From the NCBI RefSeq assembly GCF_000497125.1, contig NC_090599.1, forward strand, positions 620,001 to 684,000: a stretch of 64,000 nt of DNA, written 5' to 3'. Made by a program: the position numbers and the translations under genes. Source of the DNA: Spironucleus salmonicida (taxonomy: Eukaryota). The notes under the pieces are model-generated. The model had not been told where the DNA came from. It searched no databases and worked only from the letters and a program-made list of their open reading frames with translations. Below are positions 1-64,000 of this stretch, piece after piece (the stretch's first letter is position 1; each line of letters opens with the position of its first letter).

Positions 1-497
1 TATAACAATTTAGTTGTTTCATGGCATTCTTAAACAAAAAATTTCTAATCAAAATGGGTTTGGTTATATAACTACGTCATAATTTAGGTTGCGATATTTA
101 AAACATAATTTACATTGCTAAAAAACTTTGAAAGCGATAACTCTAATGGTATATACTCAATATCGGTGCTAGTTACCAAATTTATATCTGCAACTTCAAC
201 ATAGCATGTAAATATTACTTCAAATATATCAGTTAATCCTTAATAATATAGCGATGATTTAACAGGTGATAAGGAAAGTATATGTATAAAAAATGATTCA
301 AAAACACTTTAAATACTTCGAGAACTAATATTAGGATGAATACTTCTTAGATACTGCAAAGATCTAAGACAATCTTTATGGATTTTGTCATAAAGTTGTT
401 TTGCCGAATCTTTAAACTCTGCAATTGAAATTTCTGGAAATTCAGTATCAGACTCACGATAATTTTTGCTAAAATAATCTTTAAGCTTGTTGAACAT
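1..497 (-). CDS. Hypothetical protein, runs off the window start (3' partial)
   Basis: ATG at 497 (MFNKLKDYFSKNYRESD...). The frame stays free of TGA to position 1 when TAA/TAG are read as Gln. Confidence 0.6.
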
Positions 498-924
498 TAT
501 ATAATTATTCACTAGTTATAGTTATATAATATAATATTAATATTAAACGATAAAATAATACATTACATATACTGATAAAGATACTTATGAAACATACTAA
601 AAGTTTCATAAAGAAGTGTAAAATAGAGTTTTAATTAAAAATAACAATCTAGATTTGCCGGACCTACTGTATTATAACAAGATAAATTAGTTTGATCTGA
701 TTTTTATAAGAAATTTTCAATAACAATGTATAATTTTGTGTTTATAGGTAAAAGCAACCTAGCTAATTAAGTTAGTTTTAATAAAGGAATTTGATTCTTA
801 GGTGTAAGGTTTAATTTTGAAACTATAAAGTACTATTAACTACAAAATTGTTGATATCACGAACAATATAAAAGAAGGATAGAAATGCCAAATAAAGGAA
901 ATATAACAGATAATTGAAGAAATT

Positions 925-980
925 AACAAAACTCAGTTAGCAGGGGCTCGCGCTTATCCTGCCCACATCACAGCTTCAGT
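925..980 (-). promoter_or_regulatory. SECIS element (GUGA core, type II) of the SelW-like gene
   Basis: Minus strand reads GTGAT-GTGGGCAGG-ATAA-GC-GCGA-GC-CCCTGCTAAC-TGAG: UGAN/NGAN quartet, paired helix II, unpaired AA and a mini-stem with a GNRA loop, just downstream of the stop codon. Confidence 0.85.
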
Positions 981-988
981 TTACATTT

Positions 989-1216
989 TCATGCCCCAAG
1001 CGCCTCTATAGCCGCCAGTACCGCGGGGGGACTGGGATAGGAGCCCTCCTTTGCTTTGGAGAAGACGAGGGTTCCGTTGGCGAAGACCTCGAAGTCGCCC
1101 AGAGCACCATACTCGAAGACAGCCTCGACACCAAGCTTTCCTTTGAGGAACGCTTGGAGACCTTTGAAGCGGGGCATGGAGCCTCAGGACTAACACATCA
1201 CGACCTTGATTTCCAT
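989..1216 (-). CDS. SELENOW: Selenoprotein W / Rdx-family protein, 75 aa, Sec at codon 11
   Basis: MEIKVVMC-Q(TAG)-S-U(TGA 1184-1186)-GSMPRF...GDFEVFANGTLVFSKAKEGSYPSPPAVLAAI. The CxxU motif plus the GxFEV...LVFSK...P Rdx signature are present, with a downstream SECIS. Confidence 0.92.
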
Positions 1217-1221
1217 GTGAA

Positions 1222-1241
1222 GGAGTGGAGATTCGGAGTGG
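1222..1241 (-). promoter_or_regulatory. C-rich upstream motif (CCACTCC twice)
   Basis: CCACTCC occurs twice within 25 nt of the SelW ATG. The same motif lies upstream of the ATGs at 35468 and 48841. Confidence 0.55.
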
Positions 1242-1808
1242 GATGGTTTTGTATAGTAACAAGTTAATATTATACATAATAAAATTATTGATAACAATTA
1301 GTAATGTTTTGTTTTTCTTAATATATAATAAGCTTATATTTCGTCTTAATGTGTATGTTTAACTTTATCAGTTTAAAATCAAGCAAATAATAACCGTCTA
1401 AAATATAAATTCTAAAAAGCCTGTAAGCTACTTCTGGACTTACATTATACTTAACTAACTTTAGTCGAAATAGCCTAATAATTATATCTGCGTTAAATTT
1501 TTTTATTAAAATTGATTATTTTTATTTTAGATGAATTAACTTCAATTATAGATAAATTTTTACATTAAATCAAAATTTATTTATAAAATTTACCAGTAGG
1601 CATTATATACCATATGTAAATTTTCGCTCTCTGCAAACCATTAACTTTTTATTGTCTTAATAAACTTTTGAGCTCTAACTATCATTATCATTATATATCG
1701 TAATTAAGACAATTTATTCAAAACCCAGCAATCCCATTAACTATATTATTATATATATTAACTTATAATTCGATTCCCTTTCTAATTTATTGAAATTTCC
1801 CTTTCACA

Positions 1809-3455
1809 ATGCAGTAATAACAGCACCCCTAAATATCAAACAACACCCAGTTTGTTGGTGTCACCTAGGACGAATCTGGCCGCCCTCTGTACATTATCAG
1901 AGACTAGGGCTAGAAATCCCGTAATCGAGGAATTGCAGCGCACAAAGCCAACATCGCAGTCGCACGTGCTCTCTCGTCCACCCTGCAAACGTCTTTAGGC
2001 CCCCGTGGAATGGACAAAATCTTGCAGTCACAGGACTACGAGCTTACGATCACCAACGACGGTGCCACTATTCTGGACAAGATGGAGGTAGAAAATCACG
2101 TGGCGAAGCTCTTAGTCGACCTCTCGAAGTGCTAGGACAACGAAATCGGCGACGGCACCACCGGCGTCGTCGTTATCGCCGGAGCGCTCCTCGAATAGGC
2201 CGAAACGCTCCTGGATAAGGGAATCCACCCGATCCGTATCTCCGAGGGCTACGAGCAGGCCTGCGACATTGCCATCAAGGAACTCGAAAAAATAGCCATT
2301 CTGAACCAAGTTTCGCGCGACAAACTCATCAAATCGGCCAAAACGTCGCTCGGCAGCAAAATCATCAACAGGCACCACGACCACATGTCCGAACTCGCCG
2401 TAGACGCCGTTTTGACCGTAAAAGACGCCCGCGGAGACGTCGATTTCGACCTCATCAAAATAAAGACAAAAATCGGTGGAAAATTAGAGGAAACGCAGCT
2501 CATCTCAGGCGTCGTTTTGGACCAAGATATGTCCCATTAAAACATGCAGAAGGACTTCACAAACGCGAAAATCGCGATTTTGACGTGTCCGTTTGAGCCT
2601 CCAAAGCCCAAAACGACGTACAAAATTGACATTGATTCAGCCGAAAAATACAACGAATTGTACAGACAGGAACAGTCGTTTTTCATCGATATGGTCGACA
2701 GGGTCAAAAAGAGTGGCGCGCAGGTCGTATTTTGCCAATGGGGATTCGACGACGAAGCCAATTCGCTGCTTCAGCAGGCCGGGATTTCTGCCGTTCGCTG
2801 GGCCAAAGGGGAGGATATTGAGGCCCTGGCAATCACCACGCAGGCCAGAATCGTGGCCAGATTCGAGGACCTTTCAGCCGACAAATTGGGCGTCGCTGCT
2901 TCTATTAAGGTCGAGAGCCTGGGGACCAGTTCGGACAAGGTTCTTATCGTCAAAGGCGAAAAATAGTCACTTTGCACGCTCTTTATCAGGGGTGGAAATG
3001 CACTCATTTTGGACGAGGCTGAGCGCTCCCTGCACGACGCAATGTGCGTCGTCAGGAACCTCGTTAGGGACCCGCGCGTCGTGTGCGGTGGCGGCGCTGC
3101 CGAAATCTACTGCTCGCTGAAGATTCTCGAGTTTTTGTCGCAGGGAACCGAGCAGTACGCGATGAGGGCGTTTTCGGAGGCGTTAGAGTCGATTCCTTTG
3201 AATTTGGCAAGAAATTCGGGGCTGAACCCGATTCAGTCGTTGGCAGACGCCAGAAAGCTCCAAAAGGAGCAGAACAGCGGCGTTTTCGGTATCAACTGCG
3301 TCGTCGGCAGCACCGGCGCCGGCGACATGAGGGAGCAAAGCGTGTTCGAGAGCTTTAACAGCAAGAGGCAGCAGTTGATGCTGGCCACACAGGTTGTCAG
3401 GATGATTCTGAAAATTGACGAGGTTATAGACGACAACGAGGGCATGTAGCAGTGA
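1809..3455 (+). CDS. CCT5: T-complex protein 1 subunit epsilon (CCT5), 548 aa
   Basis: [76 protein letters not shown]. One frame with internal TAA/TAG, ending CAG TGA. Confidence 0.97.
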
Positions 3456-3465
3456 CGTTTGTTTT

Positions 3466-4011
3466 TCACTTTTTCTTACCGTTTTTTGACTCGTACTGTG
3501 TGGTTCCCTTGACTGTGTATGCAACAAGCTGCAAAAACGTCATACTGACCCCTAAGAGTACGACGATGGATAAAACGACGTGCACCACCTCGCCTGGACC
3601 ACACTCGTTTTTAGACATCATGGCGTTGGATAGCACTATCAATAGTTAAATTGTATAGCATATTTCTAGTATTTGCATAGTAAGGTACAACAGTACGTTT
3701 TTTTACCCTATAGGGATTTGAAATAGTACGCAAAAGTGATCATATCTAGCGATGCAGTATCCCGCTCTTTGAGAGTGTTTCGACTGTTATGGAACCGTTA
3801 AATTACAGTGTGGACAATACTTAGATTGCGTTAAGGTTGTGTTTAACGTTATTCGAGGCTGAAACGTTACTATTTTTATATGGTAAAATGTTGTAATTGA
3901 ATATGTTGCTGTTATGAAGATTCTTTATAGAGGTTTTCCATGATAGAGACATATAAAAAGGGCGGAAAGATTAAAAACAAAAGGGAATGCTTTTAATGGA
4001 GAAATATCCAT
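3466..4011 (-). CDS. DHHC-family palmitoyltransferase-like membrane protein (DHFC variant), 181 aa
   Basis: KYCPHCNLTVPQQSKHSQRAGYCIARYDHFCVLFQIPIGQKN flanked by hydrophobic segments. Ends AAG TGA. Confidence 0.8.
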
Positions 4012-4259
4012 TTTAAGTAGTAGTCAAATGATAGATAATATGTTATATAAAGTATAATGAAAGAAAAAAGTAGGTAATACGTAACGTTTGGAAGTAGTAC
4101 TTTACAACGGGTAAAGTGAGTGAATTTATGATTAATGACATAACTCTAACATATTTTCATAGATGAAGTGAATAAAGAAGAATTTATTCATAAAACTTCA
4201 TCTATTAAAAAAAAAATAGAGTATAGAATAAATAATAAGCTCTGAGTGATAGCAAAAAA

Positions 4260-5558
4260 TCATAGGATTAGACTTTCTCCACCTTCTCTCTTTTTATTGC
4301 TAACAATACTTATACCACTGCTGAAATCTCTACTCTCGATATTTCTTCCACCTCTTCTCATGCAGGCCATACCAGCTTCATTACAGACGGCTTTTAACAT
4401 AGCTCCGCTAAATCCTTCACATTCTTTACCTATTTCACTTAAATTAACATCTTAACTTACTCTCATAGCAGCAGAATGTATTTATAGAATTTTAGTTCTA
4501 CCTTATAAATTAGGTGCTGAACATTCTATTTTTCTATCAAAACGATTAGAACGAACCAAAGCAGGATCTAAAACATCAACTCTGTTAGTAGATGCAATAA
4601 CTTTTATGAAAGGTGATGAAATAAAACCATCCATAAGGTTTAAAAGAGTCATCAGAGTACGAGCAACTTCTCTATCTGAACGCTACTCTGAATCCATACG
4701 ACGAGTACCAATAGCATCAATTTCATCAATATAAATTAATGCACCACGTTATTTAAGGTTATCTTGTTATTTAACTCCATTAACAGTACCAAAATCCACA
4801 TATTCTTTGGCCAAATCAAAGACTTCTTATAAAATATGGGAACCTTCGCCAATATAAACTTAGATGAGTTCAGTAGCACAAAGATTCAAAAAAATACAAT
4901 CTGCTGCGTTCGCAATACAACGAGCTATAAGAGTTTTGCCGACACCAGGAGGTCCATAAAGTAAAAGACCTCTAGAAGGTTTGATACCAACCTTTTCAAA
5001 TAGATCAGGGCGTCTGAAAGGTAAAAGAATTGCTTCGTCTACCTGTTTTAATATTGCATCCATACCACCAACTTAGTCAAATGTATCGGTAGGTTTTTCA
5101 GCCACTAGCATTTTTTTAACACGTGCATCGTAAAACGTAGGCAGTTTTTCATATATTAAAAATGTATCTCTGTTAACTGCTATTAAATCTCCAGGTTTAA
5201 GCTAATTTTATGGAACTAATCCTGATGAAGGGCAATAAATAGTTTAACGTGAGGATGTTTTTAATATAATTCCTGTGGTAATTTTACCATCATTTTCTAC
5301 ATCTACTATTTCAGAAACAGTAGATATAAGCATGGGGAGCTGCTTATTTTGATTTAGTCGCTTTTCAATATCTTTTTATTATTACTTTTGATTATCAACT
5401 GAAGCCCTTAATGACATTAATTCTCTTTTCTAAAATTAAATTGTTTATTATACATACTAAGTACGCTCTTTTAAAACTGTTGGTGGAAGTTGTAGGATTG
5501 ACTCATCAATTTTCTTTATCTCTTCAATAATTTGATCAAATGTAAGTTCTTCTGTCAT
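4260..5558 (-). CDS. RPT5: 26S proteasome AAA-ATPase regulatory subunit 6A (Rpt5), 432 aa
   Basis: [29 protein letters not shown], Walker A GPPGVGKT, Walker [49 protein letters not shown]. Confidence 0.93.
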
Positions 5559-5978
5559 TAGAGGTTACAGAAAATATGTAATTTTAAATAATTTTAATAT
5601 AATATTATTTATATAGCTAATTTCGAAATAGCGAGAATACCTATTTATTATTCACTTTACTATTAATTTATTATATGAAGGCTATTCAGAGGCAGTAATC
5701 ATACTAAATAAAGTTAATAATAATTTTGATAACTTTTAATAAGTGTTAATTTATAATATTTAAAAAATATTTAGTTTACTTGTGTAACGGCCGAACACAA
5801 CTAAAATATAGATATATCTAAATAAAATTAGACTATTTAGGTTTATATAAACCATTATTTATTATAATATTCTAGTTTTACCATCAGACTTGACGGATTT
5901 AATAAAAACAGCAAGTAAACCAATATATTTCATTTTTTGCCAATGTCTTTTAGTAAACATAAAAATCGAATCATATCA

Positions 5979-8072
5979 TCAATGTGTAGTACCCAAGAGT
6001 TTTCCTAGCCCTTTATTTAAAATATCACTGAGTTTACTAACACCTTATACATCTAAAAACTTACCTATTTCATTTGTTTTTTCATTTAATTCTAGAGTTA
6101 AACTTAAATCTCTGAAATTATAGAGTTTTTTACCATTTTCTTAGCAATACTGTTACATTTCTGCAGATGATAGGAACACAAATTTTGAGTACTTATTTTA
6201 TTGAAAATTTATATTTTTAATAGGTCTTCCAGATAATTTCTTTAAAACTGTTTAGAAATGGTTTAGAAGAATTAAATTATAATAAGAATTGGTTTCACCT
6301 TTATTAAGTTTAGCTTCTAGTAAAAATGGACAGAAAGGTAATGTTTCTAAATGAGAGTTATTAAGTGGTAATATTGGTATATTGTTGTGTAATAATACTA
6401 ACTAAGAAAATTCAATTAGTTCTGAAATTTCTGTCCAATTTTCTATTGAAAAATTAACAGAGTTTTCAACTTTAAACCCAAAGTTTTCGGTTGGCTCGAA
6501 AACATAATTTAGCATAACTAATAAAGAAAATGCAAGCTCATACTAATTATTTAATGTAAGATATGATAAAAATTCCTAATGTGGTGAGTCTTTTTATAAA
6601 ATATCAAGAAATTAATCTGTATACAAATTAGTTTATTTTATATTGTTAATAATATTATTAGCTATAGTTTACTAAACAGGCAGATTATTAATGACTGCTG
6701 TAGCTAAAGCTTTGTCAAGTTAATTATGTTTTATATAATTATTTATATCACAAAACTATGTCCCAAACTAAACCTACTGCTAGATTAACTAAAATATTAT
6801 CGATTTATCGCCCAGACGATAAAGAATTGCAGCATAAAAAAGTTAAGAAATACCTTAATTTTATACATTAAGCTTACAGTGATCTATTACTTATTGCAGT
6901 TAAGAAATTTGATACAATGGAAACAAACTGGATAATTTACTTGTTCCAGAAGTTTAATTAATAATATGATTTGGAATAACAATAGAAGAAGTTTATTATT
7001 ATTAAGGAATGAAGACGTTTTATTAAATACTTTATGACAGTGTTGGAGGTTACTAAAGCTAGTTTTATGCTTAATATACCTAAACAGGAATTGGAGGTGG
7101 AACGAAAAACTAAGCTTATTAAGCATCAGATATTACGATAAGTTTCTACACAATCTGCTACTAAAGAATGTTTTATTTTATATCTTTAATCGGTGGTATT
7201 GATATTTGTTGTTCTTACTATTAAAATACTGGCTAATATGGATGTATTTTTTAATTCTCAGTTTTACTAAAGTTTTACTGAAATACAGGTGGAGGAATTG
7301 GAGGAGGAATGGAAGTTGAATTGGAAAATGAGTCATTGGTTAAATTTATGTTATCTGTATGTTTTTATTACGCGAAATATTATTAACTATCTCCTTATTA
7401 CGGCTGTTAAATCTGCATTTTACGTCTCCTTGTTTATGCTGTTGATGAAGTATTCGCAATTTCTGCACCAAAGAATAGTTCAGGTTCTGGATGATTAGCG
7501 TGTGTTTATTCTAATAAGCTAGGCGTGCAATTAGGAAAATCAATTTCAACGGATCTTTATCGCTAATGGGTGGGTAAATTTAGACTTGAACTAGAATGCT
7601 AGTTTTTTGGTACTATTTCACTATCAACTTATGTGTCAGCAATTTCATTGACCATATCAAAAAAAGATTCTGCTTAAGAAAAGTCATTTTGTTATTAGCT
7701 TTATTAAATAAATTAAGACTATACATTAAATTATTGATTATTTTCCGAGCCTACAGTGCTTTTTCTTCTCCTGTGCGATAATGGCTGTAGTTGGTTTAAC
7801 GGATCTTGGCTTGGTATTCTCATTTCTTCACTATTAAAAGGGGGAGGGGTCTAATTAAAAATAATTTCCTGTTACAAAGGAATATTCGGGATGCGCTATA
7901 CCTCAGCTACTGGTAATTATGGCGTAATTTATGTTGTCGACAAAGCTTACTGACTGATTACAGTAGAAATATTCAAACTATCTTATATCATCTACTAATC
8001 ATTAATTTGAGGTATTGGTGGTGTAGCAACCTGTTAAATATCGCCGGAAACTCTTCTTCTTCGAGACGTCAT
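5979..8072 (-). CDS. Pro/Gln-rich N-terminus with helical C-terminal domain, possibly Sec16-like, 697 aa
   Basis: Continuous TGA-free frame checked line by line. Low-complexity PPP/QQQ N-half, then NYIKHNQLDKALATAVINN and NWTEISELIEFSQL. Confidence 0.7.
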
Positions 8073-8210
8073 TTAATTATAAAATAAAAATCTAAATATT
8101 ATATCGTAATATAACCTAGTTAGTAGAGACCAAATTGACTTATTTTGTAAATGCTTACTATTCTAAATTTTATACTAAATTGCTTTAAATGATCATTGTC
8201 TATAATTTAA

Positions 8211-8264
8211 TCTCACTCAATCAGCAGGCCATTCCTGGTTTTCCTGCAAATTTCACTGCGAGAG
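8211..8264 (-). promoter_or_regulatory. SECIS element (GUGA core, type II) of the PITH selenoprotein gene
   Basis: Minus strand reads CTCTCGCA-GTGAA-ATTTGCAGG-AAAA-CCA-GGAA-TGG-CCTGCTGAT-TGAG-TGAGA: helix I, quartet, helix II, A-rich bulge and a GNRA-capped mini-stem. Confidence 0.88.
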
Positions 8265-8283
8265 TTCTCTCGTTAAAAACTGT

Positions 8284-8787
8284 TCAACCTCAGCATGGTG
8301 GCTTAAGGTTTTTCCCTCTTGTGTCCAAATCGTCTGAAAGCTTCCCAAGAAGCTCAATTCCATCAAATATGGTCTCCTCAGAGTCATCTTAATTTTCACT
8401 GAAAAATATAGAAAATTGACTGTTTGGTTTAAGCAAAGTGGAAGAGATCTTGAAGCTCGCAACGTCTTTCACATAATTCAAAGTTGCGGCTACCTTTGTA
8501 AGCTTGGCTGCATCGAATCCAACATGTCCATTAGAGATATATATCTGGGTAGGGCGTGCCTCTTCGTTGTGCGCAATCACGTTGATCTAAACAATTTTTG
8601 CGTTTCCAGGGAAGGTGATTTGGAGGAGCACTTCTGGGTCCGCATCTGACTTGATCTGCTTATTGCAAGATAGAATATCGCCAATGGAGGAGTTCGTGTT
8701 AAGCGCTGTGGATGACTGCACTAAAACCTTGTCATTTAGTAAGTTTTAGGTCATTAGAGGACAATAGAATTAATTAGGGTTTAGCAT
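8284..8787 (-). CDS. PITH-domain protein with predicted C-terminal Cys-Sec-Gly (selenoprotein), 167 aa
   Basis: IKSDADPEVLLQITFPGNAKIVQINV, RPTQIYI and SIFFSENQDDSEETIFDGIELLG match PITH motifs. Ends CCA CCA TGC TGA GGT TGA, followed by a SECIS. An alternative start is ATG at 8754. Confidence 0.85.
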
Positions 8788-8933
8788 ATAATAGTATATA
8801 CTTTAAAAAAATATAAGATCCGTAATTCGTATTAATTTCATATAATAATAAAAAATATTTGAGAACAGAATTACATTAAACAATAGTTAACCAAAACGTA
8901 ACGCTAACCTGAAGTTGAGTTAACTAAATGTAA

Positions 8934-9194
8934 TCAGAAGTAATCACAAATACGAATTGCCTTCATCTAGGATGCTTATGCATTTTGGCTGAGCTGATAA
9001 TCATAAAATTTGATCTTCTTTTTATATTAGCTAATAAGCTGAAGAATGTTAGATTAAAATATTGCACCTACCCCTAATTAGAAAGCATATTGATGTTTGA
9101 GATTTGAGAGCATATGCTGTAACTATAACTTCTTACAGAGCAAGTCATTATAGTTTTGCATACGCGCTTAAAGAAAAGGAAAGGTAAATATCAT
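8934..9194 (-). CDS. Small hypothetical protein, 86 aa
   Basis: ATG-to-TGA frame in table 6 (MIFTFPFLQARMQNY...ICDYF). No recognisable motif. Confidence 0.4.
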
Positions 9195-9320
9195 TTAAAA
9201 ATAACGTTATATTATATATAATATAATTTTATTGCTTTACAAAATTATTTTGTAGTTAATATTTTATTCTATATAATAATCCTATAATTTTTAATTCATT
9301 TCATTCCCACTTTAGCTTGA

Positions 9321-9944
9321 ATGGACTTTTCCTTCTCTAACGACGAAGTAGACAACAACGAGAAAGAAGACTGGGAAATAGAGGCAGAAAAAGCAATAGA
9401 GGCGAAAGAAGAGAAAAACACTCCCCAACAAATTATAGAAGAACCGGAGCTGGATAATGAAATAAAAGCACGCCAATAGCAGCTGTCGCGCGACTAACAC
9501 AACGCCAAAATTGCACAGAAGTTCATGGGCGATGTTTCGACCGACGAAGAAGCCGGCGACATCCAGAGAGACTACACGCTCGAAAACGACTTCATGGCCG
9601 GCGAGGTGAAAGTGGCGAAAAAGAATGTTTTTGACGTCAAATTAGACAGTTACGAGTCGTTCGACAGATTCGGTACGAAAATAGGAGCGGAATTCGAATA
9701 ATTCTACAGCAAAGGAATGGAAGTTCAGTACATCGGAATGTTCAAGAAGATGGTGGAGGCGGCTTTTGCGACGTTGCAGCCCGAACACATTTCCGCACTG
9801 GGAAAGTTCTGCTATGACACAGCAAACGCACAAATCAAATCCAAGAGCGGCAAAAAGGCAACTAAAAAACCGGCTGTGAAGAAGGCTCAAATCAATACGT
9901 ATGCGGCCAAACTTGGTGATGACGACGAGGATGATTTTATGTGA
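9321..9944 (+). CDS. EIF3J: Translation initiation factor eIF3 subunit J-like, 207 aa
   Basis: Acidic N-terminus with EDWE, Lys-rich C-terminal region, and the characteristic terminal DDDEDDFM. Confidence 0.8.
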
Positions 9945-10041
9945 GCGAGGAAATTTAAGAATTTTAATATTAATATATATTAATAATTATAATTATAAAA
10001 CAATATCTTTTTATATATATTATAATAATATTTTGGTGAAA

Positions 10042-10452
10042 ATGAAAAAAACGCACAAATTCAATTTCTCGCAGACAACCGACGCTGGCTGGGTAAAGAA
10101 GTAGTTTCAACTGAACGGAATCGATATATTAGACACTGAGTACGCGAAAATTCTCATAAACCCGCTCAAAAAGAAGCCCAAATAAGTAAATGAATTCGAA
10201 GCAAAACTGCAACAATATGACGAACTCAGAAGAAAAAATATTGTCAACCGAGCGAATGTAGATGACAATAAGTGCCTTATTCACCTAGACCCGTAAGTGT
10301 AATAGATAAATATAGACGATTTGACGTTTATGCCCCAGAAAAGGCAGAAATCAATGAAACAGCTCCCAACCTGCGCCATGCCCATCCAACTACCCAAAAA
10401 GCGCTCGTTGAAGAATTTTACAAAGCTGCAATCGATAAATTTTTCATAGTGA
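10042..10452 (+). CDS. Hypothetical protein, 136 aa
   Basis: AAAATG start, TGA-free frame, ends TAG TGA. Confidence 0.65.
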
Positions 10453-10506
10453 ATACTAGTTATTATATACTAAATAGCATATAATTAATTTTGCCCCACC
10501 TCTAAA

Positions 10507-11145
10507 ATGTCCCAAATGGCCTATCTGATCGACAACTCGCCCACCTCGCGTGACATCCTGACGAACAATCAGGCGCTGGAGGCGTTTAAACTGCACTTTC
10601 TGGAGACCGTAAATAAGGAGATTGTGGACAACCGGGAGGCCGCGATTTCGCTCGTTTCGCTGAACCAGCGCCCTTCGCTGCTGTGCCCGCTGATCAACAG
10701 GCGATTTCCCCTGCAGGAGGCCTCGCGGAACTTCACTTTCGCGCCGCAATTCGACTTCGCGGGGCTCGCGCAGAAGCAGCTTTTCGACGGCCTGAAGCTC
10801 TGCCAGATGGCGCTAAACCAGAGGACGAACAAGCAGGTAAAGCCCAGAATCACTGCGCTAATTTGCACGGAAATCAATTTTTAGGACTTTGAAAAGGAGT
10901 GCAAAATTTTGAAAAAAGAGGGAGTGGAAATTCGATTTCTAATTGGATTGTTAGCAAAAAATTAGTACGATTTTTATGCATAAATTTGTGAGAAAATAGG
11001 TGAGAATTGCAGCGTTTCCTTGGTCGAAAACGAGACCTTTTTGGTCATCAAGAATTAGCAGGTCGATGACGATGACGAGGAGCTGCAGGCCGTTTTAGCG
11101 CTAAGCAGGAACGAATTTTTGGCTTAATAAGGAGCGGGATAGTGA
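10507..11145 (+). CDS. Divergent proteasome ubiquitin receptor Rpn10-like (vWA-like + UIM), 212 aa
   Basis: N-terminal YLIDNS resembles the Rpn10 vWA start. GLKLCQMALNQRTNKQVKPRI follows, with a C-terminal UIM DDDEELQAVLALSRNE. Ends TAG TGA. Confidence 0.75.
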
Positions 11146-11791
11146 TCGGAATTTGATTATTATATGATATATTTTGTAATGTAAAAAGTGGAGTAGGGAA
11201 AATTAATAATTATTATTATATAATTTAAATAATAAAGTTGAAAAACTGAAATTAAGTCGGAATAATAAAAATTAGTGGAAACTTACTATGAATATGATTT
11301 TGTTGTTATTACGCAAAATTTTAATTTTTAAATAGTTTGAATTATGCTGAAATAATAGGTTTTCTGAATTTGTTTTTACAGTTTGTGTAATTTGTATTTC
11401 TAGTATTTTGATTCTTCGGTGTGTATACGAATAGTTCAAAAAATATCTGGTTTTGAATTGTAATTATAATTTATGTCTATTGTATTGTGAGAGTTTTAGT
11501 AGTTTTGGTTTGTTCTTTAATATACTAATTTATATAGAATTAGGTTTAATATATCTCAAAAACAGTTATTCAAATAGTCACAAAACATGAATTGTTAATA
11601 TGAATTATATTTACAAAATATATAATATAAGTAAGAATAAATGATAATAATAACATATATTATATCGTTTTTAAAATATATCATATATAGTTTTTATATA
11701 ACTGTATAGTAAATACTCATTATCGACAAATATAAACTATAGATAAATGAGAACGTTTTTAAAATATATATTATATATAATTATAAACTAT

Positions 11792-12067
11792 ATGTACACA
11801 ACTAAAGAAATGAACATCAATATAGAACCTAGAACTATTACCTAATCAATGAGTAGGTAGAATGTGCTTCCCGAGTAAAGAACCCCTAGAATACTTAAGA
11901 GGAATTCTAGTTCCTTTAACTTTTGCGTTACGCCTTAAAAAATTTTAGACAAACTAGAATTGGATATTCTCCGTGGAACATCAGAATTAGAAATTTTAAA
12001 AAAGAGGTTGTAAAAAGTAGATAAATATTGTATTTAAATTGAAGATTAGTTGCATCAAAAACTGTGA
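11792..12067 (+). CDS. Small coiled-coil protein, 'DKLExDILxGT' family member 1, 91 aa
   Basis: TPRILKRNSSSF...LDKLELDILRGTSELEILKKRLQK. Paralogous to the genes at 12303 and 44620. Confidence 0.7.
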
Positions 12068-12168
12068 TCACTATAATTTTAGTATATTTATGTCTCGACA
12101 TTATATTTTGATATAGTATTGATATTCGTTTCTTGAATAATTACATTTTTTAAGACGTTTCAAAATTT

Positions 12169-12172
<4 letters not shown>

Positions 12173-12204
<32 letters not shown>
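12173..12204. repeat. (AT)n microsatellite
   Basis: About 16 AT units, lying between the two small paralogs. Confidence 0.9.
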
Positions 12205-12207
<3 letters not shown>

Positions 12208-12302
12208 AAAGTAGTAGGATTACTCAGTTGAAGTTTCACGTTTCTATACTTTTTAGAATAATATTTATATACTTTGTAAATAAAATTATTGGAAAATCAG
12301 AA

Positions 12303-12542
12303 ATGAGAAAAGCCAAGTCAATATAGTTAAGTAACCTTTAAATCACACAGACATAAGGAAATCCATCCATAGATTATATTAAATCCCCTAAAAGCCAAAC
12401 CCACATGAATAAGATGTTTGATACCTTAGAGATTAATATCTTAGTAGGAACTTAAAACCTACAAGCCATGCACAAGAGATTAAATAAACTACTATAGCTG
12501 AGCTAAGATTTGGAACAAAAAGTAGCTGAAATGATTCTGTGA
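12303..12542 (+). CDS. Small coiled-coil protein, 'DKLExDILxGT' family member 2, 79 aa
   Basis: MFDTLEINILVGTQNLQAMHKRLNK. Confidence 0.7.
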
Positions 12543-12796
12543 TTACTTTATAAATATTAATTTATTGTTAATGATCTGTATAAAAATAACTTTACTCGGT
12601 GTATTTACAATAAACCTTACTAAATCCCAGGTTAACTCTTCATTACTATTAAAATCATTCACCTGTCCCCAAAACTAGAGCGCACCAATAATTATTCCAA
12701 CTAAGTCATACCACTTTATTCGATCTTGATAATAGTATAATAATGAGATAATAATTTTAAAATTTGATACAGCTAAAAATTAAAAATCATGATAAT

Positions 12797-13720
12797 TCAC
12801 TACTAAAGCTCCTAGCTCACGATCTCCGCGCACATTTGTCCGAAAATATATCGCATTTCTCCAACCTCGCATTGAGCACCCTCCAAGAAGTTCTACACGT
12901 TCTTAACACCCACGGGCGCCCGGATGCACTCGATGGCTGCTTTTTTGTCGTTATAGCCGACTTTCCCCATGAAATTTTTACCATCTAGCGGATCGCCAAA
13001 AACGAAGTAGCCTGTGAATTTCTCCGCTTTGGGTGCACTGAATTTTTTCGTCTGAGAGATCGATACGCCGGTAAGCAACTGGTAGGCGTTGATAATTTAC
13101 TTCATTTTAATTTGTTCCTTAAAGGAATTCTACATTTCTGACTCGCTTTTGCTCAGCTTCATCGATAGATCCGAAAACTTTAGACTCTGGGCATCGGATT
13201 TAGTATTACTCGCAAGTCCCTTTGCCTATTACTGGAGACTTCGAATTTCAACTTCCTGTGCTCTGATTTTTGCCTAGAATTTTTCGTTAATTTGATCCTC
13301 TAAGGCTTTATTCTAGGTGGTGATCTGTTAGATCTCCTTTGCATGCTAGAGCACGTACGTATCTTAATTTTATTGTAATGTTTACAATAATGGTGTCAGC
13401 GTACTGAGCTGCGCAGAAACGTCTTCATTCGCGCTGAATAGCTCCCGGTACGCGCGCAGAAGCTGTTGATAATCGTCCGCTGAATAGATCTATCCAAAAT
13501 CATCAGGAGAGATTTTTTTGGTAGATGAGGTACGTTTTGACTTCGAGGGCTGCTATTTTGGGGCTGGTGGAGAAGGGGATGGCGACTAGGAGTAGGAATA
13601 GGAGTAATATGAGGACTATTCGGAGGGCTCTTATACTGGTAGTTTATGTTTGTGCCTTGATGAGGTTTTCTGATTATTCACAACGCGTTTTGTGTGATCT
13701 CTGGAACTTCTTGAAGGCAT
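12797..13720 (-). CDS. Coiled-coil protein with C-terminal globular domain, 307 aa
   Basis: Ser/Pro-rich N-terminus, heptad-rich middle, then AYQLLTGVSI and a beta-rich tail. Ends TAG TGA. Confidence 0.75.
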
Positions 13721-14112
13721 TATTAAAATTTGAAATGCCGATAAATTATACTAAGCTGTATATAATAATATAAATTAAAAATAATTTTGTATTTCTTATC
13801 TACATTGTAAATAAATGAATCACTCTGTGTCGTCCCCGGATTTTCTGTATAAATCAGTAAGTTAATGCCCTATGTTCTATCAGGAATTTAAATAATTGGT
13901 TTAAAAATTATCGATCCAAAAGGTTGACCTTTTTAGATTATATTAACAAGTTGAATATTTAGAGAATATTCTAGTGAATTTTGACTGATTAGGATTATTA
14001 AACAATTTATGTACTTTAAAGCTAAATGCTTATACAAGTTAATAAAAGTCACTACTCTTATCATTTTCATACAAACTAGAATAGTGTAATATTGTTTCGC
14101 TGTAATAAGACT

Positions 14113-15198
14113 TCACTAAGATATTATCTCAACCTCTTCAGAAAACCTTACACGTCTCGCTGAAATTTCTACATCTGAAAAGTAAAACTTATCAGGAGCA
14201 ATAGACATTTTCATTGAATTATAATTCTTCTTAACTAACTTCTCTTTACTCTAACTTCTTTTACTCAATTATTTTTAGTGTTCAATCTCAATTTATTCAA
14301 TTTCTTTCTATAATTTTTAAATTTCAGAATCTAATTTCTTAACGCCATCAATTTTTAAATCAGGTTTTACTTTAATTTCTTATTTCCATTCTTTGATACT
14401 CTCTTTTTTAATAAATTATTATACTATATTGTCTATTTAAAAAGTTTTTCGCTTACGCTCCGTCCATTTCTCACCGTTTTTCCCAAAAACCTAATTTCCA
14501 ATATCAATAATAATAGTAGCACATTTTTTGCAATCAATTTCAGCTCCAATCCTATTCTGTATTTCAATTTAAAATTCATTCTGCCTTCCCATTTCTTTTT
14601 TTAATATATCGCCAAAAATTGTCGACTTAGGATCAATTTTTTTGTTTAAAATAAATATTTACGCAGCAAACTTTTATAGCTTTAAGAAATTACTCTTTAT
14701 AAGAGAATTGGAAAATTAAACGGTAGGTAAATTTGCATTTTGATATAATTCACTTTAGGCTAGAAACCTTTTTAAAATTAGATTCTGTGCTGGTTTTTAT
14801 GGTTTATAGACTATTTAGCTAGGCTGCGCTGGCTATAGAGAAATATTAATTTCTGATATAGATGGTTAATCTAGTTTAACAGGCTTATTAAGTTTTAAGA
14901 CTGTAGAAAAATGATTTGCTTTTAAACTTTCATATTTCGGGGAACTAATATGTTCTGTGATTGAAGATTCTCTTAGTGGTAAATTTTATTCATGAAAGTT
15001 AGATAAGATGTCAATTTCATGCTTAAGAAGAGATGGTGAGTCGATTTGTGGAGGATTTCTTAAAGCATTAACAAAATCTTCAAAAGATTCAGAATCTGGT
15101 GAATTTTATATATCTGGGTCAAAAAGATAGTCTAATGCTAGAGGTTTATCGTGTTTGATATCATTTAGGAGTGATACAAAGTCATCGGAAAATTCCAT
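14113..15198 (-). CDS. Hypothetical protein with C-terminal RVxF-like motif, 361 aa
   Basis: TGA-free frame checked. Ends ARRVRFSEEVEIISQ with TAG TGA. Confidence 0.75.
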
Positions 15199-15293
15199 TT
15201 TTAATAGGGTATTAATTTTTAGTATTTATAATAATATTAAGAATATGAATAATGAAGTATAATTTTATTATATAATAATAGTATGCCTTAAAA

Positions 15294-15656
15294 ATGCGAG
15301 GCGCTTTTAAATCTACAAATTTTTCTTTTAATAGATCAGTACTAGCCTCGACAGATTAAAAAAGAGGATATTTTGCAGAATAAAGCTAGAAAGCCATTGA
15401 GAACACGTTATTAAAAATTGAACCAACAAAATAATTTTAAAGACGACCTAGATCATAACTATTTGCTTTAAGATCATCCTGTAACAATGAGCTTTATTAA
15501 CCAATTGACTCATTTCAGTCATCTTAAGTAGGTATATTTAGCAAAGAATTAGTAAAGTACAGGTAGGAGAAAATGTTTCTTAGTAATGTAGAAAAAGAGA
15601 CCGGGTTTATGTACAAAAAGGGGATTAAGTTTAGTATGAGTAGTAGAATTTAGTGA
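15294..15656 (+). CDS. Hypothetical protein, 120 aa
   Basis: AAAATG start, ends TAG TGA. Confidence 0.55.
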
Positions 15657-15670
15657 GATAAAACTGATAA

Positions 15671-16030
15671 TCAATCTAAACTTATAAAGCTGAAACTTTA
15701 TTCAACTAATGTAAAAGAATTCTATTTATAACTTCTCCAACCTTGTGGAATATATTTAAAGTTACGAAACTCTTACAGATATGTTTTATCAATAGGGATT
15801 GACTGATCAATGGGCAATAAAATTGTATGATTTAAATATTAAACGTACTAGTATTAACCCTTTCTAATAATAATTAGATCAGTATCTTCTAAGTCTAGAA
15901 CAACATCTCCAGTTTTAAAATGTAAAGTGATTAAATTATCTTATGAGGTAATATCTATATATGATTCAATGATGTTTTCAGCAGATGGCTATAGATATGT
16001 CCGCATCAAATATTTACAGGTAATAGACAT
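15671..16030 (-). CDS. Hypothetical protein, 119 aa
   Basis: MSITCKYLMRTY...FSFISLD. Convergent with the preceding gene, 14 nt apart. Confidence 0.55.
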
Positions 16031-17002
16031 TTCTGAATTAAGTATACGTATATATATAAGGAATTATTTAACTACTTAAAAAAATTAGAGAGTTTATTTA
16101 TTTTATAGAGATTTACTGTTATATTGGTATTTAAGAATCACAATTAATACCAAGTTGAATTTATGTATAATTAATCTCCTTAAGTTCCAAATATAAACAA
16201 TTCTGTATATAAAAATTATTTGTATTATATAATGTACTAATATAAATTATACACATAGTTTAATATGTAAAGTGCTCTGCTTAACTAGATATTTATATAA
16301 AAAATGATTTTTAAATTTGTGTAAATATTCTACTTCTATATAAATTATTACCAATTTTAATTATATAGTTACTGATATTCTGAGAGTATTGTGATTTATC
16401 ATAATAATAAATTTAAAAATCTGTAAAAACTGAAATAACATTAAGAATTATTATTAAATAATAATTTATTGTTATCGAGTACACTAATTAGTAAATTTAA
16501 TTTCATGAATATAAAGATAAAATTATTTGATGTAAAGTACATAATAGTGATATAAATTCAAGGACTAGGTTATGATAAGCAAAAATAATGAACCTCTTGA
16601 CAAGCTAAATTTTAGTAACAATAAATAATCAAATTATTTATTAGCTATTAATGGATTAAAATAACACCGTAGGATTTTTTTAAAGGAATTTTAGAATTTT
16701 TAATAATAAACTTTATACTTAACGAATACTCGTATTAAAAGGAGTTAAATAATTTAAACTAATAAAACGTATCTATTATAAGATATATTGTATATGTTTA
16801 TATTATGTAAACTTCTGGGTTTATTCGAAGTAGATACAAAATTAAAATATAACAGACGGTTATTACTTATTTTTAATTTCTAAATATAATAATTATATAA
16901 TTTATAATCATAACTTTAGATATTAATAACTCGCTGTCTTTTTATAAACTAAAATATAGAAAAATAGATACAATTATCTTTTAAATATTTTATTCTCACT
17001 AT

Positions 17003-18923
17003 AAATGAGTGTCACACCGGACGCGATCAACATCATCCACAAGGGCAGCGGGGACGACGGCCTCCTGCCCGCCAAGCTACCACGGGAATCCTCTAAACCG
17101 TACCTAGCGTACCGCAAGTTCGTCGAGTTCTTCTTCCCACCCTCGGTATCGGACGGCGGTTGCTCGCGCCTGATCTCTATCGAGTTCACCCGCGGCATCG
17201 CCATCTTTATCATGATAGTCGGTCACGAGGCCCTGACCTCACTGTCGCTGGAGGAGCGGACATCGCCAGTGCTGTGGCGCAAGCTGCTGTTCTACGCGCT
17301 TGTGACGCCCATCGGGGTGCTGACGGGGTGGCGGTCCATCTTCGTCCTGCTTTCGGGGATCGGGATGGGATACTCCTTCTTCCAGAAGATCACGTACCCG
17401 AACCCCCGCCATATGGTTGCGTAGACACTGCTCTCGCTGCTGGGGTGCGTGCTGCTGCTCCCGCTGTACTACGTGTACCACACGCTGCAGGTTCTATCCT
17501 ACCAGGACCCGCTCGGAGACTTCAAACTGGCCACACCCTTCTACACCAAGCTCGACACGCTGTCCCAGGCGCCCATCTTCTTCGGTCTCTCGCTGCCGCT
17601 CACGCTGCTCGTGTTGCTCGCGCTATACCTGTGCATCGGCTTCCCACTGCGCAAGCGCCTGTCGCAGGAGCGCATTCTGGTCGTTATCGCAGTGGTGTGC
17701 ACCGTGATTGCTTGCCTGCAGAACTTCCTCTTTTCCTACGTCTCTCTCGGGTTGCGCCACCTATTTTCCCGTACCTGGAAGTACGAGAACATCCCCGCTG
17801 CGGACTGGCCAATCGAGTGTCCCGCGAATAAGCTCAATCAGCAGACCTTATTCGGGGCGCACATCCAGTCCATCTTCATGCACTTCCTCGCCGGGGAGGT
17901 TATGCAGGTGAACCCGCTCTTCAGCTACTTCTTCGTTGGCTTCGCCTACGCCGCCATGCTCGTGCGCTTCAAGCTCATCAAGAAGCAGCTGCTCGACCGC
18001 GATGACCGTGAGGAGGCAGCCACCGCGTACCAGGCCGAGCGCCGCCGGTACATTATTATGGGCTGGGCCTACCCCGCGTTCTGGTTCCTCATCAGCGTGC
18101 TCGTTAGCGTACAGGCGCGCCAGGAACTCAAGTCCGGGCTCCGCAGCTACGTCTTCGACATCACCATGTTCCTTGCGAGCCAGCAGCCCACCGACTGGTG
18201 CCTGGTGCCTGAGTTTTCCTGCCCCACGCTGGTTGCGGAGATAGTGCTCCTGAACCTCGGCTTCTACCTCTTCGAATTCGGTACCAAGCCGGTGACCTAC
18301 GTACGCACGCAGCGTATCCTCTTCCTCCGTCGTTTTTCCTCGATGAGCTTCACCTACTTCGTGTTCTCGCGCTACCTCGGCAGACCAATGTACAGCATCC
18401 TACGCGTCAGCAAACTCAACTCGCTCACCACGCTGCAGTTCTACGGCTACATGGGCATCTACTTCTGTGTAACGCTCTGCATCCAGCTCGCGCTCGACAC
18501 CATCTACTGCCGGCTTATGCCAGACTGGATCATCAAGCGGTGGTCAGACCTGTTCATGGTCAAGAAGAGCGCCCGCACCGAGCTCAGCGATAACCACCTC
18601 AACGTGCGGCCGGTAATCCTGTTCGGCAAGGTGCTAGAGTGAGTCAGATACCAACTCAGAAATACGCCCCGGGGCCAGGCGCCGTCTCCCTCGCCGGCTT
18701 CTTGTGCCGCTCCTGGATCAGCAGCGAACCCCCGCGCTTTTGCACGACCACGTTGTACTCCCCGGGTCCTACGGTAGGCTTAGGCTGCCGCTCCTGCATC
18801 TGGCTGAACTTAGCGCTCACGTTCTGGAAGATGCGGTCCCGCGAGATCTCGTATTGGCCAGGGCCGGGCGCCGTGCCACGCTCCGGGGCGGCCTCCCGCT
18901 TCTGCCCGATGTACCCGCCCTTC
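17003..18923. repeat. Direct segmental duplication, copy A (pairs with 23595-25515)
   Basis: Near-identical 1.92 kb at offset 6592. One difference seen, Pro/Ser at codon 5. Confidence 0.95.
17005..18642 (+). CDS. Multi-pass membrane protein, HGSNAT/DUF1624-like transmembrane acyltransferase, 545 aa (copy A)
   Basis: Track ORFs 17005 and 17449 are one frame joined through a TAG. RLISIEFTRGIAIFIMIVGH motif and many TM segments. Ends GAG TGA. Confidence 0.8.
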
Positions 18924-19831
18924 GGCTATGTATCAGGGATGTATGTTGGTCCAGGAGTTGGATCGACTTTATTTTCATTCCTATCAAAAATCTTACCACC
19001 TTTTCCGTTGAGTGTGCTTTTTTATGGCTACATCGCTATATCATGTGTTTCTACTTTATTCAAGTCGTTGCGATTACTTTTTGACATGAGTCCACCTGCT
19101 GTAGTAACCCATTCCCCTACCTTCTAGTGATCACCAGGGCCTGGTCCAATTGATGATTTTTCTAAAGGTTTTGTTGCAATAGAGAAACTTTTGCCTGATA
19201 TAACAGTAGCGTCATAAGAGCCTGGTCCTGGAGTCGCATCTTTTTGAACACTCTATACTTTTTAGGCTATATATCCATTAGTTCCTTGAGGTTTACGTGA
19301 TATATCATATTCTCCAGGTCCGACTGATATTTTTTGTGATTTTTCTTATAATTATGAGAATTTTGAACTTTGAGTCTTTAAAAACGATTCTCTATTAATA
19401 GTATATTACCCGGGGCCAGGAAGGAAATTTTTTCGTGATTCTTATCGCTTCTCTCCAATATAACTACCTTTCGGTTTTTCTCCAGGTAGCACATAATAAT
19501 CTGGTCCTGCCTATACTTTGGTATTTCGTTTTTCAAAAATTGTACCTCCTTTTTAATTAAGACTAGATAACTAACCAACAAGATCTACATCAGGATTTTA
19601 AGATTTTTTTTCTGGTATTCTCGCACTCTAAGTCATTTTACCCCCTGGGAGTGCTTTCCACACTTCTGGTTTTTAATAAGATCCAGGACCAGGAGTATCT
19701 TTAACAACATTGCTCATATGCGACGGTGGTATAGTAATAGGTTTTGTATTTCCAAATGCGCATGGTAGAGATGATTTACTAAGGGCTTTCAGTCTTTATT
19801 ACTTAAGAATCTCATCGCGCGCGGTAAGCAT
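18656..19831 (-). CDS. SHIPPO-1/ODF3-like PGPGxY repeat axonemal protein, 391 aa
   Basis: Repeated TPGPGSY, VGPGEY, APGPGQY, VGPGEY and APGPGAYF units. Confidence 0.85.
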
Positions 19832-20317
19832 TATTTAGATTTTAGAAAGATAATCTGCACTTATTATATATTCAATATATTTATTTATTTTACTCACAAC
19901 TAATTATGAAAATTTAACGATGATCACGAAAGCACTGATATCTTCAGTTATATATTATATCTGCTCAAATAGCAAGCTAGATTATTTATTAATAATCATT
20001 CAGTACTTTATTTAGTACTCTTTCATCAAAAATATATATAATAAATATTAAATAAAGTTCATATCTTCATAATCGTTTATATTAATTTCAGAAATAAGTA
20101 TCCCATAAATAAATTTAGTGAATGATACTAAATGTAGTAATTTTACTAAAATGAAAAGGTTTAACTTTAATAATAAATTTATATAATAAAAATCATATTT
20201 CTATCAAAACTATTGCAAATTATATAATATTGCTTAGAATATATTTTGGTATAAACTTTCACGATGCTTAAGAGCTAATTAAAAGATGAAATTCAATAAA
20301 AATAAGAGCATTCATTT

Positions 20318-21037
20318 TCAAAGTTCGTCTTTGCTAGACAGTTTCAGTTCTAGCTTGACGACAGCTTCTTCAAGTTCACGAATACGTAATCTTAGACTAT
20401 GTTCCATATAGTTACGAATAGCTCTTACACTTTACCCTTTCCACTCTTCCCACTGTGGTTCAACTAGATCTGCAACTGACGTGACTTTGAGATATTTATC
20501 ATTTCGCATGATAACACCACTTTCATATATTTTAAGTTTCTCGCAAATATCTGGTAATTATTCGCAGTAAATAATACTAATGGTTTCATTAATAACAGTT
20601 GAAAATCTGCTCATAAACCCAAGAATAGTTACACAATGCTCACATGTAGGTGTGATAAAAATAGTAGTAACATTTTCAATGTATTCAGATACTTAAACTA
20701 AATTTGGACTAGCTTCAGTAGTCTTCAATTATAAGTACATTTTGAGCCTAGAATTTGTCAAAGGGTAATCTAGTTTCTCAGCAGACCCGTCTTAAATACT
20801 GAGTACAAATATTTAAGGTATTTATGCAAATTCTGGGAGCTTAAATACTTCTACATTGGCTGGATCTTTCTTATCGACAAAGAAAAATTTTAGTCCCGAA
20901 AATGATGATTCCAACGAAGAAAATTCATTTTTAAAAGTAAATGGAGCAGAAAAATCATCAAAATAAACAGCAACTGAGTAGTTCTGTTATTTTATATATT
21001 CAAACGTAACAGTCTCAATACAAAGATAAATCAACAT
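20318..21037 (-). CDS. PDI/thioredoxin-like ER protein with CEHC and C-terminal KDEL, 239 aa
   Basis: Short hydrophobic N-terminus, FITPTCEHC, YCEQLPDICEKLKI, and a terminus of LSSKDEL-TGA. Confidence 0.8.
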
Positions 21038-21084
21038 TAAAGTGAAGTGGTGCGGATAATTGATATTAACATATAATATTCCAC

Positions 21085-22053
21085 TCAGATATCAGGAACG
21101 ATAAAACGGCCCTTTTACGCAATAATACTTGGCAGCTTCTCCTTCAGTTTCACATCTTCTAGAGGGTCTCTATAAAATTAGCCCATATCTAATTTGTATC
21201 GTGCACATACCCTTTTAAGCCCCAGCATCGCATATTAGAGCTATTTTCGGACGCCGACCGCCTCACTTTCCTGCTGGTTAATTTGGCTCTTCCACTCCAA
21301 ATACTATACTTTCCATTGCCGTAATAGCACCAATTCGTCGTCGTTATCCTTAAGTGCCTTATCTTAGTCAATAATTTTTCGTTCCAATTCCAAGTTTTTC
21401 TTCTTTAAGATCATGTTGCGCTTTCCAAGCTGCATCACCTCCTCCCGGTTTATTTCGGCGTCCAATTCGAGCTCTTTAATGCGCTTTTCGGCCTTCATTC
21501 CAAACTCCAAATTCTTCCACAATTCTTCATCCTGGCTCCGCAGTTGCAGCCGCAAGACTTCCTTTTCCGCAAGCGCACAACGCGCCTTATCTGGCAGTTT
21601 CCGGAGTTCTTTGTCGACGTTGTTCTCGATTGTGTTCTCAAGCTGCAGTTGGAACTCGGCCGCTAACCCGGCACGAATTTGTGTCACTTCATCGCGGGTC
21701 TGCTGTATGGAGATCTTGTGTGATTTACGAAGCGTAATCTGCTCGTCGCGCAGCGTGCTGATCTGCTGCTTCAGGATCTCGTTCTCCCGTCGGAAGATGA
21801 GTAGTGTGGCAACCTCCTCGGATTTCGTAGAGATCTCGATCTGGAATGCCGTGACCTCGCCCTTCAAGACCATAATTTGTTGCTCGAAGTTGTACGAAAG
21901 GTTGTTGATTTCGCTTATTTGCTTGTTCCTAAGCTCCTAGAGCTAGTGCTCTGCACGCGCAAGACGTTCATCTTTTTCATCGATAGTTGAGCGTAGATAG
22001 GCCGTCAAAGCCTCAGACTGACGTAGTTTTTGCTGTAGGTCGTCGATATCCAT
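21085..22053 (-). CDS. Coiled-coil protein, CFAP157-like (cilia/flagella-associated), 322 aa
   Basis: Long heptad pattern. LPDKARCALAEKEVLRLQL...LGKRN recalls CFAP157 (by-eye resemblance only). Confidence 0.6.
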
Positions 22054-23596
22054 TTGAAATGCGTGTGGAAAAATATATAGGAAAATATATAATAATTAGA
22101 CTAAAAACTTAGAGAAATTGCAATGGAATTGGCAAAATGTGTAGTTTATGAGCGAAGTGATAGGTGAGGTCTATGTATAGGCATATGAGTTTTAAAATTT
22201 ATTAGTGTCGGTTTTATTCCAATGAATAGATAATAGTAACTAGAAAAAAATAATTTATAAGATTTAAGGTAAAATTAATGAATCTTTTATATGTGATTAA
22301 AAATAGGTTTTGGTTTTGCTTTAATACACTATGTATAGTGTTTTTGAAGTTATAATTAGGTGTGGTATTTTTGGAATGAAATTAACTATTAGTAAGAAGA
22401 ATGAGTTTCTCTTGAACCATATTAAATGATAGATAAATTTTGATATGTAAATAATGTTGGTAGTTATATAAAGCCAATAGCTTCAAGTTGGTATAATTTA
22501 TCTTTAATGATGTTCTAAAAACTAAAAAGTTTTAAAGTTTACGAATTAATACATATTCAAACTAGCAAATTATTATATGAATTAATAAATTATCGATCTA
22601 TGCCTCTTATTTATCAGTATAAATAAAAAATTAGAAAACTAAGAATAAGATATTTAACTGCTTGCATTAATATTATTCTTACGATAGTCTTGCTATTTCA
22701 AAATTTATTGTTGTCATTATGTATATAATTGCTATTTAACTTTTAATCAGTAAATTTGATTATTTAAATTGAGACTATGCTTGATTCAATTTTCAGGTTA
22801 AAAAATATATATACGCAAGTGATATTTTGGTTTTGTAAACTATTCAATCATATAGCTAGTATTTCATATTGAGGTATTTATACTCCGGGTTAAAATGGTT
22901 ATTGCATATTCAAAACATCATACTTCAATTTATATTTCATATATCAATAGCTTTTAACTTCATTTATTTTTATATTAGTATGTTTATGAATAAATAATAT
23001 TATTAATATATAACGTAAAATTAGTAGTTATAATCCTAAAGAGGAATAATAATTATTTATAATAGATCTTTTATAATATGTCAAAAAAACAAAGAAATGT
23101 TATAAATGACAGATAAAGTAATTTTCTTTTATTTTGTAAAACTAATAGAGGCGATATATATTATTATTTAGTATTAGTTACTACTATGCATCAATTTTAG
23201 TATGAGTACATTGCAAAAAATATTTACATATAATTTTTCGTACAATATCTATTAAATGTATCAATAGTTAATTATTTTATTGTTCACATATGAAATTAAT
23301 AAAGATAAATAAAGATAATTCCGGATAATTATGTATACCATTTTTTCTAAATACAAAATTATTAAACTAATAAGTAATTATTTACTTCTTAGAATAATCG
23401 TAACATATTTAAAAATAATAACTGATGAATGTATTCATAATATATTCTACAAGTAAAAAGAAAAAACTACTTTCTTTTTGATTAAATATATAAAATAAAT
23501 GTTATTGTATTAGAATTCTTTTATGTTTAAACCGCTTAAGAGATCAATGTATTTAATTAAATTAACTAATTTATTAAAAAAATCAGTAATCTAAAA

Positions 23597-25234
23597 ATGA
23601 GTGTCACATCGGACGCGATCAACATCATCCACAAGGGCAGCGGGGACGACGGCCTCCTGCCCGCCAAGCTACCACGGGAATCCTCTAAACCGTACCTAGC
23701 GTACCGCAAGTTCGTCGAGTTCTTCTTCCCACCCTCGGTATCGGACGGCGGTTGCTCGCGCCTGATCTCTATCGAGTTCACCCGCGGCATCGCCATCTTT
23801 ATCATGATAGTCGGTCACGAGGCCCTGACCTCACTGTCGCTGGAGGAGCGGACATCGCCAGTGCTGTGGCGCAAGCTGCTGTTCTACGCGCTTGTGACGC
23901 CCATCGGGGTGCTGACGGGGTGGCGGTCCATCTTCGTCCTGCTTTCGGGGATCGGGATGGGATACTCCTTCTTCCAGAAGATCACGTACCCGAACCCCCG
24001 CCATATGGTTGCGTAGACACTGCTCTCGCTGCTGGGGTGCGTGCTGCTGCTCCCGCTGTACTACGTGTACCACACGCTGCAGGTTCTATCCTACCAGGAC
24101 CCGCTCGGAGACTTCAAACTGGCCACACCCTTCTACACCAAGCTCGACACGCTGTCCCAGGCGCCCATCTTCTTCGGTCTCTCGCTGCCGCTCACGCTGC
24201 TCGTGTTGCTCGCGCTATACCTGTGCATCGGCTTCCCACTGCGCAAGCGCCTGTCGCAGGAGCGCATTCTGGTCGTTATCGCAGTGGTGTGCACCGTGAT
24301 TGCTTGCCTGCAGAACTTCCTCTTTTCCTACGTCTCTCTCGGGTTGCGCCACCTATTTTCCCGTACCTGGAAGTACGAGAACATCCCCGCTGCGGACTGG
24401 CCAATCGAGTGTCCCGCGAATAAGCTCAATCAGCAGACCTTATTCGGGGCGCACATCCAGTCCATCTTCATGCACTTCCTCGCCGGGGAGGTTATGCAGG
24501 TGAACCCGCTCTTCAGCTACTTCTTCGTTGGCTTCGCCTACGCCGCCATGCTCGTGCGCTTCAAGCTCATCAAGAAGCAGCTGCTCGACCGCGATGACCG
24601 TGAGGAGGCAGCCACCGCGTACCAGGCCGAGCGCCGCCGGTACATTATTATGGGCTGGGCCTACCCCGCGTTCTGGTTCCTCATCAGCGTGCTCGTTAGC
24701 GTACAGGCGCGCCAGGAACTCAAGTCCGGGCTCCGCAGCTACGTCTTCGACATCACCATGTTCCTTGCGAGCCAGCAGCCCACCGACTGGTGCCTGGTGC
24801 CTGAGTTTTCCTGCCCCACGCTGGTTGCGGAGATAGTGCTCCTGAACCTCGGCTTCTACCTCTTCGAATTCGGTACCAAGCCGGTGACCTACGTACGCAC
24901 GCAGCGTATCCTCTTCCTCCGTCGTTTTTCCTCGATGAGCTTCACCTACTTCGTGTTCTCGCGCTACCTCGGCAGACCAATGTACAGCATCCTACGCGTC
25001 AGCAAACTCAACTCGCTCACCACGCTGCAGTTCTACGGCTACATGGGCATCTACTTCTGTGTAACGCTCTGCATCCAGCTCGCGCTCGACACCATCTACT
25101 GCCGGCTTATGCCAGACTGGATCATCAAGCGGTGGTCAGACCTGTTCATGGTCAAGAAGAGCGCCCGCACCGAGCTCAGCGATAACCACCTCAACGTGCG
25201 GCCGGTAATCCTGTTCGGCAAGGTGCTAGAGTGA
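23597..25234 (+). CDS. HGSNAT/DUF1624-like membrane protein, 545 aa (copy B)
   Basis: Near-identical to 17005-18642. Confidence 0.8.
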
Positions 25235-25247
25235 GTCAGATACCAAC

Positions 25248-25515
25248 TCAGAAATACGCCCCGGGGCCAGGCGCCGTCTCCCTCGCCGGCTTCTTGTGCC
25301 GCTCCTGGATCAGCAGCGAACCCCCGCGCTTTTGCACGACCACGTTGTACTCCCCGGGTCCTACGGTAGGCTTAGGCTGCCGCTCCTGCATCTGGCTGAA
25401 CTTAGCGCTCACGTTCTGGAAGATGCGGTCCCGCGAGATCTCGTATTGGCCAGGGCCGGGCGCCGTGCCACGCTCCGGGGCGGCCTCCCGCTTCTGCCCG
25501 ATGTACCCGCCCTTC
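25248..25515 (-). pseudogene. 5'-truncated fragment of the SHIPPO-repeat gene
   Basis: Matches 18656-18923. Homology stops at 25515 and no in-frame ATG lies nearby upstream. Confidence 0.75.
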
Positions 25516-25705
25516 CAATGTATTACTAGGATTAGTTATTGATTTGGTAGAATAACACCTTGAGAGTAATTAAATTTTTTAATTACCCTATAGTAACTTA
25601 CAAAAAAGTATTAAAATATAATAAATACATGAATAAGTTTTTACGTTAGTTACAGATTTTTTACTTATTATAATTTTTTATATTATGAGGTCAATAAAAA
25701 TAAAA

Positions 25706-26068
25706 ATGTAAACATGTGTTTTGTTTACTAATTCGATCTTCAAAAAGTAGCAGTAAATAGTACCATTCGAAAGATAAAGAAATTAAGTCATAGTATATCT
25801 TAAGGAGAAACAATTAATAATTGATCTAAATAGTATTAACACAGCAATTATTCGTGACGGTTCTACTGAGAAAATATCAGATCGAAAGCAAAATATATCT
25901 GTTGAAATTAAAATAGATTAATCATTACCAATTTCATCGGAATTTTTAGATTCTCCACATTTAAATTTTACATTTCGACCATAAGGGAATAGAGAATACA
26001 CTTTACTTTCTAAAAGCTTAGGATCATGTTATTCGGGTAGTTTTTGCCTTGAAGATGGTTGGAAATGA
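25706..26068 (+). CDS. Hypothetical protein, 120 aa
   Basis: AAAAATG start, TGA-free frame ending CLEDGWK. Confidence 0.55.
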
Positions 26069-26146
26069 TCTTAGCCTAGTTAGTCTGAGGCTTTAAAAAG
26101 TGATATATAGTAGTATTATATATTAAATACTATCTTCGTTAATATA

Positions 26147-26635
26147 ATGGACATCTAACCGAAAACGGATCAACTTACTGAACTCGCTCTGTTAACGCTT
26201 TATGATTTCCCAAGAAAATTAGATACTTATCTATAGGTACTAACATATGCGTAATAACCCCCAGTTCCAAATGAACCAGCTCCACTAACATTTAATATGT
26301 CTATTCCCGTTGGAATAACCAACTAGATAAAGTTCGGCGATTAAGAAGTAATATATCCGCCAGAAGTATATAATTAAGGCCTTAATATTGAAAATGGAAA
26401 GGATAAATTTGAGCTCACCTTGGAGAGAAGTTAGATGATGGTTGATCGTATTTTTGAGGCTGTTGATAATATCGACTAATCAATTTTAGTATATCAAGAT
26501 TTTGACATAGATAATTTGAGGCAATAAGAAAAAGATGTAGAAAATGAACTTCAAAAGGAAATCGAAAATTTAAAGGTAGCAATATCAAAAGTAGATGGAA
26601 AAATGCGTTAGATGGAATTAGAGAAGTGGGGATGA
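26147..26635 (+). CDS. Helical/coiled-coil protein, 162 aa (weak Med21 resemblance)
   Basis: MDIQPKTDQLTEL...QPPVPNEP, with a C-terminal coiled coil. Confidence 0.65.
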
Positions 26636-26934
26636 ATTAAGAGTTTTTTCAGTTTCTAATTCTTTTATGAACTAAATATTTGATATAATAATATGAGTAA
26701 TTAAGTTGAAGTTTTTGTGGTTTTAAGCAATAAACGAAACTATTATATCATGAAAACAAATACTAGTGTCAATAATTAAGAAAAGTGTTTACAGTTTACT
26801 TAAATAGATATATTATGTATTTTAAGACTACTTTAAATTAATATACAATTTAAATTATTTTTACTGAAATAAAAATCAACCATATTATATTATATAAAAT
26901 TATAATATTAATATTAAACCACAAAGTATAGAAA

Positions 26935-27138
26935 ATGAAGTCAAGATGGTCAAGAATTTTATAGAAAAATAAAATGATCAAGGTCAAATCACAGGATATT
27001 ATTGCACACAAATTACAAGCAACTAATTACTCGTATTTTCAAGATAATAACGGCGAGGTTATAAAAGGTTACTACCATCCTCTTCATTTTGAAGCTGATT
27101 TTCTGGTAGAAGAAAGCGATATGATCCCAGCACAGTGA
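26935..27138 (+). CDS. Small hypothetical protein, 67 aa
   Basis: AAAATG start, ends CAG TGA. Confidence 0.45.
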
Positions 27139-27641
27139 ATATTTTATTGTTAGCAAAATTATTTTACTATTTCATGTAATATTTCCCCAAAATCTTGAGC
27201 TTCTAATATTAAATCTTTATATTAATTTTGAAATTAATATACAGTAATATACATTATAACATACTTATAATAACTGAAGAACCACTTTAAACTGAAGCGA
27301 ATTTGTAATGCTCTACAGAACTTTTACTCGCTCTGTCCAACGTCGTCAACATCAATATTATGCCTTAGAATTTGCCCTATTTCAGCCGTTTCGCAGTCAG
27401 TTTTTGACTCGTTTCCAGTGCTATCGTTGCATATTTGCGATATGACAAGCACTGTGAGACCTCAAAAACAAAAGCATTCTTAGTGTTTTCACATTGCATC
27501 TAATAAAGTATAAATCCGACCCAAGGCATTTCCACCTTTTCCTGCCAGAGCCTTCACCAAAACTTCTAAGAAAGTGTACAGTGTCGAACTGCAAATCTTA
27601 GTTGCTATATCATATAGGCTTTTTTCGGGAATCTGGAAAAA

Positions 27642-29201
27642 TCACCGCAGCTGCGGTATCAGTAGCGCCACGTAGATCACTACCGTCAGTAAAACTCCCC
27701 CGAAGATTCCAATCGTGGGATATAGTGCGCCCGCGGTGTCCTCGAACGAGACGTCGAGAATCTTAAAAAATTCGAAATTATTCGTCACGTACGTCAGCGT
27801 CATTGTGGACGATTTCGCCTTAGAGATGTAGGCCTTCTGGCGCTGGTAAAAGTCTCCCTCCGCGAGCGTGAAGTTCGAGGTTGTTAGTGCGTTAGCCCTG
27901 CCGAGTTCGAGCTTGTAAAACTGGCGTGGTTCGAATTTGAGCTCCTTCAGCATGGACTGGAAGGTGGTCCGGGATACAGTGGTTTCGTCTAGTTGCAACA
28001 CTTACTCCACGTAAATTGGCAGGCCCTTGGAGTATAATTTAGCGCACCTCTCCGTGTTGGTGGGAAATAAGACTACGCTTGTCTCGGAGCGGCTCACGAT
28101 GATATTCATGGCGGTAAAGCAGGAAATTATCACATCAACGAACACGCTTTCTTCATGAATAATTGTTTCGTCGTCGTAAATTACGAAGAAAAACTGCATT
28201 TGGAGATTATCTGGAAGTTACAAAATTGACATGTTTTGGTATGCGTGCTTAAAGGTTAGCGAAATTAGTTGGGCAAGGTTTTTTAGTTATTCTATAAGTT
28301 CTAACTGCTGCTGCTAAAATAAAATCTGGAGCTTGACATTGTACTTCTCGTCTTCATCCACTAGTGAATAAAAGTTTCCAATTACATCAAATTCATTGCT
28401 ATTTACTCCTGACTTAAGATTAATTTTCTCTAAAAATTTGTTATCGTCAGACTACGTTACTAGTACTTAGCTAACAATTTGCTTAATCAGCGTGGATCCC
28501 ACCGTGGTATAATGCATCTGCATGCGCAGTTAAAGGCTCCGGTCGATCGTAAACTGCTCGAAGAACATGTTAAACTCATTCTGCTGAGATTCGTTAAGCT
28601 GGTCTTTGAACACCTGATAGAACTTGGTGTCGAGATGGACATAGGGGAACTTGAAGCCACCGGGGCCCGTGCTGGTGTTTGCCTTGATTTCTATGCTGTG
28701 CCACTCGCCGCTGACGAGGTACTGGAATTCTAGCACCGGGTCCCGGATCGCGCAGAAGTTCGGCTGCACCTCCAGGCTGAGGTAGGCACCTGGCCCTACG
28801 CGCAGGTACTTGAGCTGGAGGTCCGACCAGCAGTTGGAGATGTTGGCCTGCGTGTTCTGGATGCGGTAAAAACTCCCAGGGAACTCCAGCTGCCCCGAGA
28901 TGTTGACCTTGTAGGCCAGCCTAGAGAGCAGGGCCATCGCCTGGAAGGTTGCGTTTGCCACGCTCTTCACCTCGACTGTGAGGTTCCTGTCTGAGTAGTA
29001 CTGGAACTCGGAGGTAATTTCCTTAACGGCCCCTGCGTCCAGATACTGCAGGTAAACCACCGCCTTCGAGTTGTTGAACGCCACGCACTTACTATCAATA
29101 CTGTATGCGGGTTAAAAATACACGTTAAACTACAATTGTTAGTTAATTCCCTCCAGCTCCGCGTACTGGTTAAAGCATGTCAACTATATTGCGAACAACA
29201 T
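27642..29201 (-). CDS. Type I membrane (surface) protein, 519 aa, paralog A
   Basis: Joins three track ORFs in one frame. N-terminal MLFAIQLTCF and C-terminal TM LYPTIGIFGGVLLTVVIYVALLIP. Confidence 0.85.
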
Positions 29202-29356
29202 TATGAAAAACTAGTTATGAAGTATATTATTTATACTTTAATTTGTAAATTGTTATTATTTTTCAAATTGTTATTTTCTTAATTTCTCTATAGTCTTTTT
29301 TATCTAACTGCATATTATATAATGATAATAATGAAGGGATGTACCTCGTAGTATAG

Positions 29357-29935
29357 ATGGATCTACTGGACTCCGAGCAGGGCTTCCTGGGGGCGGTGCG
29401 GTACGTGCGGGCGGAGGGCTCGACGGCGGATCCCTTTGTTCTTCGCGGTCGCGAGGCGATCAGTGCGATCCCGCGCCTGCAGGCGGTGTACGACGTGCGG
29501 GCGGCCCAGGAGCGCTTGGACGTGGGGGTTGGCCTGGACCGGCTCCTCGCTAGCGGGGACTGCGAGCCCGCGTTGCGCACGCAGGATGATGCGGTGGACT
29601 ACAGGAGGCGGCCGGGGGCGGCGCGGGCGAACTCAGTGGGGTGCTTCCCCGTGCAGATGGACCCCGACCACCTGACGCTGCATAAGCTGTACCACGAGGC
29701 AGTTCCGGGCAGCTAGTATACCGAGATCGGCGAGGCGACGACGCTGCTCGAGTCCGTAACGGAGGATGCCCTGCTGTCGCTGCAGCCGCAGTTTGGCCTG
29801 AAGCTGGCCGACGCCGTGCTGGTGGCTCTTTGCGCTATAAAGGAATTACGCAAGCTGCAGCGGGGGTTCCTCCGCGGGGAGGTGGGTATTATCGGTCAGA
29901 GCCGCACGTTGAACCGAATGACGAGCGGACACTGA
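29357..29935 (+). pseudogene. 5'-truncated duplicate of the 3' part of the 33261-35468 gene, with an open frame from a flank-derived ATG
   Basis: Matches the reverse complement of 33261-33833 from position 29363. In-frame ATGs at 29357 and 29339 lie in the unique flank. Confidence 0.65.
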
Positions 29936-30759
29936 GTGAATTTGAGTCACAAATCATATCACTAGTTTCTACAGGATATATTTCAGGTCGGCGATGTCCT
30001 TTTCAATCCCCTAGTTCATAATCAGCTTGAGCGAGTCAGTGCCAGGACGAAATTTGAAGTATGCATTTTTAAGCTGGACGATGCTGAACTTAGGTAATAA
30101 GCTTTGAACAAACTTCCAATCGTATCCGAACTCACGAATCGTATCTAGAAGAACCTCTATCTATTCATGAGACCAAATTTATTTTTTGCTCATTTTAATT
30201 GGTTTGTGTTCACACCTTATACTACCCTTAATTGGAAATTTTAGAGTTAAACAATTCCATATTGGGTTATAAAACCATATATCTATATATTTTGAGAAAC
30301 CAAGTAAAAACGAAATATAATGAGGATGATTATATATGATAATCTAACCCCAGTTTACAAACAAGATAATATCTTTAATTGCGTCAACATTTAAATAGAG
30401 AATTATTTTAGTTAGTAATATATTTAACCAGATTTTAAGTCACCGATGAAACATAAAATGAAGTATATAACTGCTAAATATTAGTCATTGGAAACTAAAT
30501 AAAATGAAAAGATAAAATCAGTTTTACTTTTGAAAATACTTTGGGTAATCATTTTCTTATAATTATTCTCGTTCGCCTTGTATAATCGGCAAATGCATAA
30601 TTACATTTAAATGGAATACTATTAATTCAATGAAAGAGTCGAACTTATAATACTTTCGTTTTACGATGACTTTATGGCAGATCTTTTCGGAGTTTAGACA
30701 CTTGATAAAGGGGGGGGGAAATAAGTAGGAGCTCATATCCTAGGTATCTAAGTATTCTA
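29363..30759. repeat. Inverted repeat IR1, left arm (pairs with 32436-33833)
   Basis: Near-perfect reverse complement over 1.4 kb. One indel seen, G9 versus C10 run. Confidence 0.95.
29954..30193 (-). CDS. Small single-repeat Myb/SANT protein, 79 aa (IR1 left copy)
   Basis: MSKKQIWSHEQIEVLLDTIREFGYDWKFVQSLLPKFSIVQLKNAYFK. Confidence 0.85.
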
Positions 30760-31337
30760 CATGCTCGAATTATTACTAAAAACTCTACTATAATAATTGA
30801 AAATTATTTATTTTGGTTTATATAAATAAAATAGTAACACCTATCTCATTTTATTACTAGTAATATAATTATTGAAATAGGGCTTGCAAATTAACTAGGT
30901 AATTACAAATATTCAATAATTAATTTATACCAATGGGTCTATATCAAAAATAGTTATTATCTAACAGAATTTAATTTTTGTAAAATAATTCATATTCAAT
31001 AAAATCACTATTGCTATTATGTAAATTAAGATTAGCTGGAGCTTTAATTATGATGATAATCTTAGTAAAACTGTATAAATTATAAAAATTGAATATATAC
31101 TTCTTCATTATTTATTTTTGATTACTTCATATATAGTCAGAGAGTAATGCATTTTTATAATTGATTATTAAAAGATTAGTTTAAAAGAATGTGTTTTTAT
31201 TTAAATGGAATAAAAATGGTCTATACGAAAAATTTATCAGTAAAAAGAAGGAAAAATATAAAAGTATACAATACTACAAACATATTCAACTTATTTATAA
31301 TATACTATATAAATAACGTTATACTATGGTAAATTGT

Positions 31338-31970
31338 TCAAAAATAAATACCATTCTTTCTTTATATTGTGATACATGACTTTTCTGTAAATTTTAACAT
31401 GTACTACTAAAGTAAATTAATAATCTATATGCGATTCTGAAACCACTCTAAACAAAATTTTTTATCTGTTTTAAATATCTAATAAATATATTATGTGTAA
31501 TTTTCATTATTTTTCGTTGATTTCTTGTTTAACATTATTTTAATTTTTTTAAAAATAACTTCATCAGTATTTACTAAGATACCTCCAGATTCAAAGCGAA
31601 CTTTTTAACGTTCTAGAGCTTTCTTTTTGATATAAAAATTACAAATAATATGGGTCAAATTAAGTTTATTGTTTTGATATATTAAGGATTGCTCTAATTT
31701 TAATTGGTCTTGTTCAAAGTAATTAGGTTAATTAAATTCCATTTATGATATATTTAAATTAATTTACTAAATTTGTTAAAGTTTATTAAGACTAGGTGTA
31801 ATACGTATTTATTTAAATCTCGTTGGTTATTTTTACTAAAATTAAGCAGGGGATATTACTCTAGGTACACTAGATACTAACGCTTTTGGCTTGGTTTAAA
31901 TTTGTGATATGAAGCTCTCTAATTAGTCTAAATTTGTTGGCAACCGTTTTGAACGCTTAATTGATGTCAT
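31338..31970 (-). CDS. Hypothetical protein in the IR1 spacer, 210 aa
   Basis: AAAT-context ATG start and a TGA-free frame. Very AT-rich. Confidence 0.55.
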
Positions 31971-32435
31971 TATAAAATGTGTTAAATTTATTAAATATTA
32001 TATTTGAAATAATATGTTATAAATTTATATTATTAATATTAAAATAAAAAATATATATTATTAATAATATATAATACTTTTAATTAAAATAATATATATA
32101 TAAGAAATATTGTGGAACTAAGAAATAAGGATGATAATAACCATTTTCAACCTTTTAATAGTAAACTGTGTTTATATCAGTTATTTGCACCAAATATCTA
32201 TAATAACTGAAAGTCATAGTTTTGTAAGAAATTGATTTATGTTATCTTATATAATTATATCCAAATAATCTACAATTTTTCGATATGTAATCCGTTAATA
32301 CATTTCGTTAAATGTTTAAATAAGAATATAAGTAAAGGTAAATTAATTACTCGTACTTTAATAGCAACGATAAATCTCTTTGTAGAAATATTGTCATGTA
32401 GTATAATATACATATGATAATATAATATTTAAATT

Positions 32436-33833
32436 TAGAATACTTAGATACCTAGGATATGAGCTCCTACTTATTTCCCCCCCCCCTTTATCAAGTGTCT
32501 AAACTCCGAAAAGATCTGCCATAAAGTCATCGTAAAACGAAAGTATTATAAGTTCGACTCTTTCATTGAATTAATAGTATTCCATTTAAATGTAATTATG
32601 CATTTGCCGATTATACAAGGCGAACGAGAATAATTATAAGAAAATGATTACCCAAAGTATTTTCAAAAGTAAAACTGATTTTATCTTTTCATTTTATTTA
32701 GTTTCCAATGACTAATATTTAGCAGTTATATACTTCATTTTATGTTTCATCGGTGACTTAAAATCTGGTTAAATATATTACTAACTAAAATAATTCTCTA
32801 TTTAAATGTTGACGCAATTAAAGATATTATCTTGTTTGTAAACTGGGGTTAGATTATCATATATAATCATCCTCATTATATTTCGTTTTTACTTGGTTTC
32901 TCAAAATATATAGATATATGGTTTTATAACCCAATATGGAATTGTTTAACTCTAAAATTTCCAATTAAGGGTAGTATAAGGTGTGAACACAAACCAATTA
33001 AAATGAGCAAAAAATAAATTTGGTCTCATGAATAGATAGAGGTTCTTCTAGATACGATTCGTGAGTTCGGATACGATTGGAAGTTTGTTCAAAGCTTATT
33101 ACCTAAGTTCAGCATCGTCCAGCTTAAAAATGCATACTTCAAATTTCGTCCTGGCACTGACTCGCTCAAGCTGATTATGAACTAGGGGATTGAAAAGGAC
33201 ATCGCCGACCTGAAATATATCCTGTAGAAACTAGTGATATGATTTGTGACTCAAATTCACTCAGTGTCCGCTCGTCATTCGGTTCAACGTGCGGCTCTGA
33301 CCGATAATACCCACCTCCCCGCGGAGGAACCCCCGCTGCAGCTTGCGTAATTCCTTTATAGCGCAAAGAGCCACCAGCACGGCGTCGGCCAGCTTCAGGC
33401 CAAACTGCGGCTGCAGCGACAGCAGGGCATCCTCCGTTACGGACTCGAGCAGCGTCGTCGCCTCGCCGATCTCGGTATACTAGCTGCCCGGAACTGCCTC
33501 GTGGTACAGCTTATGCAGCGTCAGGTGGTCGGGGTCCATCTGCACGGGGAAGCACCCCACTGAGTTCGCCCGCGCCGCCCCCGGCCGCCTCCTGTAGTCC
33601 ACCGCATCATCCTGCGTGCGCAACGCGGGCTCGCAGTCCCCGCTAGCGAGGAGCCGGTCCAGGCCAACCCCCACGTCCAAGCGCTCCTGGGCCGCCCGCA
33701 CGTCGTACACCGCCTGCAGGCGCGGGATCGCACTGATCGCCTCGCGACCGCGAAGAACAAAGGGATCCGCCGTCGAGCCCTCCGCCCGCACGTACCGCAC
33801 CGCCCCCAGGAAGCCCTGCTCGGAGTCCAGTAG
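32436..33833. repeat. Inverted repeat IR1, right arm
   Basis: Reverse complement of 29363-30759. Confidence 0.95.
33003..33242 (+). CDS. Small Myb/SANT protein, 79 aa (IR1 right copy)
   Basis: Same sequence as 29954-30193, with Myb W...W...Y spacing. Confidence 0.85.
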
Positions 33834-35468
33834 CGCAGCATGCCCGGTCGCCAGCAGACAGGCCTTCACACCCTGCACGAACTGCGCTAGCACAGGGCCA
33901 ACAGCGTCGACGTCGAACTGTTTCAGGTCTACAACGAGCTCCTGGACGTCTAGAACAGCATAAGCTGGCTCGAGGGCGCGCCCCAGCATCTTTTCGACGA
34001 AATTAACGAAATTCGCATGCCGCTGAACTACAAACTCAGGATAGAGGCACGCGGCGTAAAACTCGGCCGTCAGCGTCGCGAGGCGGCTGTCCACGACCTC
34101 CAACAGGTCCAGCGCGAAGCAGCCTGGGCGGATAGCGGCCAAAACGCCGGAAATCGCCTCTATCTCCTCGGGCGTCGCCTCGCACACCGCAGCCTCGCGC
34201 GCCAGGCGCTGCTCGCGCACGAAGTCGTCAACAGCAGCAGCATCCGCAGCCGCGTGCTCCCCGGCCGTGTTCTGCGCACTTTCGACCTCCGAAACGACGA
34301 AATTTACGCCGAAATCGAAGAGGATTTTCGTGAAAATCCGCGCAGCGAACGCGTAGCGGACGCAGTTCTTAACGCTGAACTGCAGCGCGAGCACGTGCAG
34401 CTGCTGCCCCAGAATCGCACGTTTCCGCAGGTGCCGCGCCTGCGCCGTCACGTACTCGAGGCACGTCCTGGCGTCGAAGAGCTGGAAGCGGTTCAGGGGC
34501 GCTGCCAGCGCGTCCGCGTAGCGCGCAGCATGGGAGGCGAGCTGGATGTGCGCGTCGTAGGAGCGGTATTTCGTGGCGCAGAGCTTGCACTCGCCGCCCT
34601 CGTCCGCGACGCCCTGGGCGTACTTTTCGTGCGCCTTCGCGGGCCGCAGCGCGGGCCTCTGGAGCTGCCGGAAGTCGCTGTCCAGGAGCTGCAGCAGCAG
34701 CTTTAGCTGCGCGCTGAGCGGCGCGATCCGCGCGGGCGCCGGGACGTGAAAATCGCCAACGCGAATCGCCGCGCGCAGCGGGCTGTTCAGATCGTGAAAA
34801 AGCGTGTTTGTTGGGTCGAGTTCATCGCCGGCGTCCAGGAGCGTTTCAGGCGCGAAAATGCTGAACTCCGGGCCCCTGAGCTCGAACTGCGCCAATCGGT
34901 CGATGTTGGCGCGCAGAAAATCGGCGATTCCGGCCCGTGGGAGCCGCGCGGGGTCGAGCTGCAGCTCCTGGAGCGTGTGCGGCCGCGCGGTGTCGAAATT
35001 TGGGAAGTTCTGCGACGTTTTGGTGTGCTGCTCGATGCTGCACGAAATCCAGCCTGCGAGAACGCGCACAACCGCGCCCAGGCGCTCTTCGTATACCTGG
35101 TAGAACTCCGCCTGCTCGACTGCGCGGGTCTGCGCGTGCAGCCCGGAGGGCGTGAGGCCCTGCGTGAGCCTGGCGCAGATCGGGCGGATTAGCAGCGCGG
35201 GCGAGGGCAGGAGGAGCTCGAATGAGGGCTCGAAAGATGGAATATTTAGGTAGAAAAGCGGGTGTGTGGGGTCGTCGCAGAGTGGGATGTGCGTCTGCAC
35301 GGGGCGATAGTAGCCGTTTTCGGTCTCGTGCGCATGCAGTAGGGGCGAGTCAGCTGGGGTGCTGTAGGCATGATTTTTGGTTATTTTGGGGTAGAAGAGC
35401 TTGCCGAAGTCCTACATCATGAGCTAGAACGCTGGTTCGTCCGGATCGCTGTTTTCACTTTTTTACAT
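33261..35468 (-). CDS. DBF4-type zinc-finger protein, 735 aa
   Basis: The track 606-aa ORF extends at both ends in table 6. Contains GECKLCATKYRSYDAHIQLASHAARYA (C-x2-C-x9-H-x5-H). Confidence 0.8.
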
Positions 35469-35512
35469 TCTCGTGGAGTGGAAAATTATATATTACTTAT
35501 ATATGTTATAAA

Positions 35513-36730
35513 TCACTATTGATATGTCCGGCTTAATTTCAGCCCAAATAGCTCCTTGTCGCTCTCCATGACGCGTTGGTGCAGTTGCGCGTTCTCGTAC
35601 CGCAGCTTCTCCACGAGCATGCTCTGATTCGCAATCTGCTCGTTCTGCAGCGCGTAATCCCGCTCCTTTTTATCGATTAGCATATTTGCTTATTGTAGCT
35701 GGTTTCGTGTTTCCTGAATCTAATTTTGGAGTGGTAAAACCGCTTCATTTTCGAAGTTTTGGAGCACTTTTTGGATGTCCGCGCGAGCCGCCTGGACACG
35801 CAAACTGCGCAGTTTTGGGGTGTCTGTTTCGGGGAATTCGGCGCTCAGGACAATCTGCAGGAGCTGGGAGGTGAAGGGGCAGCTGGTTTAGGCCCCTGAG
35901 GCCTAAAAACTGTTATTTTATCGGGTTGAGGAGCTGTTAAAATTCCTGGTTTGAATTTCAAATTAATTTTCGTTTTTCATTCCACTCATATAATTTTCCC
36001 TTCCACTTTCATAATTTTTCATTCCAAATTCTCCACCCATACTCGCCCTCTACAACATGCCTTCAATTTCGGTCATTTTGAGCTTGCTGACGAGCTTTTC
36101 CTCGACGTGCGCTGTCTGGATCTCCTGAATCCGTGCCTACAGGCCCGCGACCTCCTCCTTCGCGCGCTGAATTTCGTCAAATTTTGAAGCTATTTTGACC
36201 GTTTCGCGCCGGTCCTTGAAGGACTGCGTTCTGAAGGTGTTTTCGAGCTCCTGGATGTTCTCTTGGCTCGCCGCGTTCTGTTTCTTGAGCTGTACCTCCT
36301 GCTGCTTGACGACGTTCTTAAGGTTCTTGATTTCCGCGTTCATATCCTCCAGTTCAACGTGCTGCATTATAAGGTCTTCGTAGATAGCCTCATTTTGTGC
36401 AGTTTTCCGCGGGGCCTTCAGCCGTGACGACGCGCGCGACGTTTTCTAACCAGTGAGCACGTCCGAGAAGGCCGCAATTACACAGAATATCTCCTTGCGG
36501 TAGAGCTATGCTGAGTGCGGGACGAGGTCAGCGATCTCCTGCAGCACGCGCTAGATCTGCTGAATTTTCGTCTTCTCCTTCGCCTGCAGTTTTGGCAGCT
36601 TCGCAAGCTGCGTGGACATGGCGAGGGCGCGTTCGATGCGCAGCACGATGGCTGGGTCCGAAATGTTCTTCATCTGGGTCGCCAGGTTGAGGTTTTTGAG
36701 TGAGTCGTGCGCGAAGTGGAACTGCTGCAT
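35513..36730 (-). CDS. Coiled-coil protein, 405 aa
   Basis: AAAATG start, in frame with track ORF 36137-36367, ends TAG TGA. Confidence 0.75.
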
Positions 36731-36791
36731 TTTTTAATTTTTTGAAGCGGAATTTCCTATTAGCTATTATTATACAATAATATGTCGTTTT

Positions 36792-38948
36792 TCACTTCTT
36801 TTTAGCTTTGGGATCCACAACCTCAACAATCTGCACTTGCAGCCCCATATCCATCACTTTTCTGCCCCTGTCGGTCTGCACGCACTTCTAATCCCTATTT
36901 TCGACCACATCCTTGTAGTACTTGATGCTCCCGTTCACCAAACCGCTCAAATTGTCCAGTTTCCTCGCGAAATCCGTAACTTCGAGCTGGATGCAGCTAG
37001 CGAGCCCGCTAACGGCCGTCGTGTAATTCGTGCTCTCGACCTGAAGCGCCTGCGCCATCGCGTTCGTCTTGAAGCTCGTGAGGGCCATATTCATCGGATT
37101 TTGCGAGGTCGATTTTATGGTCTGATTTTCGAACGAAACGTTCTAAAACTGCTTCCTGAGCTCTAAATAGCTGTAAACGAGCCCATTTCGGACCGCCGCC
37201 AAATCGATGCTTTGTTATATCAGTTGCTATTTTTCAAATTGGCCCTAAACGACGATATTCTGGAGCTTCTGGATCGTGAAATCGCGTTTGCTGATCTGGA
37301 AATGGAGCTCGCGGCAGTGCTTTAGCAGAAAATTCATTTTCTCCAGAACGTCGATAAAGCCCTGCCCGTCGCTCTGGAACTTTTCGCGGTTTCCGGCGTT
37401 CAAATTCTGCTGAATTTCAAGTATGTGCTCGGAAATCGAAAATGTCAATTTCGCGAATTCTGCGCTCTAAAACTTCGCCTCCTCGAACGCCACGCGCGCG
37501 AAATCTTCACTCGCGTGCAGCGTCGAATTTTGAGCCGAAATTTCGATGTTTTCGCCGTTCCATTCGATATTATTTTATTTAAAATAAGTCATTATTGCTT
37601 GGTCCGGATCAAGTTTACGGTCTTTTAAATATTATATGATTTAAGTGGTCATTTCGTTCAATTTTTTTACGGTTTCGTTCCTTTTTTCGAGTATTTTTTG
37701 GAGCTCAGAAACGCTGATATTGGCTTTTCCGGCTTAAAATTTCGCGTTTACGGCGTTTTCGGCCGAAATTGCGACCTAATTGACCAGAAAATCGATTTTT
37801 CTGGCGAGTTGATTTGGCAGCAAATCGACTTGAATTTGCCCATTTAAGGCGCAGTTTGCGAGTTTCTGGACCATTTCGTCCGATAATTGAATTTCACTTT
37901 AATTGTCGATTTCCACTCCGAACTGCATGACTTTCTCAACTGCTTCTTTTTGGATTTGAAGCTCATTTTGAAGGCCGCAAACGAGCGTTCTGAGCGTCTC
38001 GTTGTCGCACGCCTCGCGCTTTAAAAGCGAGTTGTTGTTGAAGCGCTGCTCTCTGACGAGCAGCGACGCCGTGCGGTCCCGGAGCTCAATCAGCGCCTTG
38101 CAGGCCTGCACACCGGAGCCTTTGAACTCTTGCTGGTAGACTTGGACCGGATTGTGCGATTCTGTGACGTTTTTGGACTCGGAAATTGCAATTTCAGTTA
38201 GCGATTGCTCGTGCGTCTCCGAATTGATCGTCTGTGCCTTCTGCTTCATGTTCTCGGAGATCGCCTGGCGCATCAGAAAGTTCTGCGACTTGAGCGTCTG
38301 GAGCTCGGCGAGCAGCAGCTGGAAGGAGATCGTTTTTGCGGGTTTTTCTACTCCGTCGATAATGATGACCTCGTTTTTCATCGTTTCCAGCGCACTCTGT
38401 GTGATCGTTTCTAGTGCATCGGGGAGCTACGGGGAGGGGTAGCCTAGTTCCGTCGCCAGCAGCTGCGAGTCCTGGACCTGCTTCTCGATTCGGTTAATTT
38501 GGGCTATCAGTTGGTCCGCGTCGAAGTTCCCAAACTGTTCACCAACGATTTCTAGCTGCTTCTCAGCGTACTTCTACTTCGCCTGGGAGAGCGTCTGTGT
38601 GGTGTCCAGCTGCTGGATCTCGGCCTGCAGCTGATTTTGCGCGTTCTGGGATACCTGAGCCATCTCCCTGAAGAACTCGCCCGCCTCGAGCGCCTGAATG
38701 GTGTCCTGGTCTGCCATTCTGGACTGAAGGGAGGTTTCATCGTAGACGCGCTAGTCCAGGCGGTCCTTGATCTGCGTCAGGATTTGAGCGTGTTTCTGGA
38801 AATTCAAGCTATGGTCTGAGTAGGTTGTGGGCATCAGGTTTGGCAACGTTTGCATAGGCCCACGAATGCGTTGCTGGTAGAGAGGTGAGGATTTGTTGAG
38901 CGTATTTTAATGCAGCATGGTGCGTTGGGACTTGGTCAGGGTTTGCAT
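36792..38948 (-). CDS. Long coiled-coil protein, 718 aa
   Basis: Three track ORFs (36888, 37245, 37899) share this frame. Ends AAG TGA. Confidence 0.75.
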
Positions 38949-39140
38949 TTTAGAAAAAATTGCGGAAGGTTGTTGTTAATTAATGTTATGAAAAATATTA
39001 TATGATAAAAATACCATAATGTTAGTTTTATAATAATAGGTATTATATATAAATTAATGAGATTTTATAAACTTAGGGCTTGCTTGAATAATATATTAGA
39101 TATTATATTGATAATATGATATATTGTATTCCTAAAATTT

Positions 39141-39911
39141 ATGGATATTGATATGGATGAACCATAGATGGATGAGTCACGGCCTTCCATCACACAAAAT
39201 ATGCCTGTACAATCAAAAATTTAATAACTAGTATTTAATGAACCTCAATCGCCTGAAATTGAAACATTAAACCTACAACCTTAAACATCTTCTTAACCCC
39301 CTATTTTCTTCGATCCTAATGCTAATAAAAAGACAAAGCATTCTTTATTTAACAAAAACAATAATGTTGAACCACTTAAGCCAACAAATTCATTCATTAC
39401 ACCGAACATAAATTCATAAGACCCTATTGACTCAACAATAACTTATACTGCACCGAAATCTTCGACAAAATATTATCATGAAGATGATAATATAAATTAT
39501 GATGATAAATTTCCCATAACCTCTGATAAAATGAGCAAATTTGTATCCACGGTTGTTATCATATCATCGGCATGTTTAGCTATAGGATTCTTTATTCCAA
39601 TTTTTGCAGTCCCAATCACTTATAGTTTATTTTGGACTGCATTTTTCTTTGTCTCAATTCATGTATCAGTGATTATTGCCTCTTGTAAAGCCAAGCATTT
39701 TTATCACTGGTGCCATAAAAACTGTAGAGTATTAATAAGGCGATAATACTTATTATTTATCTAAGCAATATGCATATAGTTATACCCATTTTACTTTTAG
39801 ACAAATATTATTGGGATGGTTGTTGGTAGTGCCTTAATTTTACTAGGAGCATTTTTTACAGCTTTAGGACTAATAGGCCTGGTAGTTGGTGCCATTAAAA
39901 ATCGTGTATGA
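39141..39911 (+). CDS. Membrane protein with low-complexity N-half and C-terminal TM helices, 256 aa
   Basis: In frame with track ORF 39531 and carries several hydrophobic segments. Stop lies in TGAGTGA. Confidence 0.75.
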
Positions 39912-39926
39912 GTGAAAATAGCATTA

Positions 39927-40682
39927 TCACTTTTATCCAGGTTTTTTAAACCGCTTTTTAAGTACTTTAGGAGCTTTAACCTCATCTTTGTTGATCTCAT
40001 TAATTTATGGTTCTTTTATCTCTTTTATTTCTTTATTATCTGCAGGTTTCGTGATTTCTGGAATAGTTATTGATTTTGGTTTTAATGGCTATAAAGATGT
40101 GGTAGTTTCTGGTATTTTATCATTCAGTTGTTGTTTGTCCACACTATCATGACTCATACTAGCTATACTTTCCTTATTTTCATTACTTAATAGAATACTG
40201 TCTTGCAGTAATTTCTATGTTATTTTGAGTTAATTTTCGCTATCTTCGGCTTAGATTTGCAAACGCAAAATAACCTGCTTCATACCAGTAATTTAATCAT
40301 TTAATTTATTATTTTCATACGTTTTAGTTTTTAAGTTTTACGAAATTTCTATCTTTTCCTAGTCTTCAAATATGATTTATATACCTTGATTTTCTTATTT
40401 TTACTAAATCAATATAGTTTATGTTGTTTAATCAAGCCTAGCTATTTTTGGTGGAGGTTAGGTATTAATTTAGATAGGTTATTATGATGCTAATTATCGC
40501 TTTAAGTCATTAACAATATGTTCAAATTCAACTTTTTGTGTAATAATTTTTTCCTAAAGTAATTATGTATTATCAGGTTATTTTTGTAGTGATATCGTAG
40601 AAGTATTTGCTAACTAAATTTGTAGTGTATCAAGTTACTTTAATAGCAAAATATTCTAAATACGCAGATCATCAATTGACAT
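39927..40682 (-). CDS. Hypothetical coiled-coil protein, 251 aa
   Basis: TGA-free frame checked. Ends AAG TGA. Confidence 0.7.
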
Positions 40683-40794
40683 TTTGTGTATTTTATATAA
40701 TAAGATATAATAATACCATACTCAATATGTATATATTTGTCTATTTTTAGTTATACTTTATTATTAAATATTAGGCTATTTTGTAAAAATAAAA

Positions 40795-41757
40795 ATGCGC
40801 TAAACTAAAAAGCCTCCAGTTTTAAACTCTGTACCTAATATAATGCTCCACTATCAGAAAGATCCGTTTCTATGTGTTAGTAAAATCTAAGAATTCTTAG
40901 AAAGTAACCCTCAAGAAACAGTTTACAAATATGACCAATTTGATAAATTCTTATTAAACTTTGGAAAATCAGTACAATAAGATCCATTAACATCTGAAGC
41001 TATAGAAATACTCTAGAAGAAGCGTGAGGCAGCATAATAAATTAGAACAGCAAAAATTAAAATTTTGAGGCCAATATCAAGTTTATAAACCAACGTTAAT
41101 ATTAATTTAGAGCCTTAAAAACCAAAAGGAATTAAAAGTGCAAATAATATAGTGATGGTGCCATATATAGATAATAACAAGGTAGTAACCAGAGAGACTA
41201 TTCCTTTATAGGTTTCTAAAAATTTAGAGTTAAATACACCAGTTTAATAAAATATTGTATCTAGTACTTAAAGAAAACCTATAACCTTTTAAGAATAGAA
41301 CAATATATTCCATAGCTTCTAAAACTAAACTAAGCATAAAAAGTTATATTTTTCAGAATTTGATCTTGTTTTGCCAGTATAAAAATTGGAAACCGAACCT
41401 ATACAACAACATTCTGCTATCTCAGATGATTTTGATGAAGAAAGCTCTCATAATCCGGAGGTGAAAGAAAATTTTAATAAAATAAGCGAGCTTTTTGCCT
41501 AAAAATATTCGAAAGAAACCATTAGTAATTCCCCAAAACCATCTGAACATGATGATTTTGATTCTTCTGATTCATTTAGAGAAGAATAACTTTCAATTTT
41601 AGATAAACTAGAAGCTATGAAGCACGAAGTTGATGCATCTGAATTTGAAATTTAGTCAGCTTTTGATGATATAAATGTTAAAATTGATATTTAGTCAGAT
41701 TAGAACGACGAGTTTGGAAGTTTTGACTTTGGAGAAATTGGAGATATTTAGTTTTGA
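40795..41757 (+). CDS. Hypothetical protein with acidic C-terminus, 320 aa
   Basis: AAAATG start, ends DEFGSFDFGEIGDIQF. Confidence 0.7.
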
Positions 41758-42313
41758 TCTCGAGTGAATTTGTAAAGATAATAATATTTTTATTTCTACT
41801 GAATAATGATCACATGTTAACTTCTTTATGCTAATTCGGATTAATTAATTAGTTCATAAAGTGGAATTGCATACAGTTATTTTATTATAAATTATTATTT
41901 GAGAATATATTTAAATATTTGATTAATTAAATTGATATTCCTAAGTGCTTATCTCAATAAATTGGTTAGTATAAACTAAATAAAGATAACATCCTTGTAT
42001 TACCATATATATAAAGGTTAACCAAGAGTTTATATTTTTATAATTTAAAAATTTAGTTTATGTAAATTAAAAAAATAAGATCATTCTATGCTTTAAGTCA
42101 TAAATCATAATACTATGATAAATTTAGGCTAATATTAAAACGGAGAAGCAAATATATTATTGTGTAATCCAGATTCTCAAATTATCAATTATAACTAGTG
42201 CCATTATAAAAATTTAACCTGAATATAGACATGAATTTAATTGATTGTATATACAAACATGGTGTAAATATATACTAGAAAGTATTACCTTATTCAATGA
42301 CAGTCAATGTATG

Positions 42314-42472
42314 TCATACTCCATTGGAAAAATCACATTCTCGTAATGATCGACCTGTCTTCTTAAGCTAATCAGATAAATAATCAGGACTTAAAATTTC
42401 GTCTAATGAAGTTTTAGTTTCAGAAAAACAATGGCTTCTAATTGTTTGTAATTAAATAGCTGCGCATCCCAT
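42314..42472 (-). CDS. Microprotein with MGC dual-acylation start, 52 aa
   Basis: AAAAATG GGA TGC start: MGCAAIQLQTIRSHCFSE... Confidence 0.55.
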
Positions 42473-43605
42473 TTTTAGAAGAAAACTTTAATTATTAAAA
42501 AGTATTATATATCTATAATATGTTTTTAAATAGATAAGTTATATAAAGATAAATTTGTATTTTAATAGGAATTCAGTAATGAAAATTAATATTATTGAGA
42601 TAAAGCGGATTCATTAAAAAACCCATAAAATAGGTATATTTTATGAAAAATCTATTTGTCATAAGTCTTAGAGTATAAGTTATGATTATAAAAAGTTAGC
42701 AATACATATCTTAATTTTACCTCTTCAGATGAAATTTAAAATTATATAATAATAGTATACTATTTGTATATTAATTCTATTGATTTTTCTTTGAACATAA
42801 GAATAAAAATAACGTCTAATTATTTATATGTTTAAAACGAAAAGAAATATTGACTGAGAGATTTAGAGTTTATCAAAAATCAAAATAAACAGATCTACGA
42901 AAAATTTATTTTGAACCATGGCTATGTATGTTCCTATTTCTTAATATGGTTATGTTCATTATCTGGAAACCCCTGTATTTATATCGTATAAGAAATAAGA
43001 ATTTAATCAAGCTAACCGATAATATTGATAAATTTTAAATTATAAAAATGTTTTCTGCCTATATATCAATAATAAATCATTAGCTGATTTATATATAATG
43101 TAACTAGTTATTAAGGCTATACGAATGATGAAAAAGAATTTCATTAATTTTTAGTTATAAAATTAGTATTATTTATCCAAATAACTAAAATACATTAAAT
43201 ATCCATTATTTCATAGTATATAATCTTAAAAGCTTAAAAATGCATCTTCATATTCATTTATAATTTTTCCTACTTTACATCATAGTCTTATCCAAATACC
43301 ACAAAAATTACAGACACTGTTTTAATTTTTATTTAAATCAAAACTTCAGTTAAAATTCTAATTGTTATTTCAAAGGATTCTAATACAAATAAAATAACCT
43401 GTCAAATTTGTAAGATCACATTGGTATTCCACCACCGATCATCTTCCATAAAATTTATAAATATTATACTCTCCATAGCATAAAACCAGCCTAACCACCC
43501 TGATCCATAATCCAAACATCTTCATCTATCACCTTCCAATTTCCAAAAAGTAACCTATTTTATATAATAATGACATTAATCTCAATTTTTCATTCCGCCT
43601 AAATC

Positions 43606-44169
43606 ATGCCTGAGCTCAACCTCACAGTGCCTCTAGTACAGTCGCTTACAGAGCTCAAAAAGTCGCTTCTGCAGGTATCTCAGAAGTAGCTGCTTCCGAG
43701 GTCGCTGGTTTTGGCGCTGAAGAAGCAGTTCGAGCGCAATTTGCTTACTGACGCCGAGTTCGTCGAGGTGGAGCAGAAGCATCTGGACGTCATCAGTGCC
43801 GTACTATCGCATTCTGGATACATCACACAGGCGTAGGCCGAGCAGTCATAGCGCGCTATCCAATGCATCTTCGATAAGTGCGAGTCGTTCGAATTGGAGA
43901 AATCACAGGTGGAGCTCTCCATGTCGCAGGGCATCTCGCTCTTCTCCAACAACTCTAACTTCTATGACAACCAAATCGAGCACCTGAAGCTCGACCTGGA
44001 GGGCAAGAACGCGGAAATCGTGGCCCTGGAAGCGGAAATTCGCGACTTCAAGACAAGAAAAACAGGATCCAGGGCGCTGGTGTAGTAGCAGAGTTCTAGC
44101 GCTTCTGTGGGAGAAATCAGTGTGTATCCAGCATCAGATCCGCTGCATTTTCAAGGCAAAATGATGTGA
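43606..44169 (+). CDS. Hypothetical coiled-coil protein, 187 aa
   Basis: GC-rich ORF in AT-rich flanks, in frame with track ORF 43894, with a C-rich upstream region. Confidence 0.7.
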
Positions 44170-44619
44170 GCAGTTAAGTTACAGTTTTGGACGGTGCAAA
44201 AATCGGCATGATTTCAGGTCTTCGTGCGCGGCTTGGTTTTGTTTCGTGGGTGTAATGTGCATTTTGCCATTATGATAAATTATCTGAGTATTGCTGAGAA
44301 GTGCGAATATACTTGAGTTGTAGAAATGTAAAATTTCAATAAATATAAATTATATAGTATAAATAGTGGAATTTTTGTTTGTCGTAAGATACACCCTAAA
44401 ATTGTATAGAAAAGGTTATGCTTGGTAATAAAAATAATAGGGTATTGGGAGTTAGTGATAAAACTGGATATTACTCATAATAAGAATTCTAAATTTGGTA
44501 TAGTTTAGCATTTAGTTAGGTGATAAATTAAATATTAGCGAAATTGATCGTACTTACAGTGTTAATAAAAATAATCAATATCAATGAAACCGTTAGAAAA
44601 TATCAGTGATTGAAAATAC

Positions 44620-44853
44620 TCAAATGGCCATTTAATTTATAAAGTCCTCTACTTTTATCATATGTTGCCCTATTTTTTAAAGTTTTGTTTATAGTAATTA
44701 TAGTTAAGAAGTACCTAGCAGGATATCCATTTCAAGCTTATCCATGAACCTTTAACTTCCTATTGGAAAACTAGTGCTTCTTTATATGGATCTTGGCGAT
44801 GTCTGCTTAGCTAGGCAGTTATTATCTGATTAGTGGAGCCTTGAACTCTTCAT
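44620..44853 (-). CDS. Small coiled-coil protein, 'DKLExDILxGT' family member 3, 77 aa
   Basis: SPRSIQRSTSF...FMDKLEMDILLGTSQLQLLQTKLQK. Confidence 0.7.
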
Positions 44854-45320
44854 TATTAATTTTTAAATTATTACTACAAGTATTTACTAACGTTTATTTA
44901 TCATTAAATATAACCAACAATAAAATACAACAGTTTTTTGTAACTCAACATGTAGGTAGTATTTATCTATATTTGATTGTATATATATTTTTAAAACTTA
45001 TAAAAATTGATGATACTAATTATATGTGGAATTATATAAGAATGGTCGAATTTTTATATATTTTATTTTATAGGGAATCACGATAAATTATATCCCGTAA
45101 CACTTAAATAATAAGGGTATTGAGTATGTATTTTAATCAATATTCAGTTTTAAATAAATTTCGCTTAAAAGACTTGATTTACAATATATTTATGTTTATA
45201 CAATAATTTTTCTTGGGCAAAGCTTTCTGACTTAGTTTTATGTTCGACACACTCTCATCATGCTTATTATTGTTAGTATGAAAAATATAATATAGTTTTG
45301 TGCTTTTGATCATCTAGTGA

Positions 45321-45693
45321 TTACTACTTCGACTGCAGCGGAACGTTCCCTTGCGCTGGTCCCGTGGGCGTGTGCCAGCGCTGCCGCTTTACCAATAGCG
45401 AGCGGCGCGGCAGCGCGACGTCCGAGGAGTACTAAACATACAGACTGCAATTTGCAGATTTCGTGGAGCTGCGGCGGCCGCTGGGCCTGGGGGCGGTTCT
45501 GGAGCTGCTGGAGTACCGAGAGATGCGCTGCATCGTGGAGGAGATGCTACGGCAGGATATCGGCGGGGAGACACTGGAGGCGCTGTACGACGACATCAAT
45601 ATCTAGCTGTTCGGGCGCGACGGGAACGACGACAGCAGCGAGGCGTACTTTGACAGCGAGGAGGAGGAAGAGGGGGATGACGTAAGGACATGA
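45321..45693 (+). pseudogene. 5'-truncated fragment of the CHY/RING gene
   Basis: Matches 57851-58223. An in-frame TGA lies at 45307, with no start codon between it and the fragment. Confidence 0.75.
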
Positions 45694-46835
45694 AACAACT
45701 CACTCGGCGAAAAATTCGATGCTGGGCTAGCTCACCAGCCACTCTAGGGGCGCTTCGTCGCCGAAGCTTGACAGGTCACAGTAGGAGTCGGTCCGCGACA
45801 GTTTACCCATTTCTGAGAACGGGATAGTTTGTTTAGTATACTATGCGGGCGATCGGTAAATCAGAGTATACAGTTTTTCGCTAATAGTGGGATATTGGTA
45901 TATATACGCAAGTATTTTTTTGTAATACACAATTTTACGGTTTTCTACTAACGAAGATTACAATACCACCTGGTTAAAATAAAATATATAACTAGTGGAG
46001 GGATTTGGAAACTTAGTGAGTTTAGTAATATCGAATATTATTTTTATGCCCGCGTTGTCTAGGATTCTGGTACTCGGATCTTTAGGTTTGCAAACATAAT
46101 GCATCGTATACTGATAATTCTCGATATTACCTTTTTTAAACCGTTCCGCTTGAGCAGAAAATCGGTATTATATCTGGCGATATACTTTATCAAAATTTAG
46201 TACAGGTTCAACTTGCTGGAAAGTGTGGTTTAAAATGTCTCTGGCCGCGCGTGTGCTGAGAGTAGAGGCTTAGCGGCGTATGTGTTGCCGGACGAAACCT
46301 TCCCGTTCCATCCGCCCTCCTGCTTGGACGCGGTTCCCTACACCCGGAACCACTAGGCTCCCGCCGCGCTGCCACGTCTGGCCTTTTGCTGTTCTCAGAC
46401 CTATTCAGCAGTGCCACGAGCACGACACCTCCAAGTGGGTTTTTTGCTAGGCTCTAATAGGCAGGTGCATGATTCGTCTGCGCTTCCCTATAGACGCCCA
46501 GCGCTACTACTGCTACAGCCCTTTAAAAGCAGCATCCCACCACAGTAATGAACGTAATCACTCCACTTCCTTTTCTAGGCAAAGCATCTCCAGCGGGGCC
46601 GCGTTGCACCCCGATCCTGTTAGGGATATGGGCTCTATCGCGTAGGAGTCGGTTCTGGGGCACCTGATCTTTACCGCCTGCCTATCCATTTTGAGATAGA
46701 ATTTGGATTCTATTTATATACATAGTAGAGATAAAACTTTAGAAACCAACAAATAGGTATTGGGATAGTCTCACGGTTAAAGTTAGTTTATCTCTTAGCC
46801 GAACGGGAAGCTCGCCCAGAATACGCAAATATCAC

Positions 46836-47102
46836 TCAATAGGCTACGTCCTGGAAACTGAAGCCGCAGAGGTCGTACCATGGGTCATCTCCCACGATCG
46901 ACACGCCTGAGCACACCGGAGTCGTCTCTGCGTGCTTCCTGCTGATCGTGTTATTCAGCTCCCCTAGCAGATCAGCCGCCTTGCACTGGATCTTCTCCAC
47001 GAAGTAGCGGTCCCGCTCTGGGATAGCATATGTCGCAGTCGCGCCCTTGAGCTTGAACAGGTCGGGATAGGTGGAATAGTACCTAAGTTTGCGCGCTTTC
47101 AT
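46836..47102 (-). CDS. Small 'MKARKL' family protein, 88 aa
   Basis: Track ORF. Identical copy at 56442 and a diverged paralog at 52530. Confidence 0.75.
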   Translation of the reverse strand: MKARKLRYYSTYPDLFKLKGATATYAIPERDRYFVEKIQCKAADLLGELNNTISRKHAETTPVCSGVSIVGDDPWYDLCGFSFQDVAY

Positions 47103-47757
47103 TTTGTAAAAGGAAAAGAGTGCTGTGCTTATAACTTATATCCTTAAGTATTAGGGTGCGATAATTCAAAATCGCGGGTGGTCAAGTATGCGGGACTGAA
47201 AAGTGGAATGGTAATCTCAGAACAAACTAACTTAAATATTTGACTAAACTAAGCCATATATTATATAAGGTCTAAATATTAACAATTAAATTCTGTGTTA
47301 AACGTAATTGACCTCAGATTAGTAAAAACTTATTTTTTTAACATTTTATGTAATATTATCAGCAAATAATATACCTACATGGATATATTAAATTTATAAT
47401 TATAAATTTATAGTATTTAAATATAAGGTAACAATATTAATACTAGTGTAATTAATCCCCGTTAATTAGTTTTAGAATAATTATATAATTACATAAACGC
47501 TGTAAAGTTTCTCATTTAATCAAAACAACGAATAAGTTATGGATATCTTATAGTCTTTTTTCCTAATTTTTGAAAAAATTATATAAAATACTTTGAATAT
47601 TTTTTGAATAATTATTCATATTATATTTATATTTGTAATATTGTTTTCTAAAGTATACTCTATTAGTGAGTAAATAAACAAGCAGATAAATATATGTAAA
47701 AAATATACATTTGTTTAATAATAAAATAATCTAGATTCCTTCAAGCTAATTATCTAT

Positions 47758-48063
47758 TCAAAATTCTAAATAGTGATACATCAGAAACTCTTAAGATGAT
47801 TCGGATGCTTCTTCCTACATCACCTATTTTTAAAGTAAATTAAATTTTGACTTACGCTTAAGATAAGAGTAGGTTTATATCTATTCCTTGAATCCTTCAT
47901 CAGTTTTGAGAAGTAAATAATACATATTCTTTACTCCTGAAGGGGAAACATTTGGAAATACTTCTTTGCAGATATACTTCCAATTTAACCCTTACTCAAG
48001 TATCGCCGCCTTTAATTTCTCTTCATCTTCATGCGACCACATGTGAAGTTTTCGTTTCATCAT
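47758..48063 (-). CDS. Small Myb/SANT protein, 101 aa
   Basis: MMKRKLHMWSHEDEEKLKAAILEQGLNWKYICKEVFPNVSPSGVKNMYY. Confidence 0.85.
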
Positions 48064-48497
48064 TTATAATGTTTTCTTGAAACATTTATTAGTTAATATT
48101 ATGTTATTATCAAAGTTTGTTTACGGATAAACCTTAAACCTCAATATCATCTTACCTATATATAAATAATACATTCTGGAGTGGTGAATCTTAAAAAATA
48201 TTTTAAGTAGTGTTATTTGATTATATTATGATTAGATTGTAATTGTCTGAGTTTAATAGAATAATTACATAATAATAAAATCAGTCTTTTATAAAGAATA
48301 AGTTAACTTATGCTAATATTAACAAATATATCCCTATATATCAAAATTAATATTCTAACGTAAAGACTATATACTAATGTATAATTAGAGATAACTAATA
48401 ATTGGTTCAAAAAAATTAAAAAAGTTTGTTGGTCTTTAGAATCTTAAACCAACATATTAAGAGACTTAATACAATTAATATATTTGAATATATATCT

Positions 48498-48755
48498 TCA
48501 CTTCTTTACAGCGGCATTCAAAATTTCGACCTTTTTATGAATTTCCGCAAGGTCCTTCTTCATCAATTCTGCGTCTACTGCAAATTTGTCCTGGGAGTCT
48601 CTCGCGCTTTTCACGTCAATTTTGAGCTGATCGAGCAGCTTTTACTGCAGAAGGTCTTGATCATCTAACATAGCTTAAACATCGAAATCTGGCATTTCTA
48701 CGGCATCCTCGGCTCTCTGCAACTCCTTCTCGACATCTTTGGCAATCTTTTTCAT
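48498..48755 (-). CDS. KxDL-motif small coiled-coil protein (KXD1-like), 85 aa
   Basis: DVQAMLDDQ...ELMKKDLAEIHKKVEILNAAV. Ends AAG TGA. Confidence 0.6.
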
Positions 48756-48840
48756 ATTTTAGTTTTTAACAACTTTAATATTTATTTTCATATAATAATC
48801 ATATTTACAAATTTTTATTCCACTCCACAACTATCCAAAA

Positions 48841-49371
48841 ATGTCACACCATGCCTATTTTACGCACCACAACACGCGCTTCCGCCAGCCAGCGTTCCGC
48901 GCCAAGATGACGGCTGAATTCCCGCTGCTCCCCTTCGTCAACACGTCCTACAGCATGAAGCGGATCAAGTTCTTCGCGCAGCTAATTCCCGACTACTGCT
49001 ACTTCAGGCGCACGCTATCGCTCTCGCAGGCCGAAATTCAGCGCATTTTCCACCTTTCCAGCCGCTCTGTGAAGACGATTTTGCGGGGCCAGAAGGCGAC
49101 GAAAACCTTCCGGCCGCGCCGCTTCTCGAACTCCGGGGAACGCGTCGTTTTCACCAAAAATTTGGCAGCGCTGAAAGACAAAATTCGGGCCAATTTCAGG
49201 GACTTCAAAGGCGAAATTCTGACGTTAAAAGAAGTGGAAAATCAATTTGTTGAATTTTTCGAATTTATCGACAGAAAACCCATAAACTGCGCGATAATCG
49301 AGGCCGAAATGGCTGATATAATAGCGCTCAGGTTCCAGGGCGGCGCGGTTGTGGGGGTCAAAATCAAGTGA
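48841..49371 (+). CDS. Basic hypothetical protein, 176 aa
   Basis: Track ORF with CCACTCCAC upstream. Ends AAG TGA. Confidence 0.75.
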   Translation: MSHHAYFTHHNTRFRQPAFRAKMTAEFPLLPFVNTSYSMKRIKFFAQLIPDYCYFRRTLSLSQAEIQRIFHLSSRSVKTILRGQKATKTFRPRRFSNSGERVVFTKNLAALKDKIRANFRDFKGEILTLKEVENQFVEFFEFIDRKPINCAIIEAEMADIIALRFQGGAVVGVKIK

Positions 49372-49705
49372 GATTTGGGGTGTTGAACGAGTGAAAAATT
49401 GATATTTGGTGTCTGTGCGTTAACTGGTGAAAATGTGATGTCGGGAAAGAGAGGTATGCTGGCTGATGCGAAATTAGCTGTTTGGTGAGATTCCGTCAAG
49501 TTAGGATTAGAAGGATAATTAGTGTTGATGTATTTGCAGTAATTTTCTGGTAAAATGCTGGATTGTAAAAAATAATGCGAAATCGGGGTTTAGGAAAATT
49601 CTGTGTTACAACTGTTATTTACGATATAATAGTACATTATAATAACAGGTTTCGAATTAAAAATAGTTGGCTATATATATTATAATATAAGTTTATATTT
49701 AAAAA

Positions 49706-51265
49706 ATGCTGTTCGCAATATAGTTGACATGCTTTAACCAGTACGCGGAGCTGGAGGGAATTAACTAACAATTGTAGTTTAACGTGTATTTTTAACCCGC
49801 ATACAGTATTGATAGTAAGTGCGTGGCGTTCAACAACTCGAAGGCGGTGGTTTACCTGCAGTATCTGGACGCAGGGGCCGTTAAGGAAATTACCTCCGAG
49901 TTCCAGTACTACTCAGACAGGAACCTCACAGTCGAGGTGAAGAGCGTGGCAAACGCAACCTTCCAGGCGATGGCCCTGCTCTCTAGGCTGGCCTACAAGG
50001 TCAACATCTCGGGGCAGCTGGAGTTCCCTGGGAGTTTTTACCGCATCCAGAACACGCAGGCCAACATCTCCAACTGCTGGTCGGACCTCCAGCTCAAGTA
50101 CCTGCGCGTAGGGCCAGGTGCCTACCTCAGCCTGGAGGCGCAGCCGAACTTCTGCGCGATCCGGGACCCGGTGCTAGAATTCCAGTACCTCGTCAGCGGC
50201 GAGTGGCACAGCATAGAAATCAAGGCAAACACCAGCACGGGCCCAGGTGGCTTCAAGTTCCCCTATGTCCATCTCGACACCAAGTTCTATCAGGTGTTCA
50301 AAGACCAGCTTAACGAATCTCAGCAGAATGAGTTTAACATGTTCTTCGAGCAGTTTACGATCGACCGGAGCCTTTAACTGCGCATGCAGATGCATTATAC
50401 CACGGCGGGATCCACGCTGATTAAGCAAATTGTTAGCTAAGTACTAGTAACGTAATCAGATAATAATTAATATTTAGAAAATATTAAAGTTAGGTCAATT
50501 GTGAGTAGTCTCGGGTTTGATGTTATTGGGGAATTTTCGTAATTAGCAGATATTGACTAAAAGTATAAGGTATAACTTTAGGTTTTGTTTTAATAAATGT
50601 AATTAGAGCTATACAATGACCTATATAATTTAGCATAAATGTTGTCTATAACTTTCTATTTTAGGGAGGAAAATATTTCAGTTTTGTAACTTCCAGATAA
50701 TCTCCAAATGCAGTTTTTCTTCGTAATTTACGACGACGAAACAATTATTCATGAAGAAAGCGTGTTTGTCGATGTGATAATTTCATGCTTTACCGCCATG
50801 AATATCATCGTAAGCCGCTCCGAGACAAGCGTAGTCGTATTTCCCACCAACACGGAGAGGTGCGCTAAATTATACTCCAATGGGCTGCCAATTTACGTGG
50901 AGTAAGTGTTGTAACTAGACAAAACCACTGTATCGCGGACCACCTTCCAGGCCATGCTGAAGGAGCTCAAATTCGAACCACGCCAGTTTTACAAGCTCGA
51001 ACTCGGCAGGGCTAACGCACTAACAACCTCGAACTTCACGCTCGCGGAGGGAGACTTTTACCAGCGCCAGAAGGCCTACATCTCTAAGGCGAAATCGTCC
51101 ACAATGACGCTGACGTACGTGACGAATAATTTCGAATTTTTCAATAATTTAGATATTGCATTTGAAGATACTGCAACTCTATTATATCCTACTATTGGTA
51201 TTTTTGGTGGAATCTTAATTGGTATAATAATATATATCTCTATAGTTACGCCAAATCTATAGTGA
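49706..51265 (+). CDS. Type I membrane (surface) protein, 519 aa, paralog B
   Basis: Same length as 27642-29201, with mosaic identity to it. Ends TAG TGA. Confidence 0.85.
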
Positions 51266-51990
51266 AGTAATTAAAATTATTTAATAAATATAAATTTAAT
51301 TATAGATTTACTTAACTATGGTGTGTGCTTAATATAAATAGCATTTTTAATAATAAACGGTTAATCATTATATCATTTTTGATAAAACTGATACTTAAGT
51401 TTTACTTATATATAATAATATGCATCTTTTTATTAATTATTTGTTGATTTATCATTAATTATGATTGCTTTTAAGGAGACCGCGGAATTTCTAAAATAAA
51501 TATTATTTGCTGTATAAATACATAATTATATATCAATATAATATTTAAATAAAATCTTCTTCTTTTGAAAGAGAAACTTAGGTTTACTTATTTTGAGTAC
51601 AAAGTTATTATTATGAAAAAATTATAAACAGAATACCAGATAATCCTATAAATATATGTTTATGCGACTAAATACTAATATGTCACCATTATTTAGCAAA
51701 AATAAACATGAACTATAAATATTGGTTGTACCAGTAATATTTCATTTATGAAACTTTTTGTATACCTTTGGTTATTATATAAAATAAAATAAAGTAATGT
51801 TCACTAAATATTTAGTTGCAAAAAACAAATTTTAAACATATATACAATATACTATTATTTACTAATAAAATAAACAAATCATAAATTATTCGCAAATACT
51901 ATAGTATTATATATTTATTTTAGTATTATGGATTAATACATTAAAACCTATAATACTTATTTTGTCACATTTAATAAATTAAAAATCGAA

Positions 51991-52230
51991 ATGCAAAGAA
52001 AACAAATATGGACATTTGAATAGATAGAATATCTAGCGAGTGCATTTCGCTAGGTTGGAATGAATTGGAAGATGATACAAAGCAAATTCTTCCCGAAATA
52101 CTAAATCGGATAGATTAGAAATGCTTATTATAAATTCAAGAAAGAATAACCGGATTTATTCTAAAAATGTACCATCAATGCTGGAGTTGGATTATAAGAT
52201 ATTGATCTAAATTATAATGTTTTTAAGTGA
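51991..52230 (+). CDS. Small Myb/SANT protein, 79 aa
   Basis: MQRKQIWTFEQIEYLASAFRQVGMNWKMIQSKFFPKYQIGQIRNAYYK. Ends AAG TGA. Confidence 0.85.
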
Positions 52231-52529
52231 TTTGGGGTCATAATATTTTTATGTTTAAGTAAAAATTTATTGACTTATAAAATGTTAAGCAATATTGTAA
52301 ACAGATTAATATATATTATTAAATTATGTTGGATAGTACTTAAAAGATATCATAATAATATTTTAATAATCATTATAAAAATACTAACAGATCCTATTGA
52401 AAATCATAATTATTCAGTTTAGATAATAATTAAGTAATAAAACTTTGGCAACAAGTTTCAATTTGCACTTTGCAAATCTAAGCACCAGATAATGGAATAT
52501 CAAGTGGCTAAAAATTTTGCCCAGTTTAT

Positions 52530-52841
52530 TCACTAAACCCAAGACCAGGTACCTGAGACAAGCATTGGGGCAGGAATTGGAACAGAAGAGAATGCATGAA
52601 ATGAATTACCATCATCTGTACTGGAATTCATTATTACATCAAATTTGACAATTGTAAGAGCTCCCCGTAGTTATGATAAAATATTAGAAGCTTCTCTAGC
52701 TATTTTTTGTACTGATATTAAATCTCTATCATCCACGCCTTATTTTTTCATAAAAATATTATCCTAAAGGTTTGCTAATGTTATATTTTCTTTAAATACA
52801 CCAGGATAACAGGTAAAATATGGTAGTTTTCTTGCCTTCAT
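52530..52841 (-). CDS. Small 'MKARKL' family protein, 103 aa
   Basis: MKARKLPYFTCYPGVFK...DRDLISVQKIAREASNILSQL. Ends TAG TGA. Confidence 0.75.
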
Positions 52842-53011
52842 TGTTATAAAATGTTCAAGTTTAATTATAGGGAATTATGATGTTAATATTAAATATTATT
52901 AATAAAATCATTTACAAATAATAGTTAAATGACAAAACTAATAGCGTAATAAAGATAAATAAAACAAAGTATTCAGTTAAAGTAGATTATTACTATAGAC
53001 TATAAAATTAA

Positions 53012-54610
53012 TCATTCTACAACACCTCCTAAATCTCTCTCCCGTACAAATCCTCCTGCAGCTTCTTCAAGTTCTCTATAACGTTCCTCTGCGGTTGCAA
53101 TATACTATTTCATACTTTTTTAAACCTCTTCTCTCGAAAAAATATCTTCACCAACTCTTGTTTCAAGTTCACGAATTTCCTTAAGATGTTAGAATAGTTC
53201 ACTATCCCCTTATTAATTATTGAGTTCTCTATGACTTTAGTTAAATTAAAGCTCACCCATTGTGGGATCTACCCCACCTTAATGAAATTTATCAAATTAA
53301 AAGCAGCCAGCACCAAAACTCGTCCAAAATCTAACATCTTTGTCAGCACCTGCACTTGCTAAAGAATTTCCTAATGGATGTGCATGTAAATCTATAATTT
53401 TTACACCAATATTTTAAGAATTACGATGAGCCCCTTAAATTTTTGAAATAGGTTACAAAATTAATGTTTTAACATCAATAAAATCAGAATTTCTATAAAA
53501 TTCTATTTCTGGGGCTTCAAAATTAAAATTTTAATTTGTATTTGATAAATCATAAAAATTAATATCTCCATTTACGTCACCTATTGCAAATGAATTTTAT
53601 GATAAGGGATTCCAACAAAATGATGATGCTTCTACTGTGGATTTTGTTTAAAATACAGGAATTGATGAATTTCTAATATCAAAAATTTTAGTACCAGAAT
53701 TACCTAAAATAAATAAAAGCGAGCCAGAATGATGAAAATAAATCTTATTTATTGTATCTTCTGAATTTTAGTTATAAATAATGGTTTGCGTAACTTCTCG
53801 TGTTCTCCCATCAATGATAACTACATTATCTCCTCCAGCAGCAAATATTTCACGAGAAAATGGATGTGCGGCTACACAGTTAACACCTTTGTAAAAAACA
53901 ATCTCTTCCGTTTTATTCAATACATAGCCTTCAAATTTTGGTTTAAAACGATTTTTTAAGTCAACAACTGCTACACGACCGTTTTCACATCCACATAACA
54001 TAATTTCCCCGCATGATGCTACTGAAATTCCAGAAATTTTGACATCATTAAATATTTCAAGTTTTTCAATTTATTTATCTTCAGAGTCAAAGTGTAAAAG
54101 ATTGGGAACTGTAACAATAACACCTTTATTTGTTGAAATATATGCAAGATTAGAATTATCTGGATGAAATGAAATATCTGTATGGCCCTAAGCTTGATTG
54201 AAAGTTTTATTATTTGTCAGATAATACTAATAATGAAATGAGAAATCATATGTATTATAAAGATAGATAGAACCATGATTTGTTCCTACGAAAAGAAAAC
54301 GCCCATCCGGATTATATCTCGAAAATATTAAATCAGCATATTATTTTTACTACTAATGCTTAATTTCACACTTTCTCCTATTAACATATTTAGTAAGAAT
54401 TTAAGAAGGCTCGGTTATTAATCTATCTGAAGATTCTAATGGAGGTAGAGGAATTATGTTAAGGCGAAGTTAATTTAACAAGTTAAGAGATGAATATTTG
54501 TTACAATATGCATGCTAAATATCTACAGTCTTATTCGATTTAGCTTTAGATGCTTCTGAACCATCACGACGAGGTTAATTTTATCTATTATTAAACCCTC
54601 TTGGTTGCAT
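53012..54610 (-). CDS. WDR33: WD40 polyadenylation factor WDR33/Pfs2-like, 532 aa
   Basis: KTVD...PP...ILTKYV, YNPDGRFLFVGTNHGSIYLYNTYDFSF and HPLGNSLASAGADKDVRFWT parallel the conserved WDR33 N- and C-terminal motifs. Confidence 0.75.
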
Positions 54611-55441
54611 TGTGAAGCGAATAAGGAAAGAGTAAATAAAATTATATTATTTGTTATATTTAGATTAATATTAATTTAAGCACTATATAAAAATTGAAAA
54701 AATTAGTTTTGGATATTACTATTGCTATAATTTTATATAAAAATTATATCATAATAATAAATTACTGATATTTAGTTCTTTTTAAAAGAGTTCCGCCGGT
54801 TTAGGTCTTATAATTAAAAAAGCAATTTTTACCAATTTTAAATTGTTATACAACAATGTATTGAAGTTTATCATAATGTAAATAATAGATTTAATTATAC
54901 AAAAATATTATTATGAATATTATGAATATTATTTTTAAATAATTCAAATACTTAAAAATTCATATAGAATTACTATAAATTTCTTAAAATGTTTATTCTA
55001 TTCATACTCGAATTGCTGATTAGTTATAATAAATAGTGAAAATTTGTTTTAGATTACAGTATTGACTTAGATTTACTATAATAAAATGTATTAATTATCA
55101 AAATGCTAATAATAATAAAAGTTGAATTTATATATTTAGTAAGAGAGATAAATAACTGTATTGATTTTATAATCTTAGTGCATATATGACACTTAAATAA
55201 TATAATAATCTAAGAAGCGGTACTTCACACTTTGTATCATTCTCTAACATATTTGTTGTTGAGTCTATTTGCTTTAATTTAAACATTAAGAATGACATAA
55301 TTTATTGAGAGTATTTATTTAACCACTCAAATATATATATAAATTTGACTTAACATATTAGATATCTAATAATAAAAAAATTCAACTAAAAAACTAAACA
55401 ACCCATATTATAATGTATAGGTATAAATAAAACTTTCGCAA

Positions 55442-55747
55442 ATGTCAAAAAGGAAACTTCATATGTGGTCTCATGAAGATGAATAGAAGCTGATAGAAAC
55501 AATATTATAACGAGGTTTAAACTGGAAACATATCTGCTAGGATGTTTTTCCTAACGTATCACCTTCAGGAGTTAAAAATATGTATTATTTACTTCTGAAA
55601 ACTGATGAAAGATTCAAGGAATATATATAGTTTAATTTTAAACGAAAATCTACTATGTAATTAAATAACAACAAAGATAGATAACTTAAGAAGTAACCTT
55701 AAGAAAATTCTCATGAATTTCAAACTTAGCATGATCTAGAATTATGA
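55442..55747 (+). CDS. Small Myb/SANT protein, 101 aa
   Basis: MSKRKLHMWSHEDEQKLIETILQRGLNWKHICQDVFPNVSPSGVKNMYY. Paralog of 47758-48063. Confidence 0.85.
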
Positions 55748-56331
55748 TTTATAATACTGAATAATGAGTAATAATTCGTTCACAATAATTTAGGCTAAAC
55801 GGTATTTGCTATAAGTTTATAGATTTTTTCAGATATCCTGAAGTAGTACTAATTAATTATATTGATTATCAACCAGTATTTACATACACACTAAGTCAAT
55901 AAGTTAGAAACATATTTTTAAAGAAATAATATCCATTTATTTAGAAATATTTTAAGTTTGATATTTCTAATGATCAGAACGTTTATATTAGTAAAATTAA
56001 TATATCTCAGAAAAATCTTATGGCTGATAAATTATATTATTATAATCAATATGTCATGTTCGTTCCATATATGTAATGTGAGTTAAATCAAATTTAACTA
56101 CCTTATTTATGTTATATATATAATATAGAAAAACGAGTAGTTACTTTGCGTCAGAAAGTTTGATACAATTTTGACTAATTTAATATTTTTGCAGAATAAA
56201 TAAATGAGAATAAACAGAATGAAGTTACTATTGATAAATTTATATGCATGAAAAATGTTTATACAATTTTAAATAAATCAACATCTTGGTAGACTAAGAA
56301 CTGAACATGTGTTGATTGTATTTCTAACGCC

Positions 56332-58223
56332 ACCATTCCACTTTTCAGTCCCGCATACTTGACCACCCGCGATTTTGAATTATCGCACCCTAATACTTAA
56401 TGATATAAGTTATAAGCACATCACTCTTTTCCTTTTACAAAATGAAAGCGCGCAAACTTAGGTACTATTCCACCTATCCCGACCTGTTCAAGCTCAAGGG
56501 CGCGACTGCGACATATGCTATCCCAGAGCGGGACCGCTACTTCGTGGAGAAGATCCAGTGCAAGGCGGCTGATCTGCTAGGGGAGCTGAATAACACGATC
56601 AGCAGGAAGCACGCAGAGACGACTCCGGTGTGCTCAGGCGTGTCGATCGTGGGAGATGACCCATGGTACGACCTCTGCGGCTTCAGTTTCCAGGACGTAG
56701 CCTATTGAGTGATATTTGCGTATTCTGGGCGAGCTTCCCGTTCGGCTAAGAGATAAACTAACTTTAACCGTGAGACTATCCCAATACCTATTTGTTGGTT
56801 TCTAAAGTTTTATCTCTACTATGTATATAAATAGAATCCAAATTCTATCTCAAAATGGATAGGCAGGCGGTAAAGATCAGGTGCCCCAGAACCGACTCCT
56901 ACGCGATAGAGCCCATATCCCTAACAGGATCGGGGTGCAACGAGGCCCCGCTGGAGATGCTTTGCCTAGAAAAGGAAGTGGAGTGATTACGTTCATTACT
57001 GTGGTGGGATGCTGTTTTTAACGGGCGGTGGCAGTAGTAGCGCTGGGCGTCTATAGGGAAGCGCAGACGAATCATGCACCTGCCTATTAGAGCCTAGCAA
57101 AAAACCCACTTGGAGGTGTCGTGCTCGTGGCACTGCTGAATAGGTCTGAGAACAGCAAAAGGCCAGACGTGGCAGCGCGGCGGGAGCCTAGTGGTTCCGG
57201 GTGTAGGGAACCGCGTCCAAGCAGGAGGGCGGATGGAACGGGAAGGTTTCGTCCGGCAACACATACGCCGCTAAGCCTCTACTCTCAGCACACGCGCGGC
57301 CAGAGACATTTTAAACCACACTTTCCAGCAAGTTGAACCTGTACTAAATTTTGATAAGGTATATCGCCAGATATAATACCGATTTTTCGCTCAAGCGGCA
57401 CGGTTTAAAAAAGGTAATATCGAGAATTATCAGTATACGATGCATTATGTTTGCAAACCTAAAGATCCGAGTACCAGAATCCTAGACAACGCGGGCATAA
57501 AAATAATATTCGATATTACTAAACTCACTAAGTTTCCAAATCCCTCCACTAGTTATATATTTTATTTTAACCAGGTGGTATTGTAATCTTCGTTAGTAGA
57601 AAACCGTAAAATTGTGTATTACAAAAAAATACTTGCGTATATATACCAATATCCCACTATTAGCGAAAAACTGTATACTCTGATTTACCGATCGCCCGCA
57701 TAGTATACTAAACAAACTATCCCGTTCTCAGAAATGGGTAAACTGTCGCGGACCGACTCCTACTGTGACCTGTCAAGCTTCGGCGACGAAGCGCCCCTAG
57801 AGTGGCTGGTGAGCTAGCCCAGCATCGAATTTTTCGCCGAGTGAGTTGTTTCATGTCCTTACGTCATCCCCCTCTTCCTCCTCCTCGCTGTCAAAGTACG
57901 CCTCGCTGCTGTCGTCGTTCCCGTCGCGCCCGAACAGCTAGATATTGATGTCGTCGTACAGCGCCTCCAGTGTCTCCCCGCCGATATCCTGCCGTAGCAT
58001 CTCCTCCACGATGCAGCGCATCTCTCGGTACTCCAGCAGCTCCAGAACCGCCCCCAGGCCCAGCGGCCGCCGCAGCTCCACGAAATCTGCAAATTGCAGT
58101 CTGTATGTTTAGTACTCCTCGGACGTCGCGCTGCCGCGCCGCTCGCTATTGGTAAAGCGGCAGCGCTGGCACACGCCCACGGGACCAGCGCAAGGGAACG
58201 TTCCGCTGCAGTCGAAGCAGTAA
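56332..58223. repeat. Inverted repeat IR2, right arm
   Basis: Reverse complement of 45321-47212. Confidence 0.95.
56442..56708 (+). CDS. Small 'MKARKL' family protein, 88 aa
   Basis: Track ORF. Stop lies in TGAGTGA. Confidence 0.75.
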   Translation: MKARKLRYYSTYPDLFKLKGATATYAIPERDRYFVEKIQCKAADLLGELNNTISRKHAETTPVCSGVSIVGDDPWYDLCGFSFQDVAY

Positions 58224-59077
58224 AAGTGATCGAAAACACGCGGACAAAGCAACCCAGCGTTGAGCTTCCGTGCTTCCTGAAGGAGGGCATGCTTCTCAGC
58301 CCCGGAGAGCATCGCCATGCGGCATACGGGGCACTGAAAGGAATTAAGTTTCTACGCGCAGGCCTCGTGGACTATATGCATGCATGGGGTCGCACGGAGC
58401 AACTTCAACGAGGCAGTGACTGGCTCCAGGCAGCACGCACACGCCTCGCCGCCGGGGCAGAGCGCTGCGAAGTGGCAGGTCTCGCACGAATTGCAGTGGG
58501 AAGGGAGCGGTATGAGTGAGTAAATACTGCAAATTTAGCACATATGCCGGAATAGCTGCGCGCCACAAGGGCAGGAGGTGTCGTGTACTACGGCATGGCA
58601 GATCGCACATCGCACGGACTCGAGCTGGAACTGGTGGGCCTCCTCCGCATCATGGCAGAATCTACATCTGTAAACATTCTTACATGTCGCGCAAACCAAC
58701 TCGCAGCTGCTGGATACGTGCTCGCATGAAGTGCTCTCTAATACCTGCTGCTCCTCATAGATTACGGAAACGGGGTCAGCCCTATCTAGCCATGCAGGTT
58801 GGTAGGTGGTACTTTGCAAGAAGGATTCTTCGAGTTGGATGACAGACATTGACGGTTTAAAAAGCGCCAACGGGAATGCCGGCTGTGGATACTTGAGGCA
58901 CTGGTAGTCGTGCGGAACTGCAAGTTATAATATAACTAAAATAACTTTGTTCGATTTGGCGTAGTAAGGCAGTGCTGGGTTCCCCACTACGTAGAGTATT
59001 CTTTAGAACAGTTTTCCTTTCATGGACTAATACAGGTTACTACAGATATAATAATACAGTTATTTAAATAACACCAT
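57851..59077 (-). CDS. CHY zinc finger / RING-H2 protein (Pirh2/RCHY1-like E3 ligase), 408 aa
   Basis: CEHVSSSCELVCATCKNVYRCRFCHD (CHY), CACCLE...PCMHIVHEAC...CPVCR (RING-H2), CFDC...CQRC ribbon, and an acidic tail. Confidence 0.88.
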
Positions 59078-59176
59078 TTCAGTAGTTTTTTGTTTTTGAG
59101 CGAGTGGAAATGGGGTTGAGTGGGTTGGTTGAGGGATGATTTAATAAGATCAGAAGGAGAAATAAAATAAGATGAT

Positions 59177-59923
59177 TCAATCATATCCCTACTGTACAAA
59201 CCTCCATTATCCATTAACTTGCCCAAATTTTTAAAAACTTGCACTTCCAACTAGTAAAGGAACAGCACTGATAGCTGCTATCCAGCTTTGCATTTTAGAT
59301 CTTCTATCTTCAATAAACTCCAACTGACTACCTCCCATTAAAAAATGCTTTTGAGGTGGTAATGGTGGAAGTTCAAGCCCTGAATTTGAAAGTTCGGCAT
59401 AAAGGCCTTTCAGATCATTAAAACGCCTTCTCACCATGAAGTATCGAGAATCTTCACGTAAAACTGATGAGGTTTAGCATGCGAAAATAACTCTATAATC
59501 AACAAAATCGTGCAATTGACCTTAATGTGTTTATGGTTAATCGACTATAACCTATTAGACGTTCTAAATTAAATTATCAGTCACAAAAGTTAGAGGAGTT
59601 CCCCAAAATACGGTAGATTCTTATTAAGTCAAAATATTAAGTTAACGTGTTAGAGCTGCACAAGAATCACGAGATACCGATAATTATGTATCAATATCTT
59701 ATGATTATTATAATTACTGAAGAGTTTGCTCCACATTAATTAAAAGTTCTTAAAATGGCTGAGGATGTTGACGAACTTAGTCATCGACCGCTGCTAATTA
59801 TTATAGTAATTGCTATGCATATTATATTTGTAATGGATATGATGATTGAAGCTAAGAAATAAGATAAGATGCATTATCATAAGAGTCACGATATTAATCA
59901 TACAGTATGTAAATATTTGTCAT
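59177..59923 (-). CDS. PX-domain (sorting nexin-like) protein, 248 aa
   Basis: FVDYRV...VRRRFNDLKGLYAEL...LPPLPPQK...FIEDRRSKMQSWI. Confidence 0.88.
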
Positions 59924-60456
59924 TTTTGATTTATAATGAGAAGAGGAAAATAATTTTGTGGGAAGATTAAATTTTATATTAGAAATAAATTTATTTTTAT
60001 TTTAAAACTAAATTAATAATTTTATATTTAAATTAAAAGTAATATTTAACTATTTTTACATAATTATAATATACATAATTTTATATAAAATATAAACTAC
60101 AAACTCCCTTCAGCTTTTGTGTACAGAAATCGACTTAGATTAATTGACCGATTACTATAATATTAAAGAATGATTAATATCACACAATATCCCTTTAATT
60201 TAACCTCATTGTACCCAGTACTTTTAAACACTATGATAGTAATCGTATTATACGTTTTCACATAGGATATAAAACATGTCGCGAAGTACTAGAAGGCGAC
60301 CTCCCTCCTAAATGGAGCGAGCCCCGCGCCCCGGCATACCCTGCCCACACATACTCCCTTTACCCATCCCAGCAGACCCCATTCCAAGGCCTCTCTGCCC
60401 TCCAGCCCGCGCCGTGCTCGGCTCCCCTGCGAACGTGGCCGCTGCGACTCCACAAA

Positions 60457-62448
60457 ATGTCTATCAGCGTGGACCACCTGTCCTACTCGGTGCCTGAGGG
60501 CCTGCGCTAGAAGCTGCACGCCGCCTCCCGGTACCGCTACCGGCGCCAGGAGTTCTGCCAGGCGGAGGAGCCCTTCAAGCCGATCCTGCGGGACATCTCG
60601 CTGGACGTGCAGCCGGGGGAGTTCGTGGCTATCATCGGGTCCTCGGGCTGCGGGAAGACCTCGCTGATCAACATCGTGTGCAACCGGCTCTACACGAAGA
60701 CCTTCTCGGGCGAGGTGCGCTTCAACGGCAAGCGCGTGGGGCCCTGGATCAAGCGCCGCCTGGGCTACGTGCAGCAGGAGGACATCCTGGGCGCGGAGGA
60801 GACCGTCTTCGAGGCGGTGAAGTTCGTGGCGGACCTGAAGCTGCCCGGCCGCCACCACGAGGAGCTCACCGACCGCACGCTGGCCTCGCTCGGCCTGGCC
60901 CACGTCCGCGACTCCCTCATCGGGGCGCCGGCGGGCCAGGGCTTCTCGGCGGGGGCGAACAAGAGCGGGATCTCGGGGGGCGAGCGGCGGCGGACCAGCA
61001 TCGCGCGCCAGATCGTGTCCGGGGCGGAGGTGCTGGTGCTGGACGAGTGCACGAGCGGGCTGGACGTGCACACCGCGAACCAGCTCATCGCGACGCTGAA
61101 GGGGCTCAGCGGGCGCCCCTACGACCAGTTCACGAGCCCCGACTCGCAGCGCCACGGGCTCACGGTGCTGACCACGATCCACCAGCCCACCAGCCAGATG
61201 TGGGGGCTCTTCGACCGCGTGCTGGTCATGCGCCGCGGCCAGCTGCTCTTCAGCATCCCCGCCGCGGGCTTCCTGGAGCGCGCGCGCAGTGCCGGCGTGA
61301 GCCTGCCCGAGAACGTGAACCCCGCCGACTTCCTCATCGAGCTGCTCGCGGACCCCTCTCAGGAGGCCGTGGTGGAGCGGCTCGCGGCGGAGTTCCGGCA
61401 GGCCGCGCCAGTGCCAGTCCGGCTGGCTGTGCTGGAGACCGCCGAGACGGTGGACCCGGACGGCGTGGACGGGCGCGCGGTGCTGGGCTACACGCTGTCG
61501 GCGGGCCAGCAGTACGGCGCGTACCGGGCGGACCGCAAGTTCGGGCTGCTGCCGCACGCGCTGATCTCGGCGTACGAGGTGCTGCACTACGAGGCGAAGT
61601 ACGTGCAGAGCTACCAGGCGCAGTTCGGCGTGCTGCTCTCGCGGGCGGTGCGGCAGCAGGTGCGCAACCCGGTGCTGTTCTTCCGCTTCCTGCTGCAGTA
61701 CACGGTGGTGGCGCTCTTCGCGGGCTCGCTGTGGTGGCGGCTGGGCTACACCTACACGGCGGTGGGGAACCGCATCGGGGCGGTGTTCTTCATCCAGATC
61801 ACGCTGGTGTTCCCGCCCTCGGCGGACGCTGCGCAGCGCTGGTTCCAGAAGCGGCAGGTGTACCTGGCGGAGCACGCGCAGGGGCTGTACGGCACGGCGG
61901 GGTTCTTCCTGGCGGAGCTGCTGGTGGACCTGCCGGTGTACGTGTTCATGGTGTTCTACACGATCGTGATCGCGTACTTCATGGTGAACATGAACAGCTC
62001 GCTCCAGCTGTGCCTGCTGCTGGGCGTGCAGTTCCTGCTCATGCTGTACAGCACGCTCTTCCTCGCGCTCTTCTTCCAGTTCGTCTTCAACTCCTTCGTC
62101 GCCGCGATCGCCGTGTTCATGACCACCGTCAGCATCCTCTTCACCTTCGCCGGGCCCTACATCAACCCCAGCTCCGTGCCCTCCTACTGGAGCTGGATGC
62201 CCTGGGTCAGCCAGTTCGCCTACATGTTCCGCGCCTACCTGTACCTCATCCTCCACGGCCAGGACGTGGTGTGCGACCCCGGCCAGAGCTGCCCGCTCGA
62301 CTCGGGGGCCACCATGTTCGAGCTCTACGGGCAGCAGGGCTGGACGCTGCTCAGCGCCACGCTCACCAACGTCGGCTACACCGCCGGCGTGATCGCGCTC
62401 TTCGCCTGCGCGTCCTACCTCATGCTGCGCTACCGCCGCTTCTCCTGA
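60457..62448 (+). CDS. ABCG (White-like) half transporter, 663 aa
   Basis: GSSGCGKT Walker A, ISGGERRR signature, LVLDECTSGLD, TTIHQP, NPADF and a C-terminal TM domain. Start extends to the AAAATG at 60457 through one TAG. Confidence 0.95.
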
Positions 62449-62467
62449 CGCTCCCTTCCACCCTACA

Positions 62468-62935
62468 ATGAAGTTCGCGTCGCTGCTGGTGTTCGCCGCG
62501 GCCCCGCTCGCCCTCGCGGCCCAGATGACCGTGATCTGCTCCGTGGTGCGGCTCATGCCCGGCTGCCCCGCCCCCGTGGACGCCTGGGTGGCCCTGCTCC
62601 GCGCGCACGGCGCCTACAGGCCCACCGTGCTGCTCGGCTACGCGGCCAACCTCGCCGCCGTGGTGCACGCCCTGCTGCTGGCGGTGCTCTGGGGCCTCGA
62701 GCGCCTGGCCCGCGCGCACCGCCGCTGCCGCCTCCCGGCCTACCTGCTCACGCTGAGCCTCTGCCTCTCGCTCGTGCAGGCGGAGTTCCGCACCGTGCCC
62801 GACCTGCTCGTCGTGGTGCTCAACGAGCGCCTCCTGGCCCTCCTGCGCGCCGCCGCCCGGCAGCTCGGGGGGATCGCGGTGGCCGGCCGGCTCCTCCTCC
62901 AGCAGGTGGGAGCGGAGGTGCTGGACGCCGAGTGA
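62468..62935 (+). CDS. Small membrane protein, 155 aa
   Basis: Hydrophobic track ORF with high GC at third positions. Ends GAG TGA. Confidence 0.7.
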   Translation: MKFASLLVFAAAPLALAAQMTVICSVVRLMPGCPAPVDAWVALLRAHGAYRPTVLLGYAANLAAVVHALLLAVLWGLERLARAHRRCRLPAYLLTLSLCLSLVQAEFRTVPDLLVVVLNERLLALLRAAARQLGGIAVAGRLLLQQVGAEVLDAE

Positions 62936-63010
62936 CCTCCTTTCCTCTCCCGCAACTTGTGGTTCACCGTACCGAATTCGCTTCGGGCACATATCCGCCC
63001 TCCCCGAAGA

Positions 63011-63175
63011 ATGGACGAGCGGAAGGTGATCCAGCCCAGCTACTCCGAGTACCAGCGGATGTTCGACGGCGACAACCCCTCGGTCACCGAGATCTCCGCG
63101 CGCGGCAGCCAGAGCAACCTGCAGGACATCCTGGACGCCAACCTGGACGAGGCCTCGTCGCTCGCCTCCGAATGA
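63011..63175 (+). CDS. Small acidic hypothetical protein, 54 aa
   Basis: MDERKVIQPSYSEYQRMFDG... with strong third-position GC bias. Confidence 0.55.
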   Translation: MDERKVIQPSYSEYQRMFDGDNPSVTEISARGSQSNLQDILDANLDEASSLASE

Positions 63176-63263
63176 TTATTTCTCTTGCGGTACTCCACGG
63201 GCTGGGCATGGACCGCGGCACGCACCGGCCCCTGACATCGCGGCCCATCCTCGCCCCTCCAAA

Positions 63264-64000
63264 ATGCGGCGCCCGCACTCCCCGGTCCCGACGCGCTCCC
63301 TCGGCCCCAGCGCCCCGGCCCGGCCCGCCACGCACGCCGCGCGCAGGGTTCCTATAAGTATTAGATCAGAATCTCCCGTTCTGGTGCGTCTGCAGAACAC
63401 AATAGAACACCACAAGCTCGAAATTCACAACCAGCACGGTGTGGCGTTCCGGAACATCCTGACGAAGGAGGACTTCACACAGTTGCAGTTCTACCAGTAG
63501 GAGCTAGTCGATTTCGCACCTCAGAAGACGAGCAGGATTTTGAAGAATTTGAAGGCCAAAATCCAGCCCAGTTTCCACTCGCAACACCTCATTTTTTACA
63601 AGGTAAACCCCATCGCAACTCACTAGCTGGTGAAGCACAAGTCGCTAGAGCTCACCCAGTACTCGTCATATTTTGTGGGAATCTTGAACTCGAATAAGTT
63701 AAACTTTATGAGAAAAATCGTTGCCCGCTTCAGCCAGATGAAACAGTGTGACGTCGTTCCACCTATTTCGGAGGCTATTATCAACCGCATAACGCTGGTT
63801 TTGCCGAAGAATCTCGGGCCACGGCTTCTGGAAAAGGCGCAACGTGCGCTAGCTGACATGCAGAAAGCGTTTACGCTACTGTTTTTTGATGGTGGTGAGT
63901 TCATGAACTACCTATTTTTTCTCAAGTGGCAACTAAAAGCGGCATGCTTCACACTGTACTTGAATGATATTTTTCCCATAATAAGCATTTACCAGCAGGC
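63264..64000 (+). CDS. Hypothetical protein, 3' partial
   Basis: AAAATG start. The frame stays TGA-free to the window end. Confidence 0.65.

Follow-up and report, generated by a model that had tools for sequence, protein, structure and literature searches.

A small PITH-domain protein that probably ends in Cys-selenocysteine-Gly through hairpin-aided readthrough of UGA

When a reading frame closes with two TGA codons separated by a single glycine codon, is the first TGA the stop or does it encode selenocysteine (Sec)? The question is raised by a minus-strand gene of the window (the whole stretch of DNA analyzed, 64,000 nucleotides), where direct reading of positions 8295-8284 gives TGC TGA GGT TGA, preceded by CCA CCA. 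The initial annotation had described this Cys-UGA-Gly-UGA gene end, with the UGA at 8290-8292, and both the letters and the translation bear it out. It had also predicted that ordinary annotation would end the gene at the first TGA, and the deposited protein (P0003) indeed stops at the Cys residue. We conclude that this small PITH protein probably ends in Cys-selenocysteine-Gly, the UGA being read through with the help of a hairpin. The features of the locus are collected in Table 1.

Table 1 Features of the PITH gene and its 3' region
Feature	Position	Strand	Basis
PITH-only protein gene	8284..8754	(-)	translation, Pfam; N-terminus matches relatives
PITH domain, residues 3-140	8335..8748	(-)	Pfam PF06201, AlphaFold2, Foldseek
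Flexible C-terminal tail, residues 144-156, DTRGKNLKPPCUG	8287..8325	(-)	model and relatives' motif
Cys codon TGC	8295-8293	(-)	direct reading; Cys154
In-frame TGA, proposed Sec155 codon	8290..8292	(-)	direct reading and translation
Gly codon GGT	8289-8287	(-)	direct reading; Gly156
Second TGA, putative terminator following Gly156	8284..8286	(-)	direct reading and translation
Type-II SECIS-like hairpin	8211..8264	(-)	RNAfold and SECIS descriptor
Helix I	8262-8258 with 8216-8212	(-)	RNAfold
GUGA core	8256-8253	(-)	RNAfold
Helix II, 10 positions, one U.U mismatch	8252-8243 with 8228-8219	(-)	RNAfold
AAAA bulge	8242-8239	(-)	RNAfold
Mini-stem (3 bp) and loop	8238-8229	(-)	RNAfold
3' GA	8218-8217	(-)	RNAfold
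AAUGAU, candidate end-of-message signal just 3' of hairpin	8192..8197	(-)	inferred from sequence

The reading frame opened by the ATG at 8754, translated in code 6 (TAA and TAG as Gln), encodes 154 residues when ended at the first TGA. If that TGA is read as Sec (code 6 plus TGA as U), the frame has 156 codons, from M1 to C154-U155-G156, and closes with the tail given in Table 1 followed directly by the second TGA. Five in-frame TAA/TAG codons lie within the gene and are read as Gln; the gene uses TGA as its sole stop and is that of a diplomonad-type protist. The three PITH peptide motifs quoted in the initial annotation, RPTQIYI included, are all present in the code 6 translation. The ATG at 8754-8752 is better placed as the start than that at 8841, because the relatives of the protein begin M-T/N-D-L at this point.

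The assignment to PITH, a proteasome-interacting domain, made from those motifs held when the protein was compared with Pfam: profile positions 8-161 of 176 of PF06201 matched with E=2e-16 and 60.5 bits (cut-off 23.7), and this was the only family above its cut-off. The protein begins two residues before the domain. Likewise the thioredoxin (Trx) domain said to be lacking is lacking, the 154-residue protein starting at its PITH domain as do relatives of 150-154 residues. AlphaFold2 gave a confident PITH fold (pLDDT 85.6, pTM 0.79), a beta-sandwich as in solved PITH/DUF1000 structures, in which the 13-residue tail, residues 144-156, was disordered (pLDDT <50). The top Foldseek matches in the PDB were 9e8o_u, 9e8g_u, 9e8i_u, 1wwy and 1xoy (E values of 6.6e-9 to 7.7e-8), the first three being TXNL1 chains on the human 26S proteasome (TM 0.75), and TXNL1 was also matched in a profile search (E=1.9e-42).

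Among proteins of 82-273 residues, a full HMMER scan gave 10 at E<=0.001, one of them the copy of the query itself, and word-indexed searches gave 1, 6 and 5 proteins, P0026 being absent from the 5. Eight relatives are full length: P0026, P0027, P0004, P0025, P0005, P0017, P0018 and P0024, of which P0026 and P0027 are both named Hexamita inflata (accessions CAL6044965.1 and CAL5979355.1). These diplomonad PITH-only proteins are 150-154 residues long, are 27-32% identical to the window protein, share its N-terminus and its tail motif D-[TV]-R...C-G and, at least in the P0005 group, read TAA/TAG as sense. All eight end in Cys-Gly or Cys-Gly-Gly, which places the Cys third or second from the C-terminus. 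In alignment A3, for which U was given to the aligner as C, an invariant Cys occupies the Sec column of all 7 relatives included, P0027 ends likewise, and the relatives' Cys may match either C154 or U155. In the relatives the tail has one Cys and no Sec, whereas the window protein has a Cys-Sec pair and carries an insertion of 2-3 residues (K-P-P). Eight further members were left out of the tail count: five of 99 residues (P0013, P0016, P0019, P0021 and P0022) and three that end in ...H (P0014, P0015 and P0020). These all stop before the tail, at positions of Gln or Arg in the full-length members, most likely owing to TAA/TAG having been called as stops.

The protein searches, by HMMER and by word index over 82-273 residues, and a metagenome scan gave no Sec-bearing ortholog, the scan (run with alignment A2 for the relatives' DNA) returning 174 pattern stretches of which 0 were confirmed by tblastn. 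Since no such ortholog was found, the UGA and the hairpin stand without comparative support. The extension past the UGA is one Gly, too short for a codon-level test, and it matches the terminal Gly of the eight relatives; on sequence grounds, only the Sec reading would give the window protein this family residue.

Downstream of the gene, a hairpin of type-II SECIS kind with a GUGA core had been reported, and RNAfold recovered its anatomy from minus-strand positions 8285-8195. The internal loop has A-GUGA on its 5' side and GA on its 3' side, and the fold energy is -20.1 kcal/mol (z=-2.64), a stability reached by 2 of 200 shuffles. When both strands of the window (128 kb of strand) were scanned with a SECIS descriptor that we had written after seeing the hairpin, the hairpin at 8264-8211 was the only site found, against a mean of 0.02 sites expected per window from 100 dinucleotide shuffles. 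Rfam gave no match to its SECIS families at E<=10, either within 7900-9000 or with 8195-8295 alone. Weak matches to snR39, GlsR14, CRISPR-DR50, RAGATH-25 and ZFAT-AS1_3 lay far below their gathering scores and were taken as chance. The distance from the UGA at 8290-8292 is 27 nt to helix I and 33 nt to the GUGA core; in mammalian work the minimum UGA-SECIS spacing is said to be roughly 50-110 nt. Like eukaryotic type-II SECIS elements, the window hairpin has a helix I, a UGA/GA quartet, a helix II of ~10 bp, a mini-stem and an unpaired run of A residues 10 nt after the core. It differs from them in that its 3' side reads UGAG where the KGAW consensus wants A/U after GA (PMC3753652), in lying only 21 nt past the stop codon and in matching no Rfam model. 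A GUGA SECIS core is reported to be uncommon among eukaryotes yet genuine, as in Ostreococcus (PMC11227280).

Contigs from four sequencing runs of one study (X1-X4), which we guess to be derived from RNA, carry both TGAs unchanged in 4 of 4 runs. On the minus strand they reach 8220 (X1), 8224 (X4), 8256 (X2) and 8262 (X3), and extend about 64 nt beyond the second TGA, into the hairpin, in two runs (X1 and X4). A loose end of poly(T) plus adapter at 8931 suggests cDNA. Contig cover is absent at 8211-8219, 8073-8195 and 8770-8892 and upstream of 8739. A single mismatch, near a contig end and of unplaceable position, was seen in record 1 of X1 and another in record 5 of X2. Spironucleus 3' UTRs have a mean length of 13.2 nt, a stop-context preference has been described for the genus, and in Giardia the polyadenylation signal has the consensus AGTRAAY, with the stop codon linked to the poly(A) site (PMC1805757). 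The stops of 25 of the 45 window open reading frames have A at -2, many of them as AGTGA, and both PITH TGAs have G at this position; the AAUGAU just beyond the hairpin contains a UGA with A at -2 and U at +1.

Both S. salmonicida and S. barkhanus possess tRNA-Sec, SelB and SelD, and the only selenoproteins reported from Spironucleus are SelW proteins, with three paralogs, for which no SECIS was found (PMC3916229, PMC2874811); this would bear on the window if its organism is one of these species. The 64-kb window itself contains no tRNA gene. We consider it probable that the window protein is a real selenoprotein, its TGA being recoded to Sec by the SECIS-like kink-turn hairpin 27 nt on; Sec machinery is assumed for its organism. 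Recoding would give a product ending Cys154-Sec155-Gly156, with termination at Cys154 perhaps persisting in a part of the chains. Sec of this lineage would occupy the place of the tail Cys of some relatives.

Were the TGA at 8290-8292 a plain stop, the protein would end at Cys154, the GGT-TGA that follows would be chance 3' UTR and the hairpin would have no recoding role. This accords with the Cys ending of the deposited protein, the lack of an Rfam SECIS match and of a Sec ortholog and the very short spacing between UGA and hairpin, and a terminal Cys154 would parallel the terminal His of TXNL1, a ligand residue. Moreover, two in-frame TGAs within two codons are found in 3 of the 45 nonoverlapping window reading frames of at least 150 residues; only the PITH frame has Gly between them. 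A plain stop nevertheless seems somewhat unlikely to us, as several independent features would then need to coincide: full SECIS anatomy is present where 0.02 sites are expected, the Gly codon and the stop behind it bring back the C-G terminus that 8 of 8 relatives share, and the contigs run at least 64 nt past the stops in a group with reported UTRs of ~13 nt.

Instead of a SECIS, the hairpin region could be a signal for 3'-end formation, serving a gene whose TGAs are in poor context. The sequence AGUGAA (8257-8252) resembles both the Giardia consensus and the common AGTGA stop context of the window, and the G at -2 of both PITH TGAs departs from the A of the majority of stops. We judge this very unlikely, given that the X1 and X4 contigs go 29-33 nt past the hairpin UGA versus a reported poly(A) distance of 9-14 nt (PMC1805757) and that a kink-turn of two helices with an A bulge is more than a poly(A) signal requires. 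SECIS and 3'-end signal roles can coexist.

If Sec is inserted, what would the tail do? The PITH body would dock on the 19S regulatory particle as does TXNL1, the tail, which resembles the ubiquitin C-terminus, would lie in the groove of Rpn11, and its thiolate or selenolate would bind the catalytic zinc as the C-terminal His289 of TXNL1 does. We speculate that a Cys154-Sec155 selenenylsulfide, formed under oxidation, could turn off this binding. The premise of the initial annotation, a TXNL1 tail that extends to the zinc of Rpn11, is in print: the last residue, H289, is reported to coordinate the PSMD14 zinc, and zinc chelation to weaken binding (PMC12700798). Cys-containing peptides are reported to inhibit Rpn11 with low micromolar IC50 values and without formation of disulfides (preprint PMC13648738). 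Binding of the Rpn11 zinc by the window tail is put forward tentatively. The tail may be too short to reach the metal, because the distance from the invariant Gly to the ligand (15 residues in the relatives and 17-18 in the window protein) is shorter than that to TXNL1 H289 (22). From the sequences, a metal ligand or lone nucleophile would suit the tail better than a vicinal redox pair, because the eight full-length relatives have one tail Cys.

A different use of an inserted Sec would be as a thioredoxin reductase-like redox center, the Cys-Sec pair cycling as a selenenylsulfide at the proteasome to reduce or sense substrates or peroxides, rather than as a zinc ligand; this presupposes Sec and is a rival to the mechanistic part of our reading alone. 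Animal thioredoxin reductases have C-U-G as their C-terminal tail motif. In addition, TXNL1 is described as placing a redox-active Trx domain at this location (PMC10570131, PMC12700817). A flavoprotein or Trx domain that could recycle the pair is missing from the window protein, and the single tail Cys of the eight relatives indicates an ancestral function that needs no vicinal pair, so we regard a redox center as unlikely. A Sec tail together with a proteasome role is, on balance, the best explanation of the locus as a whole. Its most elaborate form, improbable when all its details are taken jointly, has the protein imitate the ubiquitin C-terminus with a selenium tip: its PITH body would park on Rpn2/Rpn10 and the selenolate would cap the Rpn11 catalytic zinc, gripping it more tightly than the Cys of the relatives or the His of TXNL1. 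The Cys154-Sec155 selenenylsulfide would release the tail under oxidative stress, and deubiquitination would thereby answer to redox state and selenium supply. The 27-nt UGA-SECIS arrangement would be the most compact known in eukaryotes, with UGA acting as stop, Sec codon and part of a poly(A) signal.

The literature searched, subscription papers lying outside its scope, holds no description of a diplomonad PITH selenoprotein or of a diplomonad SECIS; within it, the window protein would be the first non-SelW selenoprotein and its hairpin the first SECIS reported for a diplomonad. If real, and if the organism is a Spironucleus, this would be its fourth selenoprotein, the readable SECIS would be a template for finding the rest, and the locus would make it possible to examine how a cell with 3' UTRs of ~13 nt assigns UGA to stop, Sec or poly(A) signal. 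The annotation would be corrected as well, the deposited protein being two residues short and lacking its probable key residue. A diplomonad PITH-only subfamily with a Cys or Cys-Sec tail tip extends the findings that the last residue of TXNL1 lies on the Rpn11 zinc and that Rpn11 recognizes exposed cysteines. Taken together, the tail tips, the TXNL1 zinc ligand and the Cys recognition by Rpn11 suggest an old, variable "tail-on-zinc" mode of PITH proteins.

Animal thioredoxin reductases carry a C-terminal Cys-Sec-Gly on a flexible tail, their penultimate codon being UGA. The same Cys-Sec-Gly-COOH on a flexible tail is predicted for the window protein, and the likeness drawn in the initial annotation thus survives as one of motif. 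It goes no further: at 154-156 residues the protein has no FAD/NADPH pyridine-nucleotide disulfide oxidoreductase domain by Pfam, Pro precedes its Cys where the reductases have Gly, and the two are not homologous. The proposal of a new selenoprotein family does not hold: an account of algae already counts PITH as one of their selenoprotein families, containing Sec and lacking a Trx-like domain (Jiang 2020, PMC7539508). These properties the window protein would share, in a diplomonad-type protist rather than in algae; the main text of that paper gives neither Sec position nor species. A further system for comparison is TXNL1 (TRP32; PDB 9BW4, 9E8G-9E8O), with ~15% identity in structural alignment. 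The window protein lacks its N-terminal thioredoxin domain with CxxC, has a tail 4-7 residues shorter that contains no His and offers as ligand a Cys/Sec followed by Gly in place of a terminal His; by our own reading of the alignment, the interface residues E136 and R234 are not kept, being Thr and Ser. D162 of the SD.D motif is kept, and both proteins have the PITH fold, an unstructured tail after the last strand and a good metal-ligand residue at or beside the very C-terminus.

Translation of the minus-strand PITH ORF bore out the coordinates, peptides and codon reading of the initial annotation throughout. With five TAA/TAG codons inside it, the frame is open under code 6 only, a code that has independent backing in the window because a TCP-1/CCT chaperonin ORF (1809-3455) scores 519 bits in Pfam despite its 11 TAA/TAG codons. 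A second in-frame ATG lies upstream at 8841, but it is with ATG 8754 that the M-T/N-D-L opening of all relatives coincides, and this codon was thus taken as the start. Among the 45 non-overlapping window ORFs of at least 150 aa, three show another in-frame TGA no more than two codons further on, and the PITH ORF is the only one with Gly between tandem TGAs. The window composition is very uneven (GC 23% to 62% in 2-kb windows), and, since TGA is the sole stop, long ORFs lie on either strand of the GC-rich blocks (24-26, 28-30, 34-36 and 60-64 kb). There are also four large segmental duplications, the first of which takes in the greater part of an ORF for a multi-pass membrane protein having no Pfam family (16588-18642 and 23429-25234).

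Features of the PITH gene, the hairpin behind it and the surrounding window
Feature	Position	Strand or orientation	Detail	Basis
PITH ORF start	8754-8752	minus	ATG	sequence reading
PITH ORF 3' end	Cys 8295-8293	minus	CCA CCA TGC TGA GGT TGA	sequence reading
First in-frame TGA	8292-8290	minus	proposed Sec codon	sequence reading
Gly codon between both TGAs	8289-8287	minus	GGT	sequence reading
Second TGA	8286-8284	minus		sequence reading
Helix I	8262-8258 paired with 8216-8212	minus		RNAfold
Internal loop		minus	5' side A-GUGA, 3' side GA	RNAfold
Helix II		minus	10 positions, one U.U mismatch	RNAfold
Bulge		minus	AAAA, first A 10 nt past core	RNAfold
Mini-stem		minus	3 bp, 4-nt loop	RNAfold
AAUGAU	8197-8192	minus	just beyond hairpin	sequence reading
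PITH-gene neighbour, 697-aa Gln/Pro-rich ORF	5979-8072	minus	no Pfam family; stop is a direct TGA-TGA tandem	
PITH-gene neighbour, 207-aa ORF	9321-9944	plus	sub-threshold eIF3 subunit (eIF3j-like), E=2.9e-5, 24.5 bits vs cut-off 28.9	Pfam
Duplication 1	16999-18923 / 23591-25515	direct	99.9% identity	
Duplication 2	45321-47212 / 58223-56332	inverted	99.4% identity	
Duplication 3	29363-30762 / 33833-32433	inverted	99.9% identity	
Duplication 4	27766-29202 / 51141-49705	inverted	92.9% identity	

The assignment to the PITH family held, residues 3-140 matching PF06201 with E=2e-16 and 60.5 bits (cut-off 23.7); PITH was the only Pfam family to reach its cut-off. An AlphaFold2 model built on an alignment of 14 rows was confident (pLDDT 85.6, pTM 0.79) and predicted a beta-sandwich, behind which residues 144-156 form a 13-residue tail of pLDDT <50. 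In a Foldseek search of the PDB the top matches were TXNL1 chains of human 26S proteasome complexes (9e8o_u, 9e8g_u and 9e8i_u; E 7e-9 to 1e-8, TM 0.75), followed by the isolated PITH/DUF1000 structures 1wwy and 1xoy and then by APC10/DOC domains, and the alignment profile matched TXNL1 among PDB sequences at 1.9e-42. Hence, the protein consists of a lone PITH domain and a flexible tail, and the thioredoxin domain is absent, as had been proposed.

An HMMER scan of 1.84 billion representatives returned only 10 proteins at E<=0.001, among them the protein's own deposited copy, which is 154 aa long and has Cys as its last residue. From the two closest HMMER matches, profile-search finds and the members of their clusters we assembled a small PITH-only subfamily of 150-154 aa with 27-32% identity to the window protein, two members of which carry the NCBI name Hexamita inflata. 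Several members of one cluster break off exactly at Gln positions of full-length members, which argues that TAA/TAG is sense there too. These relatives put the window within or close to the diplomonads. Leaving aside the eight truncated cluster members, the tail of all eight full-length relatives has one Cys and closes with Gly or Gly-Gly directly behind it, either as GCGG (P0026, P0027, P0004 and P0025) or as [QRK]CG (P0005, P0017, P0018 and P0024). When the window protein was aligned with seven relatives, U being entered as C, the Sec column fell on a Cys invariant in 7/7 relatives and the following column was an invariant Gly. The window protein has an insertion of 2-3 residues in the tail, and thus the Cys of the relatives, which is their second- or third-last residue, may correspond to either C154 or U155. 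With the first TGA as stop the protein would finish in Cys without the Gly; on this comparison, the C-G-COOH ending of the family would be reached under the Sec reading only.

The hairpin obtained by RNAfold on 8285-8195 has the layout of a textbook type-II SECIS. It folds at -20.1 kcal/mol (z=-2.64), a stability equalled by 2 of 200 shuffles. We searched both strands of the 64-kb window with a descriptor that called for a 5-bp helix I, [AG]UGA as the core, a helix II 9-12 long having no more than one mismatch, AA immediately behind helix II and GA immediately 3' of its second arm. The only site was the present hairpin, against an expectation of 0.02 per window (mean of 100 dinucleotide shuffles), an optimistic figure because the descriptor was written with the hairpin already known. 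Counting against a SECIS, the Rfam SECIS families gave no match at E<=10, even when the search was narrowed to 101 nt. So does the spacing of only 27 nt between the proposed Sec codon and helix I, the spacing in mammalian experiments being far greater. The 3' side, UGAG, also departs from the KGAW consensus (PMC3753652). The GUGA core is reported to be rare among eukaryotes and common in selenoprotein genes of Ostreococcus (PMC11227280).

Transcript evidence came from four sequencing runs of one study (X1-X4), the data kind of which was guessed as RNA, with contigs placed on 7950-9150. All were identical to the window over both TGAs, which were bridged with >31 letters on each side by X1 record 1 and X4 record 11. 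X2 record 5 gave such a bridge for the first TGA only, and X3 record 8 covered both TGAs with less margin. The contigs extend to 8220 (X1), 8224 (X4), 8256 (X2) and 8262 (X3), so that two of the four runs reach 64 nt beyond the second TGA and take in the core, the A bulge and nearly the whole helix II 3' arm; RNA ends cannot be set from contigs, and the final 9 nt of the hairpin, which have no contig cover, are evidence neither way. At the other end, X1 and X2 contigs stop at 8739 with adapter directly behind, 15 nt into the ORF that starts at ATG 8754, probably owing to loss of the 5' extreme in library making together with a very short 5' UTR. In X1 a contig has adapter and poly(T) as a loose end at 8931, which points to polyadenylated cDNA in the runs of this study and to a polyadenylated minus-strand transcript over 8931-9150, a region covered by contigs from all four runs. 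This end is preceded, 13 nt earlier, by a TGA (8947-8945), ORFs 8934-9299 and 8963-9148 are non-coding in appearance, and 8917-8968 has a weak Rfam match to the Giardia C/D snoRNA GlsR14 (E=0.65).

In S. salmonicida poly(A) is reported to follow the stop codon after 13.2 nt on average (9-14 nt in 122 of 134 cDNAs), and the UGA, flanked by A at -2 and by U at +1, seemingly belongs to the poly(A) signal (PMC1805757; PMC2874811). An A at -2 is found at the stops of 25 of the 45 window ORFs; both PITH TGAs have G. The PITH gene may thereby evade stop-linked polyadenylation, and the hairpin would be retained in the mRNA. Across the 45 ORFs AG often precedes the stop, giving an AGTGA context that resembles the Giardia poly(A) signal AGTRAAY reported in PMC1805757.

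The protein has the in-frame UGA and the Cys homologs expected of a selenoprotein, and the hairpin is a candidate SECIS. We consider it fairly likely that this is a real selenoprotein. What the initial annotation observed is confirmed, and its interpretation is partly supported. The proposed mechanism turns on the unstructured C-terminal tail of TXNL1, which is reported to sit in a groove of PSMD14/Rpn11, where H289 at its very end is a ligand of the catalytic zinc; TXNL1 binding weakens when zinc is chelated, and PITHD1 relies on the same interfaces (PMC12700798). Human and yeast Rpn11 are reported to be inhibited, at low micromolar IC50 and without disulfide formation, by peptides in which one Cys is exposed (PMC13648738, a 2026 preprint). 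In the relatives a comparable tail carries Cys close to its tip and closes, ubiquitin-like, with Gly or Gly-Gly, and the window protein would have Cys-Sec at the corresponding tip; a tip thiolate or selenolate is for this reason a plausible Rpn11 zinc ligand. Sec would be the stronger, fully ionised ligand, and the neighbouring Cys154 could close a selenenylsulfide with it as an off switch. The mechanism is weakened by the tail, which from the invariant Gly onwards is 4-7 residues shorter than in TXNL1, and by the TXNL1 interface residues, only one of three being conserved (D162; in our reading of the alignments Thr and Ser stand in place of E136 and R234). The tail as a zinc ligand at Rpn11 is possible but somewhat doubtful.

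The protein belongs to the PITH family, and is not TXNL1, lacking both the Trx domain and the terminal His. The likeness to thioredoxin reductase stands for the tail motif, which is all the two have in common; the flavoprotein domains are absent and that identity was rejected. In the literature searched we found no description of a diplomonad PITH selenoprotein or a diplomonad SECIS, and the Spironucleus selenoproteins reported are three SelW paralogs only, with no SECIS detectable by ERPIN (PMC3916229, PMC2874811). The very close SECIS-like hairpin and the proposed Cys-Sec tip on a predicted proteasome-docking tail are unusual features that merit a bench test. The claim of a new selenoprotein family fails, PITH being already among 42 algal selenoprotein families (PMC7539508); that paper leaves PITH outside the three families it calls novel, and the algal PITH selenoprotein family is described as having no Trx-like domain.
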